A stretch of 64,000 nt of DNA from an uncultured Gammaproteobacteria bacterium (GTDB lineage Bacteria; Patescibacteriota; Microgenomatia; Levybacterales; GWA1-39-11). Where the stretch lies: positions 64,557-128,556 of the forward strand of contig CAYPEN010000003.1 of the NCBI GenBank assembly GCA_964409875.1. Reading direction: 5' to 3'. The notes under the pieces were generated by a model. It did no database searches. It saw only the letters and a list, made by a program, of their open reading frames with translations, and was not told the DNA's origin. This document shows positions 1 through 64,000 of the stretch, piece by piece (position 1 is the first letter of the stretch; the number at the start of each line of letters is the position of its first letter). The position numbers were made by a program, and so were the translations under genes.

Positions 1-189
1 TTATTCCCTGCAGATATAATTTCCCGGGTAAGAGCAGTTATTTCATCTGCATAAGGCTTATTGCTCTGTGTTGCGTTTTGAGCTTTCTTTATCTTTGCGG
101 CAGCAATCATCTCGAGCGCCTTTGCTATTTGAGAAATATTTTTTGAGGTCTTTATCCTTCTTTTTAAAAGTTGTAAATTTTGCGCCATG
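1..189 (-). CDS. atpG: F0F1 ATP synthase gamma subunit, N-terminal part (gene runs off window edge)
   Basis: Minus-strand translation from the ATG whose complement is at 187-189 gives MAQNLQLLKRRIKTSKNISQIAKALEMIAAAKIKKAQ..., a typical gamma N-terminus. It lies immediately downstream of atpA. Confidence 0.8.
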
Positions 190-214
190 TTATTTTCGTG
201 AAATTATCGCGGCA

Positions 215-1729
215 TTATTTTATTGTTTTTTTGAAATTCTCAATGGCGGATTTTAATTCAGATGTTGTTTTTTCGTCCATTTTGTCCCCTGTTTTAAGTT
301 TTTGTATAAGTTTTTTGTCCTTGACTGTTATAAAGTCCACAACTTTTTCTTCAAATTGCGCAATCTTATCAATTGGAAAATCATCCAATAAACCGGTTGC
401 TGCAGCATAAATGCTGATGACCTCCTCAAATTCGGCCATTGGACGGTACTGCGGTTGTTTGAGAATTTCAGCGACTCTTTTTCCTCGCTCAATGCGTCTT
501 AGCGTTTCTTCATCCAAATCACTTCCGAATTGAGCAAATGCTGCAAGCTCTCTGTATTGTGCACTTTCAAGTCGTAGTGGGCCGGCTATTTGTTTCATGA
601 TTTTTGTCTGAGCTGCTCCTCCTACTCGGGAAACTGAGAGACCAGTATTGATGGCCGGTCTAATTCCGGAATTAAAAAGGTCATTTTCAAGATAAATCTG
701 ACCGTCAGTTATCGAGATGACGTTAGTTGGAATATATGCCGAGCTATCTGCTGCTTGTGTTTCAATAATGGGAAGTGCAGTAAGAGAGCCACCACCCAAT
801 GTGTCGTTCATACGAGAGGCGCGCTCTAAAATTCTAGAGTGGAGGTAAAAAATATCTCCGGGATATGCTTCACGGCCGGCAGGTCTTTTCAAGAGCAGTG
901 AAATCTGCCGGTATGCCCATGCGTGTTTTGAAAAATCATCAAACACGACAAGTACATCTTCCCCCTTGTCCATGAAATATTCACCGATTGCAGTTGCTGC
1001 AAAGGGAGCCAGATACTGGAGAGCCGCAGAGTCGGACGCAGAAGCAGCAACAACGATGGTGTAATCCATTGCGCCTTCTTCTGTGAGTTTTCCTATAATC
1101 CGGGCGATATTGCTCCTTTTTTGTCCAATAGCACAATAGATACAAATAACACGCTTAAGTCCAAGGTCGTTCTTCTTTTGGTTAATAATTGTGTCAATGG
1201 CAATTGCTGTTTTACCTGTATTCCGGTCCCCAATGATAAGCTCCCTTTGTCCCCGGCCGATAGGCGTCATACTGTCAATTGCTTTAATCCCAGTTTTGAG
1301 AGGGGTATCAACCGGTTGCCTTTCTACCACACCCGGAGCAATCTTTTCTAAGGGATAGAGGGTACCTTTAGGAGATAGCTTTTTTCCATCAAGAGGGGAA
1401 AGGAGAGGATCAGCAACGCGACCGATAAGCTCATCACTTCCAGTAATTCCCAAAATTCTTCCGGTTGTTTTAACTGTTTCACCTTCTTTTATCTCAAGGG
1501 TGTCGGAAAGAAGAATGATAGAGGTAAAGTCCTCATTGAGGTTAAATGCGAGTCCGAGCGCACCATTCTCAAAGACAACTTCCTCACCAAATCCTACTTT
1601 TGATAATCCGGTTGCTTGAATGATTCCATCTCCCACGCTGTCAACAACTCCCACATTTTCTGTTTTAGGACTTAAGTGGACTGTTGATAGTTTTTTTTCA
1701 ATTTGTTTTATTAGTTCTTCCTGTTTCAT
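215..1729 (-). CDS. atpA: F0F1 ATP synthase alpha subunit
   Basis: 504 aa. P-loop GDRNTGKT and strong alpha-subunit similarity throughout. Follows atpH in the operon. Confidence 0.95.
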   Translation of the reverse strand: MKQEELIKQIEKKLSTVHLSPKTENVGVVDSVGDGIIQATGLSKVGFGEEVVFENGALGLAFNLNEDFTSIILLSDTLEIKEGETVKTTGRILGITGSDELIGRVADPLLSPLDGKKLSPKGTLYPLEKIAPGVVERQPVDTPLKTGIKAIDSMTPIGRGQRELIIGDRNTGKTAIAIDTIINQKKNDLGLKRVICIYCAIGQKRSNIARIIGKLTEEGAMDYTIVVAASASDSAALQYLAPFAATAIGEYFMDKGEDVLVVFDDFSKHAWAYRQISLLLKRPAGREAYPGDIFYLHSRILERASRMNDTLGGGSLTALPIIETQAADSSAYIPTNVISITDGQIYLENDLFNSGIRPAINTGLSVSRVGGAAQTKIMKQIAGPLRLESAQYRELAAFAQFGSDLDEETLRRIERGKRVAEILKQPQYRPMAEFEEVISIYAAATGLLDDFPIDKIAQFEEKVVDFITVKDKKLIQKLKTGDKMDEKTTSELKSAIENFKKTIK

Positions 1730-1734
1730 AAATT

Positions 1735-2085
1735 CTAATTTTTCAATTTTTCAATTGTATCATCAATATATTTTTTGAAAGTAAAATCGGTAATGGTATC
1801 ATTTTGTTTGATTCTTATCCCTCCACCGAGTGCTTTATCTGTTGATAAGATAAGCTCTTTGTCCTTAAATTGTGGGAGAAGTTTTGTAATTTCGCTCTTC
1901 GGAATATCGGTTGATGTAGCAATATATACTCTTTTTTTATCTAACGCACTTTTATAATTTCTTAGAAAATCTTTCAATTCTTGTTTTGTCAGAACCTCAA
2001 GAACAAATTGTTCAATATCAGCAGGAATTGAATCGTTTCCAGCTGCAAGTTGTGCTAATTTTTTAATTTTCTGCTTTGTAACCAT
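1735..2085 (-). CDS. atpH: ATP synthase delta (OSCP) subunit
   Basis: OSCP-like C-terminus (ALGGGIRIKQNDTITDFTFK). The ORF extends to 2166, but the start at MVTKQ (2085) avoids overlap with atpF. Confidence 0.75.
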   Translation of the reverse strand: MVTKQKIKKLAQLAAGNDSIPADIEQFVLEVLTKQELKDFLRNYKSALDKKRVYIATSTDIPKSEITKLLPQFKDKELILSTDKALGGGIRIKQNDTITDFTFKKYIDDTIEKLKN

Positions 2086-2086
2086 A

Positions 2087-2587
2087 TTATGCTGACTTAA
2101 TTTTTTGTACTCCTTTTTTGATAAGTTCTTCCTGTTCCTTTTTGTCGAAGAGGCCAATGATAGCATTCTCTAAAATTTGTCTTGATATTTCAAGCGACAT
2201 ATCTTTTGCTTCAGTCCTGAATTGAGTTCTCTCAAGCTCAATTTGTTCTTTTGTCTGAATCATCATTTTTTCGACTTCTTTTTTGGTTTCATCCATTATC
2301 TTTTCCCGGCTTTCTTGGGCATGTTGTTTTGCCTCTTCGAGAATTCTTTCTGCTTCTCTGCCTGCTTTATTTAATATTTCGTCACTCTTGTTTTGTGCCT
2401 TTTCTAAAGCCGCAGCAGCATCTTCAGCATCTTTGACGCCCTTTTTTATAAGTTTGTTGCGGTTGTGCAAGGTATTGAGTATCGGCTTGTATAAGAACCG
2501 TTTAAACACATACGCAATCACCAAAAAATTAATTATTTGTGCAACAAATAATTTTATGTCAAATCCAAATTGATTTAATATTTCCAT
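2087..2587 (-). CDS. atpF: ATP synthase F0 subunit b
   Basis: 166 aa with an N-terminal TM helix then a long charged coiled coil. Sits between atpE and atpH. Confidence 0.8.
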   Translation of the reverse strand: MEILNQFGFDIKLFVAQIINFLVIAYVFKRFLYKPILNTLHNRNKLIKKGVKDAEDAAAALEKAQNKSDEILNKAGREAERILEEAKQHAQESREKIMDETKKEVEKMMIQTKEQIELERTQFRTEAKDMSLEISRQILENAIIGLFDKKEQEELIKKGVQKIKSA

Positions 2588-2613
2588 AGTTTTGAATGGA
2601 ATGGTTTATTCTC

Positions 2614-3631
<1,018 letters not shown>

Positions 3632-3649
3632 ACAGAAAACAAAAAGAGA

Positions 3650-6600
3650 TTAATTGAGTATTCGGACTCCTTCAACAATTATAACCGGAATTTCTTCTTT
3701 GAAATCCAGCTTGCCTTCAACTACAACTATCGCGTCTTTGACAAGGTATTGCTTGGCTCGCTCATAGGTTTTCGGAAAAACGACACATTCAATACTAACC
3801 CCCACATGATCCTCAAGCGTCACGAATGCCATTTCTTCGTTGGAGCGCTTAGTGAAAATCTTTTTTACGGTTGAAACCAATCCGCCTATTTTTACTCTGG
3901 TTCCGTTTTTTCCTTCGGCAAGCTCGGATATTTTATGGGTCGCAAAGGTAAAGAGAGTATTGAGCTTTTGGTTAAGAGGGTGGTCTGAGAGAAAAAAACC
4001 GAGCAGCTCTCTTTCAAAGGCCAGCTTCTCGCTGTCAGTGAAGTCTTCAATATCTAGAATATCATTTTCCGAGAATGTCTTCGGGGCTACTTGCGGTATG
4101 TCACCAAAAAGGCTGATTTGATTTACTGGTTTTTTTGTAGGCTTTTTTGTAATAGATGAAACAATGTCTGATATGGAAGAAAGAAGTGCAGCCCTTTTCC
4201 CGAAATCATCGAAAGCTCCAGCTTTAATAAGGCTTTCCAACGTTTTTTTATTGACTTTTGCAAGGTCTACTCTCGAGCAAAAATCACCCATATTTTTAAA
4301 TTCTCCGCTACTTCTTGCTTCAAGAATGGTTGAAATGGCTGCGCTTCCTACATTCTTAACAGCTGAAAGACCGAAACGCACCTTGTTATCCTCAATTGAA
4401 AAATCTTGCTGTGAGCGATTAATATTCGGACCCAGAACATCTATCTTTAGCCTTCGACATTCTGCAACCGCTATCGATATCTTCTCGTTTTTCTGCGGAC
4501 CGGTCGTTCCTCTCGATTCGGCAGTAAGTAACGCTGTCATAAATTCAACCGGAAAGTGGGCTTTCAAATATGCGGTTCTGAAGGCAATTGTGGCATAACA
4601 GGATGCATGAGCCTTGTTGAATCCGTACCCGGCAAATGGTGCTATTAATTCAAAAATTTCTTCTGCCTTTTTTTGTGAGAGACCATTTTTGACAGCCCCT
4701 TGCAGAAAAATCTCTTTTTGTTTTTTCATCTCCGCAGGAATTTTCTTTCCCATCGCCTTCCGGAATTTGTCTGCATCAAGCCATGTGTATCCGGCAAGTG
4801 CTATTGTGGTGAGCAATACGTCGTCCTGGTAGGTCAGAATACCATATGAATTTGCAAGAATCTCTTTTAAGCGTGGGTCGGGAAAAGTTATTTTTGTTGG
4901 GTCATGTTTTCTGGCGATAAAGTCCGGTATATTTTGCATCGGACCCGGCCGGTATAAAGCAACCATCGCCATGACGTCAAATATTGTTGTAGGTTTTAAT
5001 TCCTTTATGTACCGTCTCATGCCCGCAGACTCAAGCTGAAATATGCCTGTTGTCTCTCCGCTGGCAAGAAGAGCATAGGTAGGAGGGTCATCATAAGAAA
5101 TTTTTTGAAAATCTATATCTTTGCCTTGATTTTCTTTAATAAATCGCAACGCTTCCTGGATAATCGTCAAATTCCGAAGTCCCAAAAAATCCATTTTTAA
5201 TAGTCCGACTCCGTCTTCGCCGACTGTATACATGTCGTATTGGGTTACGATTTTGTCTCCATTGGTCTCTTTCTGAAGGGGTACGTATTCTGTCAAATCC
5301 TTATCCGCAATAACTACTCCAGCTGCATGGACTGATGCGTGTCGTGCAACGCCATTCAATTTTTTTGCCAAATCCAAAAGTCTTTTTGTTTCCGGTTCGG
5401 TTGTGTATGCAGTTTTCAAATCGGGACTTTGGGTAAGGGCCAGGTCAATTGTCATGTGGTGTCCCTGCCAGCCGGGGGGTATCATTTTAGAAATCCTATC
5501 CGGTTGCGCGTAGGGCATTCCCAATGCCCGTCCAGCATCCCTTACGCTACCTCTAGCTTCCATAGTTCCAAATGTAATAATTTGTGCAACTTTATCTTTC
5601 CCGTATTTTTCAGTAACGTACTCGATAACTTCGTCGCGTCTGGTGTCCGCAAAATCCAAATCTATATCGGGAGCGGATGGACGCTCAGGATTCAAAAACC
5701 GTTCAAAAGGAAGATTAAAATAGAAAGGATCAACGTCGGTTATTCTTAATATATATGAAACAACAGAGCCCGCTGCGGAGCCTCTTCCTGGACCCACGCT
5801 TATGCCATGGTCCTTTGCCCAGTTCACAAAATCAGCAACTGTCAAAAAATAAGTCTCATATCCCTTTTTGAGAATGATATCTATCTCGTATTCAACCCGG
5901 TCATAAATTTTTTTGTCCGCATTAGGATATCGAAGCGGTAGTCTTTCTTTGATAAGTTTTTTGAAATATTCAGCAGGGGTAAGTCCCTCAGGTACTGCAT
6001 ATTGAGGCATTATCCATTTTCCAAGGGTTAATTCCAAGTTGCACATATCAGCAATTTTTACTGAATTGGAAATTGCTTCTGGGAGATCGGAAAAATTTTT
6101 TGCCATTTCATCAGCGGATTTTATGTAAAAATCAGGCGAATCAATCATTGAAAGTTTTCTATTTTCATCATTTATTGTTGTTTGCGTACCTATGCAAAGC
6201 AATATTTCTTGTGCTTCCGCATCGTCCTTTTCGATGTAGTGGTTGTCATTTGTAGCGACCAGTCCGACCTCGAATTCTTTTGAGAGGGTAATAAGTTTTT
6301 GGTTTAACTCTTCTTGTGGAGGGACTTTTATGTGCCGTTGGATTTCAAGAAATAAGTTATCTTTGCCATAAATATCGATAAGTTTTTCAAGTCGTTCTTT
6401 TGCAAGCTTTTCGTTTCCGTCAACTAAAGGTTCCCCGACAAAACCATTTACACATGCGGTTAAGCAAATGAGCCCTCCGCTGTATTTCTTTAAAAGGTTG
6501 ATGTCAGTTCTAGGTTTGTAATAGAACCCTTCTAAGTGCGAAATAGTTATTATTTTCATCAGATTTTTATAGCCGGTTAAGTCTTTTGCCAGCAATATGA

Positions 6601-6865
6601 GATGGTTATAGTCTTTATCTACCCCTGCTTCTTTGTCATGAAGGTTGCGTTTTGCAACATATATTTCGCATCCGATGATAGGTTTTACTCCCTCGCTCAA
6701 GCATTTTTTGTAAAACTTAATCGCACCGTATAAATTCCCGTGGTCTGTAATGGCAATTGAGTTCATGCCCAATTTTTTGGCATGCTCGATCATCGGGTCG
6801 ATACGGGAAAGACCGTCAAGCAACGAATATTCGGAATGGTTATGAAGGTGAACAAAATCTGCCAT
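3650..6865 (-). CDS. dnaE: DNA polymerase III alpha subunit
   Basis: 1071 aa. N-terminal PHP domain (HLHNHSEYSLLDG), Pol III alpha core and an OB-fold C-terminus. Confidence 0.95.
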   Translation of the reverse strand: MADFVHLHNHSEYSLLDGLSRIDPMIEHAKKLGMNSIAITDHGNLYGAIKFYKKCLSEGVKPIIGCEIYVAKRNLHDKEAGVDKDYNHLILLAKDLTGYKNLMKIITISHLEGFYYKPRTDINLLKKYSGGLICLTACVNGFVGEPLVDGNEKLAKERLEKLIDIYGKDNLFLEIQRHIKVPPQEELNQKLITLSKEFEVGLVATNDNHYIEKDDAEAQEILLCIGTQTTINDENRKLSMIDSPDFYIKSADEMAKNFSDLPEAISNSVKIADMCNLELTLGKWIMPQYAVPEGLTPAEYFKKLIKERLPLRYPNADKKIYDRVEYEIDIILKKGYETYFLTVADFVNWAKDHGISVGPGRGSAAGSVVSYILRITDVDPFYFNLPFERFLNPERPSAPDIDLDFADTRRDEVIEYVTEKYGKDKVAQIITFGTMEARGSVRDAGRALGMPYAQPDRISKMIPPGWQGHHMTIDLALTQSPDLKTAYTTEPETKRLLDLAKKLNGVARHASVHAAGVVIADKDLTEYVPLQKETNGDKIVTQYDMYTVGEDGVGLLKMDFLGLRNLTIIQEALRFIKENQGKDIDFQKISYDDPPTYALLASGETTGIFQLESAGMRRYIKELKPTTIFDVMAMVALYRPGPMQNIPDFIARKHDPTKITFPDPRLKEILANSYGILTYQDDVLLTTIALAGYTWLDADKFRKAMGKKIPAEMKKQKEIFLQGAVKNGLSQKKAEEIFELIAPFAGYGFNKAHASCYATIAFRTAYLKAHFPVEFMTALLTAESRGTTGPQKNEKISIAVAECRRLKIDVLGPNINRSQQDFSIEDNKVRFGLSAVKNVGSAAISTILEARSSGEFKNMGDFCSRVDLAKVNKKTLESLIKAGAFDDFGKRAALLSSISDIVSSITKKPTKKPVNQISLFGDIPQVAPKTFSENDILDIEDFTDSEKLAFERELLGFFLSDHPLNQKLNTLFTFATHKISELAEGKNGTRVKIGGLVSTVKKIFTKRSNEEMAFVTLEDHVGVSIECVVFPKTYERAKQYLVKDAIVVVEGKLDFKEEIPVIIVEGVRILN

Positions 6866-6870
6866 AAATT

Positions 6871-7401
6871 TTAAGCCACTTTTGAGTCTAAATTATTAAA
6901 TAATGTCACAAACGGTGGGTTTATCCGTGCACCGGTCTGGTGGCATAGTATCTCAATTGGTACCCCTCCATTTTTAGGAATTACTTTTACCATACCATCA
7001 TTGGCAGCCATCCATTCGTGTTCGGGGTCTGGGTGTGGTGGATCTGTCTCAACACCAAAACTCTCATCTTCGTTAATTGATCCAACTGCTTTACCAACTA
7101 CTTCTTGCCACCTCTGAAATTGCTTTTGATACCTTTCAAGCAAGGGAAGAGAGACTAAGTCGCTATTGTCTATATCAAATCCTACTCTTACGTCCACATC
7201 TTTTCTCTTGTCAGGCTGTTCTTTTACTACAGTTCCGCCTACTGCAAGCATAAATCCGCTTATTCCAAGCTTTTTTGTTGTTTGCATTAATGCATCGCGC
7301 AATGTGGAAACGTTTCTCTTGTTGTCTTCTCCTATGCTGGTGAGGTATGTTTCAGGGTCCCTTTCTTGGGAACTTACTACTATTTCTTGGCTTTCACTCA
7401 T
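6871..7401 (-). CDS. Hypothetical protein (possible minimal nucleotidyltransferase-like GS..DxD motif)
   Basis: 176 aa. GISGFMLAVGG...DVDVRV resembles a nucleotidyltransferase motif, but I recognise no clear family. Confidence 0.5.
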   Translation of the reverse strand: MSESQEIVVSSQERDPETYLTSIGEDNKRNVSTLRDALMQTTKKLGISGFMLAVGGTVVKEQPDKRKDVDVRVGFDIDNSDLVSLPLLERYQKQFQRWQEVVGKAVGSINEDESFGVETDPPHPDPEHEWMAANDGMVKVIPKNGGVPIEILCHQTGARINPPFVTLFNNLDSKVA

Positions 7402-7405
7402 TAAA

Positions 7406-8737
7406 TTATTCTAGCATCTCAAGAAGCTTTTTTCTAATTTGCTCCGTGTCTTTTGCATCGGGCAATACTTTCTTTGTCTGGCCTATAAAAAAGCCCAAAA
7501 GTTGCGTTTTGCCTGATTTATAGTCGTTAACGGCCTTTCCGTTTTCGGACAGAATCTTTGAAATAGTATCGGCAAGAACACTTTCATCAACTTTGGCAAC
7601 AGTGCTTTGCTCGACAATTTGTCTAACGAGTCCCGCAGGCTCCAATTCTTCGAGGTTTGGTTTTTTGTTGATAATAAAATTCGCTATAGCAACTGCACCG
7701 ACATTGTGTTCCTTTCCTACACTTACTGCATCTTCAAAAAATTCACTTACTGTCTTATCCCTCGTTAAGATCTCGGCATTATAATCGGTCAAAAGAAATT
7801 CTGTCATAAATCTCTTCACTTTTGATTCCGGCAATTCGGGAATTTGTGACTTTATTTCTTCTACTTCGTTATTCGAAAACTCGATGGGTGGGATGTCTGG
7901 CTCCGGAAAATACCGGTAGTCATGTGCCTCCTCTTTTGAGCGCTGGCTAACCGTTTTGTTCTTAAACTCATTCCAGCCCCGCGTTTCCTGAACAGGCGTT
8001 TCTCCTTTGTCTAAAAGCTCTTTGTGACGTTTTTCTTCAAACTCGATTGCTTTCTCGACGAATTTGAATGAGTTGATATTTTTTACTTCGACTTTGTATT
8101 TCGCCAATTCTTTTTGCCCAATTGGACGAAGTGAGATATTCGGTTCAAGCCTCATGTGTCCCTTCTCCATGTCTGCGTCGCTCACATTAAGATAGCGGAT
8201 AATTTTCTGAAGTTCTGTTAGAAATATCCGTGCTTCTTTACCTGTTCTGATATCGGGTTCTGTGACGATTTCAACCAAAGGTACTCCTGACCTATTGAAA
8301 TCAATTAGTGACACTTCTTTCCCATCAACTGTTGAATGCGTCAGCTTTCCGGTATCTTCTTCCATGTGAACGCGGGTAATTCCGACTCGTTTGGTTTCAT
8401 TTCCAACATTTATATCCAAGTAGCCTTTTTCTCCAAAAGGATGAAGGTATTGGGAAGTCTGAAAGCCTTTTGCAAGGTCAGGATAGAAATAATTTTTCCT
8501 TTCAAAAAAAGAGTCGGTATTTATGGAGCAGTTAAGTGCAAGCCCTATTTTTATACAGTCTTCAACAGCCTGCTTGTTGGGGAAGGGGAGTGCGCCAGGA
8601 AGGCCTAAGCACACCGGGCATGTTCTTGTATTGGGTTGGTCTTGGAGTTTCGGAACGGCACAACGGCAAAACATCTTGCTTTGCGTTGATAATTCGACAT
8701 GTATTTCGAGACCGACTACTGTTTCGTATGTATTCAT
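7406..8737 (-). CDS. gatB: Asp-tRNA(Asn)/Glu-tRNA(Gln) amidotransferase subunit B
   Basis: Starts MNTYETVVGLEIHVEL... and matches GatB along its full length. Confidence 0.95.
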   Translation of the reverse strand: MNTYETVVGLEIHVELSTQSKMFCRCAVPKLQDQPNTRTCPVCLGLPGALPFPNKQAVEDCIKIGLALNCSINTDSFFERKNYFYPDLAKGFQTSQYLHPFGEKGYLDINVGNETKRVGITRVHMEEDTGKLTHSTVDGKEVSLIDFNRSGVPLVEIVTEPDIRTGKEARIFLTELQKIIRYLNVSDADMEKGHMRLEPNISLRPIGQKELAKYKVEVKNINSFKFVEKAIEFEEKRHKELLDKGETPVQETRGWNEFKNKTVSQRSKEEAHDYRYFPEPDIPPIEFSNNEVEEIKSQIPELPESKVKRFMTEFLLTDYNAEILTRDKTVSEFFEDAVSVGKEHNVGAVAIANFIINKKPNLEELEPAGLVRQIVEQSTVAKVDESVLADTISKILSENGKAVNDYKSGKTQLLGFFIGQTKKVLPDAKDTEQIRKKLLEMLE

Positions 8738-10137
8738 ATTTTTGGTGTTTGTTTGTAAAATTGGGTTTCTTGCTCAAAAGCGTGTCCAACTTGAAAAAGT
8801 AAAGATTCCGAAAAATGCGGGCCAACAAATTGGATTCCGATAGGAAGACTGTCTTTTGAAAAACCGGCGGGCACAGCAAGTCCGGGAACACCTGCTAAAT
8901 TTATTGTTACAGTTAAAGCGTCTGACAAGTACATTGCCAGCGGGTCATTCGCTTTTTCGCCAAATTTCCATGGTGGAGTAGGAGAGACAGGACTAACCAA
9001 AACGTCAACACTTTTAAATGCTTCATCGAAATCTTGTTTAATTAGTGTTCTTACCTGCATCGCTTTTTTGTAGTACGCGTCATAATAGCCCGATGAAAGA
9101 GTAAATGTTCCAAGCATAATGCGCCTCTTTGCCTCTTTACCAAAATGGCTTCTGTCATTTCCGTACCGTATCCCATCATACCGCGCTAAATTTGAAGAAA
9201 CTTCGGATGGCTGGATGATGTAATATACGGCAATCCCCTCATCTGTATGAGGCAGCGAAACTTCGACAATTTCTGCCCCAAGTTTTTCAAGAGTTTTGAG
9301 TGTTTTTTCAAGAGTTTGTTTTACATCCTCAGACAAACCACTCGAAACGAATTCTTTAGGTACTCCAATTTTCAGCCCTTTAATTTCTTTTCCGATATTT
9401 ACGGTGTAATCTTCTTTTATTCTGTCTGCTGCTGTCGAATCGTACCCGTCATAGCCTGAGGTAATGTTTAAAATTTTTGCGCTATCCTCAACTGTCCTTG
9501 AAAAATGGCCAATACTGTCCAATGATGAAGCCATGGAAATAACGCCATATCTTGAAACCAAGCCATATGTCGGTTTGAGTCCTACCGTATTTGTGAATGA
9601 TGCGGGAAGTCGGATAGAGCCACCGGTATCAGTACCGGTAGAAAATGGTACCATGCCAGAGGCGACCGATGCGCTCGAGCCAGATGACGAGCCGCCGGGA
9701 ACATAATCTATATTCCAGGGATTTAATGTATTCCCAAAATCACTGTTTTCACCGCTGGAGCCGTGCGCCCACGCGTCGTGGTTGAGTTTACCCAAAGATA
9801 TAGCTCCTGCTTCTTCCAATTTTGTAACAGCCGTTGATGAGTAGGGAGGGATGTAGTTTTCTAACACTTTTGAGGCCGCAGTTGTTCTCACTCCTTTTGT
9901 TAAAAACATGTCTTTGATTCCAAAAGGAATTCCATGAAGAGGGTTTGTTGCCTCTTTTCCGTCAAGCTCTTTTGCTTTCCTTTTTGCGTTCTCGGAGTCG
10001 ACGGTTAGAAATGCGTTTAGTTGCGGATTGAGTTTTTCTATTCTTTCTAAATATGCATTTACCACTTCGCCAACCGAAAACTTCTTGCTTTTATATCCTT
10101 CAATAATGTCTGTAATGGTAAAGTTATGTATTTCCAT
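8734..10137 (-). CDS. gatA: Asp-tRNA(Asn)/Glu-tRNA(Gln) amidotransferase subunit A
   Basis: Amidase signature GGSSSGSSASVASG. Overlaps gatB by 4 nt. Confidence 0.95.
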   Translation of the reverse strand: MEIHNFTITDIIEGYKSKKFSVGEVVNAYLERIEKLNPQLNAFLTVDSENAKRKAKELDGKEATNPLHGIPFGIKDMFLTKGVRTTAASKVLENYIPPYSSTAVTKLEEAGAISLGKLNHDAWAHGSSGENSDFGNTLNPWNIDYVPGGSSSGSSASVASGMVPFSTGTDTGGSIRLPASFTNTVGLKPTYGLVSRYGVISMASSLDSIGHFSRTVEDSAKILNITSGYDGYDSTAADRIKEDYTVNIGKEIKGLKIGVPKEFVSSGLSEDVKQTLEKTLKTLEKLGAEIVEVSLPHTDEGIAVYYIIQPSEVSSNLARYDGIRYGNDRSHFGKEAKRRIMLGTFTLSSGYYDAYYKKAMQVRTLIKQDFDEAFKSVDVLVSPVSPTPPWKFGEKANDPLAMYLSDALTVTINLAGVPGLAVPAGFSKDSLPIGIQFVGPHFSESLLFQVGHAFEQETQFYKQTPKI

Positions 10138-10424
10138 TATGTTGTGTCTACTAATTTGTCCACGACAAAAAGTCCATTGTGGGTATTATTGCCGCCAGAG
10201 AGCGCTTCGACTTGCGTAAGGCTGTCATCCGAAAAGTTATCGTTTCGGAGTCTATTTGTAAGGCCGGTCACCTGGGCTGTCGGCTCAATATGAGACGTAT
10301 CAACCGAATTTAGTTTTTCAATATATCCGACAACATCGTTTAACTGCTTGTCAAACTCTGTTTCTTCTTGAGGGGAAAGCGTTAAATTTGCCAGTTTTGC
10401 AACTTTTGTAACATCGATTTTCAT
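10137..10424 (-). CDS. gatC: Asp-tRNA(Asn)/Glu-tRNA(Gln) amidotransferase subunit C
   Basis: 95 aa with typical GatC sequence. Its 3' end overlaps gatA. Confidence 0.9.
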   Translation of the reverse strand: MKIDVTKVAKLANLTLSPQEETEFDKQLNDVVGYIEKLNSVDTSHIEPTAQVTGLTNRLRNDNFSDDSLTQVEALSGGNNTHNGLFVVDKLVDTT

Positions 10425-10463
10425 GCCTCTAAGTATAGCTTCTTGAGGCTAATCTTACAAGAG

Positions 10464-11246
10464 TTAATATGAAGTTTTAAGTCTTTTTAGCATCACCATT
10501 TTTGCTTTTTGTGAAAGTTCATCGTCAAATTTAATTGTTATGGTCTTGCTATATTTTTTCTCATACGCTTTTTTTAGCAAATAAACAGCCAATTCCGGAT
10601 TGGAGGGCAAAATGGGTCCGTGAAGGTAGGTTCCGATAGAGTTTTTATAATGTATCCCTTCGGTTTTGTCGTGTCCGTTGTTTCCGTATCCGACAACTAC
10701 TTTTGCAAATGCTTCGTCATGGTCTTTCAGAAAAGTCCTTCCGCCATGATTCTCAAACCCTACAAAGTATGTTTTTTTGCCTTCATCCAATGATGGTTTT
10801 ATTACAACATTTCCGATAAGTCTACTTTTGGTTTTGTAACTTTCGGTATACATATCAAAAACTCCAAGTCCTTCTATTTTTGTTCCATACGCATCTTTGT
10901 AATATTTACCTAAAAATTGGAATGCTCCACAAATATAAAGTCCAGGAGTGCCATCCTCAATCATTCGCTTTAGGGTTTCACTTTTGTTTTCTAATAAATC
11001 TTTATTGACTATTTCTTGTTGTAAGTCTTGTGCCCCGCCCATAAATATCAAATCACAAGAAGTCAGAAGTTGGGAGTTTGTAGTCTGGTTAATTCGTTCA
11101 ACCTTAAACGCAATTCCATTGTCTTCTGCTATTTTTTGTAGAACAATGATGTTTCCCCGGTCTCCATATGTAGACATGAGTTCGGGATAGAGCCAGCCAA
11201 TAGTCAGTGAGCGTTTAGGGTTTTGGGTATAGGGCTTAGTTGTCAT
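10464..11246 (-). CDS. gatD: Lipid II isoglutaminyl synthase, glutaminase subunit (CobQ/GATase1-like)
   Basis: About 260-aa GATase-like protein translationally coupled (4-nt overlap) to a MurT homolog. Confidence 0.75.
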   Translation of the reverse strand: MTTKPYTQNPKRSLTIGWLYPELMSTYGDRGNIIVLQKIAEDNGIAFKVERINQTTNSQLLTSCDLIFMGGAQDLQQEIVNKDLLENKSETLKRMIEDGTPGLYICGAFQFLGKYYKDAYGTKIEGLGVFDMYTESYKTKSRLIGNVVIKPSLDEGKKTYFVGFENHGGRTFLKDHDEAFAKVVVGYGNNGHDKTEGIHYKNSIGTYLHGPILPSNPELAVYLLKKAYEKKYSKTITIKFDDELSQKAKMVMLKRLKTSY

Positions 11247-12523
11247 AAGATTGCTTTTCCAGAAATAAATTTACGAATCTCAAGCATTGCCGAATACGTG
11301 GGAAGGATAGTCAATATTTTTCCTTTCGGAGTTTGGGATAGCGCCTGCTGGTATGCTTTCTCAAATTTTTCAAAAACCTCATGAGTTATATTTGCAAAAA
11401 GCAGGCGGTTTGCCAGGTCGTAGCTTCTCTCTCCTGAAACGTATACTTTTGCGTTTTTGTTTAAAAGCATTTCAAAATCAACATCCCAAATCCAAGAAAT
11501 GTCCCTCCCATCAGGGATGCGGTCGTTGAGCAAAATCAAAATAGTTGAGGAGTTGTTTTCAATTGCGACTTTTAAAGATTCGTTAAGGCCGGTTGGGTTT
11601 TTTGAGAGCAAGACCATGACTTTTCGACCATCAATATCAATGGTTTCCTGTCTGCCGAATGCGGGTTCAAAGCTTGAAAGACTTTTTGTGGAGTCGTATG
11701 GGAGTATGCCGAATAATTTATCGGTCAAAAGAATAATAGAAGACAAATTGTAATTGTTATATGTTCCCAATAAACTCGACTTGAAAGCATATTGTTTTGC
11801 TTTAGGATTTTGAAAATCACAGTTGCTGCATTTGTAATTTCCAAGATGCGAATATGAAATCGCGGAGTAGGAAAGGGGATTATTGCACTCCGGACAAGTC
11901 GTTGAATCGACCGCGTGGGAGAGAATTTTTGACTTTTTTAGGACATTGTCCACCGTAAAAAAGACTTTATTTTTGGCGCTTGCTGCAATATGCGCTATTT
12001 GAGGGTCGTCGGCATTAGCAACAACAAGAGTTTTGTCGGAAAACTTCTTGACTGATTCTTTCCATTTTTCGGCAGTTGTATTCACTTCCCCGTATCGGTC
12101 CAATTGGTCACGGAATAGATTGAGAAGTATAATGGCATGGGGTTCAGGAATTTCCTCTAGTACAAGAGGCAAAGTGTTTTCATCAACCTCAAATATAATT
12201 GCCTTGTGTTTGAGCGTACCTCCAATTGTTACGTGGGCTACCAAAAGGGATGCAAGGCCATTGAGTAAATTTGCCCCCGCCGTATTGGTAAGCGTTGATA
12301 TGCCATTCACCTCAAGAATGTGTGCGAGTGCTTTAGTTGTGGTGGTTTTACCGTTGGTTCCAGCTATAAGAACAACTTTTACTTCCGGATTTTTCAATAG
12401 CACTTTTTTTATGAGTCTTGCATCTGTTTTGAGTGCCAAATGTCCGGGCCATGTAGAACCAGCGCGATTAAAGAGCTTTGAAAGGCGTAATACTCCTTTT
12501 CCAATTGCTAGAGAGTGATACAT
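11243..12523 (-). CDS. murT: Lipid II isoglutaminyl synthase, Mur-ligase-like subunit
   Basis: Mur ligase P-loop AGTNGKTTTT. C-terminal region carries the C4 zinc ribbon CPEC...CSNC typical of MurT (DUF1727). Confidence 0.8.
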   Translation of the reverse strand: MYHSLAIGKGVLRLSKLFNRAGSTWPGHLALKTDARLIKKVLLKNPEVKVVLIAGTNGKTTTTKALAHILEVNGISTLTNTAGANLLNGLASLLVAHVTIGGTLKHKAIIFEVDENTLPLVLEEIPEPHAIILLNLFRDQLDRYGEVNTTAEKWKESVKKFSDKTLVVANADDPQIAHIAASAKNKVFFTVDNVLKKSKILSHAVDSTTCPECNNPLSYSAISYSHLGNYKCSNCDFQNPKAKQYAFKSSLLGTYNNYNLSSIILLTDKLFGILPYDSTKSLSSFEPAFGRQETIDIDGRKVMVLLSKNPTGLNESLKVAIENNSSTILILLNDRIPDGRDISWIWDVDFEMLLNKNAKVYVSGERSYDLANRLLFANITHEVFEKFEKAYQQALSQTPKGKILTILPTYSAMLEIRKFISGKAIL

Positions 12524-12544
12524 TCCCTAATTATACCTTAAAAG

Positions 12545-13459
12545 CTACATCGAACGGAGGATTTTAATGCGTTCTTCAATTGGGGGGTGGGTTGAGAAAA
12601 GCCCAGCCAGAAAAGAAGTTGTCTTTCTTCCCGTATCGGTTTTGAAAGGGTTTTCGATATATAAATGAGCAGTAGCGTTGGATGCGTGCTTGAGGATATT
12701 TCTATCAGATGCTATTTTTTCAAGCGCTCTAGCTAATCCTTCCGGATAGCGCGTAAGCAGAGCGCCATCTGCATCAGCCAAAAACTCCCTGCGACGCGAT
12801 ATTGCAAGCTGTATGAGCGTTGCGGCAATGGGAGCAAGAATTGCAGCAATAAGTCCAATGATAAGAAACAATCCATTTCCGCTACTGCCTTCCCGGTTGC
12901 GATCCCGTCCTCCCAACCCTCCCCACCACAGGCTTCTCATGAAAAAATCTGCCAAAATGACAATGCTTCCGGCCAGGATTGACACAACACCCATAAGCCT
13001 TGTGTCAAAATTTTTGACGTGTGAGAGTTCATGACCGATTACCCCCTCAAGCTCCGACTTTGAAAGTTTTTCAAGTATTCCGGTTGTTGCGCAAACAGCA
13101 GCATGCTTTGGGTCACGGCCGGTCGCAAAAGCGTTAGGGGCGGGATCATTCACGACATATACTTTAGGTTTGGGAAGGCCGGAGGCTATCGAAAGGTTCT
13201 CAACCGATTCGATTAGGTCGCGGTGCTCATGCTCATCAGCTGGACGTGCTCCTGACATAGAAAGAACAATCTTGTCAGAATAATAATAAGAAATCCAATT
13301 CATAATACCCGATATAACTAACATTATTCCTACAAACGACATCCCATACCCCATAGCCTTTCCTAATACATAGGAGACGCCGAGGAAAAAGATCATGAAA
13401 AACAGCATTAAAAACCAAGTTTTTCTTTTGTTAGAGCCTATAGCGTTGTAAATTGTCAT
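12545..13459 (-). CDS. htpX: M48 zinc metalloprotease HtpX
   Basis: HELSHV (HExxH) motif, N-terminal TM helices, and the HtpX C-terminal motif. Confidence 0.9.
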   Translation of the reverse strand: MTIYNAIGSNKRKTWFLMLFFMIFFLGVSYVLGKAMGYGMSFVGIMLVISGIMNWISYYYSDKIVLSMSGARPADEHEHRDLIESVENLSIASGLPKPKVYVVNDPAPNAFATGRDPKHAAVCATTGILEKLSKSELEGVIGHELSHVKNFDTRLMGVVSILAGSIVILADFFMRSLWWGGLGGRDRNREGSSGNGLFLIIGLIAAILAPIAATLIQLAISRRREFLADADGALLTRYPEGLARALEKIASDRNILKHASNATAHLYIENPFKTDTGRKTTSFLAGLFSTHPPIEERIKILRSM

Positions 13460-13496
13460 ACGATAAATACAAAAGGGATGAGTCTTTCGACTTTCT

Positions 13497-14051
13497 CTAG
13501 AATGAAACTTTTACAGGAGCTTTTTCGCTTTCTTCAGTCTCGAAGAATTCTTTTTCGGAAAAACCGAATTGTTGGGCGATAAGAGAGGATGGAAACATTT
13601 TTATCTTCGTGTTATAAGAAAGCACATTTGAATTATAAAATTGGCGGGAGTACGAGATTTTGTTCTCTGTATCTGACAGTTCTTCTTGCAATTCCTTAAA
13701 ATTTTCGCTTGCCTGAAGGGTAGGATAGGCTTCGGCTACAGCAAAAAGACTTTTTAAAGCTCCGCTTAACATATCGGACGCTTTCCCTTTTTCTTGAGGG
13801 CCTTCCGCTTTCATCATCGCACTTCTGGCTTTTGTAACATTCTCAAAAACTTCTTTCTCGTGTTTTGCGTATCCTTTCACTGTTTCAACGAGATTAGGAA
13901 TGAGGTCTGTCCTTCTCTTAAGCTGCACATCAATTCCAGAAAGAGCCTCTTTTATGCGTTCGCTCAATGTTACAAGAGAATTATAAGTAAGCCAAATGTA
14001 GGCTACTACAGCAAGAACTATGAAGAGTAGTATTCCAAGTGTAAAATTCAT
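13497..14051 (-). CDS. lemA: LemA family membrane protein
   Basis: N-terminal TM helix plus conserved LemA core ([20 protein letters not shown]...). Confidence 0.85.
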
Positions 14052-14113
14052 ATTTTAATTATTATCGCACAGGGATTGTAAGAAGTCAATTGAGGCTGGA
14101 GAGAGGGTATCGT

Positions 14114-15907
14114 TTATGACTTCATCCAGGAAAAGAAATCATCGTAAGAAAGGGTGTTCAGGATGTCCTTTTTTTCGCACCACCCTCGTCTTGCAACTGC
14201 AACGCCATAAAACATGTTGTCCATATGCGTTAACGCATGGCTGTCAGTGTCTATTACAAAGCGTATTCCTTGTTCCTTTGCGTCCTTCACCAAAGAGTCT
14301 GGAAGATCCAGCCGCTCGGGCCAGGCATTTATTTCAAGAGCCTTGTTGTTTTCTTTACAAAATGCAAATAATTTTTCCCAATCAAGCTGATAACCGGTGC
14401 GTGAATTGATGAGTCTGCCGGTCGGGTGGGCTAGAATTCTTGCCTTTGGATGAGAAAGACCTTTTATTACACGCTCGGTCATTTTATCAATCGGAGTATT
14501 AAAGGAGCTGTGTATTGAGACAATTGCTCCATCGATAAGGTCAAGGCTACGCTCGTCCAGGGCAAGCTCGCCGGATGCAAGAATATCAACTTCAAGTAAA
14601 TTTATTATACGAACACTTTTTCTGTTCGAAGATTTTTCTTGTACGGTTTTAAGTTGTTCAATTTTTTCCCTCCTTTTTTGGAGAATGTCATAAATCTCAT
14701 TTTTTGAATGGTTCATAATGCTTGGGTTGTGCTCTGAAAAACCGAGGTAAGAGTATCCAAGCACCTCTGCTTTTTTGAGCATATCAGTCATCGAAGCATT
14801 TCCATAATCATGACTTGAATCAATTGGATAATCAGAATGAATATGGAGGTCCCCTTTGATATCGGAAAGTTCGATAAGGTTAGGCAAGGTGCCGTTAAGA
14901 GCCGCTTCTATTTCTCCTTCATTCTCACGGATTTCAGGAGGAATCCAATCCATACCTAAAAAACGGTAGAATTTTTCTTCGGTATCAAATTCCTTGAGCC
15001 TATTGTCCTCACCCGTGATTTTTATTCCACGTTCAGAAAGCGAGAAGCCTTTTTTTATGGCAAATTCTCGAAGAGCTACGTTATGATGTTTGCTTCCCGT
15101 AAAATGCTGAAGTAGAGAGCCAAACTGAGCTGGTGGGAGCACTAGAAGGTCTATATGCTTGCCTCCACCTATGAGGAGAGATGCGGTAGTTGGTCCCTTT
15201 TCAATAACGCGCTCCTTTCCGGGAAATGAGACAAAATGTTCAATAACAGCACTTGGATTTTTAGAGGTTACCGCAAAGTCAACGTCGCCAATTGTCGAGA
15301 CCATTCGTCTTAAACTTCCAAGCGGCATGATCTGTTCAACATCTTTCGATTTCTCCATGTGCTTTATGATTTCCTGGGCAAGCGAGAACGCATAGGGAAG
15401 CACCATTCTTCCAGTTTTTGTTGTTCCTGTTTTGTATTCTGAAATAGCCTGCAATATGTCTTGTTGCGATTTTTCACCAAATCCGTCAAGCTCGGCAATC
15501 CTGCCTTCTTGGGCTATCTTTTCTATTTCCCCAATAACAGTTGTGGGATTGGTAAGCTTGAAATGTGTAACGAGTTTGAATGCCTTTTTGGGTCCGAAGG
15601 ATGGGATATCAAGAAGCGGGAAGACTGCAGGAGAAACATCTTTCATAACTTCTTCATAATGCTTTACGTGTCCTGTCATAAAGAGTTCCGTTAAGCGCTC
15701 CTGCATTGTCGCCCCGATTCCGGAAATTTTATCGAGACTTTGTTGTTTGAAAAGTGTAAAAAGCTCTGTCGAGAGTTTTTCAACGACATCAGCAGCCTTT
15801 TGGTAAGCGATTATTTGAAATTTGTATTTCTTTTCGTTTTGAATTGAATATACGGCAGCAACCTGGCGAAAAAGTTTAGCAATTTCAAGGTTGGTAAAGC
15901 CTTTCAT
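14114..15907 (-). CDS. polX: DNA polymerase X family protein with C-terminal PHP phosphoesterase domain
   Basis: Pol beta-like N-terminus (HhH, GSxxRGxxxxxDxD-type region) and a C-terminal PHP His-rich domain. Start probably at the internal Met (15907). Confidence 0.85.
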   Translation of the reverse strand: MKGFTNLEIAKLFRQVAAVYSIQNEKKYKFQIIAYQKAADVVEKLSTELFTLFKQQSLDKISGIGATMQERLTELFMTGHVKHYEEVMKDVSPAVFPLLDIPSFGPKKAFKLVTHFKLTNPTTVIGEIEKIAQEGRIAELDGFGEKSQQDILQAISEYKTGTTKTGRMVLPYAFSLAQEIIKHMEKSKDVEQIMPLGSLRRMVSTIGDVDFAVTSKNPSAVIEHFVSFPGKERVIEKGPTTASLLIGGGKHIDLLVLPPAQFGSLLQHFTGSKHHNVALREFAIKKGFSLSERGIKITGEDNRLKEFDTEEKFYRFLGMDWIPPEIRENEGEIEAALNGTLPNLIELSDIKGDLHIHSDYPIDSSHDYGNASMTDMLKKAEVLGYSYLGFSEHNPSIMNHSKNEIYDILQKRREKIEQLKTVQEKSSNRKSVRIINLLEVDILASGELALDERSLDLIDGAIVSIHSSFNTPIDKMTERVIKGLSHPKARILAHPTGRLINSRTGYQLDWEKLFAFCKENNKALEINAWPERLDLPDSLVKDAKEQGIRFVIDTDSHALTHMDNMFYGVAVARRGWCEKKDILNTLSYDDFFSWMKS

Positions 15908-16099
15908 GCGTTTATAATAGCACAAAAGACACTATTATTTGCTGTTTTGAGGCCATTGACTGACGATGTTCTTGTTGGTAGAATAGTTGAACCAAAGATT
16001 GAAGATTTTGGGGTGAAGCCAACTATTGCGCTACGCGCTGGGGTGGCATTCAAAGCTCTGAAAGAGCTTTTCATCCACCCCAAAAAATTTTATTTTTTT

Positions 16100-16173
16100 G
16101 GGGTGGTAGCTCAGTTGATTAGAGCGCTTCCCTGTCACGGAAGAGGTCGCGGGTTTGAGTCCCGTTCACCCCG
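16100..16173 (+). tRNA. tRNA-Asp (GTC)
   Basis: Folded by hand as a cloverleaf: acceptor GGGGTGG/TCACCCC, anticodon loop CTGTCAC. No encoded CCA. Confidence 0.9.
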
Positions 16174-16270
16174 CAAAAAAGCGTTGGGGTAATACAAACC
16201 GGTCACGGAAGATGTCGCGTTGTTAGCTTTGCTAACCAGCAAGCTGGAATGAGTCCCGTTCACCCCGCAA
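16174..16270 (+). repeat. Degenerate partial copy of the tRNA-Asp 3' half (CACGGAAGAtGTCGCG...GAGTCCCGTTCACCCCGCAAAA) with a ~30-nt insertion
   Basis: Direct comparison with the tRNA at 16130-16180. The final 23 nt are identical. Confidence 0.8.
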
Positions 16271-16335
16271 AAAGCCTAAGCATTTTTCTGCCCCGAATTC
16301 ATTATCCTGCCACTATATATTTGATAACTATAACT

Positions 16336-16968
16336 ATGCCGAGAAAAATAAAAAACCGTTACGAAAGTATCCTTGATAAAAGATACGATTTTGATATCCA
16401 AAAATTGATGGATAGCTCTAATTCATATAAGAGTCTTATCTACGGAATTGTGACAGTCGTCGTGCTCTTTATTGTGCTTGCGCTTGGTCTTCGTACGATG
16501 TCACAAAATAAAGCGCAAATAGATGACGGTGCTGTCATGACGCAAAAATCCACAGAGACCATGTCTGACAACCGATACGTAGTTACGGAAGGAGAGACAC
16601 TGTGGAGTATTGCCGAAAAATCATACAACGACGGTTTTAAATGGAGGGATATTGCAAAAGCTAACAATATTTCCGATCCTACTACTCTTGAGAAAGGAAC
16701 ACGTCTTGTTATCCCCAAGTTAGCATCAGCGCAAAAATCATCACCTGCGATGATTAATGCAACTCCAACCCCCGTCCAACCGGGACAGCAGGTGGACGCA
16801 AAAATTACCGGAAACTCATACAAAACCGTTCATGGCGACTATCTTTGGGAAATTGCAGTAAGAGCCTATGGGGATGGATACCGTTGGGTTGATATCGCCT
16901 CAGCTAACAACATGACCAATCCTGACCTTATTTTCTCCGGAAAAGAATTAAAGCTCCCCAGACCGTAG
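16336..16968 (+). CDS. LysM-domain peptidoglycan-binding protein (N-terminal TM anchor, two LysM repeats)
   Basis: Two LysM motifs (GETLWSIAEKSY...LVIP and GDYLWEIAVRAY...ELKLP) and a TM helix after MPRKIK. Confidence 0.85.
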   Translation: MPRKIKNRYESILDKRYDFDIQKLMDSSNSYKSLIYGIVTVVVLFIVLALGLRTMSQNKAQIDDGAVMTQKSTETMSDNRYVVTEGETLWSIAEKSYNDGFKWRDIAKANNISDPTTLEKGTRLVIPKLASAQKSSPAMINATPTPVQPGQQVDAKITGNSYKTVHGDYLWEIAVRAYGDGYRWVDIASANNMTNPDLIFSGKELKLPRP

Positions 16969-17016
16969 AGTTTTTCATAAAAATATATTTCCCGTGTGTT
17001 AAAATTGCAATTAAGC

Positions 17017-17157
17017 GGGAGTAGTTCAGTGGTAAGCTGCATTAAATGCATCTTGAAATTGCATCGCAATTTTAAGTAAGCTTGCCACCTCACATTAAAA
17101 ATTAAGCGGGAGTAGTTCAGTGGTAAGAAAAGCTTGCCACCTCACATTAAAAATTAA
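17017..17157 (+). repeat. Two tandem units of a tRNA-Gly 5' fragment (GCGGGAGTAGTTCAGTGGTAAG) each followed by a shared spacer (AAGCTTGCCACCTCACATTAAAAATTAA), directly abutting the intact tRNA-Gly
   Basis: Direct repeat inspection. Unit 1 carries an extra ~40-nt insert. Confidence 0.85.
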
Positions 17158-17229
17158 GCGGGAGTAGTTCAGTGGTAGAATGCTTCCTTCCCAAGGAAGA
17201 GGTCGCCGGTTCAAATCCGGTCTCCCGCT
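17158..17229 (+). tRNA. tRNA-Gly (CCC)
   Basis: Cloverleaf: acceptor GCGGGAG/CTCCCGC, anticodon loop TTCCCAA, T-loop TTCAAAT. Confidence 0.9.
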
Positions 17230-17276
17230 CACATTTTTTATTGAAAATCCGATTAAAATAAGCTACTCTTGAATTT

Positions 17277-17618
17277 GTGAAAAAAGTAATTCTCGAAACC
17301 ATCCTGGGGCTTCTTCTTTTTCTTGGAGGTTTTGGCCTTATTTTTTCTGGTCTTACCGGCGTAATGCAGGGAATTTTTGGGATATTTGGTATGGGCGGCG
17401 GAGTACTTGTTGTTGCCATTGGTGTATTCCTGCTTTATAAAGCAGGAACTAAGGATATACAGAAACCGAATTTTGTGACCTCTATAGTTCCTGAAAATGG
17501 TGAAAAAAAGAGTATTCTTGAAAAAAACCAGGAGTTAGTTGATGATTACAACAAGACCATGAGGGCCCGCGACAAATTGAAAATTTTAAAAATGTCTGCT
17601 GCCGCTGACGAAAAATAA
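17277..17618 (+). CDS. Small hypothetical membrane protein (2 TM, GTG start)
   Basis: 113 aa with Gly-rich TM helices and a charged C-terminal tail. Confidence 0.5.
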   Translation: MKKVILETILGLLLFLGGFGLIFSGLTGVMQGIFGIFGMGGGVLVVAIGVFLLYKAGTKDIQKPNFVTSIVPENGEKKSILEKNQELVDDYNKTMRARDKLKILKMSAAADEK

Positions 17619-17669
17619 CGTCAAAAAAAAGACGTTTTGATGTGCTAATTTTCAGGAAGAAATTCCCCG

Positions 17670-17698
17670 TTGACACGTTTTTGCCTATTTGATAATAT
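17670..17698 (+). promoter_or_regulatory. Sigma70-like promoter for pyrG (TTGACA-17-TAATAT), giving a leaderless or near-leaderless mRNA (GTG at 17704)
   Basis: Canonical hexamers by eye. The -10 element ends 5 nt before the start codon. Confidence 0.6.
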
Positions 17699-17703
17699 AA
17701 ATC

Positions 17704-19368
17704 GTGCCGCGCAAGAATTTAAACACTAAATATATTTTCGTGTCCGGAGGAGTAATTTCCGGAATAGGAAAGGGACTCACAGCATCCTCCATATCATTTC
17801 TTCTCAAAAAAGCCGGTTATAAAGTAGCCCCTATTAAATTTGAAAACTATCTCAATTTGGATGCAGGAACGATAAATCCTATTGAGCATGGTGACCCGTT
17901 TCTGTGTGAAGACGGGACTGAGGCGGATATGGATATCGGGTCTTATGAAAAGTTCCTCGATGAAGACATGGGAAAAGCTAACTTTGTCACAATGGGGAGG
18001 ATTTACCAGACGGTTATTGACAGGGAGAGAAGGTTTGAATATAACGGCGAAGATGTAGAAGCAATACCGCACATTACGGACGAAATTACCGCAAGGATAA
18101 AAAATGTAGCTAAAGTTCACGATGCCGATATCGTAGTTATTGAGCTCGGAGGAACTGCAGGGGAGTACCAGAATATATTTTATTACGAGGCTTCCCGCAT
18201 CATGACTCTTAAAAATCCGGGAGACGTTATCCATATTCATGTCAGCTATGTTCCAACCCCCAGCCATTTAGGGGAGCCTAAAACAAAACCCACACAGCTT
18301 TCAGTAAGAACTCTTAATTCGATGGGGATTCAGCCTGATTTTATCATCGCCCGTTCTGCACGGTATCTTGACCAGCGGAGAAAAGATAGGTTTGCGCTTT
18401 TCTGCAATATGCATCCGGAGGACATTATTTCAAATCCCGATGTTGAAACGGTGTATGAGATTCCCCTCGTTCTTCACAGCCAAGGACTTGAAAAGCGTAT
18501 TTTCCTAAAACTGGGGCTTCCCGATAAAAAGCCCGATTTAACTTCATGGGAGAAAATGGTTGAAAAGATAAAATCTAAAAAGAAAAAAACTGTCGAAATT
18601 GCAATTGTCGGTAAATATTTCGGAACTGGAGAATATCAATTAAGGGATTCATATGCGGCTCTGCTTGACGCCATAGAACATGCTTCGTGGAGTGCTGAAG
18701 TTGAAGTAGTGACCCGTTGGGTAAATGCCGAAAAAGTTGAGAAAGAAGGGGCGGAGTCAGCAATTGGTAAGCCGGATGGAATAATTGTTCCTATTGGTTG
18801 GGGGGAAAGAGGGTCAGAGGGAATGATACAAGCGGTTGAATACTCATTAGACAGAAAAATTCCCTATCTTGGGCTTTGTTACGGAATGCAACTTGCCGTT
18901 GTTGGTTTTGCCCGACACATAATGGGATGGAAAGATGCTAACACGACTGAGAATGTGACAAATACAAAACACCCGGTGATACATATGATAGAGAATCAGA
19001 AGGAACTTATGGCAAGACGTGCGTATGGAGGTACAATGAGGCTTGGGGCGTGGGATGCGCAGGTAAAAAAAGGGACAAGGGCATACGAAATCTATAAGAA
19101 AGCTGGGCTTTTCATCAAAGGAAAAGATGGTTTAACTTCTGAAAGACACCGACATAGATATGAATTCAATAATGAGTTTGCGAATGATTTTGAAAAAGCC
19201 GGGCTTGTCATTTCCGCTCGCTCAGTGGTTGAGAATCTCGTTGAAATTATAGAGCTTCCAAAAGAGGCGCATCCATTTTTTGTAGGCACACAAGGCCATC
19301 CCGAATATAAAAGCAGACCCACACATCCGCATCCACTATTTGTAGAATTCCTCAAGGCTGCTGCTTAG
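17704..19368 (+). CDS. pyrG: CTP synthase
   Basis: N-terminal synthetase domain (YIFVSGGVISGIGKG) and C-terminal GATase with GLCYGMQ. Confidence 0.95.
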   Translation: MPRKNLNTKYIFVSGGVISGIGKGLTASSISFLLKKAGYKVAPIKFENYLNLDAGTINPIEHGDPFLCEDGTEADMDIGSYEKFLDEDMGKANFVTMGRIYQTVIDRERRFEYNGEDVEAIPHITDEITARIKNVAKVHDADIVVIELGGTAGEYQNIFYYEASRIMTLKNPGDVIHIHVSYVPTPSHLGEPKTKPTQLSVRTLNSMGIQPDFIIARSARYLDQRRKDRFALFCNMHPEDIISNPDVETVYEIPLVLHSQGLEKRIFLKLGLPDKKPDLTSWEKMVEKIKSKKKKTVEIAIVGKYFGTGEYQLRDSYAALLDAIEHASWSAEVEVVTRWVNAEKVEKEGAESAIGKPDGIIVPIGWGERGSEGMIQAVEYSLDRKIPYLGLCYGMQLAVVGFARHIMGWKDANTTENVTNTKHPVIHMIENQKELMARRAYGGTMRLGAWDAQVKKGTRAYEIYKKAGLFIKGKDGLTSERHRHRYEFNNEFANDFEKAGLVISARSVVENLVEIIELPKEAHPFFVGTQGHPEYKSRPTHPHPLFVEFLKAAA

Positions 19369-19495
19369 TTTTTCTTAGAAAGATAAGTTCTTTTTAACTT
19401 ATTGATAATTGGCCTTGTTTTGACGTATTTAATCATTTTGCTCGAGCTTGCAATTATGATTATCCGATTATGAACTCAAAAAAACATTTTTATGA

Positions 19496-19524
19496 TTGCA
19501 TAAATTGAGTATTTTGAGTATAAT
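19496..19524 (+). promoter_or_regulatory. Sigma70-like promoter for rplS (TTGCAT-17-TATAAT), giving a leaderless mRNA (ATG at 19532)
   Basis: Canonical hexamers. The TTG start in the ORF track is actually the -35 element. Confidence 0.6.
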
Positions 19525-19531
19525 AAGCTTC

Positions 19532-19846
19532 ATGGAAAATTCAGAAGCACAAGAATTAGACCTTCGGGCGGGTATGGCTGTTAAGGTCTTTCAAAAATTT
19601 GTTGAAGGAAAAAAAGAAAGAATTGTCGCTTTTCAAGGTAAAATCGTGAAATCGCGGGGAGCAGGTCCTGATAAAATGGTGACGGTTAGGCAATTTATAG
19701 ACGGGGTAGACGTGGATAGAATTTTCCCTCTCAATGCCCCAGGAATTGTGAAGTTGGAAAATATCGAAATAAAAAAGAAGAAATCACGCAAAAAAACTAC
19801 GAAAAAAGTTACCAAACTCTCCAAAAAAACCCTCGGAAAAAAATAA
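19532..19846 (+). CDS. rplS: 50S ribosomal protein L19
   Basis: L19 core (VKV...GKKERIVAFQGKIV...VTVRQFIDGVDVDRIFPLNAP) with a Lys-rich tail. Confidence 0.85.
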   Translation: MENSEAQELDLRAGMAVKVFQKFVEGKKERIVAFQGKIVKSRGAGPDKMVTVRQFIDGVDVDRIFPLNAPGIVKLENIEIKKKKSRKKTTKKVTKLSKKTLGKK

Positions 19847-19946
19847 GCCTTTCTCTCGCATTTTATGCGGATGTTTTGTTCCAAAAAATCCTAAATTAAG
19901 GACGAAAGTCTTGGCACCGTCCCCATTCGGTCCGTTACACTAAAAT

Positions 19947-21251
19947 CTACTCTTCAATATCATCTTCAGGGTCGTACGGTTCATCGTTCACTGGTTTTAT
20001 CAAGAAGTCCTTCATATCCCTATGTCCGATAATGACCGGGTATTTAAGGTTTGACCTGTCTACAATAGAGACAACCGTATTTATCTTCTTCCCACCCAGC
20101 GTAAATGTTGTTTTGGCAGTTGGCCGGAAGCTTTCACCGCTGGCAGATTTCACAAAAACCTTCTCGGAAAGCACCTGCATCCCGAGAAGTTCGGCGAATT
20201 TTCTGTCAACCGATGTCCTGTATGCACCTGTATCAAGCTTTGCCTTGACGGTTATCGGTTCACCGTTCCGGTAAAATGTAACCTCCTGGATGATGGTAAG
20301 TATCTTGGGGGATATAGACACTTTCTCGGAAAAGCTTTCGGTAAAAAGGTTTTTGGCAATTTCTACACCTCTTTCAGGGGTGGGAGTAATAATGTTTTCA
20401 ACGCGCTCTAAGCGAGAGCGAAGAGATGAACGGTTGGCATTTTGAATAGAAAGTCCAGGACGTGCATTAACCTCTAAAACCATTGGCCCCTCTTTGCCAT
20501 CGAAAACAATGTCAATACCGGCGTAGCCAAGCCCTGTTATTTCTTGTGCACGGGAGGCAAGAAGCAGTACCTGTTCCCAGTCGGGAATTTTAATCCCACG
20601 GGTTTTTATTTTTGTAGTGGGGATATGCGAAATTGGCTGGTCATAGAGAATCGCATTGGTCGTAATGCCCGTTCTTATATCGATTCCAAATCCTATTGCG
20701 CCCTGGTGAAGATTTGCTTTTCCGTGAGATTCTTCGGTTGAGAGCCTCATCATAGCCATAACGGGAATTTTGTTGAATGTTATGACTCTAATGTCGGGAA
20801 TGCCTACTCCCGTTAATTTCTTGAAAAATGGATGCGGATGAAGACGCTCCTCAATAAAAGCGTTATCGGGCAAAAATTTAAGTGAATAAGCTCCTTCAAG
20901 GATATCAAGAATATGGGATTCAAGTTGTTTGACAGTGTACGTTTGACCACTTGCTGTTGTTGCTACATTGTTCTCCCATTTTCTGATGGGAAGAATTCCG
21001 GATCCTGCATATCCTCTGGCTGGTTTTATGACAAAACCCCTTGTTGGAAGGTCACGCCATTCATAGTTTTTGATGGAATCTCTATCATAGAAAATTGAAA
21101 ACAAATTGGGCGTTTTTATCCCATTTTGTATCAAGACACTTTTCATCAATAATTTATCGTCAGCTATTTTTTTTGCTGCCGGTGGATTGTATCGTCTGAT
21201 GTATAAAAAATTCCGGGCGTTCATTCCCAGAATGTTTCTACTTACTGGCAT
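19947..21251 (-). CDS. ATP-grasp (RimK/alpha-L-glutamate ligase-like) protein fused to a C-terminal retropepsin-like aspartic protease domain (DUF785-like)
   Basis: N-terminal ~300-aa ATP-grasp (RimK-related). C-terminal KAKLDTGAYRTSVD carries the DTGA retropepsin signature, normally found in a separate partner protein. Confidence 0.7.
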   Translation of the reverse strand: MPVSRNILGMNARNFLYIRRYNPPAAKKIADDKLLMKSVLIQNGIKTPNLFSIFYDRDSIKNYEWRDLPTRGFVIKPARGYAGSGILPIRKWENNVATTASGQTYTVKQLESHILDILEGAYSLKFLPDNAFIEERLHPHPFFKKLTGVGIPDIRVITFNKIPVMAMMRLSTEESHGKANLHQGAIGFGIDIRTGITTNAILYDQPISHIPTTKIKTRGIKIPDWEQVLLLASRAQEITGLGYAGIDIVFDGKEGPMVLEVNARPGLSIQNANRSSLRSRLERVENIITPTPERGVEIAKNLFTESFSEKVSISPKILTIIQEVTFYRNGEPITVKAKLDTGAYRTSVDRKFAELLGMQVLSEKVFVKSASGESFRPTAKTTFTLGGKKINTVVSIVDRSNLKYPVIIGHRDMKDFLIKPVNDEPYDPEDDIEE

Positions 21252-22158
21252 GGCGGATTATAGAGGAAAACCTGAAATATTCCATAAGTCGTAATCCAAA
21301 GTAGCGGCCAACAATAATATTAAGAGGAATAAGTACCAGAATGAATTCAGGATAAAGAAGAATGGTGTTTCTTAGGTGGGTCGAGGAGAGAAGTAAAAAT
21401 CCCAGGATTCCAATAGCAAAAGTTACCATTGAAATTATTATCATTTCCTGTGCACTTCTTTCTTGCTGAACTGATATTATTTGTTCTGACAAAAGAATCA
21501 GAAGTAGCACCGGGAAAATGGAAAGCTGCTTTACGACGAGAATGCCTGCCATTGCGCTGACAGTCAGCGTTAAGAAAAGAAAGATGGAAACTATGAACAT
21601 TGAAAACGCCATTTTAGGCAACTGCATAATGCGGACTTTTTTGAGGAGTATGCGTGCGATAGTTGATGAGAAAATAATTGTTGCCAATAGGATAAGCCCT
21701 GCTGTTATTCCGGTTGAAAGCAGTGTGATGGAGAGTGCAACAGGTACGAGCATGCCGATGCTGGGAAGACCGATGACATGCCGTATAAAAGCAATAATTG
21801 TTGCAAGCATCGGGAGAAGCAGGATAAGGATTACTGTTCTTGATGGAACACCTGCCTTGACCGAGGCTTGGACAAGGAACGCCAAAATATTCCATCCATT
21901 GAGCTTGTCTGCAGGGCGCTGCTTGAAGAGAGCAAGCGCCTGCTCATCTTCCGGTCCTTCTGGCCGCGTGACATCCTGCTGTTGAATTTTTGCAATTTCT
22001 GCTGCTTCTTTTGCGGAGGCTGAAGCATTTGCTGAATCTGTCGCTGTTGCGACCGAAGGTGGATTTGGGAGCACATTGAATATATCTTGCGCCTGAACAT
22101 TTTTGACGAAGAAAGCAAAAAGAATAATAAAAAAGAGGCTTAAGAGAGTAAATTTCAT
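21238..22158 (-). CDS. Signal-peptide plus multi-TM (about 7 TM) membrane protein, partner of the ATP-grasp/protease gene
   Basis: Signal peptide MKFTLLSLFFIILFAFFVKNVQA, then a low-complexity extracellular segment and multiple TM helices. Overlaps the downstream ATP-grasp gene by 14 nt. Confidence 0.6.
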   Translation of the reverse strand: MKFTLLSLFFIILFAFFVKNVQAQDIFNVLPNPPSVATATDSANASASAKEAAEIAKIQQQDVTRPEGPEDEQALALFKQRPADKLNGWNILAFLVQASVKAGVPSRTVILILLLPMLATIIAFIRHVIGLPSIGMLVPVALSITLLSTGITAGLILLATIIFSSTIARILLKKVRIMQLPKMAFSMFIVSIFLFLTLTVSAMAGILVVKQLSIFPVLLLILLSEQIISVQQERSAQEMIIISMVTFAIGILGFLLLSSTHLRNTILLYPEFILVLIPLNIIVGRYFGLRLMEYFRFSSIIRHASK

Positions 22159-22195
22159 ACGTTTTATAGTATCAAATAAGCAAGTTGAGTTCAAC

Positions 22196-24031
22196 TTATG
22201 AGCGACGCGCTTGTATTTTGCGCTCGGTTGCAGAAAGGTATTTTTTCCGGAGGCGTATATTTTGCGGAGTTACCTCCAATAATTCGTCTGAATTGATAAA
22301 GTCTAATGCTTGTTCAAGCGACAATTCGGTAGGTGTATCAATTTGAACAGCAATATCAGATGTAGATGAGCGGATATTGGTCATTTTTTTGCCTTTCGTG
22401 ACATTTATTTCCATATCATGCTCTCTTGTCGAAATTCCAATTATCATGCCCTCATAGACAGGGGTATTAGGTTTAATAAATAAAGTTCCTCTTTCCTGTG
22501 CGTTTTCAAGTCCGTATGAGAGGGCAGTACCTGAGTCAAAAGAAATAAGCACTCCGGGCCGTGCATCTTCAACACTTGCTGCATCTTCTTTTGGAAAATA
22601 TCCCATAAAGAATGTGTTTAGTTCGACAGTGCCACGTGTTTTGGTAAGTAAAACGTTTCTGACCCCGAGCAGATTTTTACTCGAAACTTTATACACAAAC
22701 CGGGTTACATCTCCCGGTTCTTGCGTCATGTTTATCATGGTAGCCTTTCTTTTGGCAAATTCCTCAGATATAACCCCTATATAGTCTTTCGCAACATCAA
22801 TTGTCACTTCCTCAAATGGCTCACAGGTAACGCCGTCAATAGTCTTATAAATTACCTGTGGTTTTGAAATCTCAAGCTCAAATCCTTCACGCCTCATTGT
22901 TTCGATAAGAACGGCAAGGTGGAGTTCTCCCCGTCCTGAAACTGCAAAATTTGACGATGTGCTATCTTGTTCAATTTTGAGCCCAAGGTTTGTTTCTTTT
23001 TCTTTGAGTAGTCTCTCTTTGATTTGAGATGAGGAGAATAGTTTGCCTTCCTTTCCCAAGAATGGACTGGTGTTAGGCCCAATAGTAATTCTAATGGTAG
23101 GGTCTTCAACATGAATTTTTGGAAGGCTTTCAGGAGTTGCTGGGTCGGTAACGGTTTGACCTATGGTAAGCTCAGGGATTCCGGCAATGGCAACTATGTC
23201 TCCTGAAGAGACCTCATCTACCTCAACGCGGTCCAGCCCAACACTGGTGAACAATTTTTGTACTCTGCTTGTTGTAAGTACTTTCCCTTCATCAACCAAA
23301 GAGACCATATCTCCTTTTTTAAGCTTTCCACGGGTAACAGCTCCGATGCAAATTTTGCCCACATGGAGGTCTGTGTCTAAGGTAGAAATCAGCATTTGAA
23401 AAGGCTTGTCTTCATCTTTTACACTGTTAGGGATTTCATTTACTATTGCTTCAAAAAGAGGAGTTAAGTCACCCGGAGTATCTTCAGTGTAATTTTGAGG
23501 TAGTGTATCGAATGCTTTTCCGTCTCGTCCGACCGAATACAGCGTTTTGAAATTCAAATGGTCATCGTGAGTTGCCAGTTCCAAAAATAACCCTTCTGTC
23601 TCTTCAATAATTTCCAGGGGTCGTGCGTCTTTTTTGTCAATTTTATTTATAAGAAGAATGATTTTTAAGTGCTGCTCCAATGCCTTTTTTAGTACAAATT
23701 TGGTTTGTGGAAGAGGACCTTCGACTGCATCAACAAGAAGAATAGCTCCGTCGGCCATATTGAGGATTCTCTCTACTTCTCCTCCGAAATCTGCGTGACC
23801 GGGAGTATCGATGATATTAATTTTTACATCTTTGTATTTGACAGAGTTATTTTTAGACAAAATGGTGATGCCTTTTTCACGCTCAAGATCATTTGAGTCC
23901 ATGATGAGAGTCTCACTCATTTCCTTCTGATTGTCCCGGAAGGTGTGGGTTTGCTTGAGCAATGAATCCACGAGAGTAGTCTTCCCGTGGTCAACGTGGG
24001 CAATAATAGCAATATTCCTTATATTATTCAT
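22196..24031 (-). CDS. typA: Translational GTPase TypA/BipA
   Basis: GTPase motifs AHVDHGKTT and DTPGH with EF-G-like domain architecture; 611 aa. Confidence 0.95.
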   Translation of the reverse strand: MNNIRNIAIIAHVDHGKTTLVDSLLKQTHTFRDNQKEMSETLIMDSNDLEREKGITILSKNNSVKYKDVKINIIDTPGHADFGGEVERILNMADGAILLVDAVEGPLPQTKFVLKKALEQHLKIILLINKIDKKDARPLEIIEETEGLFLELATHDDHLNFKTLYSVGRDGKAFDTLPQNYTEDTPGDLTPLFEAIVNEIPNSVKDEDKPFQMLISTLDTDLHVGKICIGAVTRGKLKKGDMVSLVDEGKVLTTSRVQKLFTSVGLDRVEVDEVSSGDIVAIAGIPELTIGQTVTDPATPESLPKIHVEDPTIRITIGPNTSPFLGKEGKLFSSSQIKERLLKEKETNLGLKIEQDSTSSNFAVSGRGELHLAVLIETMRREGFELEISKPQVIYKTIDGVTCEPFEEVTIDVAKDYIGVISEEFAKRKATMINMTQEPGDVTRFVYKVSSKNLLGVRNVLLTKTRGTVELNTFFMGYFPKEDAASVEDARPGVLISFDSGTALSYGLENAQERGTLFIKPNTPVYEGMIIGISTREHDMEINVTKGKKMTNIRSSTSDIAVQIDTPTELSLEQALDFINSDELLEVTPQNIRLRKKYLSATERKIQARRS

Positions 24032-24045
24032 ATTAAAATTTTGCC

Positions 24046-24090
24046 GTTATATGAATGTAGCCTTAAAATTTTCAAATGAAACATTCATAT
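24046..24090. promoter_or_regulatory. 12-bp inverted repeat (TTATATGAATGT...ACATTCATATAA) in the typA/greA divergent region
   Basis: Perfect inverted repeat with a ~21-nt spacer. Possible operator or RNA hairpin. Confidence 0.4.
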
Positions 24091-24339
24091 AATAGCGATG
24101 TTACGTATTTGATTGTTCATATTAGCGTTAAAAAAGACACGCGGGCAAACGTGTCATCCTATGAAGCTGCACTTTAGTGCATCTTCTAGCTCAGCTTTTC
24201 TGCATGTGCTCATCATGTCCAACATTAGTTTGCAAAAGCAATTCGAAGGACAAAAATAAACCACGATATAACTCGTGGTTAATATCACATGCTATAGGTT
24301 CTATTATATCAGAAATAGGGTATAATAGCTACTAATTAT

Positions 24340-24798
24340 ATGAAACAAATTAAACGTATCCCGGTCACAAAGGAGGGGTTCGAAAAACTCCAAAATGAGC
24401 TCAAAAGACTGCAAGCCGAGCGTCCAACAGCTGTCAAAACGCTTGCCGAGGCTAGAGCTATGGGAGACCTTTCAGAAAATGGGCTTTACACAGCAGCCAA
24501 AGCACGGCTTCGCTCGATTGATAACGAAATGTTTCGCCTTGAAATTCAGATAAAGCTTGCTGATATTCGCGAATCGGACAACAGAACAGTCGGCATCGGT
24601 TCAAAAGTTGAGGTTTCTCAAGAAGGGGCAAAAACAACCTATTACATAGTGGGTGATTATGAGGCAAATCCTTTAGAGAGAAAAATTTCCCAGCATTCGC
24701 CTCTCGGACGGGTTTTGATAGGGAAAAAAGCAGGAGATACCGTTCAATTTGAAGCTCCAAAGGGCATAATTTCCTACAAAATAGAAAAAGTTTCTTAG
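24340..24798 (+). CDS. greA: Transcription elongation factor GreA
   Basis: 152 aa with an N-terminal coiled coil and a C-terminal FKBP-like domain. A TATAAT -10 element lies at 24321-24326. Confidence 0.9.
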   Translation: MKQIKRIPVTKEGFEKLQNELKRLQAERPTAVKTLAEARAMGDLSENGLYTAAKARLRSIDNEMFRLEIQIKLADIRESDNRTVGIGSKVEVSQEGAKTTYYIVGDYEANPLERKISQHSPLGRVLIGKKAGDTVQFEAPKGIISYKIEKVS

Positions 24799-24813
24799 TG
24801 TTATACTCTTTGT

Positions 24814-25365
24814 GTGTCACGAAGAAAAGTTAACCTAATAGCCTCAATTTTATTATTCCTCGCCTTTTTTGGTTATTCATCCTACAAACAATATTATCCT
24901 TCAAAAAAAGTTCTTTCACTTCAGGAACAAAAGCAAACAACGACGCAAACACAGGTAGTAAAAATAATTGACGGAGATACTATTGAAGTGCTGATTGATG
25001 GGAAAAAGGAAAAAGTACGCGTTCTCGGAATAAATACCCCCGAAACCGTCGACCCTAGGCGTCCTGTTGAATGTTTTGGCAAAGAAGCTTCAGATAAGGC
25101 AAAAAGCCTGTTGTCTAACCAATCGGTTCGTTTGGAGTCTGACCCGACACAGAATGACCGCGATAAATACGGCAGGCTCTTGCGGTATGTTTTTCTCTCT
25201 GACGGTACCGATTATGGACTCACCATGATAAAAGATGGATATGCGTATGAATATACATACGAAATTCCGTATAAATTCCAAAAAGAATATAAAAAAGCCC
25301 AAAGTGAGGCAGAAAATAGACAGGAGGGATTATGGTCTAGTGCTACGTGTAAAGGGAATGAATAG
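24814..25365 (+). CDS. Thermonuclease (staphylococcal nuclease-like), membrane-anchored
   Basis: SNase fold motifs (VIDGDTIEV...RVLGINTPE...RLLRYVF...DGYAYEY) and an N-terminal TM helix. Confidence 0.85.
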   Translation: MSRRKVNLIASILLFLAFFGYSSYKQYYPSKKVLSLQEQKQTTTQTQVVKIIDGDTIEVLIDGKKEKVRVLGINTPETVDPRRPVECFGKEASDKAKSLLSNQSVRLESDPTQNDRDKYGRLLRYVFLSDGTDYGLTMIKDGYAYEYTYEIPYKFQKEYKKAQSEAENRQEGLWSSATCKGNE

Positions 25366-25367
25366 TG

Positions 25368-25592
25368 CTATTCTGAAAGTAACACAGCTTCGTATCCGGT
25401 TTTTTTGACAGTTTCAAGAAGAGTATTTGTGTCGACTTTTCCATCTTCAAATTCAACCTCAGTTATCTGTTTTGCGTAGCTTGTTTGGGCTTTTTTTACT
25501 CCCTCTACATCTTCAAGATCAAAATCTATGTTCATCGCACATGATGAACAGTGCATGCCCGTAATTTTCAATTTCTTTGTCACATTGCTCAT
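25368..25592 (-). CDS. copZ: Copper chaperone CopZ (HMA domain)
   Basis: GMHCSSC metal-binding motif; 74 aa. Confidence 0.85.
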   Translation of the reverse strand: MSNVTKKLKITGMHCSSCAMNIDFDLEDVEGVKKAQTSYAKQITEVEFEDGKVDTNTLLETVKKTGYEAVLLSE

Positions 25593-26749
25593 ATTACTTC
25601 AATCACCCCCCGGTACATCCCCATTGCGCAGGTGAATGGGATTCTCCCTGCCTCTGTTGGTGTAAAAGTTATGGTTTGAGTTTCGTTTGCGGCAAGATTG
25701 CGGGCAATGCCAAGAGAGGGAATTCGGAAAGCAGATGAACAGCTGTAAGCATCAATACTCTTAAGGGTAAGGGTAACCGTTTCACCTTTTTTGACACGGA
25801 TATAATTTGGGGAATAGCCCGAAGCGGTGATTTCAATAGTTGGACTTTGATTAATCGGAATTGTCTGTTGTACGTTTATCTGATTTGAAGAGGGAAGTTT
25901 TATCTTTTCACCAATTGCCTGCAAAGTTATCGGTGAGCCAAAAGCGGTAAGCGACCCATTAATTGCGCTAATTCCAAGATAGATAACAATAACTGCCGCA
26001 ATTTTGAAAAATTTTGTCTTGAATGACTCACCCAAAAGTGAAGTTACTGCTCCAATTCCAAAAAAGAGAGGTGTAGTCCCTAAAATAAATGCTGCCATGA
26101 TGAGACCTCCCATAAATACATTAGAGCTACTGATAGCCAATGCTTCCATAGCAAGGGTCGTTCCACAGGGGATAAATATGGTCATTGCCCCAAGCAAAGC
26201 CGGCGCAAAGAAGTCTTTGGACTTTGATTGGTTGCGGACAAGCCGGGTTAAGAACCGTGGAGGCTGGATAATGACGTACCGAAAAATAGGATGGATATTA
26301 AGTAAATTCATGGCAACAAGCACCATATAGACACCGGCTGCAAGTTGCATGAAGGCTTGAACTTTCCCGCCGATATTTAATGCCCCGCCAAAAGCCCCCA
26401 ATACCAATCCTAGAGCGGTATAGGCAACCAGTTTTGAGGCAAGAAATGCACCGGTTGCGATGAGAGCATGTTTGCCGACTTTTGAAGTGCTTGTTTCCTC
26501 CCGTGCAGCAATTATCGAGGCTAAAAGTCCACCCTGAACTGCAAGGCACGTGAGTCCTCCAACGGTTAGTCCGGTGATAAATATGACAAAAAGATTGATA
26601 TTTCCCGCTTTTGGTACAGGTACGGAAGGGAGAGTAGTTTGCGAGGGAGAATTTTGTAGGGTCGCAAGCATGAAAAGTAGATAGCCAATGAGTACAACGG
26701 CGGCAGCAAATACCCACAAAAGCATTTTGAGTGTTGATTTGTTTTCCAT
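25589..26749 (-). CDS. Polytopic membrane permease-like protein with C-terminal cupredoxin-like domain
   Basis: About 8 TM helices (TauE/DsbD-like fold). The C-terminal ~100 aa resembles the downstream cupredoxin_1 domain (FTCAMGMYRGVIEV compared with [14 protein letters not shown]). Confidence 0.6.
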   Translation of the reverse strand: MENKSTLKMLLWVFAAAVVLIGYLLFMLATLQNSPSQTTLPSVPVPKAGNINLFVIFITGLTVGGLTCLAVQGGLLASIIAAREETSTSKVGKHALIATGAFLASKLVAYTALGLVLGAFGGALNIGGKVQAFMQLAAGVYMVLVAMNLLNIHPIFRYVIIQPPRFLTRLVRNQSKSKDFFAPALLGAMTIFIPCGTTLAMEALAISSSNVFMGGLIMAAFILGTTPLFFGIGAVTSLLGESFKTKFFKIAAVIVIYLGISAINGSLTAFGSPITLQAIGEKIKLPSSNQINVQQTIPINQSPTIEITASGYSPNYIRVKKGETVTLTLKSIDAYSCSSAFRIPSLGIARNLAANETQTITFTPTEAGRIPFTCAMGMYRGVIEVI

Positions 26750-26751
26750 AA

Positions 26752-28989
26752 TTATGTTCTTGAAAGCTTGAGCCTTTTTAAGAGCAGTGAATTACTCACA
26801 ACTGAAATAGAGCTTGAGGCCATCGCCGCTGAGGCGAATATCGGATTCAGCAACAGTCCAAAGAATGGATAAAGGGCTCCCATAGCAACTGGTATCAATA
26901 TAATATTATAGCCAAAAGCCCAGAAGAGGTTAAGCTTTATAGTTCTCATCGTCTTTTTTGAAAGTTTTATGGCAGATGCGACGGAACGAAGATCGCGGTT
27001 AATAAGTGTAATGCCGGCTGTTTCTATCGCAACATCAGTACCACTTCCCATCGCAATACCGATATCTGCAGCAGCAAGCGCAGGCGCGTCGTTTATCCCG
27101 TCTCCCACCATTGCAACAACTTTTCCTTCGTTTTGAATTTTTCTGACTTCCTGCTCTTTCTCTTCCGGCAGAACTTCCGACAGAACTCTTTTTATCCCCA
27201 GGCTTTGGGCGATAGCCTCAGCTGTTCTTTTGTTGTCTCCCGTCATCATCACTACCTCAATACCTTTTTTCGTAAGCTCGTTTATTCCTTCTCTAGCGCT
27301 TTCTTTAACGGTATCCATAACAGCAATAAGTCCAAGAAGAGTTGTTTCGAATGCCAAAAACATAACTGTTTTTCCCTCTCTTTCTAAATTTTCGACATTA
27401 TCCAGATAGTTTGCGACTTTGACGCCCATACTTTCCATCAGTTTTCTATTACCAAAAAACACTTGTTTCCCGCTTATGACTCCTTCTACCCCGTGTCCCG
27501 GAATTGCTTTGAATTTTTCAACCGGAAGAGAGGGGATATTGTCACTTTCTGCCTTTTTCACAATGGCCTCAGCAAGGGAGTGCTCAGACCCTTTCTCAAG
27601 AGACGAGGCAACGCGAAGAACTGTGTCGGGTGGTGCATCGTGCGTGGGGATGATGTCTGTAACCTCAGGCTTACCGTTTGTGAGGGTTCCTGTTTTGTCA
27701 AAAATGATGGCTTTTACTTTGTGTGCTATTTCAAGGCTTTGTGCGTCTTTGATGAGTATTCCGTTCTGCGCCCCAATACCTGTCCCCACCATGATAGCGG
27801 TGGGTGTTGCAAGACCCATTGCACACGGGCAAGCAATGATAAGTACAGCAACCGTATTAAGAAGGGCATAGAGAAAAGCCGGAGAAGGACCGAATACGTA
27901 CCAAACGGCAAACGTTGCAATAGAAAGCATGATTACGATAGGTACAAAATAGGAGGATATGGTATCGGCAACTCTTTGGATAGGCGCTTTTGAACCTTGA
28001 GCATTTTCAACCAGAGTTATTATTTGTGCCAACATTGTTTGTCCTCCTACTTTTTCGGCTCTATAGGTAAAAGTACCGGATTTATTAAGAGTTGCCCCTA
28101 CAACGTTGTCCCCCTGTGCTTTGTCAACAGGTATACTTTCTCCTGTTATCATAGACTCATCAACCGCCGACTCGCCTTCCAGTATAACTCCATCAACCGG
28201 TATTTTTTCTCCCGGCCTGACTCTTACCACGTCCCCGATGATAACTTCGCTTATGGGAATATCAATTTCCTTGTCATCACGCATGACCCGTGCAGTTTTT
28301 GCTTGAAGTGAGAGGAGTTTTTTGATGGCCTCCGACGTACCAGCCTTTGCTTTCGCTTCAAAAAATCTCCCCAGAAGTATTAGGGCTATTACAATTGTAG
28401 CAACATCAAAGTAGGGCATCGGCTCTATCCCGACAGCGCTTATGACTTTTGGCATCAACGTAACTAATACCGAATATGAAAATGCAGCGGTCGTACCGAT
28501 CGCAACAAGAGTATCCATATTTGCGCTTCTATGGCGAAGAGAGGGTATGGTTGCCTTATAAAAGGTAAGCCCTGGCCAGAATTGGACGATAGAGGCTAGG
28601 GCAAGTTGCAGATAAAAATTCTTAAGGAAAAAAGGTGCAAAATCAATAAGCCCAGGGAAGCTTCCCCACAGTATAAGTAGTCCTATCGTAAGACTCACGA
28701 TAACTTTTAGGCGGAGTGACTTCAGTTCCCTTGCCTTCTCTTCTTGCTCTTTTTTCTCATCAACTTTTTCCCCTTCAATCATTGCTGTGTATCCGACTTG
28801 GGCGACCGCTGACTCCATTTGTTTTGGAGTGCAGGCAGAATCGTCATAGTTGACGGTTGCTTTCTCGGTTGCGAGGTTAACAGTTGCCGATTCGACGCCG
28901 CTAACTTTTGTTAATGCCCGCTCGAGCACCCTGACGCAGGACGCGCAGTGCATGCCTTTTATTGGAAATGTTTTGGTGACTTGAGCCAT
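26752..28989 (-). CDS. copA: Copper-translocating P1B-type ATPase
   Basis: N-terminal HMA (GMHCASC), CPC motif in TM6, and DKTGTLT phosphorylation site. Confidence 0.95.
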
Positions 28990-28990
28990 A

Positions 28991-29368
28991 TCACTTTATG
29001 ATTATCTTCCCGTGATACATATTCATGCCGCACGAGTATTTGAATTCTCCTTTCTTTTGGGGTGTTATCTCAACGGTAACCGTTTCATTCAGAGGAAGAT
29101 ATTTCCTTATCTTCAAATCGCCGAGCACTACTTCCTCAAGGCAACCGCTCGAATCTTTTCTGATGAAATTTAGTTTCGTAGTTTTACCCTTCGGTATGAC
29201 GACCGCTTCAGGGTTATATCCTCCCTCAACAATAATATCAACAGACCCATTAGCCACAACTTCTCTTTGGTCTTTCATGAGAAAAAACCAGTGGACAAAG
29301 CCTATTCCTAAAATACTTCCTACCAAAACTAAGATTTTATCTATTGGCATATTAGTCACCGCATTCAA
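28991..29368 (-). CDS. Cupredoxin-like (cupredoxin_1) domain protein, membrane-anchored
   Basis: 125 aa with an N-terminal TM helix and the C-terminal motif SCGMNMYHG. Confidence 0.7.
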
Positions 29369-29888
29369 TACTTTCTTTTTCTTTTTTTTCTATATATTGT
29401 TTGCTAACCGCGTCTTTTTCATGGGTTGTGGAATTACTACCAAGAAGTATGACCATGCTTTCATAAGGAGTAATCCTGGTGTTCTGGAAATCCTTTACCT
29501 CTTTGCCATTTACATATGCCTTTGCCTTTGAGTAGTCAATGGGGTAGTGGATATTGGTAAAAAGGTCGCGCCAGTAAGCTTGTTCACGCTCGACGTGCAC
29601 GAGGTCACCAACCTGGTCATGAAGATGCGCCTTTTCGGCTTGTATATCCTCATCACTGTGATTTCCCTTCACATCATCGCAAGGTTTTACTCTCATATAC
29701 TTAAAATCTGAAAAGTCTATTTTTTTGTCGTTTTGGAAGACGACGAAGCCTGCGTGATAGTGGATTTCTTTTGGTGTAGTGAGAAATTTGTATCCAAAAA
29801 ATCCCCCAATAACTATTCCTATCAGGAGTAACGTCCCAAAAACTGCAATAATATTCCTTTTTTTTAATAACCCCATTCTTTGTACCAT
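29352..29888 (-). CDS. Hypothetical membrane-anchored His-rich protein in the copper operon
   Basis: N-terminal TM helix and several His-containing motifs. No family recognised. Confidence 0.5.
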   Translation of the reverse strand: MVQRMGLLKKRNIIAVFGTLLLIGIVIGGFFGYKFLTTPKEIHYHAGFVVFQNDKKIDFSDFKYMRVKPCDDVKGNHSDEDIQAEKAHLHDQVGDLVHVEREQAYWRDLFTNIHYPIDYSKAKAYVNGKEVKDFQNTRITPYESMVILLGSNSTTHEKDAVSKQYIEKKEKESIECGD

Positions 29889-30505
29889 AGGCGCATTTGA
29901 TTTATCTCCTTTGTCTGTGAATCAATAATGTTTTGGGCAAGCTTTTTCATTTCCGGTCGTATTGTTCCGTTCTTAAGCATTGTTGCCATCATAACTGCCA
30001 TTTGGTGATGCGGAATCATCTCCTCTATAAATTCTTTATCAAAGTTTTCTGCCGATTTGAGTGACTCTGCGTCGATATCGCTTCCCATCATGCCCATGTG
30101 CATAGATCCGTTTCCTTGCATCATTCCATGCGTATCCATCACATCATTGTCTTCCGGTGGCTGCTTCCCGAACCATTCCTCATACCATCCTTTCATTTGT
30201 TCAATTTCTTTTGATTGGGCAGTGATGATATTTTGGGCGAGAGTTTTGATTTCACTGTGAGTTGCTTTTTCAAGAGCTGTTGTACTCATTGTAATTGCAT
30301 CTTTGTGATGAGGGATCATCTGTTCTATAAAATGGCTATCGAGTGCATCGGAATTCGTAATTCTATTTTCCTGTACAGTATTTTTTCCCCACATCATTTG
30401 TCCAAGGGAAGAATAACGACCGGAGGGTGGGGTTGGCAAAATAAGCCAAACAGCAAGGCCTCCAAGAATTGCGCCAATCACCCCATATGTTAGTTTTTTA
30501 TCCAT
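29864..30505 (-). CDS. DUF305 domain protein (copper-resistance associated)
   Basis: Two DUF305 repeats (IEQMIPHHKDAI... and IEEMIPHHQMAV...). Confidence 0.8.
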   Translation of the reverse strand: MDKKLTYGVIGAILGGLAVWLILPTPPSGRYSSLGQMMWGKNTVQENRITNSDALDSHFIEQMIPHHKDAITMSTTALEKATHSEIKTLAQNIITAQSKEIEQMKGWYEEWFGKQPPEDNDVMDTHGMMQGNGSMHMGMMGSDIDAESLKSAENFDKEFIEEMIPHHQMAVMMATMLKNGTIRPEMKKLAQNIIDSQTKEINQMRLWYKEWGY

Positions 30506-30507
30506 AT

Positions 30508-30783
30508 TTACTTATTGGTTCTTTTAAAAAGTGTTACGAGTTCTTCGGTTGCTTTTTCACTTTCACCGTTATGGAATTGGTGTGCAACGTGAGTTGAGAG
30601 ATGACGTTCCAAAAGAACCGTGTCAAGGCTTTTTAAGGAATTTTGTATAGCAAGGCTTTGGTTGAGGACGTCGACGCAATACACGTCATCCGTTATCATC
30701 TTTGAAAGTCCTTCCAGCTGGCCTTTGATGATGTTGAGGCGCTTCTGGGCTTTAACTTTGCCGTCTTCGTAGTGAGATTTCAT
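30508..30783 (-). CDS. csoR: CsoR/RcnR family metal-sensing transcriptional repressor
   Basis: 91-aa DUF156 fold with Cys-His-Cys ligand positions (YCVDV...HLSTHV). Confidence 0.8.
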   Translation of the reverse strand: MKSHYEDGKVKAQKRLNIIKGQLEGLSKMITDDVYCVDVLNQSLAIQNSLKSLDTVLLERHLSTHVAHQFHNGESEKATEELVTLFKRTNK

Positions 30784-30793
30784 TGTCTTATCG

Positions 30794-30812
30794 TATACCC
30801 CCCAGGGGTATA
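30794..30812. promoter_or_regulatory. Candidate CsoR operator: perfect 8-3-8 inverted repeat TATACCCC-CCA-GGGGTATA immediately upstream of csoR
   Basis: GC-rich core with AT-rich flanks, typical of CsoR operators. Located about 10 bp from the csoR start codon. Confidence 0.65.
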
Positions 30813-30971
30813 TGTCAAGACACGAAAAGTTTAGATATGAAAAATCAGGTGGAAATTTGAGATTGTAAATTTGTGACCAGGATATCCAGAATCTCGAACC
30901 AGAACAAATGCTTCTTGATTGGTACCAGATTTACAAAAAGTTAAAGTTATTTGTAAAAATTCTGAAGAGAT

Positions 30972-31514
30972 TTAAATTGACTCTAATTTTTCTTTAGAAT
31001 CTCTTTCAAGTTTTTCTCTTTGCTTCTCTGTTAATCCCATGCTTTTTGCAAAAAAATCATTTAAGCCTTCGTATACGATTTCTAATAACTGTAGCGTCTC
31101 TAGTTCTTTTGCGGGATTATTTCTATATTCCCTAATTTTGTCTTGATATGCACTCGGATGAGAAAAAATAACTCTTAAATCATTTAATTTGTACATTTTC
31201 CCAATTAATGCAGATTCTAAGAGATCTGATTCCTGGACTGACTTAACCTTCTTCGCAAAATCAGTGCTTGCGGCTAGTTGAGTAAATCTTTGCCTAAACT
31301 CTAATCGTTCTTCATCTGAAATAGACGTGTTATTAATACTGCTCAAAAGGTGGTTTGCCAAAATTATTTCTAAAGAAACTTCAGTTCTTGCATGAACGTG
31401 AAAAATCTTATGTCTAATCTCCTTTGTTTCTTCATCAGTATAAAGTGGGTCAATATCTTCCCAATTCTGGAGTTTGTTTAGCAGTTCTTGAATTTGCTCT
31501 TCTAGAGGGACCAT
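30972..31514 (-). CDS. Hypothetical protein (possible HEPN-like Rx4H motif)
   Basis: 180 aa, alpha-helical. Contains an RHKIFH motif. No family recognised. Confidence 0.5.
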   Translation of the reverse strand: MVPLEEQIQELLNKLQNWEDIDPLYTDEETKEIRHKIFHVHARTEVSLEIILANHLLSSINNTSISDEERLEFRQRFTQLAASTDFAKKVKSVQESDLLESALIGKMYKLNDLRVIFSHPSAYQDKIREYRNNPAKELETLQLLEIVYEGLNDFFAKSMGLTEKQREKLERDSKEKLESI

Positions 31515-31522
31515 CTGTGTGA

Positions 31523-31540
31523 TTTCCTAAACTAAACGTT
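31523..31540. terminator. 18-nt perfect palindrome AAACTAAACGTTTAGTTT between tRNA-Lys and the downstream gene
   Basis: The sequence is its own reverse complement. Possible terminator hairpin or binding site. Confidence 0.4.
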
Positions 31541-31547
31541 TAGTTTG

Positions 31548-31619
31548 TGATCCGGCAGGGACTCGAACCCTGAACCCAAAGCTTAAAAGGCTTTTGCTCT
31601 ACCATTGAGCTACCGGACC
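31548..31619 (-). tRNA. tRNA-Lys (TTT)
   Basis: Minus-strand cloverleaf: acceptor GGTCCGG/CCGGATC, anticodon loop CTTTTAA. Confidence 0.9.
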
Positions 31620-31809
31620 GAACGTAGTGAGGGACGGGAGCTCAATGGCGAACGAAGTCAAGCTTGCTTGACGAAGTGTCTCATTGAGCAGCATGTACCC
31701 AAAACTCCGACCCTAATTTTACCAAATTCAACCTCATATACGCAAATGGGGCGTCAATTTGACAAAAAGTGATACTTTTACCATACTAAAGAAGAAGGGA
31801 GGTGAGATT

Positions 31810-32466
31810 ATGGATAGTGTAAATAACGTGCTTATTAACACTCTTAACGGCAGTGTTGCAACAATAATTTCCTTCATTCCCCGCTTCCTTTCAGGCTTCA
31901 TCATACTTCTCATCGGTATCATCATCTCGACTTTTTTACGTCAAATCGTCAAAGAAGGACTCAGAATGGTGAAGTTTGAGGCTTTTTTGAAAAGGTATGG
32001 GGTACCCGAATCAAAAGAAACGGCCGATTGGAGCGCGATTCTTTCAGAAATTGTCAGGTGGTTTGTCATTATCGTTTTTCTGGTCCCAACGGCTCAAGTC
32101 TGGGGATTGGGGAAATTTGTTGATGTCCTCAATGGGCTCTTACTGTATCTTCCGAATGTCTTTATAGCAGTACTCCTGCTTTTGGTGGGATTTGTTGTCT
32201 CAAAATTGGTATACGAGCTTTTAGTAGCATCGGTTAGGGGGTTATCGCGTGATAGTGCAAAAAGCATTGCAATGGTCGGTCGCTGGGCTGTTTTGGTCTT
32301 TGTGTTTCTTGTGGTTCTCAATCAACTTGGTATTGCATCAGACCTCATCCGTATACTTTTTGGAGGGCTTGTGGCAATGGTTGCATTAGCTGGAGGACTC
32401 GCATTTGGACTTGGAGGAAAAGATGCGGCACGAGATATCATTGAGAAATTGAGAAAAAAACTTTGA
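31810..32466 (+). CDS. Conserved TM-helix repeat membrane protein (MscS-associated TM_helix family-like)
   Basis: Repeated amphipathic TM segments. The ORF extends to 31759, but the start is probably at MDSV. Confidence 0.55.
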   Translation: MDSVNNVLINTLNGSVATIISFIPRFLSGFIILLIGIIISTFLRQIVKEGLRMVKFEAFLKRYGVPESKETADWSAILSEIVRWFVIIVFLVPTAQVWGLGKFVDVLNGLLLYLPNVFIAVLLLLVGFVVSKLVYELLVASVRGLSRDSAKSIAMVGRWAVLVFVFLVVLNQLGIASDLIRILFGGLVAMVALAGGLAFGLGGKDAARDIIEKLRKKL

Positions 32467-32468
32467 AT

Positions 32469-32498
32469 TTGAGTTGAGGGTAGTATTTTTAGTATAAT
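32469..32498 (+). promoter_or_regulatory. Promoter for tRNA-Glu (TTGAGT-18-TATAAT)
   Basis: Hexamers by eye; the tRNA begins 18 nt after the -10. The tRNA-Arg promoter uses the same TTGAGT -35. Confidence 0.5.
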
Positions 32499-32516
32499 AA
32501 GGCCTGCGAAGTAAAA

Positions 32517-32590
32517 GGCCCCATCGTCTAGTGGCCTAGGACGTCGGGCTTTCATCCCGAAAATCGCGGGTTCGACTCCCGCTGGGGTCA
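32517..32590 (+). tRNA. tRNA-Glu (TTC)
   Basis: Cloverleaf: acceptor GGCCCCA/TGGGGTC, anticodon loop CTTTCAT. Confidence 0.9.
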
Positions 32591-32668
32591 CAAATTCTGT
32601 TATTTACACTAAAGAATATTATTTCCCCCAGATTCAACCCTTAAGTTTACAATACTTTATCATTTCAA

Positions 32669-32980
32669 TCAGTAATTCACAGTAGGAGTTGCTGTCGGTT
32701 GGACGGTTGTTGGTGTTGGCGTCAGCGACACCATGGGTGATACGGTTGGACTTAGCTTTGTGTTCCCTCGCGTCGGTGCAACGTTATTAACATTGCCAGG
32801 TCCGCCTCCTATCCCGGGTTGTAATCCTGACCTAGAATTGTTGTTGGTGGTATACGCATTTGCCCACCAGCCGGCAAAGAATGCTACAACAACTAAAAGG
32901 AGCGGTACGAGCCACGAAAATGCATTTGAGTCATTTCTTCGTACATCTCTCGACACTACATCGTCATCATAAACTGCCAT
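32669..32980 (-). CDS. Small hypothetical membrane protein with Thr/Pro-rich tail
   Basis: One TM helix and a low-complexity C-terminus. Confidence 0.4.
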   Translation of the reverse strand: MAVYDDDVVSRDVRRNDSNAFSWLVPLLLVVVAFFAGWWANAYTTNNNSRSGLQPGIGGGPGNVNNVAPTRGNTKLSPTVSPMVSLTPTPTTVQPTATPTVNY

Positions 32981-33148
32981 AATTTTCACCCCCTTTGTTT
33001 TGTATACTGGCACATCAATTGCTGATTCATATTAAGAAGTAGTAAAAGGTAAGAAAGAAAGAGAGATTTGCTGAGACGCCTAATTTAGGCGGATTGAAAA
33101 TAGATGGGTATATAATGGTTAGGTAAAGCGATTAGAAGGAGAATTATC

Positions 33149-33673
33149 ATGGCTGATACAAAAAAAGAATTACTACCCATAACAATTAGAAGAAGTGTTG
33201 CGCTTTTTGTCTTACGTGTAATACTTTTGGAGTTGATTTTTGAGATAATTTATCTTACATGGAGAACTATTATCCACTATCTGCCTATTCCGCTTGAAAC
33301 CGTAGTTACTCTGAATGGGGTTTCTCTCATAATTTTTTTCATTTTGGTAACACTAATCCAGAACATACTTCTTATTGTTATCGCCTTGAATTGGGTAAGT
33401 GATTATTACGAGATACGGGAAGATGAGGTGGCACATGTGAAAGGAATAGTTTCAAAAACAAGCAGGTCTTATCCGTACCATGATATTCAGTCCATCACGA
33501 TTCACCAAGGATTTATTGGACGCATATTTAATTACGGTGAGGTTAGCCTTTATATTCCCACATTAGGGCACGATTTGCATTTCAGGGAAGTATCAAGTCC
33601 CGAGCGGTTTGTGGAACTTGTAAAAAGCATTAGTCCGCAAATTGAAAGAGGAAAATACATCTTCAGACGCTGA
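33149..33673 (+). CDS. Bacterial PH-domain (YdbS/YdbT-like) membrane protein
   Basis: Two N-terminal TM helices plus a bPH_2-like C-terminal domain. Confidence 0.7.
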   Translation: MADTKKELLPITIRRSVALFVLRVILLELIFEIIYLTWRTIIHYLPIPLETVVTLNGVSLIIFFILVTLIQNILLIVIALNWVSDYYEIREDEVAHVKGIVSKTSRSYPYHDIQSITIHQGFIGRIFNYGEVSLYIPTLGHDLHFREVSSPERFVELVKSISPQIERGKYIFRR

Positions 33674-33680
33674 CGCATTT

Positions 33681-34019
33681 ATGATAAAGATTAAACGTAT
33701 CTATGACGATTACACAGTTGATGACGGGTATAGAGTTTTGGTGGATAGGCTCTGGCCGAGGGGTATTTCAAAGGAAAGCGCTCATATTGATTTGTGGCTG
33801 AGAGAAATTGGACCCTCAAATGAATTGAGGAAGTGGTTTGCACATGATATCCAAAAATGGAAAGAGTTTGCGGTAAAATATAAAGAAGAGTTAAAAGACA
33901 ACACGGCGCTTTTAGAACTTAAGAAAATTGCGAGCAACAATGGGGTCGTTACTTTGCTGTATGGGGCAAAGGACGAAGCGCACAATCAAGCAGTAGTACT
34001 TCTGAGTCTTTTGAAATAA
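33681..34019 (+). CDS. DUF488 family protein
   Basis: The motif YRVLVDRLWPRGISKE is typical of DUF488 (YeaO-like). Confidence 0.75.
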   Translation: MIKIKRIYDDYTVDDGYRVLVDRLWPRGISKESAHIDLWLREIGPSNELRKWFAHDIQKWKEFAVKYKEELKDNTALLELKKIASNNGVVTLLYGAKDEAHNQAVVLLSLLK

Positions 34020-34022
34020 TGA

Positions 34023-34202
34023 TTAGACGCTTGTGTGTTGTATGGTAGTCGAGGTTTTTTGCAATGACTCCATCATGTTGCGCTTTGTTTCCTCAAGATT
34101 CTGGGTATTAGAATCTGCCGCTTCTTGTAATGTTTTGGTTGTGATATTTTTTGGGTTGCCGTGGTCTTCATCCGGCATTCCGCATCCGCAATTCATACAC
34201 AT
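34023..34202 (-). CDS. Unannotated 59-aa Cys-rich small protein (MCMNCGCGMPDEDHG...) with a strong RBS
   Basis: GGAGGTG sits 7 nt upstream of the ATG at 34202. A cluster of 4 Cys in the first 8 residues. Below the 60-aa ORF-track cutoff. Confidence 0.55.
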   Translation of the reverse strand: MCMNCGCGMPDEDHGNPKNITTKTLQEAADSNTQNLEETKRNMMESLQKTSTTIQHTSV

Positions 34203-34333
34203 TTTACTTCACCTCCTTTGTCTTACAAAACCATAACTATCCTACATAAAAGTTTTGTTGGTGGAACGTAATAATTGAATGAAAGCGCTAGATTTATTGA
34301 AAATAAATAATATAGGTCTATAATGTTAGTAAA

Positions 34334-36034
34334 ATGAAAGAATTTGTTACAGGACAAGTCGAAAAACAACACGAGCAAGCATTTGGTAGAGTAGTTTCGC
34401 TTCAGGAAAAGCGAGGGATAGCTCCCATTCATGATCCATTCAAAAACGAATGGCAGGCTCTTTTGCCGGAAAAGCAATATGGGGATGTAACGCTTCCTTC
34501 TGCCAATGCTGCTTTTATTGCCTCATATAAAGATGCGCTTGCAAAGGGTAAATTTGAAGAGTTTAAAGAAAACATCCCTGAGTCAGATTTTTCGGGTATT
34601 TATAGGGTGAGGGCAGTTAACCCGACAAATGAGAAAGACAAAATTGCTGCGGCAAATTATTCGCCTGAGTCAATAGATAGTCTTGAAAAACGCCTGGCTG
34701 AATTTTTGAGGAAAATTGAAGGGTCGAATATAGCACCGGAGTATAAAGCCGAGTATAGAAAGAGAATTCAAAACGGCGAGATGCAGCATTTAAAAATGGC
34801 AAGAAACCTTGGTGCTGTTGAGTACACGATAGAACAAAAAATCCCTTCCGATTGGAGTAATTTTGTAGATTTAGAAAAAACGCTACAGCAAAAGACAATA
34901 GTACTTCCGTATGAGGATTTAGCACAAAAACTTTTGGAAAAAAGCAAAAAGTCAAAAGAGCATCCCGTAAGAACAATGAAGGATGCGTTAAACTTTTGGG
35001 AATTGACTGATGCTGAAAAGCAGGAAGTTGGATATGATAATGTGACGGATGATACGAAGACTCTTTCCAATAAGCAAACGGTAGCGTTGCTTAATATTGT
35101 GCTTAAGCGTTATAAGCTATTTGACTGGAAAAGCGTTGCAGACCCCGCAGTTACTGCAATAAATGATTCGTCACGTGAAAAAGAAATGCAGGTGCCTTCA
35201 GACCGGGAATTTGACAGTGCGGATGCGATATTTATCCCCGGACATGAGACCGTCCATTCAGTATCGGTTGAAAACGGGCAGAGGCAAGAATTTGGACTTT
35301 TGTGGGAAGGAGTTTTTGATTATTTGAAAACCGAAGAGGGGAAAGCATCTGCAAATGAACTAATATTAGGTCTTTCAAACATCGACTCTCGCCAAGTTAA
35401 GCTTTATGGAAGGTATATGGCAGTTGCTATGGCACTTAAAGCAGATGTAAAAGACGGAAAGCCGCAACCGCGCTTTTCTACACAGAAGATTTACGACACA
35501 CTGAAGGATTACGGAGTGCGCGAGTTGGATGCGAAAGACATAGTGTGGAGGATAATGCGTGGCACAACCTTAAGGCACAAAGGGGTGATGATTCCAGTTG
35601 ATGATGGAAAAAGGAATATCGTAGAAATTCCTTCGGCAGAATGTTTTGTAAAGGACGCTTTATATTTTGAAGGACAAAGACAAGTCTTTGAGTGGTTGAG
35701 GGCGAGAATGCCGGTTAAAGCTGGACACAGGGCATCCGTCACAACAAAAACCGAAGACTTCTCTGATAAAACCCTTGCTCGAGTAGGGCTTAAGGCGCAT
35801 GAAATGGAAGAGGGTAAGGTAGTGAATTTAAAGTACCGCGAGGCGAAAAAACAATACCCGTCATGGGTTAAAAAAGGAAGAGAAACACTTTTAACGCTTA
35901 ATAATTTGACCGCCGCAGGCAAAATCAGGCTTGATATGTTAACGGAAAGTTCTTTTTGGGAGCAGAATCTGAAGTTTGGCAGGCAGAACGGACAAATAGA
36001 TTTACAAGATATTTTTACTCCCTCAAAAACTTAA
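34334..36034 (+). CDS. Large orphan soluble protein (566 aa) with an HETVH (HExxH) motif
   Basis: No signal peptide and no TM helices. Highly charged. No family recognised. Confidence 0.6.
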   Translation: MKEFVTGQVEKQHEQAFGRVVSLQEKRGIAPIHDPFKNEWQALLPEKQYGDVTLPSANAAFIASYKDALAKGKFEEFKENIPESDFSGIYRVRAVNPTNEKDKIAAANYSPESIDSLEKRLAEFLRKIEGSNIAPEYKAEYRKRIQNGEMQHLKMARNLGAVEYTIEQKIPSDWSNFVDLEKTLQQKTIVLPYEDLAQKLLEKSKKSKEHPVRTMKDALNFWELTDAEKQEVGYDNVTDDTKTLSNKQTVALLNIVLKRYKLFDWKSVADPAVTAINDSSREKEMQVPSDREFDSADAIFIPGHETVHSVSVENGQRQEFGLLWEGVFDYLKTEEGKASANELILGLSNIDSRQVKLYGRYMAVAMALKADVKDGKPQPRFSTQKIYDTLKDYGVRELDAKDIVWRIMRGTTLRHKGVMIPVDDGKRNIVEIPSAECFVKDALYFEGQRQVFEWLRARMPVKAGHRASVTTKTEDFSDKTLARVGLKAHEMEEGKVVNLKYREAKKQYPSWVKKGRETLLTLNNLTAAGKIRLDMLTESSFWEQNLKFGRQNGQIDLQDIFTPSKT

Positions 36035-36039
36035 AAAAA

Positions 36040-37017
36040 TTACATTGAATTAAGTAACTCTTTCACTTCCTGAATGGTTTGGGTAACCATCAATTTTTCC
36101 CGTAGTTCTGCGGCTCCTTCAAACCCTGAAATATAAATCTTAAAGTACCGCTTCAACGGCGGGTAGCTTTTGGTGTAACCACGTTCGGATATGGGATGAA
36201 TCTGTCTCCAGGTTTTCTCAAAAAGCGATATATGCTCCTTTAGAAGCGCAATGCGTTCTTCCTTTGTTTGGTTCGCGTAATCAACGGTTTCATCAAAAAG
36301 GTACGGATTGTGGAAAACCCCGCGTCCTATCATAATACCGTCAAGTCCGCATTTTTGTGCTAGCTTTCGCCCTTGCTCCTTTGACTCAATGTCCCCATTG
36401 CCAATAATTACCGTTTGTGGAGCAATTTCTTTTCTGAGTCTTGAGACTTTTTCCGCTTCTTCCCAGTGAGCCGGAACAAGTGACATTTCCTTTTGGGTTC
36501 TGAAATGTACGGTAAGCGCGTCTAAGTTTTGTTGCAGTAAAAATCCAATCCACTCCTCGGTTTTGGTTGTCTTAAACCCTATCCTTGTCTTTACACTAAC
36601 CGGTAATCCCTTAGCTCCTTCTTTGACAGCGCTTATTATCTCTTTTGCTTTCTGAGGGTTTTCAATGAGCGCCGAGCAGCAACCGTGGGCGACAACATTT
36701 TTCTCAGGGCAACCCATATTGATATCTATCCCGTCAAACCCCATCTCACCGGCCATTTGAGCTACTTTATAAAAGTTTTCCGGTTTGTCTCCCCAAATGT
36801 GTGCAATAATGGGGTGTTCGACTTCACTAAATATAAGTCTTTTTCCAACTTCTTCGCTCCCTTTGGAGAGAATGCCTTCAACATTTGTAAATTCCGTAAA
36901 GCAAACGTCCGGTTGTCCACACGAAATAACAATTTGCCGAAAGACGGTATCAGTTGCCCCTTCCATAGGTGCAAGGACAAAAAAAGGCTTTGGAAGCGCT
37001 TTCCACGAAAATGACAT
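36040..37017 (-). CDS. dus: tRNA-dihydrouridine synthase
   Basis: FMN-binding TIM barrel motifs (LAPMEGATD..., catalytic Cys in NMGCP). Start probably at MSFSWK. Confidence 0.9.
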   Translation of the reverse strand: MSFSWKALPKPFFVLAPMEGATDTVFRQIVISCGQPDVCFTEFTNVEGILSKGSEEVGKRLIFSEVEHPIIAHIWGDKPENFYKVAQMAGEMGFDGIDINMGCPEKNVVAHGCCSALIENPQKAKEIISAVKEGAKGLPVSVKTRIGFKTTKTEEWIGFLLQQNLDALTVHFRTQKEMSLVPAHWEEAEKVSRLRKEIAPQTVIIGNGDIESKEQGRKLAQKCGLDGIMIGRGVFHNPYLFDETVDYANQTKEERIALLKEHISLFEKTWRQIHPISERGYTKSYPPLKRYFKIYISGFEGAAELREKLMVTQTIQEVKELLNSM

Positions 37018-37165
37018 ATGAGTATTATACTTTATTAGGGGATTTTGCCTCTTGCACCGCCCCAAATCAAAGATTTGGCCGTCATTGCGAGCCATTTTAT
37101 AGCACTGATGTTTTGATTGAAAATGGCTCTTGACAACTCTTAAAAAATGGTGCTACGCTAAGTAC

Positions 37166-37345
37166 ATGAACAAAACGAATCTTGCCTTAGTCCTCGTAGT
37201 CGTGGGGGTTATTATTTACTTCTACCCACAGTTCCAACAATTTGCTTCAGAAGGAAGCCAACTCACCGGTGCGCTTTTTGCAGTGGGTGGGGTAATCCTT
37301 TGGTTCCTCCCGTCAGATAAAACCACAAGTAAGAAGAAGAAGTAG
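37166..37345 (+). CDS. Small hypothetical 2-TM membrane protein
   Basis: Two hydrophobic helices and a Lys-rich tail. Confidence 0.4.
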   Translation: MNKTNLALVLVVVGVIIYFYPQFQQFASEGSQLTGALFAVGGVILWFLPSDKTTSKKKK

Positions 37346-37392
37346 TCTTCATTATTTGACCTTTTGCCTCAGGTAATATATTATGAGATAAG

Positions 37393-38547
37393 TTGTTTCC
37401 TGTTATGAAAAAACTTCTTGTCACAGTATTATTGTGCTTTTTTGCTTTCATGCCTGTTATGCGTGCAGAGGCATTTTTTGATCCTCTTGCAAGACCAAAT
37501 AATTTCCATGGTATCCACATTCTTTTCGCGTCTGAGCTTGAAGATGCAGCAAAGCTCGTGAATTCCCAAAATGGTGAATGGGGGTATGTAACTATTCCTA
37601 TACAAACTGGTGACAAAGACCTGGATAAATGGCAGAAATTTATGGATGAATGTAAAAGGCTCAAGCTCATTCCGATAGTGCGTCTTTCAACAGAAGCAGA
37701 CCCGCAGAACACGGCTGTGTGGAGAAAGCCAACCGCAACAGATATTCTTGATTTTGCAAATTTTCTCAATTCTCTTAATTGGCCAATTGAGAACCGGTAT
37801 GTAATTGTTTTTAACGAAATGAATAGGTTCGACGAATGGGGGGGAGAGGCTCCTGATCCAGCTGCATATACCGACTTTCTCTCATATGCGTCGCAAACAT
37901 TCAGAGAACAAAATCCCAATTTCTTTATCATAATGGGCGGACTTGATAATGCTGCCCCAAATGATGGCGTCAAATACACGGACAATTACGTATATCTTGA
38001 AAAGATGTATCAACGCGACCCTGAAATATTCAAGAAAATAGACGGTTTTGCATCACACTCGTACCCAAACCCCGGATTTGTTGCGCCCCCTCTTCAGAAC
38101 AAACTGGAAGGAATAACGACGTATCAATATGAGTATTTGTATATCAACTCAAAAAGCGACCACAAAGTACCTGTCTTTATAACAGAGACAGGGTGGGATA
38201 GTAAAAAATTACCTGAAAGTGTCATAGCTAAATACTATACCAGTGCATATGAAAATTTTTGGAACAAAGATAAGGATAAAATTGTGGCAATAACTCCATT
38301 TCTTTTAAGTTCGCAAGGGGGAGCATTTGATTCATTTTCTTTTGTTAAAAATGGGAAAAGGACTCAATACTATATGGCTTCGGAGAAAATGGAAAAAACG
38401 AAAGGCCAACCTCTCATACAGAAGGTGAAAGGAATTGCCATAAACAAAGTAACACAGTTAAAAAAGCTTGTTACAAGAAGGTCTACAAATACAAATGATA
38501 AACTCACCAAGGAATTGGTTGTGCAATTTGTACAGGTTTTCTTTTAA
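37393..38547 (+). CDS. Secreted glycoside-hydrolase-like protein (clan GH-A-like TIM barrel)
   Basis: Signal peptide. FNEMNR and ITETGW resemble the clan GH-A acid/base and nucleophile motifs. Confidence 0.55.
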   Translation: MFPVMKKLLVTVLLCFFAFMPVMRAEAFFDPLARPNNFHGIHILFASELEDAAKLVNSQNGEWGYVTIPIQTGDKDLDKWQKFMDECKRLKLIPIVRLSTEADPQNTAVWRKPTATDILDFANFLNSLNWPIENRYVIVFNEMNRFDEWGGEAPDPAAYTDFLSYASQTFREQNPNFFIIMGGLDNAAPNDGVKYTDNYVYLEKMYQRDPEIFKKIDGFASHSYPNPGFVAPPLQNKLEGITTYQYEYLYINSKSDHKVPVFITETGWDSKKLPESVIAKYYTSAYENFWNKDKDKIVAITPFLLSSQGGAFDSFSFVKNGKRTQYYMASEKMEKTKGQPLIQKVKGIAINKVTQLKKLVTRRSTNTNDKLTKELVVQFVQVFF

Positions 38548-38575
38548 TTATTCTTGCTCTTTGCTAATATTAAAC

Positions 38576-39013
38576 GCAATGTCTTTATTCTCCAAACCAA
38601 CCCCTAAAAAACGGTCAGCAAAGAAGAAGAGTAGTGGTCTTTCATGGCAGAAAGATGAAACTATTCAAGAAGAGATGGCTCAAATTGTAGAGTCATTAGG
38701 CCTTTCGTACATCAATGAAAAAAGGGTTTTCTGCTACAGAACTTCCGGGTCAAAGGCTAGAGCATATGCCCGAATTTGGTCTTTTCCGAAAATTTTTCAG
38801 GATGTTTTGAATATCGAACCTGCGTATGTAATGGAAATTATTTCGGAAAAATTTGACAAACTCGATAAGGACAATAGGAAAAAAGTTATAATTCACGAAT
38901 TACTGCACATCCCGAAAAATTTTTCAGGAAGCCTTTTACCTCACAAATATGGTTATACAAAAATAGAGAAAGAGGTAGAGGTATTATTCAAAAAGTATAT
39001 GAACAGCAAATGA
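38576..39013 (+). CDS. Putative zinc metallopeptidase (SprT/DUF45-like)
   Basis: HExxH motif (IIHELLHI) with a basic N-terminal tail. Confidence 0.55.
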   Translation, partial: AMSLFSKPTPKKRSAKKKSSGLSWQKDETIQEEMAQIVESLGLSYINEKRVFCYRTSGSKARAYARIWSFPKIFQDVLNIEPAYVMEIISEKFDKLDKDNRKKVIIHELLHIPKNFSGSLLPHKYGYTKIEKEVEVLFKKYMNSK

Positions 39014-39687
39014 AATATCTGCTTCACGGTGACGATACTGTTTCGTCGCGAAAATTCATAAGTACCCTTGTAGAAGGGTATACCGTTACAGCAATTGAAG
39101 GAAAGTCACTTTTGACCCGTGACCTTGAGACTCAGCTTGTATCAACCGGACTTTTCGGAGACAAGAAAGCACTCATTATCGAAAATCTGCTCAGCAAAAA
39201 TTCACGGAAAAAGGAATTAATATCAATTCTTGTTACCCATAACGGACCGGTTTTAGTACTCGTGTGGGAGGATAAGAAGCTGCCGAAAACGTCATCTAGT
39301 GCAATGAAAGGTTTTGAGGTAAGAGAATTTATGCTTCCTTCCGTATACTTCCAATTCTTGGATAGCTTTTCGGAAAACAATGGAAAAAAATTGTTTGAAA
39401 TGTACCAAGAACTTCTAAAAACCGTGTCTGCAGAGCAGATATTCTACTCTCTGGTAAAAAGATTGAGACTGCTTTTGATTTTGTCGGGGAACGGAACGAG
39501 TGAAGAGATTTCCAAAATGTCTCCTTGGCAAAAGCAAAAACTTTCCCAGCAGGTCCGCTTTTGGAATAATTCTACACTTTTAAAGTTTTACCAAGAATTG
39601 CAAGATGCGGAAATTAAGCTTAAGAGTGGGAGACTTCCAATGGGCCTCTCGAAGCATCTTGACACTCTTATACTTTCTCGACTATGA
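39010..39687 (+). CDS. holA: DNA polymerase III delta subunit-like protein
   Basis: Size and N-terminal AAA-lid-like pattern fit the delta subunit. Weak similarity only. Confidence 0.45.
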   Translation: MKYLLHGDDTVSSRKFISTLVEGYTVTAIEGKSLLTRDLETQLVSTGLFGDKKALIIENLLSKNSRKKELISILVTHNGPVLVLVWEDKKLPKTSSSAMKGFEVREFMLPSVYFQFLDSFSENNGKKLFEMYQELLKTVSAEQIFYSLVKRLRLLLILSGNGTSEEISKMSPWQKQKLSQQVRFWNNSTLLKFYQELQDAEIKLKSGRLPMGLSKHLDTLILSRL

Positions 39688-39748
39688 TGATTTGTGTTGT
39701 CAGGAAAATGTCCAGACTTTAGAAAATAATTACTATACAGTAAGTTCC

Positions 39749-41566
39749 ATGACTGATGAATTAAAACCTCAACTCGACAGCGCTCTCCAACAAAAAAAGC
39801 TCAACGAAAAAGCTTACAAAGAAATAACCAAATGGTTAACAGATCCTGAGTTTGAAGAATTTGTACCGTCTCTTTCAGAAAGAATAAAAAGTGAGGATTG
39901 GGAATTCCTCATGGACGCTTTTTATCGGGTACTAATATTTGGTACCGGTGGAATACGTGGAGTGATGGATATCGGGACTAACCGCATGAATAACTACATG
40001 ATTCGTTGGGCATCCCAAGCATATGCTCAGTACATTCTCAAGCACAAAGCGGATATGAAAGACAGGGGTGTTGCAATTGCATTTGACTCACGGCACAATT
40101 CCGAGACCTTCATGAAAGAAACTGCAAGAGTCTTGGCCGCAAATGGCATTCCTGTGCACATTTATAATTACTACAAAGCTACTCCTCAATTGTCTTTCAC
40201 TGTTAGGGAACTTAAGTGTGTTGGTGGGATAGTGCTTACCGCAAGCCATAACCCTCCCAAATTCAATGGGTATAAAGTGTATGACGAGAACGGAGTCCAG
40301 GTTTTGCCCGATGTGGGACTTCAGATTGAGGAGGAATTTAATAATGTGTTACAGATTAAAAAAATTCCTTTTGAGGAAGCAGTCGCTAGCGGTATGATTA
40401 ATTATATTCCCGACGAGGTTAGCAAAAAATTTGCAGAAAGCGCGAAGAAAGCGTCAATTTACGGTAAACGGGACGTAAAAATCGTCTTTTCACCTCTTCA
40501 TGGAGTGGGTTCCCAGTCTGTACTTCCTGTTTTAAAGGAACTGGGATTTAATGACATCGTCCTCGTGCAGGAACAGATGGAGTTGAATGGAGATTTTCCA
40601 AATGTTACGGGACAATTTCCCAATCCTGAATTTCCCGTAGTCTACGATAAGGCAATAGACCTTGCAAAAAAAGAGAATGCGAATATTGTGCTCGTTAGTG
40701 ATCCGGATGCAGACCGCCTTGGGATGGCAGTTCCTGACGCAAAAGGGGAGTGGATACCTCTTAATGGAAATCAAGGGGCTGTTGTTATGGTCTATTTTAT
40801 CCTTGAGGCACTGAAGGAAAAAAATTCTCTTCCCCAAAACCCTGTCATGGTAAAAACTTCCGTTACAACCGAATTATTCAGAGATATCGCGGAAAGTTAC
40901 GGGGTAGAAGTTATTGGGGACTTGTTGGTAGGATTTAAGTTTATCGGGGATAGAATTGAGCATTTGCCATCCGACAAAACATTCATATTTGCGGCTGAGG
41001 AGAGTGTGGGATATCTGTTTGGGGATGCATATAGGGATAAAGGGGCTGAAACGCCGGCTGTCGTTGCCGCCGAAATGGCCGCCTACTGCAAGGAAAAAGG
41101 AATAACACCCATGGAGCTTTTGGAGAAGATATACCAACAATTTGGTTATTATGCAGAACGGCTTTTTTATAAAGAAATTACCGGCTTTGGAGCATTTGAC
41201 CAGATGAATTTGGCAATGAAGAAATTGAGAGAAAATCTCCCTAAGGAAATTGGGGGGCGTAAGGTATTGAAGGTTCTTGATAGGTTAACAGGAGAATTAA
41301 GGGACGGACAAACCGGTGAGCTTCTTGATACGAGAGCCTGGGACAAGGGAGATATGCTTTCATTTTTCTTTACTGAGGATGAGCGGACTGTAATTCACGC
41401 GCGGCCGTCAGGAACAGAGCCTAAAATGAAATATTACACCAATGTAAAGGGCAAACTTTCAGAGCAGTCGAAAGGCGAAATAATGCACGAGGCAGAAATC
41501 TTAGAGCAGGCAATTGCAAAAATTTTTGAAGAAATTCTTGCCACAGTGCAGGTGAACGTTTTTTAA
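39749..41566 (+). CDS. Phosphoglucomutase/phosphomannomutase family protein
   Basis: Active-site loop TASHNPPKFNGYKV and the four-domain PGM/PMM architecture. Confidence 0.9.
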   Translation: MTDELKPQLDSALQQKKLNEKAYKEITKWLTDPEFEEFVPSLSERIKSEDWEFLMDAFYRVLIFGTGGIRGVMDIGTNRMNNYMIRWASQAYAQYILKHKADMKDRGVAIAFDSRHNSETFMKETARVLAANGIPVHIYNYYKATPQLSFTVRELKCVGGIVLTASHNPPKFNGYKVYDENGVQVLPDVGLQIEEEFNNVLQIKKIPFEEAVASGMINYIPDEVSKKFAESAKKASIYGKRDVKIVFSPLHGVGSQSVLPVLKELGFNDIVLVQEQMELNGDFPNVTGQFPNPEFPVVYDKAIDLAKKENANIVLVSDPDADRLGMAVPDAKGEWIPLNGNQGAVVMVYFILEALKEKNSLPQNPVMVKTSVTTELFRDIAESYGVEVIGDLLVGFKFIGDRIEHLPSDKTFIFAAEESVGYLFGDAYRDKGAETPAVVAAEMAAYCKEKGITPMELLEKIYQQFGYYAERLFYKEITGFGAFDQMNLAMKKLRENLPKEIGGRKVLKVLDRLTGELRDGQTGELLDTRAWDKGDMLSFFFTEDERTVIHARPSGTEPKMKYYTNVKGKLSEQSKGEIMHEAEILEQAIAKIFEEILATVQVNVF

Positions 41567-41569
41567 TCC

Positions 41570-42340
41570 GTGGAACCCCAACATCTTTTAGATATCCAAA
41601 AAAAAGTAGAGGAAATTGTAATTTCTAGTGGAATGTACGCATTATCAAAATGGGAGGATGTAGTTGCAGTGCAGAAGGGGGATGAGGGAGACGTGGTAAC
41701 TGATGTCGATAAAATAATCGAGGAAGATATAAAGACAAAGCTGGGCGGTTTGGTTCCTGGTGCATCAATTGTCGGAGAGGAGTCGGGAGGCGAGGGAACG
41801 GGGCTCTACTGGGTCATAGACCCAATTGATGGTACAAAAAATTATGCACATAAAATGCCAGGATTTCTCACGCAGGTCGCACTAATTTCAAATAATGAGT
41901 CCATTTTGGGGGTTGTATATGACCCTGTTGCGCGTCATTTATTTTCTGCAAGCAAGGATAACGGTACATTTCTCAATGGAATAGCAATAGCGTGTCAACC
42001 ACGCGTTGACTCTTTATCAAAAGCCGTCCTTGACGTAGATTTTGGAGGAACTGAAGACTCAGAATGGAAAGCAAAGGTTTTCGCAAATTTAGCAAAGCAG
42101 ACATACAGAGTGCGCGTAAGCGGAGGGAGGTTTTCTCCCTATCTTCTCACCGGTGGGGTAAATGCTGTTTTGGTAGTTAATCCAACTACTAAAGCTTGGG
42201 ACCAATTGCCCCGATTGATACTTATGAAAGAGGCAGGATTTGATATAAGAGAGAAAGAGCGCGAAGGACACGTGGTGCGTGTCATGGCAGAACCCTCTTT
42301 AACCAATGCAATTTGGGAGATAGTGGATATGGTTATATAG
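41570..42340 (+). CDS. Inositol monophosphatase family protein
   Basis: WVIDPIDGTKNY motif of the IMPase/FIG superfamily. Confidence 0.85.
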   Translation: MEPQHLLDIQKKVEEIVISSGMYALSKWEDVVAVQKGDEGDVVTDVDKIIEEDIKTKLGGLVPGASIVGEESGGEGTGLYWVIDPIDGTKNYAHKMPGFLTQVALISNNESILGVVYDPVARHLFSASKDNGTFLNGIAIACQPRVDSLSKAVLDVDFGGTEDSEWKAKVFANLAKQTYRVRVSGGRFSPYLLTGGVNAVLVVNPTTKAWDQLPRLILMKEAGFDIREKEREGHVVRVMAEPSLTNAIWEIVDMVI

Positions 42341-42398
42341 TTGACGAGTTGTGAAAGAATAATTTATAGTTACATCAAGAATATAAAAGGTTATGGAA

Positions 42399-42932
42399 AT
42401 GGGACACACTTTTAAAGATATCGAACACTTGCCGCGAGAAACGGTTGCTGAAAAATTTGGGAGCGATTTACGGAATTTAGGATACACAGTTGTAGAGACT
42501 GACTTCGATAGGCCGTGGGGAGGTTTTTTCAGAATTTCTGATGATGAGGCGCCTCGCTTTTTGAATGATTATTTCAATGGTGTAGATTTACCACCCACAG
42601 TTGAGGGAGCTACTTTGAGTCCAAAATTTCTTATCGTTGAGCCTGAAAAAAAGCTCTCTTGGCAAGTACACGACAGAAGAGCGGAATTTTGGCGCGTTGT
42701 TGACGGCCCGGTTGGTGCATACTTGAGCCAGACGGATGAACAGCCCGATAGTCCCCAGGTTTTTCAAAATGGAGAAACAATTGATATGCCAGTAGGAACC
42801 AGACACAGATTGGCCGGACTTGATAAGAGAGGGATAGTTGCAGAAATTTGGATTCATACTGACCCAAATAATCCTTCAGATGAGAGCGATATAAGAAGAA
42901 TTTCTGATGATTTCGGAAGAGAAAGCAAATAA
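42399..42932 (+). CDS. Mannose-6-phosphate isomerase type II-like cupin domain protein
   Basis: WGGFF...SWQVHDRRAEFWRVVDG...GTRHRL matches the PMI/GMP cupin signature. Confidence 0.75.
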   Translation: MGHTFKDIEHLPRETVAEKFGSDLRNLGYTVVETDFDRPWGGFFRISDDEAPRFLNDYFNGVDLPPTVEGATLSPKFLIVEPEKKLSWQVHDRRAEFWRVVDGPVGAYLSQTDEQPDSPQVFQNGETIDMPVGTRHRLAGLDKRGIVAEIWIHTDPNNPSDESDIRRISDDFGRESK

Positions 42933-42937
42933 CAACA

Positions 42938-43867
42938 ATGGATGAGATTAAAAATTTAGATAAAATTGTACTAGAAGCTTTGGATTTTTTTGTTAAAAAT
43001 CCACCGTCTTCTTTTGATATTTCCACATATAATCTTCCATTCGTAGTCGGTTCGGGAAATGCGTACAACACCGGTACCATACTTTTCTCACAAAAGGCTG
43101 CAATATTTGCAGATGAGAGCAACTTTCGAAATGTTATTGATGCATATAAAAAAGCAGTTGAAAGTAGAATGATAACGCAGGCTGTAGTAATTTCGGCTTC
43201 CGGTGGGAAAGATAGTGTTTGGGAGTTAGAGCTTGCAAAACAAAACGGTCTTCAAACAACATTGCTTACAACAAAATCAGAATCGGATGCTGCAAAAATT
43301 GCAGATAAGCTTTTTGTATTTAAGTCAATTGCGGAGCCCTATACTTATAACACTTCCACCTACATGGGCATGATAATGGCAGCAAGTCGGGAGAACCCCG
43401 TTGTAATAAAAGACTATCTATTATCTTTGGAATTTCCAGAAAACTTCAGCAACTATTCAGCGTATTCGTTTGTATTGCCGGATAAATTTATGCCCATCTG
43501 CCCGATGCTAGAGATAAAAAAGAGCGAACTATTTGGACCCAAATTATCTCTTCGGGCATTTAGCCAGGGACATGCAAGGCATGCAAAATTTGTAATAAGA
43601 GATAAAGGCGAACTTGTAATCTCTATCGGTCAAAAAAACGACTACTTTGGAGATACAGAAAGTAGATGGGACATTTTTCCGACCGACGATTTTAATTTTG
43701 CAGGAATAATGGCACTTACTTATTATATTGTAGGCAAAATCCAGGCATCCAAACCGCAATATTTCAAAGAAAACATAAAGAATTATGTCTCCGATTATGG
43801 TCCCAAAGCGTACGGAGAGACTACAAAACCGTTTGAACTGATTGTGTCAGGGACAGAAAGCAATTAG
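42938..43867 (+). CDS. Hypothetical protein (possible SIS-like sugar-phosphate binding fold)
   Basis: 309 aa. FVVGSGNAYNTG and ISASGGKDS could be SIS-like glycine loops. Lies within the sugar-phosphate gene cluster. Confidence 0.5.
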   Translation: MDEIKNLDKIVLEALDFFVKNPPSSFDISTYNLPFVVGSGNAYNTGTILFSQKAAIFADESNFRNVIDAYKKAVESRMITQAVVISASGGKDSVWELELAKQNGLQTTLLTTKSESDAAKIADKLFVFKSIAEPYTYNTSTYMGMIMAASRENPVVIKDYLLSLEFPENFSNYSAYSFVLPDKFMPICPMLEIKKSELFGPKLSLRAFSQGHARHAKFVIRDKGELVISIGQKNDYFGDTESRWDIFPTDDFNFAGIMALTYYIVGKIQASKPQYFKENIKNYVSDYGPKAYGETTKPFELIVSGTESN

Positions 43868-43903
43868 CTTGCATTTTTTTTAACTTTCTTCCACAATAAA
43901 TAC

Positions 43904-45076
43904 ATGCTCCTGCCTATTGATTTTGTAGTGGGAAATGAGTCCCTTGAGTTTGAGGATAGACACGTCGTCGGTGAAGATATTGCTTCCCTTGGAGAATTTT
44001 CAAAAAAAGGACTTATTTTGCCCGGAATTATCCTAACGCCTTATGCTTTTTGGCATTTTCTTGACGACAATAACCTAAGAACACAAACTAAGCACCTTTT
44101 GGGGAGCATCAATCACGAGCATCATAGCTCACTCTCACAAATTTCTTTATACATCCAGAATGGAATTATGAGCGGGAAAATTCCCTCTGATATTTCGAAA
44201 TTATTATTCAAGAAAATCGATAGTAACAAAGAATATTTTATCGAAGCCTATTTTTTTCGAGGGGGTTCTCCTATTGGAAACCATAAATCACCACCTATAA
44301 AGGGGGAATCGGTTGTAGCCCACGAGGTGCGTATGTTGTGGGCACAACTTTTCTCACATGAAAATCTAAAGAGGCATACTATTAATCACACAAATCACCA
44401 AGAATTTACAGTTTGTCTTGCCATACGCCCACATCTTAAATTTGAATTAGAGGGTCATGTCAAAACCTTCGGTGCAAAAAAAAGTGAGTACGAAATAGAG
44501 GCCCGTTCGCATTTACGGCTTTCATACCACAAATATTCCAACGCATTTGTTAAGGGGCATGTTCTTCCCGGTGGTAAAAAAAATGCATTGAGTGTTGCAG
44601 AACTTAAAACACTTCTTGAGTATGCCAGGATGTCAGAAAAGGCATTTCTTCTGCCACATGAAATGGTATGGGGTAAACATGCAGGAAAAATGTATGTGAC
44701 CAAAATAATGCCGATATCCTCATTTATTGAGCATGAGAGCTCGTATGATTTCCTTGCAAAAAGCATGACGGTAACACCCGGCATTACTATCGGAAGACTC
44801 AATGTTATAAATGAAAAGGAGAAGATAGTTTTTGTATCGCAAGACGAGATTGTTTTACTGAAGGAAATCGATAGGAAAATGATTGAAACGGTAAAAAAAG
44901 CGAAAGGAATAATTGTTGAAACAGATCCTCATCCTGAAATAGTTGCGCTTCTCAAAAGTGTTGGAATACCTACCGTTATAAGAAAAAGAGAACGGCTATT
45001 GTACTCTACCGGAGACATTATCAGTCTTAATGCCACGACAGGTGAAATACGGCGTGGAAGTATTCTTGTTAGTTAA
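43904..45076 (+). CDS. Minimal PEP-utilizing-enzyme-like phosphotransferase (PpsA N-terminal ATP-grasp plus swivel/mobile domain, no PEP-binding TIM barrel)
   Basis: C-terminal ~80 aa resemble the PEP-utilizer mobile domain (GIPTVI...). The N-terminus is ATP-grasp-like. Only 390 aa. Confidence 0.5.
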   Translation: MLLPIDFVVGNESLEFEDRHVVGEDIASLGEFSKKGLILPGIILTPYAFWHFLDDNNLRTQTKHLLGSINHEHHSSLSQISLYIQNGIMSGKIPSDISKLLFKKIDSNKEYFIEAYFFRGGSPIGNHKSPPIKGESVVAHEVRMLWAQLFSHENLKRHTINHTNHQEFTVCLAIRPHLKFELEGHVKTFGAKKSEYEIEARSHLRLSYHKYSNAFVKGHVLPGGKKNALSVAELKTLLEYARMSEKAFLLPHEMVWGKHAGKMYVTKIMPISSFIEHESSYDFLAKSMTVTPGITIGRLNVINEKEKIVFVSQDEIVLLKEIDRKMIETVKKAKGIIVETDPHPEIVALLKSVGIPTVIRKRERLLYSTGDIISLNATTGEIRRGSILVS

Positions 45077-45077
45077 T

Positions 45078-46340
45078 ATGCCAAAAATAGATTCGGTTGT
45101 TGCGCGGGAAATATTTGACACTCATGGGAATCCAACCATTGAGACCATGGTGTCTTTAAATGACGGAACGACCGCGCGTTCATCTGTTCCCACCGGTATT
45201 ATGAAAGGGACATATGAAGCGCAGCAGTTAAGAGACGGTGATACCAATAGATTTTTTGGTCAAGGTGTTCTTCAGGCAGTTGAGGCCGTCAACACAGTCA
45301 TTGCTCCGAAGCTTATTGGAATGGAAGCGGTGGAGCAGCAACAAATCGATAAGTTGATGCTTGAGCTTGATGGCACCCAAAACAAAATGAAATTGGGGGG
45401 CAACAGCATCCTTTCTGTTTCCCAAGCGGTTTGTAAGGCAGCTGCAAAGAGTTCACTTCTTCCCTTGGTGCTTTACATAAGACAATTTATCGCAAGAGAA
45501 AAGACGGAACACAGAATTCCTACTCCAATGTTTAACATTATTGAAGGAGGAAAGCATGCGGAAAACACGTTAAATTATCAAGAGTTTCTTGTAATCCCGG
45601 CAACCTCCCATACGCTTTCAGAGTCGCTTGAGATAGGGGTTACGATTTATAAGACGCTTCGTGGGTATCTTAAGGATAACAATCAGTCTGTTCTTTGCGC
45701 TGATGAAGGGGGATTTGCCCCATCCTATGCGTCAAATGCAGATGCTTTCAGAACAATCAAGACCGTTATTGGAATGACACGGTTCGAGTTTTTGAAAGAC
45801 GTATTTATGGGTGTTGATGTTGCTGCCAATGCTTTTCTTTCCAACAAAAAATATACTATAAAGGATAAAAATGGGCAGCTTGACCAGGATGATCTTTTGG
45901 AAATTTATCAGGGGCTTGTAAATGACTACTCGCTCGTTTATTTTGAAGACCCTTTTGCGGAGGACGATTGGGAAGGGTGGAAAAAAATGTACCTTCAATT
46001 TGCATCAAAATCACTCATTTGTGGAGACGATATTACGAGCACCAACCCTTATAGGCTCCAGTCGGCTCTCAATAATGACGTTTTGAACGCAATTGTTATT
46101 AAGCCAAACCAAATAGGGACAGTAACGGAGGCCTTGGCGGTTGCCGAGATAGCCAGGTTCAAGCAGCTAAAAATTATCGTAAGCTCAAGAAGCGGGGAGA
46201 CCGAGGACAATTTTATAGCCGATTTTGCCGTAGCCGTGGATAGTGATTACGTAAAGTTCGGTGCGCCAGCGAGGGAAAGAGTTACAAAATACAATAGGCT
46301 TCTTGCGATAGAACAAGAGCTTTCAAAAAGTAAACTATAA
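45078..46340 (+). CDS. eno: Enolase
   Basis: Begins VAREIFDTHGNPTIET... and carries the enolase C-terminal TIM barrel motifs. Confidence 0.95.
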   Translation: MPKIDSVVAREIFDTHGNPTIETMVSLNDGTTARSSVPTGIMKGTYEAQQLRDGDTNRFFGQGVLQAVEAVNTVIAPKLIGMEAVEQQQIDKLMLELDGTQNKMKLGGNSILSVSQAVCKAAAKSSLLPLVLYIRQFIAREKTEHRIPTPMFNIIEGGKHAENTLNYQEFLVIPATSHTLSESLEIGVTIYKTLRGYLKDNNQSVLCADEGGFAPSYASNADAFRTIKTVIGMTRFEFLKDVFMGVDVAANAFLSNKKYTIKDKNGQLDQDDLLEIYQGLVNDYSLVYFEDPFAEDDWEGWKKMYLQFASKSLICGDDITSTNPYRLQSALNNDVLNAIVIKPNQIGTVTEALAVAEIARFKQLKIIVSSRSGETEDNFIADFAVAVDSDYVKFGAPARERVTKYNRLLAIEQELSKSKL

Positions 46341-46351
46341 TTAGTTATTGG

Positions 46352-47026
46352 TTAGGAATTTTTTGTTGAAAAGAGAAGAACGAATTCTCCTTTGGGTTGT
46401 TTGGTTGAATAGAGTTTTGTCAATTCCGAAGCTTTGTTTGAAAAGATATCCTCATGTATTTTTGTAAGTTCGCGTGCGACCGTTATTTCGATATCATCAA
46501 ACACTCCCTTTATCAATTCCAAAGTTTCACAAATTCTGTGTGGCGACTCATAAAGGACAACTGTTGTCTCAAGACTTTTAACCGACTCAAGATTTTTTAT
46601 AGCTTTTGACCTGGTTTTTGGGAGGAACCCTAGAAAAACAAACTTATCGGTTGGAAGACCAGAAGAAGAAAGTGCTGTAATGAGCGCTGACGGTCCGGGA
46701 ACCGGAATGACTCTTATGCCGCGTTTTCTTGCTTCAGAAACCAACCGGTAACCAGGGTCTGAGATAAGTGGGGTGCCCGCATCGGAAACAAGCGCAACAT
46801 CAACTGTTTTAAGAAGGCTTAGCGCCTCATACAGAACGTTTTCTTCATTGAATTCATTAAAAGGAATAAGTCTGCCGTTTTTTATCTCATATTTTTCCAA
46901 CAACTTTTTTGTCTGACGCGTATCCTCGCAAAGAACTGCCCCAACCTCATTTAAGGTCGAAAGAGCTCTTGAAGTAATATCTTGCATGTTGCCGATTGGA
47001 GTTGCTACAATGTACAAATTGCCCAT
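46352..47026 (-). CDS. rsmI: 16S rRNA (cytidine1402-2'-O)-methyltransferase RsmI
   Basis: LYIVATPIGN...CEDTR motifs of the tetrapyrrole methylase-fold RsmI family. Confidence 0.9.
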   Translation of the reverse strand: MGNLYIVATPIGNMQDITSRALSTLNEVGAVLCEDTRQTKKLLEKYEIKNGRLIPFNEFNEENVLYEALSLLKTVDVALVSDAGTPLISDPGYRLVSEARKRGIRVIPVPGPSALITALSSSGLPTDKFVFLGFLPKTRSKAIKNLESVKSLETTVVLYESPHRICETLELIKGVFDDIEITVARELTKIHEDIFSNKASELTKLYSTKQPKGEFVLLFSTKNS

Positions 47027-47638
47027 ATGTTAGAAATTGTCTCACATTTTATCATAAGCTTCATCCAATCTACCTCCTATCTCGGAATTTTTGTTCTTAT
47101 GGGCCTCGAGTCAGTGCTGATTCCTATTCCATCAGAAATTACAATGCCGTTCTCAGGATTTCTTGCTTCCCAAGGAACCTTGAATTTGTGGCTCGTTATA
47201 GTAACGGGAACGATAGCAAATCTTGTCGGGAGCCTTATTGCGTATTACATCGGATATTTTTTAGAAGAAACCGTTCTTTTGAAGCTTATCAGAAAATATG
47301 GGAAGTTTATACTTGTTTCTGAGAAAGAATACCGTCATGCAGAGCATTGGTTCCAAAAATACGGAGATAAAATCATTTTCATTTCCCGTCTACTCCCTGC
47401 TGTAAGAACCGTTATATCTCTACCCGCAGGAGTGTTCAGGATGAACATGAAGAAATTTGTTATTTACACTACGGTTGGGTGCTTTCTCTGGTCGGCATTC
47501 CTGACATATGTTGGATACGTCATGGGTGAGAATTGGAAAGCCCTAGACCCTTACTACCGAAAATTTGAGTACCTAATCCTTGCTGCCATCATTTTTGGCG
47601 GGATATATTTTGTCGTCAGAAAAATCCGTAAAGGTTAG
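47027..47638 (+). CDS. dedA: DedA family membrane protein
   Basis: SNARE-associated/DedA motif region (GLESVLIPIPSE...). Confidence 0.85.
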   Translation: MLEIVSHFIISFIQSTSYLGIFVLMGLESVLIPIPSEITMPFSGFLASQGTLNLWLVIVTGTIANLVGSLIAYYIGYFLEETVLLKLIRKYGKFILVSEKEYRHAEHWFQKYGDKIIFISRLLPAVRTVISLPAGVFRMNMKKFVIYTTVGCFLWSAFLTYVGYVMGENWKALDPYYRKFEYLILAAIIFGGIYFVVRKIRKG

Positions 47639-47640
47639 AA

Positions 47641-47769
47641 GTGGAACAACAAGTATCTATTCGATCCCAAGATTGTCCTGTTTGTTGTGCCCCAATGGGA
47701 GATATGCCAGGTTCAAGAGATGCTGTTTGTCACAAGTGTGGATATAAAGACCCTTGCTGTGAGTGTTAA
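47641..47769 (+). CDS. Unannotated 42-aa Cys-rich micro-ORF (GTG start; ...DCPVCCAPMGDMPGSRDAVCHKCGYKDPCCEC)
   Basis: 8 Cys in 42 codons within the dedA/lexA convergent gap. AAAGG lies upstream of the GTG. In-frame through to a TAA at 47767-47769. Confidence 0.4.
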   Translation: MEQQVSIRSQDCPVCCAPMGDMPGSRDAVCHKCGYKDPCCEC

Positions 47770-48419
47770 TTTACCGGAGAAAATTTGCGGACTAAGCCTG
47801 TCACAACCCCCTGGATTCTACATTCATTTGGGTAAATCGGTTCCATTTCGCTGTTTGACGGCATCAAGACAATTCTTCCCTCCTTTTTATAGAAGCGCTT
47901 AAGAGTTGCAAGACTGTCATCAACAAGTGCAACGACGATATCTCCTTCATTGCAAACGTCGGTTTTTTCAACTACTACAAAGTCTCCATCAAAAATTCCG
48001 TCTTCAATCATAGAATTTCCTTTTACTTGCAGCGCATAAGAAGTACGTTTGCCCGAAATCATTGAAGAGGCGACATCAAGAGTAGCTTCGGGGTCGGTGT
48101 GGGGTTCCAAAGGTTGGCCAGCAGCGATAAATCCCATAAGCGGAAGGGAGATGGTGGTGCCTACGCCTTTTACTTTCTCGCCGATGAGTGCGCCTATTTG
48201 GTCTTTTTTGAGGATTTTTAACGTTCTCATGTTGCCGTCAACCTTTTGAAGATACCCTTTTTCAACAAGGCCACGGATCAATGAATGGATAGTTGACGGG
48301 GCTCTTCTGTTCATAGCATCTGCCATTTCCCGAAGCGTTGGCGAGTATCCGTTTCTTTCCTGGAATTGCCAGATGAATGTTAGGAGTTCGCGTTCTCTTC
48401 GGTATAAAACTGCTGTCAT
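47766..48419 (-). CDS. lexA: LexA repressor (S24 peptidase)
   Basis: N-terminal wHTH and a C-terminal S24 domain with catalytic Ser (KGNSM) and Lys (KRF) motifs. Confidence 0.9.
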   Translation of the reverse strand: MTAVLYRRERELLTFIWQFQERNGYSPTLREMADAMNRRAPSTIHSLIRGLVEKGYLQKVDGNMRTLKILKKDQIGALIGEKVKGVGTTISLPLMGFIAAGQPLEPHTDPEATLDVASSMISGKRTSYALQVKGNSMIEDGIFDGDFVVVEKTDVCNEGDIVVALVDDSLATLKRFYKKEGRIVLMPSNSEMEPIYPNECRIQGVVTGLVRKFSPVN

Positions 48420-48597
48420 AATCTTATAGGTGATATTTGATGGTTAATAATTGATAGAAAAAAGTTTAATTAATTTAACAAAAAACTATACTAAATTTAT
48501 ACGAAAAATATACGAAGGTTGTCAAGAGATGCAATGTGTAACAAACTATAGCAACTTTGAATTGGCTTCTCGATTTCCCATCCTTTAGCCTCAAAAG

Positions 48598-48608
48598 TGT
48601 GGTACAAT
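48598..48608 (+). promoter_or_regulatory. Extended -10 element (TGgTACAAT) for uvrB with a very short leader
   Basis: TACAAT at 48603-08 is preceded by TG. The uvrB ATG is at 48618. Confidence 0.45.
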
Positions 48609-48617
48609 ATAATTTCT

Positions 48618-50591
48618 ATGTTCGATCTAATTTCAAAATACCAACCGACAGGAGACCAGCCTGCAGCCATCAAAAAATTGTCGAAAGGTTTGGAAAAGGG
48701 AGTAGACAACCAAGTGCTTCTTGGGGTAACCGGAAGTGGCAAAACATATACAATTGCAAACGTTATCAAAAATTACGGGCGTCCTACTCTGGTCATGTCT
48801 CACAATAAAACTCTCGCCGCGCAATTGTATCAGGAACTAAGAGATTTTTTTCCCAATAATGCGGTAAGTTACTTCGTTTCGTATTACGATTACTATCAAC
48901 CTGAAGCATATATCCCAACAACCGATACATACATTGCAAAAGAGACAGAAATAAATGACGAAATAGATAAGCTGAGGCTTGCAGCTACCACGAATCTCTT
49001 AACCCGTCCGGACACAATTGTCGTTGCATCGGTTTCATGTATCTATAACTTAGGATCTCCTCAAGAGTATGGAAAATATACGCTTGAAGTAGCAGTAGGA
49101 GAAAAGGTAAGCAGAAATTCCATCATAGATAGGCTTTTGGATTTGATGTATCAGAGGAATGACTACAATTTTAAGAGAAGTACCTTTCGGGTAAGGGGAG
49201 ATGTGGTGGAGGTTTTTCCCGGATACGAAGACAAATCGTTTCGCATAACATTTAATGGTGATTTTATCGAAAAGATAGAGCAGGTGGATCCGCTTACGGG
49301 GGATATTATTGAGAGCCGTAGGTTTGCTGTTGTGTACCCCGCAAAGCACTATATGACCGACGCAGCTACCTATGAACAAGTTTTTGACCAAATCCGAAAA
49401 GATATGCAACAGCAAGTCAAAAAATTCGAGAAAGAAGGAAAGCTTGTTGAGGCGCAAAGGATACGGCAGCGGACCGAATATGACCTTAAAATGATCAAAG
49501 AATTAGGGTATGTGAATGGCATTGAGAATTATTCCCGATATTTTGACGGACGCGCTCCTGGCGACCCCCCTTATTCGCTTTTGGAGTTTTTCAATCATGT
49601 CTCAAAAGACTGGCTCCTTGTTCTTGATGAATCGCATATGACTATTCCGCAAATACGGGGAATGTATAACGGGGATAGGGCACGAAAAGAGACACTTATC
49701 GATTACGGGTTCCGTCTTCCGGCAGCGTATGACAATAGGCCTTTGAAGGCCGACGAATTTTGGCAAAAGGTAAAGAAGACCATTTACATGTCGGCAACGC
49801 CCGATGAATACGAGCTTGATAAATCAGGGAAAGAAAATATTGCAGAACAATTGATAAGACCAACTGGAGTTGTCGATCCCGAAATTGAAATTAGACCAAC
49901 TGACGGTCAAATTCCCGATCTAATGCAAGAAATTGAAAAAGTAGTGAAAAAAGGAGAACGGGTTTTGGTGACGACCCTCACGAAAAGAATGTCTGAGGAT
50001 TTGACAACCTTTTTGGAAGAAAAAGGGATAAAAGTAAATTATCTCCATTCTGATGTCGATACGTTATCTCGCCAGGATGTATTGGACGATCTACGCAGCG
50101 GCGTCTATGACGTTTTGGTCGGCATCAACTTGTTGCGTGAGGGATTAGATTTGCCCGAAGTAGGGCTTGTTGCGATACTGGATGCTGATAAAGAAGGGTT
50201 TTTGCGTTCACGAAGCTCCTTAATCCAAATTATGGGAAGAGGTGCTCGGAGGGTTGATTCTCATGTAATACTGTATGCCGATGTACATACAAAATCTATT
50301 GAAGCCGCAGTGGCTGAGGTTGAGAGACGGCGCGAGTATCAGCTGAACTACAACAAAGAGCATGGAATTACCCCTCAAACTATTGAAAAAGAAATCAGGG
50401 CAAAACTGATTGAGCGGGAGAAAGTGTTGGAAGACCTTAAGCCGCTCATCGAAAAAGATGTTCTGCTGCCCGATGAGCGGGAAAAAGTGATAAAGACATT
50501 AAGAAAAGAGATGCAGCTTGCCGCAAAAGACTTGGATTTTGAAACCGCAGCTCAACTCCGCGACAAAATACGTTTTTTACAGCAACAATAG
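48618..50591 (+). CDS. uvrB: Excinuclease ABC subunit B
   Basis: Helicase motifs (GVTGSGKT), the beta-hairpin region and a C-terminal UVR domain. Start at MFDLISKY. Confidence 0.95.
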   Translation: MFDLISKYQPTGDQPAAIKKLSKGLEKGVDNQVLLGVTGSGKTYTIANVIKNYGRPTLVMSHNKTLAAQLYQELRDFFPNNAVSYFVSYYDYYQPEAYIPTTDTYIAKETEINDEIDKLRLAATTNLLTRPDTIVVASVSCIYNLGSPQEYGKYTLEVAVGEKVSRNSIIDRLLDLMYQRNDYNFKRSTFRVRGDVVEVFPGYEDKSFRITFNGDFIEKIEQVDPLTGDIIESRRFAVVYPAKHYMTDAATYEQVFDQIRKDMQQQVKKFEKEGKLVEAQRIRQRTEYDLKMIKELGYVNGIENYSRYFDGRAPGDPPYSLLEFFNHVSKDWLLVLDESHMTIPQIRGMYNGDRARKETLIDYGFRLPAAYDNRPLKADEFWQKVKKTIYMSATPDEYELDKSGKENIAEQLIRPTGVVDPEIEIRPTDGQIPDLMQEIEKVVKKGERVLVTTLTKRMSEDLTTFLEEKGIKVNYLHSDVDTLSRQDVLDDLRSGVYDVLVGINLLREGLDLPEVGLVAILDADKEGFLRSRSSLIQIMGRGARRVDSHVILYADVHTKSIEAAVAEVERRREYQLNYNKEHGITPQTIEKEIRAKLIEREKVLEDLKPLIEKDVLLPDEREKVIKTLRKEMQLAAKDLDFETAAQLRDKIRFLQQQ

Positions 50592-50605
50592 ATATCGAAT
50601 CTTCC

Positions 50606-51598
50606 ATGATCACATCATGGTTAAATACGGTATGTACAGCAACAATAATTTGTTATAGTGGTGTTGTGTACGATCCAACAAAACCTTCCACTTCCTCCGT
50701 CTTATCGCTTATCCGCTCAACATGGCAAACCCAGTATCTTAGGGTTACCCCCGGTGTTTACGCTGTTTTTGAACGAAAATTTAATTTTCCAGAAGTAGAT
50801 CATACTGATGGAATAGGGACAAAAGCAATATATCATTGGAAGAAAAAGACGTTCAAAAATGCAGTTCTTGACTCGCTAGCAATGAATTTGAATGATTTAC
50901 TCCTTGTAGGAGCAAAGGCATATAAATTGCAAAATCATTTGGTTCTGCCGAAGGATGACTCTTTGATCATCAAAAAGATTATGAAAACACTTGTTGCTGA
51001 ATGTAAAAAGAGAGAAATTGCGATTACTGGTGGTGAAACTTCAGTACATAGCAACGAGGAAAGCTTTGACATTGGGATAACTGTATCCGGTTTTATTAGA
51101 AAAATAATTACCAATAAAGCAAAAGCAGAGGATATTGTCGTTGGTCTTAAAAGCAATGGCCTCCATTCAAATGGATTTACCCAGGTGAGAAAATTATTTG
51201 GTGAAAAATACCGCAAAGAATTTATTTATCCCACAAAACTATATTATGATGATTTGTGTGATTTGCTGGAAGAATTTTCTATTAATGGCAGGATGCATAT
51301 AACCGGAGGTGCCTTTACTAAATTAAAGACAATTATTGGAGAAAATGAGGAGATTGTAATCGAGTCCCCCATCAAACCACAAAAAATCTTTTTTGAGATG
51401 TATGAGAAGGGATTGTCCAACAGAGAAATGTACACGACTTTTAATTGCGGGACAGGATTTATTTTGACTATGCCCGAAAAAGATGTAACGCGATTTCTTA
51501 AAAAAGTCTCTTATGCGAGAATAATAGGATTTATTCAGAGGGGGAGAGGATCAATAAAAATCAAATCATCTTTTAATAAAAACACTGTCTCTCTCTAA
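50606..51598 (+). CDS. PurM-superfamily (AIR synthase-related) protein
   Basis: HTDGIGTK and ITGGETS motifs are characteristic of the PurM/ThiL/HypE/SelD superfamily. No other purine-biosynthesis gene is present in the window. Confidence 0.6.
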   Translation: MITSWLNTVCTATIICYSGVVYDPTKPSTSSVLSLIRSTWQTQYLRVTPGVYAVFERKFNFPEVDHTDGIGTKAIYHWKKKTFKNAVLDSLAMNLNDLLLVGAKAYKLQNHLVLPKDDSLIIKKIMKTLVAECKKREIAITGGETSVHSNEESFDIGITVSGFIRKIITNKAKAEDIVVGLKSNGLHSNGFTQVRKLFGEKYRKEFIYPTKLYYDDLCDLLEEFSINGRMHITGGAFTKLKTIIGENEEIVIESPIKPQKIFFEMYEKGLSNREMYTTFNCGTGFILTMPEKDVTRFLKKVSYARIIGFIQRGRGSIKIKSSFNKNTVSL

Positions 51599-51603
51599 TT
51601 CGC

Positions 51604-51656
51604 TTGAACTTTGTCCCCATTTGGGTGTACAATGGATAACTTTCTTTCCCAAATGG
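51604..51656 (+). promoter_or_regulatory. Candidate uvrA promoter (TTGAAC-18-TACAAT) embedded in a 9-bp inverted repeat CCATTTGGG...CCCAAATGG
   Basis: Hexamers plus an inverted repeat flanking the -10. Possible operator. Confidence 0.4.
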
Positions 51657-51734
51657 CGGAATTTGAAGCTAAAAAATGGCAGACACACACATCATTATAT
51701 TTCGTTTACTCATATAACAATTTCATAAAAAATT

Positions 51735-54614
51735 ATGGACAAAAAAATTATTATCAAAGGAGCCCGTGAACACAATCTAAAAGGAATAGATGTCGATATC
51801 CCGAAAGACAAATTAGTCGTTTTTACCGGACTTTCCGGAAGCGGTAAGTCATCTTTAGCCTTCGATACTATTTATGCCGAGGGACAGAGGCGTTATGTGG
51901 AGAGTCTGTCATCATATGCGCGGCAGTTTTTGGGTATCATGAAAAAGCCCAATGTAGATTTTATCGAGGGGCTTTCTCCTGCAATCTCAATTGACCAAAA
52001 GACAACATCCCACAATCCCCGTTCAACCGTCGGAACGGTCACAGAAATTTACGATTATCTTCGGCTTCTATTTGCACGAGTCGGGCATCCCCATTGTCCA
52101 AAGTGTGGGAGAGAAATAACGCGTACGACAAAGGAAAAAATAGTTGAGGAGATAGTCAATAAATTTGTTGGTGTGCATCCGACGAAAGTCATGATACTAT
52201 CTCCTATTGTCAGTGGTAGAAAAGGGGAATACATCGACCTATTTAAAGACCTACGGAAAAGATCTTTTCAGCAGGTAAGAATTGACGGGAAAATTATAAG
52301 CCTTAACGCCGATATTTCACTAATCAAAACCAACAAGCACACCATCGAGGCGATAGTCGATAAACTAATTTTGGATAAAAATTACGAAAGACAACGGGTT
52401 TTGGACTCTGTCGAGCAGGCCTTGTCTTTGGGAAGCGGGGAAATAATTATCTCCGAGGTAAAGGATAAAAGTTTTACATTCCCCGAAACGCCAACTGAAA
52501 TGGAGGACACATTTTATTCTGAGAAGTTTGCATGCCCTTATGATGGAACACCTATGCCAAAAATTGAGCCCAGACTTTTTTCGTTTAATTCTCCTTTTGG
52601 TGCGTGCCCTGAGTGTAATGGGCTTGGAAATATTATGACTGTTGATGAGGAATTGGTTCTCAATCCCCATCTGACAATTTCTGAGGGAGGAATTTTAGCA
52701 TTTGCCAATTTGTATGACCGAGAGACCTGGCTTACAAGAACTTTAAAAACGGCTTTTGAAGAAAATGATATCCCGATGACGGAGCTTATTATGACTCTTA
52801 CGCCTGAGCAAAAAAAGATTGTGTTGTACGGAACTGGGGATAGGGTTTATAAAGTAAAAGGCAGAAATCGCTTTGGAGAGCACACCTCAATTTACGAGAC
52901 GTATCCTGGAGTTGTCGGATATTTACAGGCTCGTTTCCTCGAGACCGATTCCGAGCTTATAAAAAAGGAAATCCAAAAATTTATGACCGCAAAAGTGTGT
53001 GACACATGTCTTGGTGCAAGGCTCAAACCTGAAGCATTGGCGGTAACAATTGACGGCAAATCAATTGTTGAAGTTTCGGATTTGTCCATTGAAGATTGTT
53101 ATGAATTTATGAAAGGGTTGAATGTAAAACTCGAGGGCAGGGAAATTCAGATTGCAACAATAATTTTAAAAGAAATTAATGCCCGCCTGAAATTCCTTTT
53201 TGATGTGGGGCTTTCATACCTTACGCTTTCGAGGTCTGCTGAATCATTGGCAGGAGGAGAGGCGCAAAGAATACGGCTTGCATCCCAAATTGGGAGCGGA
53301 CTTTCAGGGGTTCTGTATGTTCTTGACGAACCCTCCATTGGACTTCACCCTAGGGATAACACAAAGCTTATCGGAACACTTAAACACCTTCGTGATATCG
53401 GAAATTCGGTAGTGGTTGTTGAGCACGACAAAGAGATGATGATGGAATCGGATTATATTTTTGATTTTGGACCGGGAGCGGGTGAACACGGTGGTAACAT
53501 TATCGCTCAAGGAACTCCTCAGCAAATAGAAAATGATGAAAATTCTATTACTGGAAAATACCTATCAGGAAAAGCAAAAATAAAGATTAAGAAAGAGAGT
53601 CTTATTGAACCTGAGAGCCAGCGGTTCATTAGCCTTAAGGGCGTTACAGAACATAATTTACAAAATATTACCGTTGATTTTCCGCTCGGCAAGTTCATTT
53701 GCATAACGGGAGTATCAGGGAGTGGTAAATCAACACTAATAAATGACGTTTTTTACCATGCGGTGGCTCATTACAAAAATCCCTTCCATAAAGAAAAACC
53801 CGGAAAATTTACCGAAATATCTGGATACGATGAAGTAAAGAGGATTTTTATGATTGACCAGTCTCCAATTGGCAGGACTCCCCGTTCAAATCCGGCCACA
53901 TATACCGGTGCTTTTACTTATATACGGGATATTTTTGCAAATTCACGGGATGCCCGGATGAGAGGGTATGGTCCAGGCAGGTTCTCATTCAATGTTAAAG
54001 GTGGAAGATGTGAAACGTGTGAAGGAGAGGGACAAATAAAAATTGAAATGCAATTTCTACCCGATGTATATGTAAAATGCGAAACCTGCAATGGTACCAG
54101 ATATACGCAGGATACTCTTGAAATCCAATTTGATGGTAAGAACATTTCTGAAGTTTTAAATATGTCTGTTGAGGAGGCAATTCCTTTCTTCTCATTTCAC
54201 GAACCGCTTTCTTCGCGCCTTACAACTCTGAAAGAAGTGGGTTTGTCATATATTCGTCTTGGACAACCGGCTACTACTCTTTCAGGGGGTGAAGCGCAAA
54301 GGATAAAACTCGCCTCAGAACTTTCGAAAAAAGGAGGAGGAGGGTCTTTGTATGTGCTCGATGAGCCGACTACGGGACTTCACTTTGCTGACCTTGAGAA
54401 GCTTATCCAGGTTTTAAGACGTTTGGTTGATAAAGGAAATACGGTTATTGTAATCGAACACAACCTCGATCTTATTAAAAACGCCGATTATATAATCGAC
54501 CTTGGACCCGAAGGGGGACACTTGGGAGGAAAAATTGTTGCAACCGGAACTCCGAAAGAAATAGCTAAAGCACCTTATTCTTATACCGGACAGTATCTCA
54601 AAAAGGAGCTGTAA
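51735..54614 (+). CDS. uvrA: Excinuclease ABC subunit A
   Basis: Two ABC ATPase modules with zinc-finger inserts; 959 aa. Confidence 0.95.
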
Positions 54615-56452
54615 TGAAAAAGATACTGTTTTCCGTATTACCACTACTGTTACTATTTTTCCCACAGTATGTATATGCGAAAGACAACAATTTCGATATT
54701 TCGGTTGAGTCAAAATACACAGTGCATGATACCGGGATAACAACCGTATCCCAAACAATACACATCAAAAACAAAACCGAATTTTATTACACCCCAACGT
54801 ACACAGTTTCTATAGGGTTTTCAGATATCGAAAATATCGAAGCTTCCAACTCTGACGGTGGTATCCCCACAACAATTGATGACAAAAACCCCACAAATAA
54901 AAGTATCAAACTTACGTTCCCCAAGCGGTACGCAGGACTCTCAACTGTTAATACATTCACGTTAAAATTTGATACTAAGGATATAGCCAAAAAACAAGGG
55001 AACATTTGGGAAGTAACCATACCCGGTATTGCTGAGCCCGCTGATTTTGATAGTTATAGTACGACAATTGTTACTCCTGCCTCATTTGGAGAGGCAAGTG
55101 TCATAAAACCTGCCATCGAAAATAATAGCGCGTCAAATATCAAACTCACAAAGGAGGAAGTTGGAAGAGCGGGGGTTTATATTCTGTATGGACAAAAACA
55201 GTACTATGCATTTACCGTAAAGTATAATATCTCCAATCCAAACCTTTTTCCCGTAAAAACAGAGATTGCCCTGCCACGACAAACGAATTATCAGAACGTA
55301 CTCATAAATGAATTTTCATCAGAACCTTATGACGTAATAAAAGATAGAGACGGGAATTGGCTCGCGTCGTATAGGCTTTCCCCACAGCAGAAAAAAACAG
55401 TTGTAGTCAAAGGAGTTATTGAGCTTTTTGCAAGCCCACAAAGAGAAGAACTCTCCGCCTCTCAGGTGAGGGACTATACCCAGCCAAGGAAATATTGGGA
55501 TGCAACCACGCCTGCTATAAATAAGGCCGCGCAGGGCATGTCTACCCCTAAAGACATATATAACTACGTGCAAAAAACGCTGTCCTATAATTACACTAAA
55601 ATCGCGACTGATAACATACGGCTTGGTGGAAAAGGCGCTCTGGCAACACCAAACAATAGTGTTTGTCTTGAGTTTACAGATCTTTTTATATCTCTTGCGA
55701 GGGCAAAGGGAATACCTGCCCGTTCGGTCGAAGGGTATGCATATACTCAAAACACGAAGCTTCGCCCACGCTCACTTGCAAATGATATTTTGCATGCATG
55801 GCCCGAATACTACTCCCAAAGCCAAAAGCGGTGGGTAATGGTAGACCCGACATGGGGAAATACGACGAAGGGGATGGATTATTATGAGAATTTGGATTTT
55901 TCGCATATTGCATTTGTAATTAAAGGACTTGATAGCGAATATCCTATTCCTGCAGGAGGGTATAAATTTGATACGACATCAAAGGATGTTGAAGTTTCAT
56001 TTGCTAAGGCTTCACAATTTGTTGCCAACCAAAAACTGAAGATAGCCGATACATTTCCCGATTTTTCATTTCCCAAAATGACTATCCAAGGCAGTTTTGA
56101 GATACAAAATACAGGGAATGCCCCATTTGAAAATGCTGTTGTGAATGTTGTAACTAACAGAAAAACAACAAGGCAATTCCTCATAGATTATATTCCGCCC
56201 GGAGGAATAAAGCGCATTACTACCTCTTTTTCAGATGTTCCATTTTTGACAAACGGGAATGAGGTCATTACAATGCAGATTGGGAATGAGAAATACGTGA
56301 AGACTATCAAGATTTCGTTTGTTCCCGATATCACACAATTATTATTCATAGGAGGAATTTTAGGTGGAGCAAGCATTGTTGCAGCAATTACCTTCCGCAC
56401 CGGGAGTGTACTTGTTCAAAGACGAAAAGGGAAAAATTCTATACGTAGGTAA
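54614..56452 (+). CDS. Secreted transglutaminase-like cysteine protease domain protein with C-terminal TM anchor
   Basis: Signal peptide. Catalytic Cys-His-Asp core (VCLEFTDLF...HAWPEYY...VDPTWG). C-terminal TM helix. Confidence 0.8.
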   Translation: MKKILFSVLPLLLLFFPQYVYAKDNNFDISVESKYTVHDTGITTVSQTIHIKNKTEFYYTPTYTVSIGFSDIENIEASNSDGGIPTTIDDKNPTNKSIKLTFPKRYAGLSTVNTFTLKFDTKDIAKKQGNIWEVTIPGIAEPADFDSYSTTIVTPASFGEASVIKPAIENNSASNIKLTKEEVGRAGVYILYGQKQYYAFTVKYNISNPNLFPVKTEIALPRQTNYQNVLINEFSSEPYDVIKDRDGNWLASYRLSPQQKKTVVVKGVIELFASPQREELSASQVRDYTQPRKYWDATTPAINKAAQGMSTPKDIYNYVQKTLSYNYTKIATDNIRLGGKGALATPNNSVCLEFTDLFISLARAKGIPARSVEGYAYTQNTKLRPRSLANDILHAWPEYYSQSQKRWVMVDPTWGNTTKGMDYYENLDFSHIAFVIKGLDSEYPIPAGGYKFDTTSKDVEVSFAKASQFVANQKLKIADTFPDFSFPKMTIQGSFEIQNTGNAPFENAVVNVVTNRKTTRQFLIDYIPPGGIKRITTSFSDVPFLTNGNEVITMQIGNEKYVKTIKISFVPDITQLLFIGGILGGASIVAAITFRTGSVLVQRRKGKNSIRR

Positions 56453-57650
56453 AGCTAAGGACCTAAAAAAGCGCGTATCTTCGTATTTTTCAAATAAGGC
56501 ACTTGATGCAAAGACATTAAAATTGGTATCTCTTGCTGCAGATATTGAGACAATTCAGGTTTCCTCGGAAATTGAAGCATTTCTTCTAGAATCGACACTT
56601 ATCAAAAAGCATAAGCCTTTTTACAATATCAAACTCATTGATGATAAGTCGTATCCTATGATTGAAATAACTACGAACGAAAACCCATCGGTTACTATTA
56701 CCCGGAAAAAAACAGACAAAAAAGCACACTATTACGGTCCCTATTCCGATGCAACAGCCCTTAAAACAGTTCTAAAGCTTATTAGGCGAATCTTTCCTTA
56801 CCAGTCGGTGAAAAATCATCCAAAAAGAAAATGTTTGTATTTCCATCTGGGACTTTGCCCTTGTTTGCCGGTAAATCCTGAAAAAAGGGAGGAATACAAA
56901 AATAACTTAAGGAATATAGGGAGATTTTTAGACGGAAAAAAAGATATGGTAATTAAATTATTGAGCAAAGAACGGGATAATTTTGCACAAGAAGAGGAGT
57001 TTGAGAGGGCCGCTTTGGTGCAACAGAGAATCGAGCGGATAACACTCATAACGAGTCCTACATACGACCCATTCCATTATATGGATAAGCCGGATTTTTA
57101 TTTTGAACGCATAGAAAGAGAAGTGCAGTCATTGAAAGAAATTCTTGCAGACTATTATGCTGATTTGGGAAATCTTGAGAGAATTGAATGCTATGATATT
57201 TCAAATTTTTCAGGCAAGCAAGCGACGGGGTCGATGGTTGTATTCCTAAACGGAGAAAAGGCAGCCAAAGAATACAGAAGATTTAAAATAAGGACTAAGG
57301 ATACACCTGACGACTTCCATATGATGCGGGAAATGCTCATGAGGCGCCTCAATAATGATGGGTGGCCCATTCCGCAACTGTTAGTTATTGATGGTGGAAA
57401 GGGACAAGTGGGAGCGGCGTTAAAGGCGTTGGCTAATATGGGAAAAAGAATCCCTGTTATTGGACTTGCAAAAAGAGAAGAAATAATCGTTGTCCCCTTA
57501 AAAAAACCTGGAGGAATTGAATTTGCAGAAGTAAAACTTCCTCATTCAACACCCGGCATTAACCTTCTGAGAAGAGTGCGTGACGAAGCGCACCGTTTTG
57601 CAGTTACATATCACAGGCTGCTTCGGAAAAAAGCCATGCTTCCCTCCTGA
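56364..57650 (+). CDS. uvrC: Excinuclease ABC subunit C, compact form lacking the C-terminal HhH domain
   Basis: N-terminal GIY-YIG (PGVYLFKDEKGKILYVGKAKDLKKR), a UVR motif (EEFERAALVQQRIERI) and an RNase H-like IDGGKGQ motif. 428 aa. Overlaps the previous gene by 89 nt. Confidence 0.8.
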   Translation: MEQALLQQLPSAPGVYLFKDEKGKILYVGKAKDLKKRVSSYFSNKALDAKTLKLVSLAADIETIQVSSEIEAFLLESTLIKKHKPFYNIKLIDDKSYPMIEITTNENPSVTITRKKTDKKAHYYGPYSDATALKTVLKLIRRIFPYQSVKNHPKRKCLYFHLGLCPCLPVNPEKREEYKNNLRNIGRFLDGKKDMVIKLLSKERDNFAQEEEFERAALVQQRIERITLITSPTYDPFHYMDKPDFYFERIEREVQSLKEILADYYADLGNLERIECYDISNFSGKQATGSMVVFLNGEKAAKEYRRFKIRTKDTPDDFHMMREMLMRRLNNDGWPIPQLLVIDGGKGQVGAALKALANMGKRIPVIGLAKREEIIVVPLKKPGGIEFAEVKLPHSTPGINLLRRVRDEAHRFAVTYHRLLRKKAMLPS

Positions 57651-57693
57651 TTGTGATATTCTATAGTAGGTCCACTGTGTAATCGGAATAATT

Positions 57694-58101
57694 ATGAAAA
57701 CAATACTGCGCAACGTCCTTTTGTATGCGTTTGCCCTTTATTTGACGCAAATGATATTTAAGGGCCTTGTCCTGCATGGGGGAATTAAAACACTAATTAT
57801 TGGTGGAATTCTTCTTGCGATAGGGTTTAAAGTGATAAAGCCAATTCTCTCCATAATCTCGCTCCCTTTCAACTTACTAAGCCTTGGCCTTTTCAGTGTT
57901 TTTATTACGGCCTTTATTCTTTTTTTGATAACTCTTATTTATCCGGCCATCGATGTGCGGCCGTTCACTTTCTATGGCATTTCTTTTTGGGGTATAGAGA
58001 TACACAAATTTTATGTTTCGCTCCTTTTGTCATATGTGCTTATTTCTGTTACAATATACCTCATCACGAAGCTCATATCTTGGTTGTTCAATATGAAGTG
58101 A
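57694..58101 (+). CDS. Four-TM membrane protein (phage holin 4_2 / YvlD-like family)
   Basis: 135 aa with 4 TM helices; pattern resembles PF04020. Confidence 0.5.
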   Translation: MKTILRNVLLYAFALYLTQMIFKGLVLHGGIKTLIIGGILLAIGFKVIKPILSIISLPFNLLSLGLFSVFITAFILFLITLIYPAIDVRPFTFYGISFWGIEIHKFYVSLLLSYVLISVTIYLITKLISWLFNMK

Positions 58102-58150
58102 CTAAGATGTATTGGCGATAACGAAATAGTAACTGTCTTTTTGAGAAATA

Positions 58151-58366
58151 ATGAATATATTAGCGATTATCCAAGTCATTCTTTCGCTTCTTCTTATTGT
58201 AACAATTATTTTGCAACAGCGTGGAAGTGAAGCGGGAATTGCTTTTGGAGGAGGCGGAGAAAGCTTTAGAAGCAAAAGAGGGTTGGAGAGATTTCTTTTT
58301 TATGCGACAATTGTACTTGCAGTTCTCTTTGCTGCCAACTCCATCCTAACACTCGTATTGCAATAG
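58151..58366 (+). CDS. secG: Preprotein translocase subunit SecG
   Basis: 71 aa, two TM helices and a Gly-rich loop (GIAFGGGGESF). Confidence 0.8.
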   Translation: MNILAIIQVILSLLLIVTIILQQRGSEAGIAFGGGGESFRSKRGLERFLFYATIVLAVLFAANSILTLVLQ

Positions 58367-58370
58367 ATTT

Positions 58371-59714
58371 ATGGCGACTCTCAAAAGGCGATATTACGCT
58401 TGGCTCATAAAAGCGTACTTCAAGAAGATGCGCCGGACCATCATTAGTTCGCTCATTTTGGGTATACTAATTTTTTTCGCCCTTATTGGGCTCATCAATT
58501 ACTATTTCCGACCTCTCATATTTAAGACAACAGAAAATGTTGGGTATACGGGGACGTACACCATACAGACCATGCCCAAGGAAATACTCAACCAGATAAG
58601 CTATGGTTTAACAAAAGTGAATTCGGGCGGACAAGTTGTTCCGGGTGCCTCAACTTCCTGGTCAATTTCCGATAACAAAATATATACTTTTAAAATAAAG
58701 CAAGGCATTAAATTTCATAACGGCGAAGAATTGACAAGTAAAAATGTGAATTACAATTTTGAGGATGTAAATACGAAAGTGATCGATAAATATACTATAC
58801 AATTTGCATTAAAAAATCCTTATTCACCTTTTCTAACAACAGTTGCTAGACCAATTTTCGGGAAGAAATTATCGGGAATCGGAAAGTATAAAGTTGAAAA
58901 TATCGACCTTAACGGTGGGTTCGTACGAAGCATTACACTTGCTGATACTGCCTTGAATAATAGGAAGAGAAAAATATATTTTTATCCAACGCAGCGTGCT
59001 TTAAAAGTTGCATTTCTTCTTGGAGAAGTGAGTAAAATTTATGGTGCATCCTCAACGAAAATTGACGACACAGATCTTGCGAAATGGTCAAAGGTTAAGT
59101 CTCAAGGGTATATTAATTATTCATCTCTTATATCTATATTTTACAATAGCAATGATTCTGTTCTGAATAACAAAAAAATACGCCAGGCACTCAACTACGC
59201 ACTTCCGGCCAGTGTAGATATGGGGGAAAGAGCATTCGGTCCCATACCTCCCAATTCTTTGTATTTCAGCCAACCCCCTTCGTATAAGATTTCAGACATA
59301 GAGCTTTCGAAAACGCTCCTTTCATCCATTAAAGAACCCCTCAATGAAACACTGACTATTTCGACAACCGATGAATACCAGAGAGTTGCCCAGGAAATTC
59401 AAAAAGCATGGGAGCAATTGGGAGTAAAGACTAAAATAAAGCTGGTGCAAGATATCCCTACCGACTTTCAAATTTTTATCTATAAAATTAAAATTCCCGA
59501 AGATCCGGACCAGTATGTTTTATGGCACTCGGACCAAGCAAATAACATTACCCATTATAAAAATCTTCGAATCGATAAATTGCTTGAAGACGGGCGGTCA
59601 ATAACTGATATCGAAAAAAGGAAAAAAATATATGCAGATTTTCAGAAATACCTTACGGACGACGTACCTGCATCTTTTTACTATTTTCCCCGTGAATATA
59701 ATCTTACAAAATAA
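58371..59714 (+). CDS. Membrane-anchored family-5 solute-binding protein-like (no cognate permease nearby)
   Basis: N-terminal TM anchor plus SBP_bac_5-like region (GIKFHNGEELTSKNV). Confidence 0.6.
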   Translation: MATLKRRYYAWLIKAYFKKMRRTIISSLILGILIFFALIGLINYYFRPLIFKTTENVGYTGTYTIQTMPKEILNQISYGLTKVNSGGQVVPGASTSWSISDNKIYTFKIKQGIKFHNGEELTSKNVNYNFEDVNTKVIDKYTIQFALKNPYSPFLTTVARPIFGKKLSGIGKYKVENIDLNGGFVRSITLADTALNNRKRKIYFYPTQRALKVAFLLGEVSKIYGASSTKIDDTDLAKWSKVKSQGYINYSSLISIFYNSNDSVLNNKKIRQALNYALPASVDMGERAFGPIPPNSLYFSQPPSYKISDIELSKTLLSSIKEPLNETLTISTTDEYQRVAQEIQKAWEQLGVKTKIKLVQDIPTDFQIFIYKIKIPEDPDQYVLWHSDQANNITHYKNLRIDKLLEDGRSITDIEKRKKIYADFQKYLTDDVPASFYYFPREYNLTK

Positions 59715-59716
59715 AT

Positions 59717-62053
59717 CTAAGGAAGACAGTTATTTGTGCATTCAACGGAATCCCTTCTCTTAAAAAGATAGAAATTGTTTTTCGTGTCTTGGACAAGTGC
59801 CGTATATTTCACATGTGTAACAGAATTAACGAATGATTTTTTTTCACCGTACAAAACAACATAATCGGCTTTATCCATGGCAAAAGGAACAACATAAATA
59901 TTCTCTCTATGGGAAAGATGGGCCCCAATGTTATTCGAGGCACTCACGGAGGCATTGGGGGGAATTAGCGAAAGGTATCGTGATATCTCAGATGTATTTT
60001 GAGCAACATACGGCCTGTAATCTGCATCCTTCATCGCCGGAATAGGTGAGTAGAAATATGCACTGATAACGGCGGCGAACAAAATATAATAAAAAAGGAT
60101 TTTGTTAAGTTTTATGTGGGAAAATTTACGGCTCAGGTTTTTTATGCCATACATTGTTGAAATATAAACAAAAGGCACGATTATTGCACCATAATGGTAA
60201 TGATAGGAGCGGAGATTTTGATTGCTTGAGAGGAGGCTAATTGCCATATCGGGCAATGTAAAAATAAGATATAAGGGGTTTAATAATGCTAAATATCCGG
60301 TGGGGACTAGAAGCTGATGCAGGTAGGTTAGCGAGGAAAGACTTAACAGGTGACTAATGATAATTTGGGGATGAAGTAAAAGGTTTTTGACAATTCCCTG
60401 CGTTGAGCCTCCTAAATATGAATAGTATGAAAGAGCAAAATGAGTAGTTCCGCGTGCGTTCGGGATAGCCTTTGAAGTAAGGTAGAAAAAAATAAGAGTG
60501 GGGAGAATTGTCAGGATGAGCCCCGGTATGATTTTCTTCTGTTTGACTATAAGGTAGAGACCAAAAATGCTTGCAACGAGAAAGACATTTTCTTTTGTCA
60601 TAACAGAGAGTGCAAGAAAAAGAACGAATAATATATACCGTCTTTTCAATAAAAAGTAAAAGGTGGCCAGCAGAAGTGTGGTGCCGATACTTACCGCATG
60701 AAAGTCAAAAATATTCTGTTCATGTATCCAGAAATTCAGTAAAAATGACAGGGATAATGCCAGTGAGAGTTTATCGTTTTTTAAAATCTCCTTAGATAGC
60801 AGAAATATGACTATTCCACCTAGGGCAAGGGCTAAAGATTGGGTTATCAAAAGCACTTTAGGGTCCGACCAAAGAAAATAGAGAGGTGCAAATAAAACAA
60901 GCAGGATATCGGAATGGTCGGCAAGCCTGGATATTTTTTCAGTGCCGTCAGGATTTGTCAGCATGAAAAAATTTCCTTTCGAAGTGTTCCAAACGGTTTG
61001 GGACATGTTACCTAAGTCAAACCTTCCTGAAAGGTATGCGTCATGTCTTGTAAGAGTGTAGGATGTAAAAAAAATAAAGTAGAGAAGGGATGCGGTAACA
61101 GTTATCAAAATATAAGGATTTATCTTTAGTAACTTTGAGTTGCTTTTCATGTGCCCAATTGCATAGGCAACAAAAAGATATAAAAGCTCGCCTATAACCA
61201 TACCAATACGGGTGAGAATTGCAACAACAGACGCAATCGAAACCGGAAGGAATAATGAAAGACTTCCAACAATGACAAGCTCTCTTATTCCAAGCCCCAT
61301 AGGTGTAATAAATAGCAGATACCCCGCAAGCCAAGAGAGGACAAAAAATGAAAGCATGAAGACTGTATTGGTAGGATAAATGTAGGTGAATGAAAGTGCG
61401 ATAAAAAAACAACCGAGGGCATAGAGTATCCATGCAAGCATAAAGAGGAGAAGACTGTCAAAATATTTGGTGACCGTGTTTCTGAATTTGAGGTAGGAAA
61501 TTCCACATATAAGTGAGAAAAGAGAAGCAAGAACTACGGTGGGGACAAAAAAAGGCACACTATGAAGTTCCCGCGCCTTAAAAAGAGGGTATGTAAGTGC
61601 CGGTACGGATACTATTAATGCAGAAAGGGCAAGCAGAAGTGCTTCGATTCCGATGCCTTTCAGCGTTTCTTTATGGGGAACTTCATCGGAGAGTGCATGC
61701 ATTCTTCCCATGAACGCAAAAACACTTCCAGGTATATATCTTTTAATTTCTGAGAGAGAATACTTCCAAATAGTTTTTCGGGGCGAAAGCTCATACCCCC
61801 TCTTTTTTAATATCTCAAGCCAAATGAGGGATTTAATTCCAAAAAAAGTAGCAAAGAAAATAACACCAATTAAAAAAAGTATGGGGTTAACCGAAAGAAG
61901 TGAGTGAAAAATAAGTGTTCGGTTATCGAAAAATATCTTGAAAATGAAAATGAACGCAAGCACAGTAACAGGAATTCCTAAGAATTTCCTGAGAAGTTGT
62001 TTTGCTCTTTGCATGGGAAAATTAGGACTCGAAGCGTATTGGTGGTTGGTCAT
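59717..62053 (-). CDS. Fusion membrane protein: N-terminal flippase-like (LPG-synthase TM) domain plus C-terminal DUF2079 GT-C-like glycosyltransferase
   Basis: 778 aa with more than 20 predicted TM segments. RFDLGNMSQTVWNT matches the DUF2079 signature region. Confidence 0.6.
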   Translation of the reverse strand: MTNHQYASSPNFPMQRAKQLLRKFLGIPVTVLAFIFIFKIFFDNRTLIFHSLLSVNPILFLIGVIFFATFFGIKSLIWLEILKKRGYELSPRKTIWKYSLSEIKRYIPGSVFAFMGRMHALSDEVPHKETLKGIGIEALLLALSALIVSVPALTYPLFKARELHSVPFFVPTVVLASLFSLICGISYLKFRNTVTKYFDSLLLFMLAWILYALGCFFIALSFTYIYPTNTVFMLSFFVLSWLAGYLLFITPMGLGIRELVIVGSLSLFLPVSIASVVAILTRIGMVIGELLYLFVAYAIGHMKSNSKLLKINPYILITVTASLLYFIFFTSYTLTRHDAYLSGRFDLGNMSQTVWNTSKGNFFMLTNPDGTEKISRLADHSDILLVLFAPLYFLWSDPKVLLITQSLALALGGIVIFLLSKEILKNDKLSLALSLSFLLNFWIHEQNIFDFHAVSIGTTLLLATFYFLLKRRYILFVLFLALSVMTKENVFLVASIFGLYLIVKQKKIIPGLILTILPTLIFFYLTSKAIPNARGTTHFALSYYSYLGGSTQGIVKNLLLHPQIIISHLLSLSSLTYLHQLLVPTGYLALLNPLYLIFTLPDMAISLLSSNQNLRSYHYHYGAIIVPFVYISTMYGIKNLSRKFSHIKLNKILFYYILFAAVISAYFYSPIPAMKDADYRPYVAQNTSEISRYLSLIPPNASVSASNNIGAHLSHRENIYVVPFAMDKADYVVLYGEKKSFVNSVTHVKYTALVQDTKNNFYLFKRRDSVECTNNCLP

Positions 62054-62960
62054 CTTCGGTGTTTCTATTGAAATTGACCATTAAATCGGCTAGTAAACCG
62101 GTAAATATGGTTTGTATCCCGGCAATAACAAAAAGTACCCCGAATATTAAAAGAGGTCTGTTGCCAATAGAATGTCCTAAAAGCTTAATTATTACTAAAT
62201 AAATTAGCATAATGCTTCCTGCCAGAAGCAGCGTTCCTCCCAGTTTTGAGAAAAAATGAAGAGGCCGTCTTGTATATTTCACCAAAAAATACATTGTAAT
62301 AAGGTCAGGAATATCTGTCAGAACTTTTGTCGATTTATATTTTGAAAATCCGTACTTTCGGGGTCGATGCAATATATCAACTTCTTTTACCTTAAAGCCC
62401 ATCTCATGCGCCAAAATCGGGATAAACCGGTGCATGCCACCATAAATTTTGATTTCTTTTGCAAGTTGTTTTTTGTAAAGTTTGAGCCCTGAGTTCATAT
62501 CTTTGAAATTTGTCCCGAATAAGAATGGAATTATCATATTGTTGAAAAATTTTGAGTTTGTTTTTTTGAGGAGTGTATCGCGTCTGTTTTTCCGCCAACC
62601 TGAAACTAAATCATAATCTCCTTCACTTTGGGTTACTATCAAGCGTTCGATGTTTTGAGGGTCGTCCTGTAAATCTGCATCCATCGTTACGATGTATTCG
62701 CCTTGTGCTTTCTGAAATCCAAAAGATAAGGCAACCGATTTGCCCAAATTTTTGCGGAACGAAAAAATTCTGATATTATGATTTTTTCTTGCTAGCTCTT
62801 TGAGGAGGTGCAGGGTGTTGTCCGTAGAACCGTCATCAATAAATAGTATCTCATATTTCTTTCCAAGTTTTGAAAACGCGTCGTGGATTTGGTTTGTTAA
62901 CTCCGGAACGCTTTCTTCTTCGTTGAGAATTGGAATAACGACACTAAATTCAGGTTTCAT
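62022..62960 (-). CDS. GT2 polyprenyl-phosphate sugar synthase (DPM1/ArnC/GtrB-like) with two C-terminal TM helices
   Basis: VVIPILNEE...DDGSTD...DADLQDDP motifs of GT2 dolichyl-phosphate sugar synthases. Confidence 0.85.
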   Translation of the reverse strand: MKPEFSVVIPILNEEESVPELTNQIHDAFSKLGKKYEILFIDDGSTDNTLHLLKELARKNHNIRIFSFRKNLGKSVALSFGFQKAQGEYIVTMDADLQDDPQNIERLIVTQSEGDYDLVSGWRKNRRDTLLKKTNSKFFNNMIIPFLFGTNFKDMNSGLKLYKKQLAKEIKIYGGMHRFIPILAHEMGFKVKEVDILHRPRKYGFSKYKSTKVLTDIPDLITMYFLVKYTRRPLHFFSKLGGTLLLAGSIMLIYLVIIKLLGHSIGNRPLLIFGVLFVIAGIQTIFTGLLADLMVNFNRNTEDDQPPIRFES

Positions 62961-63010
62961 TTATAGCCTCATATAGAGTATATCAAAAATGAGCTTAAAA
63001 ATATATGAAT

Positions 63011-63039
63011 TTGAGTAGAAGCGAGCAATTTGGTAAAAT
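63011..63039 (+). promoter_or_regulatory. Promoter for tRNA-Arg (TTGAGT-17-TAAAAT)
   Basis: Hexamers by eye. Same TTGAGT -35 as the tRNA-Glu promoter. Confidence 0.45.
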
Positions 63040-63067
63040 ATCTAACCTATAGCAATGGTTAGGAGTC

Positions 63068-63139
63068 GCCCCCATAGCTTAACGGATAGAGTACTTGGCT
63101 TCGAACCAAGTGATAGGGGTTCGATTCCTCTTGGGGGCG
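63068..63139 (+). tRNA. tRNA-Arg (TCG)
   Basis: Cloverleaf: acceptor GCCCCCA/TGGGGGC, anticodon loop CTTCGAA. Confidence 0.85.
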
Positions 63140-63171
63140 CAGATAAGTATTAACCTGTGATTAATATTTGG

Positions 63172-63289
63172 AATGGCTAAAAGAGTTTGGTTATAGAATA
63201 ATTGTGAATGGGCGGCTAAACAAGTTTGGCCACCCAATAAGTGTGAATAGGGCGGCTAAACAAGTTTGGCCACCCAATAAGTGTGAGTA
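63172..63289 (+). repeat. Three tandem ~39-nt units (GGGCGGCTAAACAAGTTTGGCCACCCAATAAGTGTGARTA; first unit degenerate), each beginning with the 5' end of the adjacent tRNA-Lys
   Basis: Direct inspection. Units 2 and 3 are identical except for 1 nt. The tRNA-Lys 5' end GGGCGGCTA starts every unit. Confidence 0.85.
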
Positions 63290-63361
63290 GGGCGGCTAGC
63301 TCAATGGTAGAGCAATTCCCTCTTAAGGAATCGGTTCAGGGTTCGAGTCCCTGGCCGCTCA
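63290..63361 (+). tRNA. tRNA-Lys (CTT)
   Basis: Cloverleaf: acceptor GGGCGGC/GCCGCTC, anticodon loop CTCTTAA. Confidence 0.9.
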
Positions 63362-63424
63362 CCCAGCTAAGCTGGGTGGCAGCCCGCTTAGCGAGCTCAC
63401 TGTGATATTATCAATTAATGCACT

Positions 63425-63694
63425 ACGTATACATTCTTTTTTCACAAAAAGATAAACTCCTTATATACTGGTTTTACAAATGATCTTAAATCTCGTTTAA
63501 ACAAGCATCAAAATGGTTATGTGGCAGCTACAAAAAACAGAAGACCTCTTTCTCTAATATATTACGAGGCTTACAGTAATGAAGGTGATGCCAGAAGAAG
63601 AGAAACATACTTAAAAGGAGGTAAGGGAAAATCAGAATTGAAGATTCAGCTTGGTGAGACATTTATTGAAATTGGTTATGCAAAAAGAAGGTAA
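63425..63694 (+). pseudogene. Small GIY-YIG nuclease family protein with ACG where the ATG start is expected
   Basis: Translation gives TYTFFFHKKINSLYTGFTNDLKSRLNKHQNG...RRRETYLKGG, the classic ~90-aa GIY-YIG family. No ATG, GTG or TTG precedes it in frame after the upstream stop. Confidence 0.55.
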
Positions 63695-63792
63695 AACCTA
63701 GCCCCTAAACCCTTTTTCTTTATCCTATTGACCTGGCACTTTATATATGAGTATATTATTAGTATCCACAAAAGTATTTGTGCGGATTTATT

Positions 63793-64000
63793 ATGATAAG
63801 ACAAACGATAGCAACGTTCCTTTTAGGCATTGCAGCACTTTTTGTCGTCTCTTTACTTACTAACACTCCTCAACTTCAACGGTTAGTTTCTCAGTCTTAC
63901 GCTCAGTCATGTACTCCTCCTGCTGCGGCAACCGGAGTGCAAGTTGAATTTCCCGGTTGTAACGGTACGCAATGCGATTTGACTCAGGCTAGCTGTAAAT
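63793..64000 (+). CDS. Hypothetical secreted protein, N-terminal part (runs off window)
   Basis: Starts MIRQTIATFLLGIAALFVVSLL (signal/TM), followed by a Cys-containing region. Confidence 0.4.
   Translation, partial: MIRQTIATFLLGIAALFVVSLLTNTPQLQRLVSQSYAQSCTPPAAATGVQVEFPGCNGTQCDLTQASCK

Follow-up and report, generated by a model that had tools for sequence, protein, structure and literature searches.

Partial copies of a tRNA beside a tRNA gene are routinely read as the footprints of mobile elements. Integrases that target tRNA genes leave a classic footprint, in which the 3' portion of the tRNA is directly repeated, beginning in the anticodon loop. The leaders of bacterial pre-tRNAs, for their part, are usually treated as disposable. 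Other sequences derived from tRNAs or transcribed with them have roles of their own: the 3'ETS of leuZ in E. coli is an sRNA sponge and thus a functional spacer of a tRNA precursor, and tRNA-like signals for RNase P and RNase Z are found in the mascRNA of MALAT1, in mitochondrial 'tRNA punctuation' and in hairpin or minihelix model substrates.

The locus described here (W) is the tRNA-Asp locus of a 64-kb stretch of DNA, in the following called the window, from Candidatus Levybacteria (CPR/Patescibacteria), and it was compared with other loci that carry L-numbers. With the att repeats of tyrosine-integrase elements (prophages, genomic islands) it shares the duplication of a 3' portion of the tRNA that begins in the anticodon loop and takes in the 3' end and trailer. 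With the RNase P and RNase Z signals it has in common that the elements are tRNA-derived, possess an acceptor-like closing stem, stand before a tRNA or separate a tRNA from an mRNA, and duplicate a cleavage context. Unlike those signals, the canonical T-loop is lost (AA at 54/55), the leader is expected to pair with the neighbouring true tRNA, and cleavage of the elements is putative. The likeness to attenuator and riboswitch leaders, with their terminator, antiterminator and anti-antiterminator, lies in three strands, GGGGTGG, CCACCCC and again GGGGTGG (in the tRNA), of which the middle one can pair with either side. Here, however, the role of 'expression platform' would be played by the tRNA's acceptor stem, and hence by the accessibility of the precursor to RNase P, in place of a terminator or a ribosome-binding site (RBS). 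As in functional pre-tRNA spacers such as the leuZ 3'ETS, conserved parts of the transcript outside the tRNA would have a role of their own, but the spacers of the present locus are themselves tRNA-derived and complementary to their own tRNA.

The tRNA-Asp unit and its flanking repeats

The order of the genes, PolX, tRNA-Asp, a LysM gene and tRNA-Gly, is conserved and of a housekeeping kind; the features of the locus are collected in Table 1. The tRNA-Asp sequence is 100% identical in W, L002, L004, L117, L130 and L136. CCA is not encoded, and the D-loop/T-loop pair is the variant A19/U56, the A19 D-loop being common in many tRNAs, e.g. Ala, Gly and Val. A scan of the metagenome with the D-loop pattern TAGCTCAGTTGATTAGAGCG gained one relative, L117.

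In a promoter scan the predicted promoter of the tRNA-Asp unit gave 10/12 matches with the TG present, and TTGAC(T/G)-17-TAGAAT with the subsequent GAACCAAA is common to L002, L004, L117, L127, L128, L130, L136 and L140. Transcription of tRNA-Asp would start near 15991. A sequence scan detected no terminator-like site within 15850-17300, another difference from attenuators. Between tRNA-Asp and the LysM gene only a weak promoter-like match is present (9/12, first hexamer at 16321), and the promoter scan yielded no convincing -35/-10 promoter for the LysM gene within the downstream element. In L117, only about 50 nt separate tRNA-Asp from the LysM start codon. The LysM gene is probably co-transcribed with tRNA-Asp; because the promoter is conserved and a terminator-like site is absent, we infer that promoter, leader, tRNA-Asp, the 82-nt tRNA-derived element and the LysM gene form a single transcription unit. 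An N-terminal extension of the LysM protein from an ATG at 16249 was rejected, as the relatives do not keep the frame.

Table 1. Features of the tRNA-Asp locus, with positions in the 64-kb window
Feature	Position	Strand	Remarks
Putative sigma-70-type promoter of the tRNA-Asp unit	15956-15984	+	TTGACT, 17 nt, TGgTAGAAT (extended -10)
5' leader of tRNA-Asp, ~115 nt	15985-16099	+	between the conserved promoter and the tRNA
GGGGTGAA, first '5'-end copy' of the preliminary description	16010-16017	+	perfect complement of TTCACCCC
Leader hairpin B	16028-16038	+	GCGC-TAC-GCGC
Leader hairpin C, acceptor-stem mimic	16040-16081	+	C5 GGGGTGG 16040-16046; inner hairpin; C3 CCACCCC 16075-16081
Inner hairpin of hairpin C	16052-16070	+	AAAGCTCT-GAA-AGAGCTTT
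'Anti-acceptor' hairpin S2	16075-16106	+	C3 + A6 (16075-16087) vs T6 + tRNA nt 1-7 (16094-16106)
tRNA-Asp(GTC)	16100-16173	+	Rfam tRNA 64.6 bits; ARAGORN
23-nt direct repeat, copy 1	16157-16179	+	tRNA T-loop to trailer
tRNA-Asp-derived element, 82 nt	16186-16267	+	GGGGTA 16186-16191; variable linker 16192-16201; conserved core 16202-16267
23-nt direct repeat, copy 2	16251-16273	+	
LysM-domain membrane protein gene (context)	16336-16968	+	Pfam LysM

The preliminary description reported partial self-copies on both sides of the tRNA, and these proved to be real. The exact 23-nt direct repeat GAGTCCCGTTCACCCCGCAAAAA occurs only twice in the window, with 0 matches in 100 shuffles, and can be extended to 31 nt at 90% identity in a repeat search. 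The spacing between the two copies is 71 nt, in agreement with the ~70 nt given earlier. A second block of 21 nt (16131-16151 vs 16199-16219) is repeated at 90% identity, and in the downstream copy the two blocks are split by an extra 26 nt (16220-16245, TTGTTAGCTTTGCTAACCAGCAAGCT). The duplication itself was thus described correctly, but its insertion measures 26 nt instead of ~30 nt, and the copy is more than a 3' half because a 5'-acceptor-like GGGGTA precedes it. Local alignment of tRNA-Asp with the downstream flank is significant (p<0.003).

Upstream, the motif GGGGTG is found at 16010 and 16040 and CACCCC at 16076, and 6 of the 18 GGGGTG/CACCCC sites of the window fall inside the 257 nt from 16010 to 16266. 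Furthermore, the 13-nt sequences CCACCCCAAAAAA (16075-16087) and TTTTTTGGGGTGG (16094-16106) are perfect inverted repeats of each other. As plain matches, the upstream pieces are of insufficient length for significance (local alignment of tRNA-Asp with the upstream 200 nt, p ~0.27); their significance derives from clustering, structure and conservation.

A conserved and covarying leader structure

The stretch 16005-16090 of the leader folds far better than shuffled sequences (z -4.0), and, unlike known riboswitch leaders, the leader is matched by no family in Rfam. Eight leaders from two clades, between which PolX is only ~60% identical, were compared in a structural alignment that was made by hand, N-padded and fitted to the structure. 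In this alignment, 97-99.5% of the cells are paired and 17 pairs are changed on both sides, a result reached by 0/500 shuffles; when the partners were slid against each other as a control, pairing dropped to 42-57%. Folding of each of the eight leaders singly served as an alignment-free check and gave hairpin B, the inner hairpin of hairpin C and a long hairpin that includes tRNA nt 1-7, with z values of -4.0 to -6.9. MAFFT and RNAalifold applied to the raw leaders recovered the long hairpin in part only. The upstream pieces are shown by this comparative analysis to be strands of a conserved, covarying leader structure with three hairpins. The GGGGTG motifs which had been taken for two degenerate copies of the tRNA 5' end do exist, but they are not loose copies.

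Hairpin B is found in the variants GCGC/GCGC, GCAGGC/GCCTGC, GCAGC/GCTGC and TGGGTGG/CCACCCA, with 100% of the cells paired and four pairs doubly changed. Hairpin C, the ends of which are closed by the acceptor-like GGGGTGG/CCACCCC, has a z value of -5.9, and 0/200 shuffles were as good. In the predicted fold an internal loop separates its inner hairpin from the acceptor-like helix. The inner hairpin shows covariation in 6/8 pairs, and 89% of the C5:C3 cells are paired, 5/8 sequences having one A.C mismatch. The third hairpin, S2, is a continuous helix of 13-15 bp in 8/8 leaders, with 99% of the cells paired and seven spacer pairs doubly changed; C3 and tRNA nt 1-7 are paired in 55/56 cells over the eight leaders. 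The earlier notion of an upstream 3'-end-like piece able to pair with the true 5' end agrees with the predicted S2. By contrast, GGGGTGAA is limited to W and L002 and thus not a conserved feature. Its complement TTCACCCC occurs twice, in the tRNA 3' end (16165-16172) and in the last part of the downstream element (16259-16266), and the minimum-energy fold predicted for the W precursor has GGGGTGAA paired with the 3'-most CACCCC.

C3 is shared by two mutually exclusive helices, as it can pair either with C5 or with tRNA nt 1-7, and each state is seen in predicted folds. When the whole precursor was folded, the minimum-energy prediction had the tRNA 5' strand paired to the leader in 6/6 loci. 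A forced cloverleaf is 4-10 kcal/mol less stable, a gap that for RNAs of 180-300 nt is within the error of a model which ignores the tertiary contacts of the tRNA.

Since covariation alone cannot tell RNA from DNA hairpins, and perfect palindromes of 13-15 bp straddle the start of the tRNA, the inverted repeats might act at the DNA level, as protein operators or as recombination or replication hairpins. The helix sequences are, however, wholly different among the relatives while pairing is kept, unlike what is seen with sequence-specific protein binding. Several G.U pairs suit an RNA of the sense strand, and the opposite strand would have A.C mismatches at these positions. The elements also lie downstream of the conserved promoter, within what appears to be the transcribed tRNA unit, and no transposase or recombinase gene is nearby. 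A function of the repeats in DNA is therefore regarded as very unlikely.

The tRNA-derived element downstream of tRNA-Asp

The downstream element is present at the same site in 6/6 loci of the W clade (W, L002, L136, L130, L135 and L137). The mean pairwise identity of its 66-nt core (16202-16267) is 93% (range 88-98.5%), and that of the 26-nt insertion contained in the core, which has no counterpart in the tRNA, is 88% (range 81-100%). Four-fold degenerate sites of LysM and PolX, the flanking genes, have an identity of 29-44%, i.e. are saturated. In this comparison the downstream element is shown to evolve far more slowly than neutral sites.

Relative to the tRNA, the element has no D arm, and the variable linker stands in place of the 5' anticodon-stem strand. 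The T-loop reads AAUGAGU with AA for TT at 54/55, and the T stem has one mismatch; the T-loop change and the mismatch are fixed in the six loci. Because the AA difference in the T-loop is fixed in all six, homogenisation by gene conversion is argued against. The GGGGT/ACCCC ends of the element are invariant in 6/6 loci. Its fold is no better than that of shuffles (z -0.7), and the T stem with the fixed mismatch competes with other predicted hairpins. The alignment contains one compensatory event with a covariation term of -0.3, which is too little variation to fix a structure. A tRNA-like anticodon arm formed by AATGCAACCT/AGAGGTCGCGTT was considered and dropped, as L002, L136 and L130 have it and W, L135 and L137 do not. 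Judged by its similarity to the adjacent gene, the element is a rearranged paralogue of tRNA-Asp, and by the tRNA searches given below it is no functional tRNA.

The preliminary description left room for reading 16174-16270 as a true second tRNA that contains an intron or insertion, which would make the locus a tandem pair. Such a tRNA would account for the GGGGT...ACCCC ends, the GTC triplet in a loop-like context and the 3' strand of the T-arm, most of which is kept. A search with the covariance model RF00005 of Rfam, however, gave no match in 16174-16280 at E<=10, and ARAGORN found no tRNA with or without introns at default thresholds and made inconsistent calls at 70%. With the D arm and the 5' anticodon-stem strand missing, an altered T-loop, a mismatched T stem and a fold no better than chance, the probability of a second tRNA is close to nil.

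The same description proposed that the 23-nt repeats are attL/attR cores, the scar left after loss of an element inserted in tRNA-Asp. The form of the repeat is indeed that of the integrase footprint, and true uninterrupted 3' halves, of tRNA-Gly, exist in the viral contigs L145-L148. Nevertheless, a Pfam search of 50 ORFs covering the window identified no integrase, recombinase or transposase domain. The 19-nt core and the 23-nt pattern of the insertion are both absent from the 2.9 million viral contigs of IMG/VR, and BLAST matches in phage and plasmid records cover the tRNA alone; neither cargo nor a matching attP was met in the searches. A viral scan with the T-arm pattern returned seven contigs with tRNA-Gly genes or att-like 3' halves, all unrelated to the locus. 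Unlike an att fragment, the copy is broken by a conserved 26-nt insertion and carries a remnant of the 5' acceptor strand. The element is moreover fixed and under purifying selection in all six close relatives compared, where neutral sites are saturated, and pieces of the 5' type upstream of the tRNA could not result from integration at the 3' end. The integrase-scar reading is thereby largely refuted, and we consider it highly improbable.

The other suggestion made at the outset, a pseudo-tRNA, holds in so far as the element is tRNA-derived and no functional tRNA, but neutral decay does not agree with a core identity of 93% against 29-44% at four-fold sites. Neutral debris would imply that the flanking pieces are decaying remnants and that their conservation is only apparent, owing to closely related genomes or to gene conversion. 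Their clear descent from tRNA and the lack of a convincing fold of the downstream element are compatible with debris, and so is the finding that several related clades (L003, L132, L134, L006 and L140) are without the leader and downstream elements. Internally deleted copies of very different sizes precede tRNA-Gly and tRNA-Lys as well, and some of their tandem units are recent, because they are identical. Conservation is nonetheless high even in the insertion, for which there is no tRNA donor, and what sets the copies apart from the tRNA is fixed in every one of them, unlike after conversion. The leader helices stay paired through 17 double changes, and CCACCCC is complementary to the tRNA 5' end in both clades in spite of their divergence in PolX. 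For these reasons neutral debris appears quite unlikely as an explanation.

Related loci and a putative two-state leader

Leader copies are not restricted to tRNA-Asp, as the tRNA-Gly and the tRNA-Lys(CTT) of the window are preceded by tandem leader decoys. The decoys repeat the surroundings of the RNase P cleavage site, with the same spacer of ~10-14 nt followed by the first 9-22 nt of the tRNA. An upstream decoy of tRNA-Lys(TTT) that was seen by eye was not significant (p 0.25). An exact upstream 8-mer self-copy was found for 7/25 Levybacteria tRNAs vs 8/266 in unrelated loci of the metagenome. In 162 kb of Levybacteria loci the stem GGTAAG...CTTGCC(ACC) was counted 10 times, without exception in leaders of tRNA-Asp or tRNA-Gly, against twice in 733 kb of other DNA. 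Comparison of the tRNA-Gly leaders revealed no comparable anti-acceptor strand that is kept.

In L131, another copy of the tRNA is present as a 5' fragment (positions 1-53) and a 3' fragment (57-75) with a genuine tRNA-Asp in between, and the complementary sequences GCGCTCTTTTTGCAC and GTGCAAAAAGCGCGC adjoin the fragments. This arrangement resembles the split, permuted or nested tRNA genes of archaea and red algae. L131 is bacterial, however, and we know of no splicing endonuclease in this bacterium. Its outer copy is degenerate, with a 50-nt insertion in the D-loop and a damaged anticodon loop, and therefore probably represents gene disruption, not splicing.

The duplicated cleavage context of the decoys and the enrichment of the GGTAAG...CTTGCC(ACC) stem in Levybacteria leaders could also mean that the leader hairpins and the downstream element are cut out by RNase P and RNase Z as independent minihelix RNAs, hairpins of 11-12 bp being known model substrates of bacterial RNase P. 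The products might then, e.g., compete for the enzymes of processing, CCA addition or aminoacylation or act on these as decoys, and pairing with the tRNA would be incidental. Yet the mimic strand is less conserved in its pairing (89%) than the strand facing the tRNA (55/56), and in 8/8 leaders the spacer hairpin continues into the C3:tRNA helix without any gap, for which a free minihelix has no need. Release of such RNAs is accordingly rated as unlikely.

On balance, we lean towards the view that tRNA-Asp is flanked by old cis elements of tRNA origin that belong to one transcription unit and were retained by selection in a clade of Candidatus Levybacteria, with a leader of two states and an origin by tandem duplication. 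The flanking elements probably act in folding or processing of the pre-tRNA. In one state, CCACCCC would hold the tRNA 5' acceptor strand; formation of the acceptor stem would thus be blocked and RNase P left without its substrate. In the alternative state, the mimic strand C5 (GGGGTGG) would capture CCACCCC, and the tRNA would be free to fold and to be processed. The leader could thus be a two-state folding device that times or regulates 5' maturation, and the downstream element could be a module for processing or stabilisation that lies between tRNA-Asp and the mRNA of LysM. Tandem tRNA duplication followed by internal deletion, and not site-specific recombination, is the probable origin of the elements. 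A complementarity like that of C3 to the 5' strand of the next tRNA follows automatically from tandem duplication, and it is its persistence alone that argues for selection.

More tentatively, and with a probability that we place clearly on the low side, the locus may represent a class of cis-regulatory RNA for tRNA biogenesis that has not been described before, in Levybacteria and perhaps in other CPR bacteria, in which an anti-acceptor strand holds the tRNA, a mimic strand releases it and RNase P is gated. The class would include the GGTAAG...CTTGCC decoys of tRNA-Gly and tRNA-Lys and the downstream module without D arm. A literature search found no described equivalent, which does not prove that there is none.

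A practical consequence for CPR genomes is that repeats flanking a tRNA should not be annotated as att sites in the absence of an integrase. The RNase P RNAs of these ultra-small uncultured bacteria are already known to be unusual (PMC8172020). If the switch is real, it would constitute a cis-acting control point of tRNA maturation in these organisms, and it would show how regulatory RNA can emerge from the duplication of tRNA genes.

Repeats flanking tRNA-Asp and their origin

The window has a G+C content of 40% and belongs to a Candidatus Levybacteria genome (CPR). PolX, encoded next to tRNA-Asp, shares 87% identity with PolX of a Levyibacteriota MAG, and many of its homologues are so named. 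The housekeeping gene order is MurT, M48 peptidase, LemA and PolX (minus strand), followed by tRNA-Asp, a LysM membrane protein, tRNA-Gly, CTP synthase and L19. A strong promoter lies about 115 nt 5' of tRNA-Asp, and no terminator-like site was found as far as tRNA-Gly; the elements flanking tRNA-Asp would be co-transcribed with it.

Positions of the features discussed in the text (window coordinates)
Feature	Position	Sequence or basis
Promoter of tRNA-Asp	15956-15984	TTGACT, 17 nt, TGgTAGAAT
-10 region of this promoter	15976-15990	TGGTAGAATAGTTGA
GGGGTG motifs	16010, 16040	
Weak tRNA-Phe(gaa) call	16030-16108	ARAGORN, 80% threshold
Inverted repeat, first arm	16075-16087	CCACCCCAAAAAA
CACCCC motif	16076	
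Inverted repeat, second arm	16094-16106	TTTTTTGGGGTGG
tRNA-Asp(GTC)	16100-16173	Rfam, ARAGORN
tRNA-Asp positions 5-19	16104-16118	TGGTAGCTCAGTTGA
21-nt repeat block	16131-16151, 16199-16219	90% identity, repeat search
23-nt repeat	16157-16179, 16251-16273	GAGTCCCGTTCACCCCGCAAAAA
GGGGTA motif	16186-16191	
Extra 26 nt of the downstream copy	16220-16245	
Two CTGCC motifs	16288-16311	
tRNA-Gly leader	16995-17157	
Extended -10 of tRNA-Gly	16995-17005	TGTGTTAAAAT
tRNA-Gly decoys, 22-nt part	17015-17036, 17106-17127	GCGGGAGTAGTTCAGTGGTAAG
GGTAAG...CTTGCC(ACC) stems	17031, 17122	
tRNA-Gly decoys, second part	17081-17105, 17133-17157	CTTGCCACCTCACATTAAAAATTAA
tRNA-Gly(CCC)	starts 17158	
ORF after tRNA-Gly	17277-17618	113 aa
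tRNA-Lys(CTT) upstream region	63170-63289	
tRNA-Lys(CTT) 40-nt units	start 63210, 63250	GGGCGGCTAAACAAGTTTGGCCACCCAATAAGTGTGA(A/G)TA
tRNA-Lys(CTT)	63290	

The preliminary description had reported partial self-copies on both sides of tRNA-Asp, and this is correct: the repeats, the upstream motifs and the perfect inverted repeat were all confirmed. The 23-mer occurs exactly twice in the window and in none of 100 shuffles. A repeat search extended it to 31 nt at 90% identity and returned the 21-nt block as a second match; the downstream copy carries its extra nucleotides between the two blocks, with GGGGTA on its 5' side. Upstream, the pieces are too short for significance as plain sequence matches. 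At the locus as a whole, 6 of the 18 GGGGTG/CACCCC sites of the window fall within 257 nt. The flanking pieces derive from the tRNA. The promoter -10 region also resembles tRNA positions 5-19 (12/15); the likeness may be fortuitous, or this region too may derive from the tRNA.

The 23-nt repeat had also been read as a possible attL/attR-like scar of excision. A search of 50 window ORFs across the 64 kb revealed no integrase, recombinase or transposase domain, and nothing points to a mobile element. The flanking elements probably originated by tandem duplication and internal deletion. For comparison only, four viral contigs from IMG/VR (L145-L148) carry uninterrupted tRNA-Gly 3' halves, which begin in the anticodon loop, run through the 3' end and lack the 5' half; these look like typical attP-type fragments and are unrelated to the tRNA-Asp locus.

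The downstream element

The downstream copy gave no match to the Rfam tRNA model at E<=10, and ARAGORN with introns allowed gave none at default settings and, at 70% thresholds, nothing but contradictory calls. Neither a D arm nor the 5' anticodon-stem strand is present in the copy, and its fold is no better than that of shuffled sequence (z -0.7). A tRNA was rejected on these grounds, and with it the intron-bearing second tRNA that had been considered as an alternative.

Syntenic loci were reached via PolX and LysM homologues. Close relatives of the window (PolX 81-87%) comprise L002, L130, L127, L128, L136, L135 and L137; L004 and L117 form a second clade (PolX approximately 60% to the window, 75% to each other). 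The downstream element is present in all six loci of the window's clade with that side visible (the window, L002, L136, L130, L135 and L137) and absent at L004 and L117. In the window's clade, LysM and PolX are saturated at four-fold degenerate sites (29-44% identity), except for the close pair L002/L136 (74%). The 3' 66 nt of the element show a mean pairwise identity of 93% (minimum 88%), and the 26-nt insertion, which has no tRNA counterpart, a mean of 88%; sequence varies in the flanks and in the linker of approximately 10 nt that follows GGGGTA. Because differences from the tRNA, namely the insertion and a T-loop AA for the tRNA's TT, are fixed in 6/6 elements, gene conversion from the tRNA does not account for the conservation. 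The flanking pieces are conserved beyond neutral expectation.

The element may adopt either a T-arm-like fold or the rod-like hairpin proposed by RNAalifold; both fit, and it shows only one compensatory event. It could serve as a processing or stabilising module ahead of the LysM mRNA. Two CTGCC motifs approximately 20 nt apart precede the LysM start codon. Every Levybacteria locus examined has CTGCC-like repeats at this place, whether or not it has the tRNA copy, and these may form a regulatory site of the LysM gene.

Structure and distribution of the tRNA-Asp leader

All eight leaders share the order hairpin B, hairpin C (strand C5, which mimics the tRNA 5' strand, an inner hairpin and the CCACCCC-like strand C3) and a short spacer hairpin D, which abuts the tRNA. 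Covariation was measured on a hand-made alignment (A2) fitted to the structure, in which 97% of cells are paired and both sides change in 17 of 30 pairs; the inner hairpin occurs as AAAGCTCT/AGAGCTTT, AGGATC/GATCCT, TTGAGC/GCTCAA and GGGGTT/AATCCT. None of 500 shuffles reached the observed level, and sliding of the partner lowered pairing to 42-55%. In 8/8 leaders, C3 and the 5' arm of D pair with the 3' arm of D and tRNA nucleotides 1-7 as one uninterrupted helix of 13-15 bp (99% of cells paired). C3 is paired with the invariant tRNA strand in 55 of 56 cells, and C5:C3 pairing amounts to 89%, with one A.C mismatch in five of the eight sequences.

Since the hand-made alignment is fitted to the structure, the leaders were also folded singly, and all eight gave B, the inner hairpin and the long hairpin with the tRNA 5' end (z -4.0 to -6.9, equalled by 0/200 shuffles). 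A sequence-only alignment recovered just part of the structure. The helices of the leader thus show covariation, and one of its strands complements the 5' acceptor strand of the tRNA, with the mimic strand as a competitor for that complementary strand. Minimum-energy folds of the whole precursor placed the tRNA 5' strand on the leader and not on its own 3' strand at 6/6 loci, an enforced cloverleaf being 4-10 kcal/mol worse, a margin that lies inside the error of the model and takes no account of tertiary structure. The leader could act as a two-state switch in folding, delaying or gating acceptor-stem formation and hence RNase P cleavage. The weak tRNA-Phe(gaa) call in the leader region, in which the inner hairpin stands for an anticodon arm, does not represent a credible tRNA but reflects a tRNA-like layout.

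The window tRNA-Asp has A19/U56 in place of the usual G19/C56 tertiary pair; an A19 D-loop by itself is common among many metagenomic tRNAs. The leader structure is found at all eight loci with the identical A19/U56 tRNA-Asp and at none of six with a different tRNA-Asp and the normal G19/C56 pair, namely L131, L003 and L132 (PolX 68-72%; nearer the window or intermediate), L134, L006 and L140. This pattern departs from that of PolX similarity, which suggests that a cassette of leader plus tRNA has been transferred or replaced. Contigs of several relatives end inside tRNA-Asp in the D arm (L127, L128) or the T arm (L001), which limits how often both flanks are visible together; the D-arm breaks may stem from sequence common to other tRNAs.

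At L131 (1064-1349, minus strand) a genuine tRNA-Asp is nested between fragments of another copy, the 5' fragment consisting of positions 1-11, an approximately 50-nt D-loop insertion and positions 22-53, and the 3' fragment of positions 57-75. The complementary sequences GCGCTCTTTTTGCAC and GTGCAAAAAGCGCGC adjoin the fragments, and the break falls, to within one nucleotide, where the downstream element of the window carries its insertion.

Similar leaders at other tRNA genes

The tRNA-Gly(CCC) gene has its own extended -10 and a leader of two tandem units, each composed of the spacer ATTAAAAATTAA, a copy of tRNA nucleotides 1-22 that differs at one position, and the hairpin-closing CTTGCCACCTCAC; the first unit has a 44-nt insert. 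Comparable decoys of varying size precede tRNA-Gly in relatives. Upstream of tRNA-Lys(CTT) are two 40-nt tandem units, differing at one base, that open with the tRNA's first 9 nt, and a third, degenerate unit bearing a TATAGAAT -10.

In 162 kb of Levybacteria loci the GGTAAG...CTTGCC stem was counted 10 times, each time in a leader of tRNA-Asp or tRNA-Gly, versus twice in 733 kb of unrelated DNA. The GGTAAG...CTTGCC(ACC) stems, present in the window, L117, L132, L136 and L137, look like a family of leader hairpins. An exact upstream 8-mer self-copy was found for 7/25 Levybacteria tRNAs, a non-independent set (the same two genes in relatives), versus 8/266 in unrelated loci.

The close relatives L002 (1100-1171) and L136 (1833-1905), whose LysM proteins are 91% identical, differ in the tRNA-Gly(CCC) gene found at this locus: GCGGGGTTCGTATACC... 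(L002) has no decoys and GCGGGAGTAGTTCAGT... (L136) has two. Here tRNA genes appear to be replaced. The ORF after tRNA-Gly is without a Pfam match; L135 and L136 have an equally long ORF in the corresponding position.

A literature search found no paper describing such tRNA leaders. In CPR bacteria the RNase P RNA is often divergent, and the motif that binds the 3' CCA is frequently missing (PMC8172020), in keeping with tRNA genes that, like tRNA-Asp here, do not encode the CCA. The flanking copies at tRNA-Asp are real and more interesting than a scar; they may be functional elements, of known kinds such as tRNA-like structures or the functional spacers found in tRNA precursors.

Follow-up and report, generated by a model that had tools for sequence, protein, structure and literature searches.

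The intact tRNA-Gly(CCC) gene of a member of Candidatus Levyibacteriota (Patescibacteria/CPR) is preceded by a two-unit array of pseudo-copies of its own 5' end, which occupies positions 17015-17157 of the window (the whole stretch of 64,000 nucleotides analyzed here) and lies in the 5' leader of the gene. We propose that these units are non-coding pseudo-copies within the pre-tRNA leader, produced by template switching or partial duplication and then amplified by slippage between 20-nt repeats, a reading to which we give about an even chance of being right. The gene order at the locus, namely tRNA-Asp, LysM protein, tRNA-Gly(CCC), small membrane ORF and pyrG, is kept in dozens of related genomes; the related loci are designated below by L numbers.

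The repetition of tRNA-Gly 5' fragments upstream of the intact gene, as predicted from the sequence, is real. Indeed, the 20-mer GCGGGAGTAGTTCAGTGGTA has three exact copies in the window (17015, 17106, 17158) and the 28-mer AAGCTTGCCACCTCACATTAAAAATTAA has two (17078, 17130), when shuffled sequences give an expectation of 0 for both (100 shuffles for the 20-mer), and TRF detects a tandem repeat over 17078-17177 (period 52 nt, 1.9 copies, 100% identity). The array starts at 17015 and not at 17017, and the stretch shared with the tRNA is 20 nt long instead of the 22 first given; beyond it, the fragments read AG and tRNA-Gly reads GA. The original prediction also placed the same 28-nt spacer after each fragment: it is identical both times, but F2 reaches it past 2 extra nt only (AA) whereas between F1 and its spacer there are 41 extra nt (17037-17077) that fold as a pair of small hairpins. 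As predicted, the last spacer directly abuts the +1 of the mature tRNA. The positions of all features are collected in Table 1.

Table 1. Features of the tRNA-Gly(CCC) locus and of the other tRNA loci of the window
Feature	Position	Strand	Remark
Extended -10-like promoter TGTTAAAAT	16997-17005	+	9 nt 5' of F1; read from sequence
Fragment F1 = tRNA-Gly nt 1-20	17015-17034	+	20/20 identity
Long spacer (junction AG, hairpin A, hairpin B, 28-nt spacer)	17035-17105	+	
Hairpin A of long spacer	17038-17050	+	
Hairpin B of long spacer	17052-17076	+	
First 28-nt spacer copy, within long spacer	17078-17105	+	
Fragment F2 = tRNA-Gly nt 1-20	17106-17125	+	20/20 identity
Short spacer (AGAA + 28-nt spacer)	17126-17157	+	
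Short-unit hairpin	17120-17127 and 17133-17140	+	arms GUGGUAAG and CUUGCCAC, loop AAAAG
Intact tRNA-Gly(CCC)	17158-17230	+	ARAGORN; Rfam tRNA 70.9 bits (Rfam end 17229)
tRNA-Asp upstream structure	16040-16099	+	fold z = -4.6
tRNA-Asp leader, copy of nt 1-7	16040-16046	+	
tRNA-Asp leader, hairpin I	16052-16070	+	
tRNA-Asp leader, anti-acceptor CCACCCC	16075-16081	+	
tRNA-Asp gene	16100-16174	+	
tRNA-Lys(TTT) gene	31547-31619	-	
tRNA-Lys(TTT) upstream structure	31620-31700	-	fold z = -2.45
tRNA-Lys(CTT) unit array, in tRNA-Arg to tRNA-Lys spacer	63170-63289	+	three 40-nt units: 63170 (diverged), 63210, 63250
tRNA-Lys(CTT) gene	63290-63363	+	
Frameshifted GIY-YIG family member	63418-63694		beside unit-bearing tRNA-Lys(CTT)

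Each unit is built on the same plan: tRNA nt 1-20, then the junction TA/AG (the slash marking the break) with a hairpin, and a tail of ~17 nt. The 5' arm of the hairpin consists of the tRNA D-loop piece GTGGTA followed by AG and its 3' arm is CTTGCCAC, with one G·U pair. In the long unit, a closing stem pairs 17029-17038 with 17079-17088, using the tRNA-derived GUGGUA, and the long spacer folds as RNA at -27 kcal/mol (z = -3.3). The tail resembles both the native leader (ATTAA) and the tRNA 3' end with its trailer; the latter match (CTCACATT, 8/8) is weak, 186/2000 shuffles scoring as well by Smith-Waterman. Complementarity within the tRNA-Gly units of the window is limited to the 8 bp of GUGGUAAG/CUUGCCAC, and this short pairing, like the weak tail match, counts against a copying error.

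The units sit between the sole plausible promoter, TGTTAAAAT, and tRNA-Gly +1. By this position they are part of the pre-tRNA 5' leader, with a putative promoter function for TGTTAAAAT, which is presumably where the pre-tRNA transcript starts. The assignment rests on the location of this motif upstream of F1 and on the fact that the relative L001 shares tgttaaaattgcaattaa and the downstream flank. The window ORF list contains no ORF inside the units.

Two further Levyibacteriota species, L005 and L007, carry homologous units in front of tRNA-Gly. The former has one unit of the short form, homologous to the short unit of the window; in the latter, a long unit that contains two hairpins is accompanied by a third unit of shorter length. 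In each of the two species the fragments agree at 20/20 positions with the resident tRNA-Gly, whose sequence departs from that of the window at 5/20 positions. The closest relative, L001 (PyrG 94% identical), has the same flanks and zero units, tgttaaaattgcaattaa, identical to that of the window, directly abutting an unduplicated tRNA-Gly; more generally, in the closest relatives L001-L004 and L009 the tRNA-Gly at the locus is intact and units are absent. The variation in copy number between orthologous loci, which had been put forward as a point to check, is therefore found: 0 to 3 units at tRNA-Gly among close relatives, and 3, 4 and 1 at tRNA-Lys. Because the number and the kind of units vary between close relatives, down to none between the same flanks in L001, the locus can be regarded as a mutational hot spot with rapid turnover, and the 100% identity of the two 52-nt units of the window argues for recent slippage. 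Judging from these comparisons, the tRNA-Gly units are more than a strain-private accident, and the lineage appears to make such units repeatedly. They are not confined to one tRNA gene of one strain, the case in which the original prediction would have seen a neutral slippage artefact: units are present at three other tRNAs of the window and, in other species, at tRNA-Gly, tRNA-Lys and tRNA-Asp.

The junction and core GGTA/AG … AAGCTTGCC are conserved across the window, L005 and L007. Hairpin B and the core are ~30/37 identical (~80%) between the window and L007 although the intergenic DNA that flanks them is unalignable; this observation counts against a copying error, and it points to constraint or recent transfer and not to neutral decay. 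Hairpin A is of unrelated sequence in these two loci, the hairpin being retained, and in both of them hairpins A and B are bordered by TAAG/(GG)TAAG direct repeats. The entire spacer of both L005 and L007 matches the reverse complement of the fragment imperfectly, and many of the resulting pairs are G·U (fold z of -4.1 and -4.8); the Smith-Waterman score of this match is reached by 55/2000 shuffles. Finally, the 3' arm of the hairpin follows the D-loop of each host tRNA, with A-U in the window and G-C in L005/L007, so it looks locally templated rather than imported.

Comparable structures are found at three other tRNAs of the window. Each unit of the tRNA-Lys(CTT) array is made of tRNA nt 1-9 (GGGCGGCTA), AACAAGTTTGGCCACCC and a 14-nt tail, and folds as a hairpin (-14.8 kcal/mol; arms GGGCGGCUAAAC/GUUUGGCCACCC). 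The orthologous tRNA-Arg to tRNA-Lys spacers carry four units of three kinds in L154 and one unit in L158, whose fragment comprises nt 1-20 and whose hairpin is followed by an inverted copy of nt 4-9 (z = -3.75). In both, the break again falls after GGTA, and the hairpin is GGTAAGG-GAAA-CCTTGCC. Upstream of tRNA-Asp, the 3' A/T spacer of the leader forms a 13-bp hairpin with tRNA nt 1-7. The leader structure is retained in five species (window, L002, L003, L005, L007), with compensatory changes at 9/19 pairs; the comparison of the spacer with the tRNA 3' end and trailer gives a Smith-Waterman score that 81/2000 shuffles equal. At tRNA-Lys(TTT), a direct copy of the D-arm piece GCTCAATGAG is followed by a central palindrome that contains AAGCTT and by an inverted copy of the tRNA-Lys 5' part, CCATTGAGCTCCCGTCCC, which ends 11 nt short of the tRNA. 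A direct-inverted-direct layout is thus seen at tRNA-Asp, tRNA-Lys(CTT) and tRNA-Lys(TTT) in the window, as well as at tRNA-Lys in L154 and L158.

Several traits are common to units of different tRNAs. The units break behind a T-A which, in the tRNA, is followed by G (positions 8-9 or 20-21); the sequence across the junction is TA/AG…CTTG(G)CC, with a 3' arm that starts with CTTG and a hairpin that contains one G·U pair. In the 64-kb window, AAGCTTGC occurs only beside tRNAs; over the sequences compared here, it is found 10 times in the 150 nt upstream of tRNAs when 0.86 are expected (~12-fold enrichment), several of the occurrences being related by descent. The arms GTGGTAAG/CTTGCCAC and their G·U pair recur at three places: the L007 tRNA-Asp leader, the tRNA-Gly units of the window, and L120, an unrelated contig where three 25-nt tandem repeats without a tRNA fragment precede the promoter of tRNA-Gly(UCC). 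This sharing also counts against a copying error; since independent copying errors should not converge on the same arms, the hairpin module would be either mobile between tRNA loci or selected. The L007 tRNA-Asp leader contains CCACCCC, the complement of the tRNA-Asp acceptor strand, and this anti-acceptor seems to have left a relic in the otherwise unexplained CCACC of the spacers at tRNA-Gly and tRNA-Lys, which suggests that the hairpin module has moved between tRNA loci. A metagenome scan with the short pattern TAAGN{1,3}AAGCTTGCCRCN{14,22}GCGGG gave 57 matches, approximately the number expected by chance, one of which is relevant (L116, identical with L120).

We compared the units with the known classes of elements. 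Rfam searches of the window and of the locus at the gathering and E <= 10 thresholds, and of 12 related loci, matched tRNA only, which leaves no known Rfam structured RNA, including group I introns and ribozymes, as a candidate. The terminator scan found nothing in the units, and BLAST of the units against phages and plasmids gave no match. Integrase att sites duplicate the 3' part of a tRNA and enclose, between the copies, a kilobase-scale element with an integrase gene. Like these, the units place a partial tRNA copy next to an intact tRNA; unlike them, they copy the 5' part (nt 1-20) at a distance of 32-71 nt and without an integrase, in a mirror image of the att arrangement. A classification of attL/attR tRNA-gene duplications by integrases was reportedly given by Williams in 2002. 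In the 12-22 kb region, of which two ORFs were scanned against Pfam, no ORF stood out as recombinase-like.

A CRISPR array has at least three identical repeats of 23-47 nt, unique spacers and usually cas genes nearby. Here, both 28-nt "spacers" have the same sequence, and what repeats is the start of a tRNA, the third copy belonging to the live gene. REP/MITE-like elements are known by many dispersed copies, terminal inverted repeats and target duplications of fixed length; in the 64-kb window the spacer occurs only at the tRNA-Gly locus, and the lengths of the duplications vary (6, 9, 10, 13, 20, 34 nt). A split or intron-containing tRNA was rejected as well, as a complete tRNA (70.9 bits) follows the units and the fragments add nothing to it. 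The statement that the fragments are 5' and not 3', and that integrase att duplication, CRISPR and IS remnants are not the answer, was thus borne out.

A parallel can be drawn with the tandem-duplication-random-loss model of animal mitochondrial genomes, where pseudo-tRNA remnants lie beside live tRNAs. As in tandem duplication followed by degeneration, partial tRNA copies lie by the intact gene, with a tail that weakly resembles the 3' end, the trailer and the leader. Unlike in that process, the first 20 nt are 100% identical to the live gene when the rest is unrecognizable, and the break recurs after the T-A of …GGTA/G or …CTA/G; unlike in the mitochondrial case, several tRNAs are affected, on a bacterial chromosome. 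Template switching is an established source of reverse-complement copies and hairpins (Ripley/Lovett model; Mönttinen & Löytynoja 2022, PMC8794818). With such mutations the units would have in common an inverted adjacent copy that forms a hairpin (seen in L005, L007 and L158 and limited to 8 bp in the tRNA-Gly units of the window), multi-base "compensatory" differences, and a local, short-range and recurrent character; they differ from them by being tied to tRNA 5' ends, by the third direct copy (the live tRNA) that follows, by their tandem amplification and by the junction and core TA/AG…CTTGCC common to different tRNAs. The closest known processes, including those considered below, each fail to describe recurrent 5'-fragment/hairpin units in tRNA leaders.

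We propose the following course of events. A replication or repair error at the tRNA gene would have founded the first unit. In one version, the nascent strand would switch template at a small palindrome (…AAG…CTT…), copy the 5' segment back and restart upstream, leaving a direct-inverted-direct arrangement; in the other, a tandem duplication of the gene would be followed by loss of the interior of the upstream copy. The Smith-Waterman comparisons given above, of the spacers with the tRNA 3' end and trailer or with the reverse complement of the fragment, are too weak to favour one version over the other. The unit would be old enough to be common to the window, L005 and L007. Slipped-strand mispairing between the 20-nt direct repeats, probably aided by the hairpin that lies between them, would then keep the fragments identical to the live tRNA; it could have made the second 52-nt unit, with its 100% identity, and would let the array expand, contract and homogenize. 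The array would be transcribed within the pre-tRNA from the promoter at ~17000 and removed by an RNase P cut at 17157/17158, and pairing of each fragment with its own spacer may keep the anti-D-loop segment off the real tRNA.

In L005, L007, L024 and L032, duplications start exactly at tRNA +1; a simple copying error does not predict such a start in several relatives, and this counts against it. A general RNA-templated origin, in which all duplications would begin at tRNA +1, was considered and rejected: the repeat units of tRNA-Gly and tRNA-Lys in the window include leader nucleotides (ATTAA and a 14-nt leader, respectively).

One would also wonder whether the units could be relics or non-autonomous derivatives of a tRNA-targeting mobile cassette, which we consider unlikely. 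Such an element would insert into the D-loop and carry or generate a replacement for the tRNA 5' part, restoring an intact gene downstream; its ORF would since have been lost and the hairpins left, and tandem units would result from repeated insertion into the regenerated site. This idea finds its basis in a family of 91-aa GIY-YIG genes (PF01541), with 289 database matches, for which the sources that specify an organism indicate Patescibacteria or Giovannonibacteria. The gene lies immediately 5' of tRNA-Gly in 7/7 different contexts, which comprise four proteins that were looked up and the loci L024, L032 and L057; its ORF has no stop codon of its own and terminates at tRNA nt 8-10. On its 5' side lies an old tRNA-Gly 5' part, broken at anticodon position 35/36 or in the D-loop by a two-hairpin module of 56-72 nt, with compensatory changes at 8/23 pairs. 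The topology of the window is alike, with fragment, hairpins and intact tRNA in succession, and a frameshifted gene of the family adjoins the unit-bearing tRNA-Lys(CTT). The hairpin core common to different tRNA loci and genomes, the enrichment of AAGCTTGC upstream of tRNAs and the direct repeats that border hairpins A and B speak for a cassette too. Furthermore, the locus has tRNA-Gly(CCC) alleles of no fewer than three sequence types, in a mosaic distribution over close relatives, and old tRNAs enclose intact ones in L006, L055 and L013, both as expected from homing co-conversion.

A precedent exists in phage T4, where the GIY-YIG endonuclease SegB recognizes a tRNA motif and spreads neighbouring tRNA genes (PMC2330249). 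In both systems GIY-YIG genes lie among tRNA genes and tRNA alleles are replaced between relatives. Unlike SegB, the Patescibacteria proteins are single-domain proteins with a putative activity, their reading frame continues into the following tRNA, and their genes come with the two-hairpin module in an old tRNA copy; the tRNA-Gly units of the window have no ORF and no match to this module. In Patescibacteria tRNAs, position 35/36 can host group I introns (Nakagawa et al. 2026, PMC13011429); these are tRNA-gene insertions in the same phylum, at the site that the two-hairpin module takes in relatives. Unlike these introns, the insertions are of 56-72 nt, Rfam recognizes no group I intron in them, and an intact tRNA follows, so splicing is unneeded.

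Several results weigh against a cassette origin. The covariance model R1 of the two-hairpin module, run unfiltered over the window, has no match at 17015-17157, its best hit (E = 0.05) being at tRNA-Asp. With no ORF in them either, we rejected the tRNA-Gly units as a GIY-YIG/two-hairpin (hp1hp2) cassette, and the scar of a 5'-targeting element evoked in the original prediction is conceivable, although the units do not match this module. The cassettes break tRNA-Gly mainly at 35/36 and not at nt 20. The units lack terminal inverted repeats and are not dispersed, their spacer being at one locus in 64 kb. A hairpin arm that follows the host D-loop would be, as said above, a mark of local templating, and the nuclease activity and specificity of the GIY-YIG family are themselves putative. 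A derivation of AAGCTTGCC from the GIY-YIG coding sequence (GAA-GCT-TGC in L032) was also considered and left aside, its support being limited to a 9-mer.

A broader reading, tentative and in our view doubtful, would make the units members of an undescribed family of tRNA-gene-associated elements of Patescibacteria. The 91-aa GIY-YIG genes, fused in frame to a tRNA whose U8-A9-R10 would serve as stop codon, would be its autonomous forms and the hairpin units its non-autonomous or decayed ones. Such elements would invade the D-loop or the anticodon loop, the host staying viable by means of the intact tRNA regenerated downstream, and ORF-less forms would spread among Asp, Gly and Lys loci and drive tRNA allele replacement between species. 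Our literature search retrieved no report on GIY-YIG-tRNA fusions or recurrent tRNA 5'-fragment/hairpin leader units in Patescibacteria.

Quite unlikely, but also to be weighed against pseudo-copies born of copying errors, is a structured 5' leader maintained by selection. The decoy or regulatory tRNA halves evoked in the original prediction are likewise conceivable. The anti-tRNA arm of such a leader would have two possible partners, the decoy fragment upstream and the nascent tRNA, and could in this way tune folding or RNase P processing; alternatively, once RNase P has cut, the hairpins would stabilize the LysM mRNA encoded upstream at its 3' end. The tRNA-Asp leader speaks for this reading, as it keeps two hairpins in five species with 9/19 pairs compensatory, one of these hairpins pairing the leader with tRNA nt 1-7. 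At tRNA-Gly, the closing stem has one compensatory pair, U-A in the window vs C-G in L005/L007, many stem differences keep G·U in the sense strand, hairpin A persists as a hairpin in spite of its unrelated sequence, and the core is conserved when the flanks are not. However, this covariation is drawn from 2-5 sequences and has little statistical power, and template switching yields multi-base "compensatory" changes without selection (PMC8794818). Moreover, L001-L004 and L009 do without units despite an intact tRNA-Gly at the same locus, and the kinds and numbers of units turn over fast.

The original prediction had also evoked reiterated promoter/leader modules. The leader part of this proposal stands, given the position of the units between promoter and +1, but the promoter part does not: a sigma-70 consensus scan of the + strand, which required -35 and -10 hexamers spaced by 16-18 nt and thus did not call TGTTAAAAT, devoid of a -35, found nothing in the units. 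That each unit would start transcription at the next fragment or at the tRNA is consequently very improbable to us, even if TAAAAAT is found in each spacer at 4 nt from +1, with AAGAAA 17 nt upstream of it, and if the equivalent repeats of L120 end in a good extended -10 (GTGGTAAAAT). The equivalent spacer of L005/L007 is without such an arrangement, and the spacer from tRNA-Arg to tRNA-Lys, in which the tRNA-Lys units are located, is served by an upstream promoter.

The two independent short-read Logan assemblies SRR11845619 and SRR11845634 are 100% identical to the window through unit 1, and both break inside the repeat, where contigs stop at window position 17107 and another begins at 17148, so that unit 1 is independently confirmed and the number of short units is without such confirmation. 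That the tandem structure is an assembly artefact, as these breaks might suggest, is barely credible given the agreement on unit 1, the homologous units in genomes of other species and a 52-nt period below typical read length.

Few bacterial genes are usually as stable and as sharply delimited as those for tRNAs. In this clade of ultra-small uncultured bacteria, the 5' sides of tRNAs are a recurrent site of partial duplication, hairpins, nesting and allele replacement. If the process is purely mutational, tRNA genes would be template-switch hot spots in genomes with reduced repair capacity, and annotators should be warned of pseudo-tRNA fragments and assembly breaks. If the link with GIY-YIG genes is causal, one would face a new selfish strategy, in which an essential tRNA gene is invaded without an intron and rebuilt alongside, and which would explain the horizontal exchange of tRNA alleles. 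If the hairpins are selected, they would represent a new kind of pre-tRNA leader structure. The disturbance extends beyond the leader units, as old 5' or 3' tRNA halves flank intact tRNAs in L006, L013, L024, L055 and L067 and also lie 3' of tRNA-Asp in the window (16186-16268) and in L007. At L013, a more distant GIY-YIG ORF, detected by tblastn, abuts tRNA-Asp.

In the tandem units that precede tRNA-Lys(CTT) (see table), each unit starts with nucleotides 1-9 of the tRNA, and these form a hairpin with the unit's own spacer. The number of units varies between related species, with four at locus L154 and a single one at L158, and the kinds of unit are partly different. A short-read contig of the same strain stops within this 40-nt repeat. 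Upstream of tRNA-Lys(TTT), the inverted tRNA-Lys 5' part is itself preceded by a direct D-arm fragment and the palindrome CAAGCAAGCTTG.

The leader of tRNA-Asp is made up of several parts in a row: a copy of tRNA nucleotides 1-7/11 is followed by a hairpin, then by the anti-acceptor sequence CCACCCC and by a last hairpin, in which the leader pairs with nucleotides 1-7 of the tRNA. This arrangement is kept in five species, with compensatory changes in 9 of the 19 pairs. It could possibly be an alternative-pairing leader. As for the degenerate copy on the other side of the gene, GGGGT and pieces of the anticodon arm and of the T-arm/acceptor can be recognised in it, together with an insertion of 23 nt. 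The longest LysM ORF overlaps this copy with its 5' end, and L007 has a like arrangement downstream of its tRNA-Asp.

Features at tRNA genes of the window and of related loci or contigs from other genomes (L numbers)
Feature	Location	Strand	Context
tRNA-Asp leader structure	window 16040-16106		also upstream of tRNA-Asp in L002, L003, L005, L007
Degenerate tRNA-Asp pseudo-copy	window 16186-16268		immediately downstream of intact tRNA-Asp
Inverted tRNA-Lys 5' part with D-arm fragment and palindrome	window 31620-31700	minus	upstream of tRNA-Lys(TTT); inverted part is the reverse complement of GGGACGGGAGCTCAATGG
tRNA-Lys(TTT) promoter TGGTAAAAT	window 31716-31724
Three tandem 40-nt units	window 63170-63289		directly before tRNA-Lys(CTT) 63290-63363
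GIY-YIG gene (PF01541)	window 63418-63694		directly 3' of tRNA-Lys(CTT); two hairpins lie before the gene
GIY-YIG ORFs, 91-aa family	L024 3097-3372; L032 3169-3444; L057 3126-3401		fused to tRNA-Gly
Two-hairpin module, anticodon 35/36	L024, L032, L057, L139, L144
Two-hairpin module, D-loop	L141; nested copy in L057
Two-hairpin module, downstream	L148
Three tandem 25-nt units GTGGTAAGACAAGCTTGCCACTGAC	L120 11708-11790 (= L116)

Among the relatives, members of the 91-aa GIY-YIG family of Patescibacteria are fused with tRNA-Gly at its 5' end in L024, L032, L057, L139, L141, L144 and L148, and tblastn revealed a more distant GIY-YIG ORF in the same type of fusion with tRNA-Asp (L013, about 1628-1876). 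The tRNA-fused ORF has no stop codon of its own and ends at tRNA nucleotides 8-10 (TAG/TAA); cleavage by RNase P would therefore part it from its stop. Old tRNA-Gly copies of these relatives also contain an inserted, conserved two-hairpin module of 56-72 nt, with a sequence of about TCCGCCAAAAG…TTTTGGCGGA plus CCCGCC…GGCGGG. In L144 and L141, the module flanks on either side a segment made of the GIY-YIG ORF and the intact tRNA. According to Rfam, the module is no group I intron.

At one syntenic position, the tRNA-Gly(CCC) locus displays at least three very different sequence types in closely related species (L001-L010 and others), and an intact tRNA-Gly lies within another one in L006, as does a tRNA-Asp in L055. 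These divergent types and nested genes imply that tRNA alleles are frequently replaced.

The 3' flank of tRNA-Lys(CTT) seems to be a hot spot for insertions. Since the first 13 codons of the window GIY-YIG gene are in another frame than the remainder, this gene carries either a frameshift or a homopolymer-run error. In L154, from a 93%-related genome, its position is occupied by a large serine recombinase gene (265-2043) adjoining the tRNA.

Finally, the 25-nt units of the unrelated contig L120 lead straight into the extended -10 GTGGTAAAAT of tRNA-Gly(UCC). They share their exact hairpin arms with the tRNA-Gly units of the window, but contain no tRNA fragment. Another repeat was observed in L003 (about 2975-3040), where three 21-nt tandem copies of AAGCAAAGCTTGACTACGNTA, with AAGCTTG within, precede tRNA-Gly at a distance of about 160-200 nt.

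What the first reader, a model, noticed from the sequence alone, without database searches (positions are those of the whole stretch)
19947..22158. 7TM protein plus ATP-grasp::retropepsin fusion, a compact version of a poorly understood three-component system
A RimK-like ATP-grasp ligase, a retropepsin-like protease (DUF785) and a 7TM protein are known to co-occur as separate genes of unknown function. Here the ligase and protease are fused in one polypeptide and are translationally coupled (14-nt overlap) to a signal-peptide/multi-TM partner. That partner lacks the usual large transglutaminase-like ectodomain. This suggests a membrane-associated peptide ligation and processing machine; the substrate is unknown.
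Basis: partly seen in the sequence, partly recalled or inferred. Interest (0 to 1): 0.7.

Follow-up and report, generated by a model that had tools for sequence, protein, structure and literature searches.

The report
Compact Rlo-like ligase–protease membrane system
Two overlapping genes encode a seven-helix membrane protein and a cytoplasmic enzyme that joins an amino-acid ligase to a retrovirus-type protease; this two-gene form of the recently named Pseudomonas Rlo system is standard across ultra-small (CPR) bacteria and puts the protease on the opposite side of the membrane from Pseudomonas.

Summary
ORF 19947-21251(-) encodes 434 aa: an RloC-type ATP-grasp ligase (PF14397, E 4e-72; TIGR02291, E 1e-88) fused to a short retropepsin with an intact DTGA site. 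It overlaps by 14 nt ORF 21238-22158(-), 306 aa: signal peptide, short acidic outer segment and the 7TM module of RloB, with no transglutaminase-like ectodomain.

It is not a one-off. All 80 genome loci retrieved carry the fusion; named records are Levy-, Roizman-, Davies-, Curtiss-, Nomura-, Kaiserbacteria, Parcubacteria and WWE3. In 79 the short 7TM gene lies directly upstream, usually with the same overlap. No third gene or small ORF is conserved. Both catalytic centres are conserved in at least 78 of 81 sequences, including the basic residues that bind poly-glutamate in RloA.

The parent system was named RloABC in 2025, and its biochemistry is still open.

A sister arrangement puts the same retropepsin (41% identity) behind a signal peptide on the outer end of the 7TM protein, with an unfused ligase. 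The protease therefore sits inside here and outside there.

Best reading: a membrane-docked ligase builds acidic (Glu-rich) peptides, the fused protease trims them, and the 7TM partner probably passes them outward. This is a new variant of a known kind, of moderate interest.

The parts
21238..22158 (-). Gene for the 306-aa 7TM membrane protein, the RloB 7TM module without the inactive-transglutaminase ectodomain
   Evidence: ORF. PF14402 E 1.7e-22. RloB model matched only at positions 313-507 of 508. Public gene call is identical. 120 of 120 listed homologue clusters carry PF14402 only, nearly all 275-330 aa.
22090..22158 (-). Predicted signal peptide, aa 1-23 (MKFTLLSLFFIILFAFFVKNVQA), followed by an invariant Gln
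   Evidence: Hydrophobic segment 1-23. A23 and Q24 are conserved in alignment A3. Cleavage is inferred, not shown.
21856..22089 (-). Short acidic extracytoplasmic segment, aa 24-101, with conserved motifs ATDSA, EDVTRPE and LFxxRP. It takes the place of the roughly 300-aa transglutaminase-like ectodomain of RloB.
   Evidence: Alignment A3. Low AF2 confidence for residues 23-65. 10 acidic against 7 basic residues.
21310..21855 (-). Seven-helix membrane core, aa 102-283, predicted N-out/C-in
21241..21309 (-). Cytoplasmic C-terminal tail, aa 284-306, with the near-invariant motif GRYFGLRxxExxRF; inferred docking site for the ligase
   Evidence: G284 to R290, E293 and F297 are conserved in at least 95% of 73 sequences. 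The same motif is present in retropepsin::7TM proteins. The docking role is inference.
21238..21251 (-). 14-nt overlap (ATGCCAGTAAGTAG) between the end of the 7TM gene and the start of the fusion gene, implying translational coupling
   Evidence: Sequence read. The same 14-nt (or 11- or 17-nt) overlap is seen in most of the 79 loci.
19947..21251 (-). Gene for the 434-aa cytoplasmic bifunctional protein, ATP-grasp ligase::retropepsin
   Evidence: No hydrophobic segment (maximum 19-residue hydropathy 1.0). AF2 mean pLDDT 86.9.
20370..21239 (-). RloC-type ATP-grasp domain, aa 5-294, with ATP/Mg residues K76, D247, E260 and N262
   Evidence: TIGR02291 E 1.3e-88, 297 bits. PF14397 243 bits. Foldseek best matches are ArgX/LysX and RimK, E about 3e-10. 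K76, D247, E260 and N262 are present in 81 of 81 sequences.
19992..20294 (-). Short retropepsin-like aspartic protease domain, aa 320-420, net charge +8
   Evidence: PF05618, PF13650 and PF13975. RloA3 model E 9e-9. Profile against PDB: RloA structures 9g59 E 4.8e-9, 9g58 E 5.4e-8, DUF785 2pma E 1e-7, then Ddi1 and a protease/reverse-transcriptase entry (2jys). Foldseek 2pma E 7.7e-8.
20223..20234 (-). Catalytic DTGA motif, aa 340-343, preceded by K338. R376 and R399 lie downstream, with the same 23-residue spacing as R114 and R137 of RloA.
   Evidence: D340 in 80 of 81, K338 in 79, R376 in 78, R399 in 79. Alignments to 9g59 and 9g58. Residue roles come from PMC12239564.
19950..19991 (-). Disordered acidic C-terminal tail, aa 421-434 (VNDEPYDPEDDIEE), 8 of 14 residues acidic, ending in EE
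   Evidence: pLDDT 41-59. Charge count. The EE ending is conserved only in the Levybacteria-proximal clade, 20 of 81.

Best explanation
This is the CPR (Patescibacteria) form of the Rlo system, a self-contained two-gene operon.

Gene 1 encodes an N-out/C-in seven-helix membrane protein equal to the 7TM module of RloB. A short acidic stalk replaces the inactive-transglutaminase ectodomain. Gene 2 is translationally coupled to it. It encodes a soluble cytoplasmic enzyme in which an RloC-type, RimK-related ATP-grasp ligase is covalently joined to an RloA/RimB-type retropepsin.

Proposed mechanism:
1. The ligase docks on the conserved cytoplasmic tail of the 7TM protein.
2. It uses ATP to add amino acids, most likely L-glutamate in alpha linkage, to a peptide carboxylate, building an acidic chain.
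3. Two fusion proteins pair so that their single-DTG retropepsin domains form one active site. That site has a basic channel and cuts the acidic chain, setting its length, releasing it or recycling it. This is the covalent equivalent of RimB docking on RimK.
4. The 7TM partner tethers the enzyme to the membrane and probably hands the product to the outside.

Shown here: domain identities, conservation of both catalytic centres, gene coupling, conservation of the pair across CPR phyla, predicted topology, and the existence of sister systems with the protease outside.

Inferred: glutamate as the building block, the ligase-7TM complex, protease dimerisation, and export.
For: Domains.

Conservation of the pair: the fusion is present in 80 of 80 genome loci and in all full-length clusters among the 120 listed (one hit is a 305-aa partial record). 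The short 7TM gene lies directly upstream on the same strand in 79 of 80 loci. No other gene or small ORF is conserved.

Catalysis: K76, D247, E260 and N262 are present in 81 of 81 sequences. D340, K338, R376 and R399 are present in at least 78 of 81. These positions line up with K46, D48, R114 and R137 of RloA, which coordinate poly-Glu and are needed for activity in vitro and in vivo.

Chemistry: the nearest structures are RimK, a poly-alpha-Glu synthetase, and LysX/ArgX. All of them ligate amino acids to a peptide carboxylate. RimB binds RimK, stimulates its ATPase activity and poly-alpha-Glu synthesis, and cleaves poly-Glu.

Genetics elsewhere: rloB or rloC deletion suppresses the triple-protease mutant in P. 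aeruginosa. So RloB and RloC act upstream of a product that the protease removes.

Export: sister systems carry the same short retropepsin (41% identity, E 4e-22) behind a signal peptide on the outer N-terminus of the 7TM protein. Their unfused ligase is 38% identical, E 2e-64. Pseudomonas RloA is also secreted. The protease substrate must therefore exist on both faces of the membrane.

Trimming of acidic tails: there are triple fusions ATP-grasp::retropepsin::MATCAP-type carboxypeptidase.
Against: No biochemical activity has been shown for RloC or for any member of this ligase clade; glutamate is inferred from the protease side and from the RimK relationship. TIGR02291 scores 297 bits, just below its curated cut-off of 314.

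The 7TM model resembles no known transporter or channel. Its variable ectodomains elsewhere (transglutaminase-like, PKD, none) would also suit a sensor.

A cytoplasmic protease fused to the ligase could simply undo the ligase's work, a futile cycle, unless it is regulated.

The retropepsin here lacks roughly 30 residues that lie between the DTGA block and the R-P block in RloA, so its specificity may differ. Two or three of the 81 lineages have lost the DTG site, so protease activity is dispensable in some.
Confidence: 0.5

Rival explanations
1. The 7TM protein is a receptor or regulator, not a conduit. It senses an envelope or external cue and switches the cytoplasmic ligase-protease on or off. 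The product, a poly-Glu pool or a glutamylated cytoplasmic target, stays inside the cell.
For: Ectodomains on this 7TM module vary between lineages: transglutaminase-like in RloB, PKD in L085, a short stalk here. That is typical of sensors. The 7TM model has no structural similarity to transporters. In this window both enzymatic domains are cytoplasmic.
Against: In sister systems and in Pseudomonas the homologous protease is outside the membrane. There, loss of RloB or RloC relieves the need for it. That requires an RloB/RloC-dependent substrate outside the cell.
Confidence: 0.2
2. The system modifies a cell-wall or lipid-linked precursor. The ligase would add acidic residues to a peptidoglycan stem peptide or another envelope-polymer carboxylate, the protease would edit the modification, and the 7TM protein would flip or present the precursor.
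For: Pseudomonas rlo mutants show cell-shape, beta-lactam and hypo-osmotic phenotypes, and the authors suggest a peptidoglycan link. The Pfam family name is 'sugar-transfer associated ATP-grasp'. D-Ala-D-Ala ligases are among the structural matches.
Against: No cell-wall gene is conserved next to the pair in 80 loci. The protease keeps the residues that bind poly-Glu. RimK and LysX/ArgX rank above Ddl.
Confidence: 0.15
3. It is a RimK/RimB-type ribosomal protein S6 glutamylation system that merely happens to be fused, working on the ribosome in the cytoplasm.
For: The protease is cytoplasmic like RimB, and RimB docks on RimK. The neighbours in this window are translation genes, rplS and typA. 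Retropepsin::RimK fusions exist (P0375).
Against: RimK models fail badly: TIGR00768 scores 59 bits against 143, and PRK10446 scores 19 against 331. The best family is the RloC-type TIGR02291. A 7TM partner is obligatory in 79 of 80 loci. Synteny with rplS (17 loci) and typA (12 loci) is only local.
Confidence: 0.08
4. Self-priming: the ligase extends the acidic C-terminal tail of its own polypeptide (...DDIEE), as RimK extends the ...EE end of S6. The neighbouring retropepsin then clips the tail off, releasing poly-Glu oligomers.
For: The tail is disordered, 8 of 14 residues are acidic, and it ends in EE. The EE ending is kept in the Levybacteria-proximal clade, in 16 of the 20 sequences of alignment A1 down to about 60% identity.
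Against: Only 20 of 81 family members end in EE. Parcubacteria-type members end in ...IPEGVLVK. So this cannot be the general mechanism.
Confidence: 0.07

Closest known systems
RloABC operon of Pseudomonas aeruginosa (Lormand et al., mBio 2025, PMC12239564)
   Same: The same three modules are present: an RloC-type ATP-grasp (TIGR02291, E 1e-88), the RloB 7TM module (PF14402), and an RloA-type retropepsin with DTG and the conserved K/R residues that bind poly-Glu. The genes are adjacent in one operon.
   Different: There are two genes rather than three. The protease has no signal peptide and is fused to the C-terminus of the cytoplasmic ligase, whereas RloA is secreted. The 7TM protein lacks the inactive-transglutaminase ectodomain. 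The retropepsin is about 30 residues shorter. The host is a CPR bacterium, while the paper reports RloB as 96% proteobacterial.
RimK-RimB(-RimA) ribosomal protein S6 glutamylation system (PMC7343187, PMC11957791)
   Same: An ATP-grasp alpha-L-glutamate ligase works with a cytoplasmic retropepsin-like protease that cuts poly-Glu. RimB physically docks on RimK, which the fusion here makes permanent.
   Different: The ligase fails the RimK family models. It has an obligatory membrane partner. No link to S6 was found.
Retropepsin::7TM plus unfused ATP-grasp systems (P0296 in loci L082-L084; found here, unnamed)
   Same: All three modules are homologous: ligase 38%, protease 41%, 7TM 21% identity. 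The two genes also overlap, and the 7TM C-terminal motif GRYxGLRxxExxRF is shared.
   Different: The protease is fused to the outer N-terminus of the 7TM protein behind a signal peptide, so it lies on the opposite side of the membrane.
LysX/ArgX-LysW amino-group carrier ligases
   Same: They are the best structural matches of the ligase domain (3vpb, E 2.5e-10). Like RimK, they ligate an amino acid to a carboxylate of a protein tail.
   Different: No LysW-like carrier gene is present, sequence identity is 17%, and they belong to a different pathway.
Tubulin tyrosine ligase (TTL/TTLL) and MATCAP tail-editing cycle of eukaryotes
   Same: This is a functional analogy: an ATP-grasp ligase adds residues to an acidic C-terminal tail and a peptidase removes them. 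Some relatives of this fusion carry a MATCAP-family domain in the same polypeptide (P0271, P0276).
   Different: The window's protein has no MATCAP domain. The TTL family match is weak (E 0.065).
PgsBCA/CapBCA poly-gamma-glutamate synthetase
   Same: If the export reading is right, this is a functional analogue: a membrane-bound ATP-dependent machine that makes and externalises a glutamate polymer.
   Different: By general knowledge, not tested here, its ligase is not an ATP-grasp enzyme, it makes a gamma linkage, and its membrane subunits are unrelated.

Membership tests
RloABC system | RloC-type ATP-grasp protein (NCBIfam TIGR02291, alpha-L-glutamate ligase-like) | tested here: inconclusive
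   Best NCBIfam hit by far: E 1.3e-88, 297.1 bits over profile positions 10-299 of 317. It is still below the curated cut-off of 314.2. PF14397 scores 243 bits against a cut-off of 31.4.
RloABC system | Retropepsin-like peptidase with a DTG site and the basic residues that coordinate poly-Glu (K46, R114, R137 of RloA) | tested here: met
   DTGA at residues 340-343. K338, R376 and R399 align with these positions in 9g59 and 9g58 and are conserved in at least 78 of 81 sequences. The RloA3 model gives E 9e-9 but is far below its equivalog cut-off.
RloABC system | The peptidase is secreted (has an N-terminal signal peptide) | tested here: not met
   The protease domain is internal (aa 320-420) in a polypeptide with no hydrophobic segment, C-terminal to an ATP-dependent domain.
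RloABC system | RloB 7TM module | tested here: met
   PF14402 scores 80.6 bits against a cut-off of 25. RloB model positions 313-507 are matched.
RloABC system | RloB inactive-transglutaminase ectodomain | tested here: not met
   Nothing matches RloB profile positions 1-312. The whole-protein score is 47.8 bits against a cut-off of 900. No transglutaminase family appears in Pfam at E up to 1. Only 78 residues lie between the signal peptide and TM1.
RloABC system | Genes adjacent and co-oriented in one operon | tested here: met
   14-nt overlap, conserved in 79 of 80 loci.
RloABC system | Role in hypo-osmotic stress tolerance, with rloB or rloC epistatic to the proteases | not testable with these tools
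   Genetic phenotype from PMC12239564. The CPR host is uncultured.
RimK/RimB S6-glutamylation system | Ligase belongs to the RimK family (TIGR00768, or the PRK10446 equivalog) | tested here: not met
   TIGR00768 scores 59.3 bits against 143.4. PRK10446 scores 18.8 against 331.
RimK/RimB S6-glutamylation system | Acts on ribosomal protein S6 ending in Glu-Glu | not tested
   rpsF was not looked for in the window. No S6 gene lies next to the pair.
Clan AA retropepsin-like peptidases (PF05618/DUF785 branch) | D-T/S-G-A catalytic motif and family HMM | tested here: met
   DTGA is present. PF05618 scores 28.5 bits against a cut-off of 27, a marginal pass; PF13650 scores 26.2 against 24.3. The profile hits RloA structures at E 4.8e-9, then Ddi1 and a protease/reverse-transcriptase entry (2jys).
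Clan AA retropepsin-like peptidases (PF05618/DUF785 branch) | Retropepsin beta-barrel fold | tested here: met
   The AF2 model has pLDDT 85-91 over residues 320-420 and is all-beta. Foldseek match to DUF785 structure 2pma, E 7.7e-8.
Clan AA retropepsin-like peptidases (PF05618/DUF785 branch) | Homodimer forming one active site from two DTG loops | not testable with these tools
   There is only one DTG per chain. Indirect support comes from a relative with two tandem retropepsin domains (P0273). No multimer prediction was available.
ATP-grasp superfamily | ATP-binding lysine and the Mg-binding D / E-x-N residues | tested here: met
   K76, D247, E260 and N262 are invariant in 81 of 81 sequences. 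D247, E260 and N262 fall in the conserved AG(I/V)DI ... (L/M)EVN block that aligns with Pseudomonas RimK (7qys).

The most novel reading that the evidence does not exclude
The same retropepsin domain has moved between the cytoplasmic ligase (this window and CPR generally) and the extracytoplasmic end of the 7TM protein (sister systems and secreted RloA). Its substrate must therefore be present on both faces of the membrane. The simplest reading is that the ATP-grasp product is a polymer threaded through the 7TM protein. The CPR pair would then be a minimal two-protein synthase, exporter and trimmer for an acidic alpha-linked peptide such as poly-alpha-glutamate. That would be a new kind of peptide-polymer secretion machine, unrelated to PgsBCA. 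It would also explain why Pseudomonas cells without RloA proteases die in low-osmolarity medium: a trapped periplasmic polyanion.
Probability: 0.3. Interest if true: 0.75.

Novelty: new variant of a known kind. Interest (0 to 1): 0.5.

Why it matters
The Rlo system affects osmotic survival, biofilm formation, cell shape and beta-lactam tolerance in P. aeruginosa. Its chemistry is unknown: nobody has shown what RloC makes or what RloB does.

The CPR form reduces the system to two proteins with no ectodomain and no third gene. That makes it the simplest version to reconstitute.

Comparing it with the sister arrangement gives a concrete, testable constraint. The protease substrate must be reachable from both sides of the membrane, which argues that the 7TM protein passes the ligase product across it.

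The module is kept across many CPR phyla despite their very small genomes, which suggests it matters for the envelope or surface of these host-dependent bacteria.

Tried and rejected
1. A nearby substrate gene. ORFs of at least 70 aa in 6-kb flanks of 80 loci were clustered, and ORFs of 15-69 aa within 600 nt. Only the pair itself and antisense shadows are conserved. CTP synthase, L19 and TypA are local synteny in 25, 17 and 12 loci. In this window there is no room for one: 37 nt upstream, about 100 nt downstream.
2. A functional link to typA or rplS. Rejected because the synteny is limited.
3. The EE C-terminus as a universal self-substrate. Rejected as a general feature: only 20 of 81 sequences end in EE.
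5. AFDB search of the fusion model. The library was not available.
6. Anti-phage defence. No PADLOC hits.
7. Canonical RimK. Rejected on model scores.
8. The 2009 comparative-genomics paper on amidoligases (Iyer et al., Mol Biosyst). It may already mention such fusions, but it is not held in the library, so prior description of the fusion could not be checked.
9. Promoter and terminator scans were at background level.
Full report
**1. The observation**

The region holds two ORFs on the minus strand.

- ORF 19947-21251 encodes 434 aa.
- ORF 21238-22158 encodes 306 aa counted from the ATG. A longer reading from a TTG at 22194 is not used in the public gene call for the identical contig.
- The two genes overlap by 14 nt, ATGCCAGTAAGTAG.
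- Upstream on the same strand lies typA/bipA, whose stop is 37 nt before the ATG.
- Downstream lies a convergent rplS gene.

**2. The 434-aa fusion protein**

- PF14397 ATPgrasp_ST matches residues 13-286, E 4e-72.
- NCBIfam TIGR02291 (alpha-L-glutamate ligase-like, the RloC type) gives E 1.3e-88 and 297 bits, just under its curated cut-off of 314.
- RimK models fail: TIGR00768 scores 59 bits against 143, and PRK10446 scores 19 against 331.
- Residues 329-417 match PF05618 (28.5 bits against 27), PF13650 and PF13975. They also match the RloA3, RloA2 and RloA models.
- The DTGA motif is at residues 340-343.
- The AF2 model is confident, with mean pLDDT 86.9.
- For the ligase part, the best solved matches are ArgX/LysX and RimK, E about 3e-10. 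For the C-terminal domain the match is DUF785 structure 2pma, E 7.7e-8.
- A profile of the C-terminal domain alone finds the RloA crystal structures 9g59 (E 4.8e-9) and 9g58 (E 5.4e-8), then 2pma, then Ddi1 and a protease/reverse-transcriptase entry, 2jys.
- The match to RloA comes in two blocks around a deletion of roughly 30 residues, so this is a short form of the retropepsin.
- The protein has no hydrophobic segment. The protease domain carries net charge +8, and the last 14 residues carry net charge -8.

**3. The 306-aa membrane protein**

- PF14402 7TM_transglut matches residues 111-300, E 1.7e-22.
- Only positions 313-507 of the 508-position RloB model are matched, and no transglutaminase family hit appears.
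- The protein has a signal peptide (aa 1-23), a 78-residue acidic segment with conserved motifs, seven helices and a basic C-terminal tail.
- The positive-inside pattern gives an N-out/C-in topology.

**4. Distribution**

The fusion is not a singleton.

- All full-length clusters among the 120 best 90%-identity clusters are 425-466 aa with both parts. The one short hit is a 305-aa partial record.
- All 80 genome loci retrieved match residues 1 to 420 or beyond. The named records are Levy-, Roizman-, Davies-, Curtiss-, Nomura- and Kaiserbacteria, Parcubacteria/Paceibacterota and WWE3. Some records are labelled Saccharimonadales.
- The closest named relative, at 95% identity, is a Levyibacteriota MAG.
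- In 79 of 80 loci a short 7TM gene of roughly 290-335 aa lies directly upstream on the same strand, mostly with the same 14-nt overlap. The one exception is a 1.5-kb contig.
- Nothing else is conserved next to the pair, neither ORFs of at least 70 aa nor small ORFs.
- Across 81 fusion proteins at 45-95% identity, the ATP-grasp residues K76, D247, E260 and N262 are invariant.
- The protease residues D340, K338, R376 and R399 are kept in at least 78 of 81.
- Two or three lineages have lost the DTG site.

**5. What is known about the parent system**

- RloA proteases are secreted retropepsins with a basic channel. They cleave stretches of at least 8 Glu.
- K46, R114 and R137 coordinate the substrate, and R114 and R137 are essential in vivo.
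- Deleting rloB (inactive transglutaminase plus 7TM) or rloC (ATP-grasp) suppresses the defects of the triple-protease mutant.
- The product of RloC and the role of RloB are unknown.
- The authors report RloB as 96% proteobacterial.
- The related cytoplasmic pair RimK-RimB glutamylates and trims ribosomal protein S6. RimB docks on RimK and stimulates it (PMC7343187, PMC11957791).
- In the window's protein, K338, D340, R376 and R399 align with K46, D48, R114 and R137. The 23-residue spacing between the two arginines is identical.

**6. Related architectures**

A search with the protease domain alone, followed by Pfam scans of 20 hits, showed that this short retropepsin moves between partners.

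- Type A: C-terminal to the ATPgrasp_ST ligase, as in this window.
- Type B: behind a signal peptide at the N-terminus of a 7TM_transglut protein. 12 of 13 such candidates tested carried the 7TM domain, and one has two tandem retropepsins.
- Type C: a triple fusion, ATP-grasp::retropepsin::MATCAP-type carboxypeptidase.
- Type D: retropepsin::RimK.

Type B loci (L082-L084) pair the retropepsin::7TM gene with an overlapping, unfused 304-aa ATPgrasp_ST gene. All three modules are homologous to those of the window:

| Module | Identity | E-value |
|---|---|---|
| Ligase | 38% | 2e-64 |
| Protease | 41% | 4e-22 |
| 7TM | 21% | 1e-13 |

The 7TM proteins also share the C-terminal motif GRYxGLRxxExxRF. 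So the same protease sits in the cytoplasm in one arrangement and outside in the other, and RloA is also outside.

**7. Mechanism**

Shown: a conserved, translationally coupled pair; an intact ATP-grasp centre; an intact retropepsin centre with the poly-Glu-binding residues; a cytoplasmic location for both enzymatic domains; and an N-out/C-in 7TM partner.

Inferred:

1. The ligase builds an acidic, probably alpha-linked Glu chain. This rests on the relationship to RimK and on the specificity of the protease.
2. Two fusion chains pair so that the protease is active, because there is one DTG per chain.
3. The ligase docks on the conserved 7TM tail.
4. The 7TM protein passes the product outward.

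The last point is the best way to reconcile proteases on both sides of the membrane with the Pseudomonas epistasis data, but it has no structural support.

I put about 0.9 on 'CPR variant of the Rlo system' and about 0.5 on the mechanism as stated.

Rivals are listed separately: the 7TM protein as a sensor, cell-wall precursor modification, a RimK-like S6 system, and self-priming on the EE tail.

**8. Novelty and interest**

The proteins are in public databases, annotated only as 'alpha-L-glutamate ligase-like' or 'hypothetical'.

I found no paper describing the CPR two-gene form or the move of the protease across the membrane. One relevant 2009 survey could not be read.

It is a new variant of a known kind. 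Interest is moderate. The fusion itself is ordinary for CPR, but it offers the simplest version of an unsolved system and a testable constraint on how that system works.

Noticed in passing
window 19950-19991 (-), aa 421-434 of the fusion: The disordered C-terminal tail VNDEPYDPEDDIEE ends in Glu-Glu, like the S6 C-terminus that RimK extends. The EE ending is kept in the Levybacteria-proximal clade (16 of 20 sequences in alignment A1) but in only 20 of 81 across the family. Parcubacteria-type members end in ...IPEGVLVK.
   Followed up: partly
L082:2275-4370 (also L083, L084): A sister arrangement: a 394-aa protein with a signal peptide, retropepsin domain and 7TM module overlaps an unfused 304-aa ATPgrasp_ST gene. 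The protease is predicted to be outside the membrane, the opposite side from the window's system.
   Followed up: yes
L085:1870-9876: A larger cluster in a CPR-like context. It holds a PKD::7TM protein (516 aa), an 800-aa ATP-grasp::retropepsin::MATCAP triple fusion, two more ATP-grasp genes, a second MATCAP-family gene and a further ATP-grasp. This looks like a multi-ligase, multi-peptidase version of the same system.
   Followed up: partly
P0273 (487 aa): Two tandem retropepsin domains precede the 7TM module, a pepsin-like pseudo-dimer within one chain. This supports the view that the domain works as a dimer.
   Followed up: partly
L075 and L078 (fusion genes at 6001-7275 and 6001-7278); also L039: A few lineages have a degenerate protease site (LADINTSMD, LADIDIQSE, or DTAN instead of DTGA) while keeping the ligase and the 7TM partner. 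The protease activity is therefore dispensable in some lineages.
   Followed up: partly
window 22087-22092 (-), aa 23-24 of the 7TM protein: An Ala-Gln pair at the predicted signal-peptidase site is almost invariant (A23, Q24 in alignment A3). The mature protein would then start with Gln, which could cyclise to pyroglutamate. The outer segment that follows has conserved motifs (ATDSA, EDVTRPE, LFxxRP) despite low predicted structure.
   Followed up: no
loci L002-L014 and others: Many third-party-annotated MAG records that carry this CPR-type gene pair, at 77-95% identity to a Levyibacteriota record, are titled 'uncultured Gammaproteobacteria bacterium'. The labels look like placeholders or misassignments.
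   Followed up: no
window 19856-19870 (+): A short terminator-like hairpin (TCGCATTTTATGCGG followed by a T-rich run) lies in the roughly 100-nt gap between the convergent rplS and fusion genes. The number of such sites in the region is near background.
   Followed up: no
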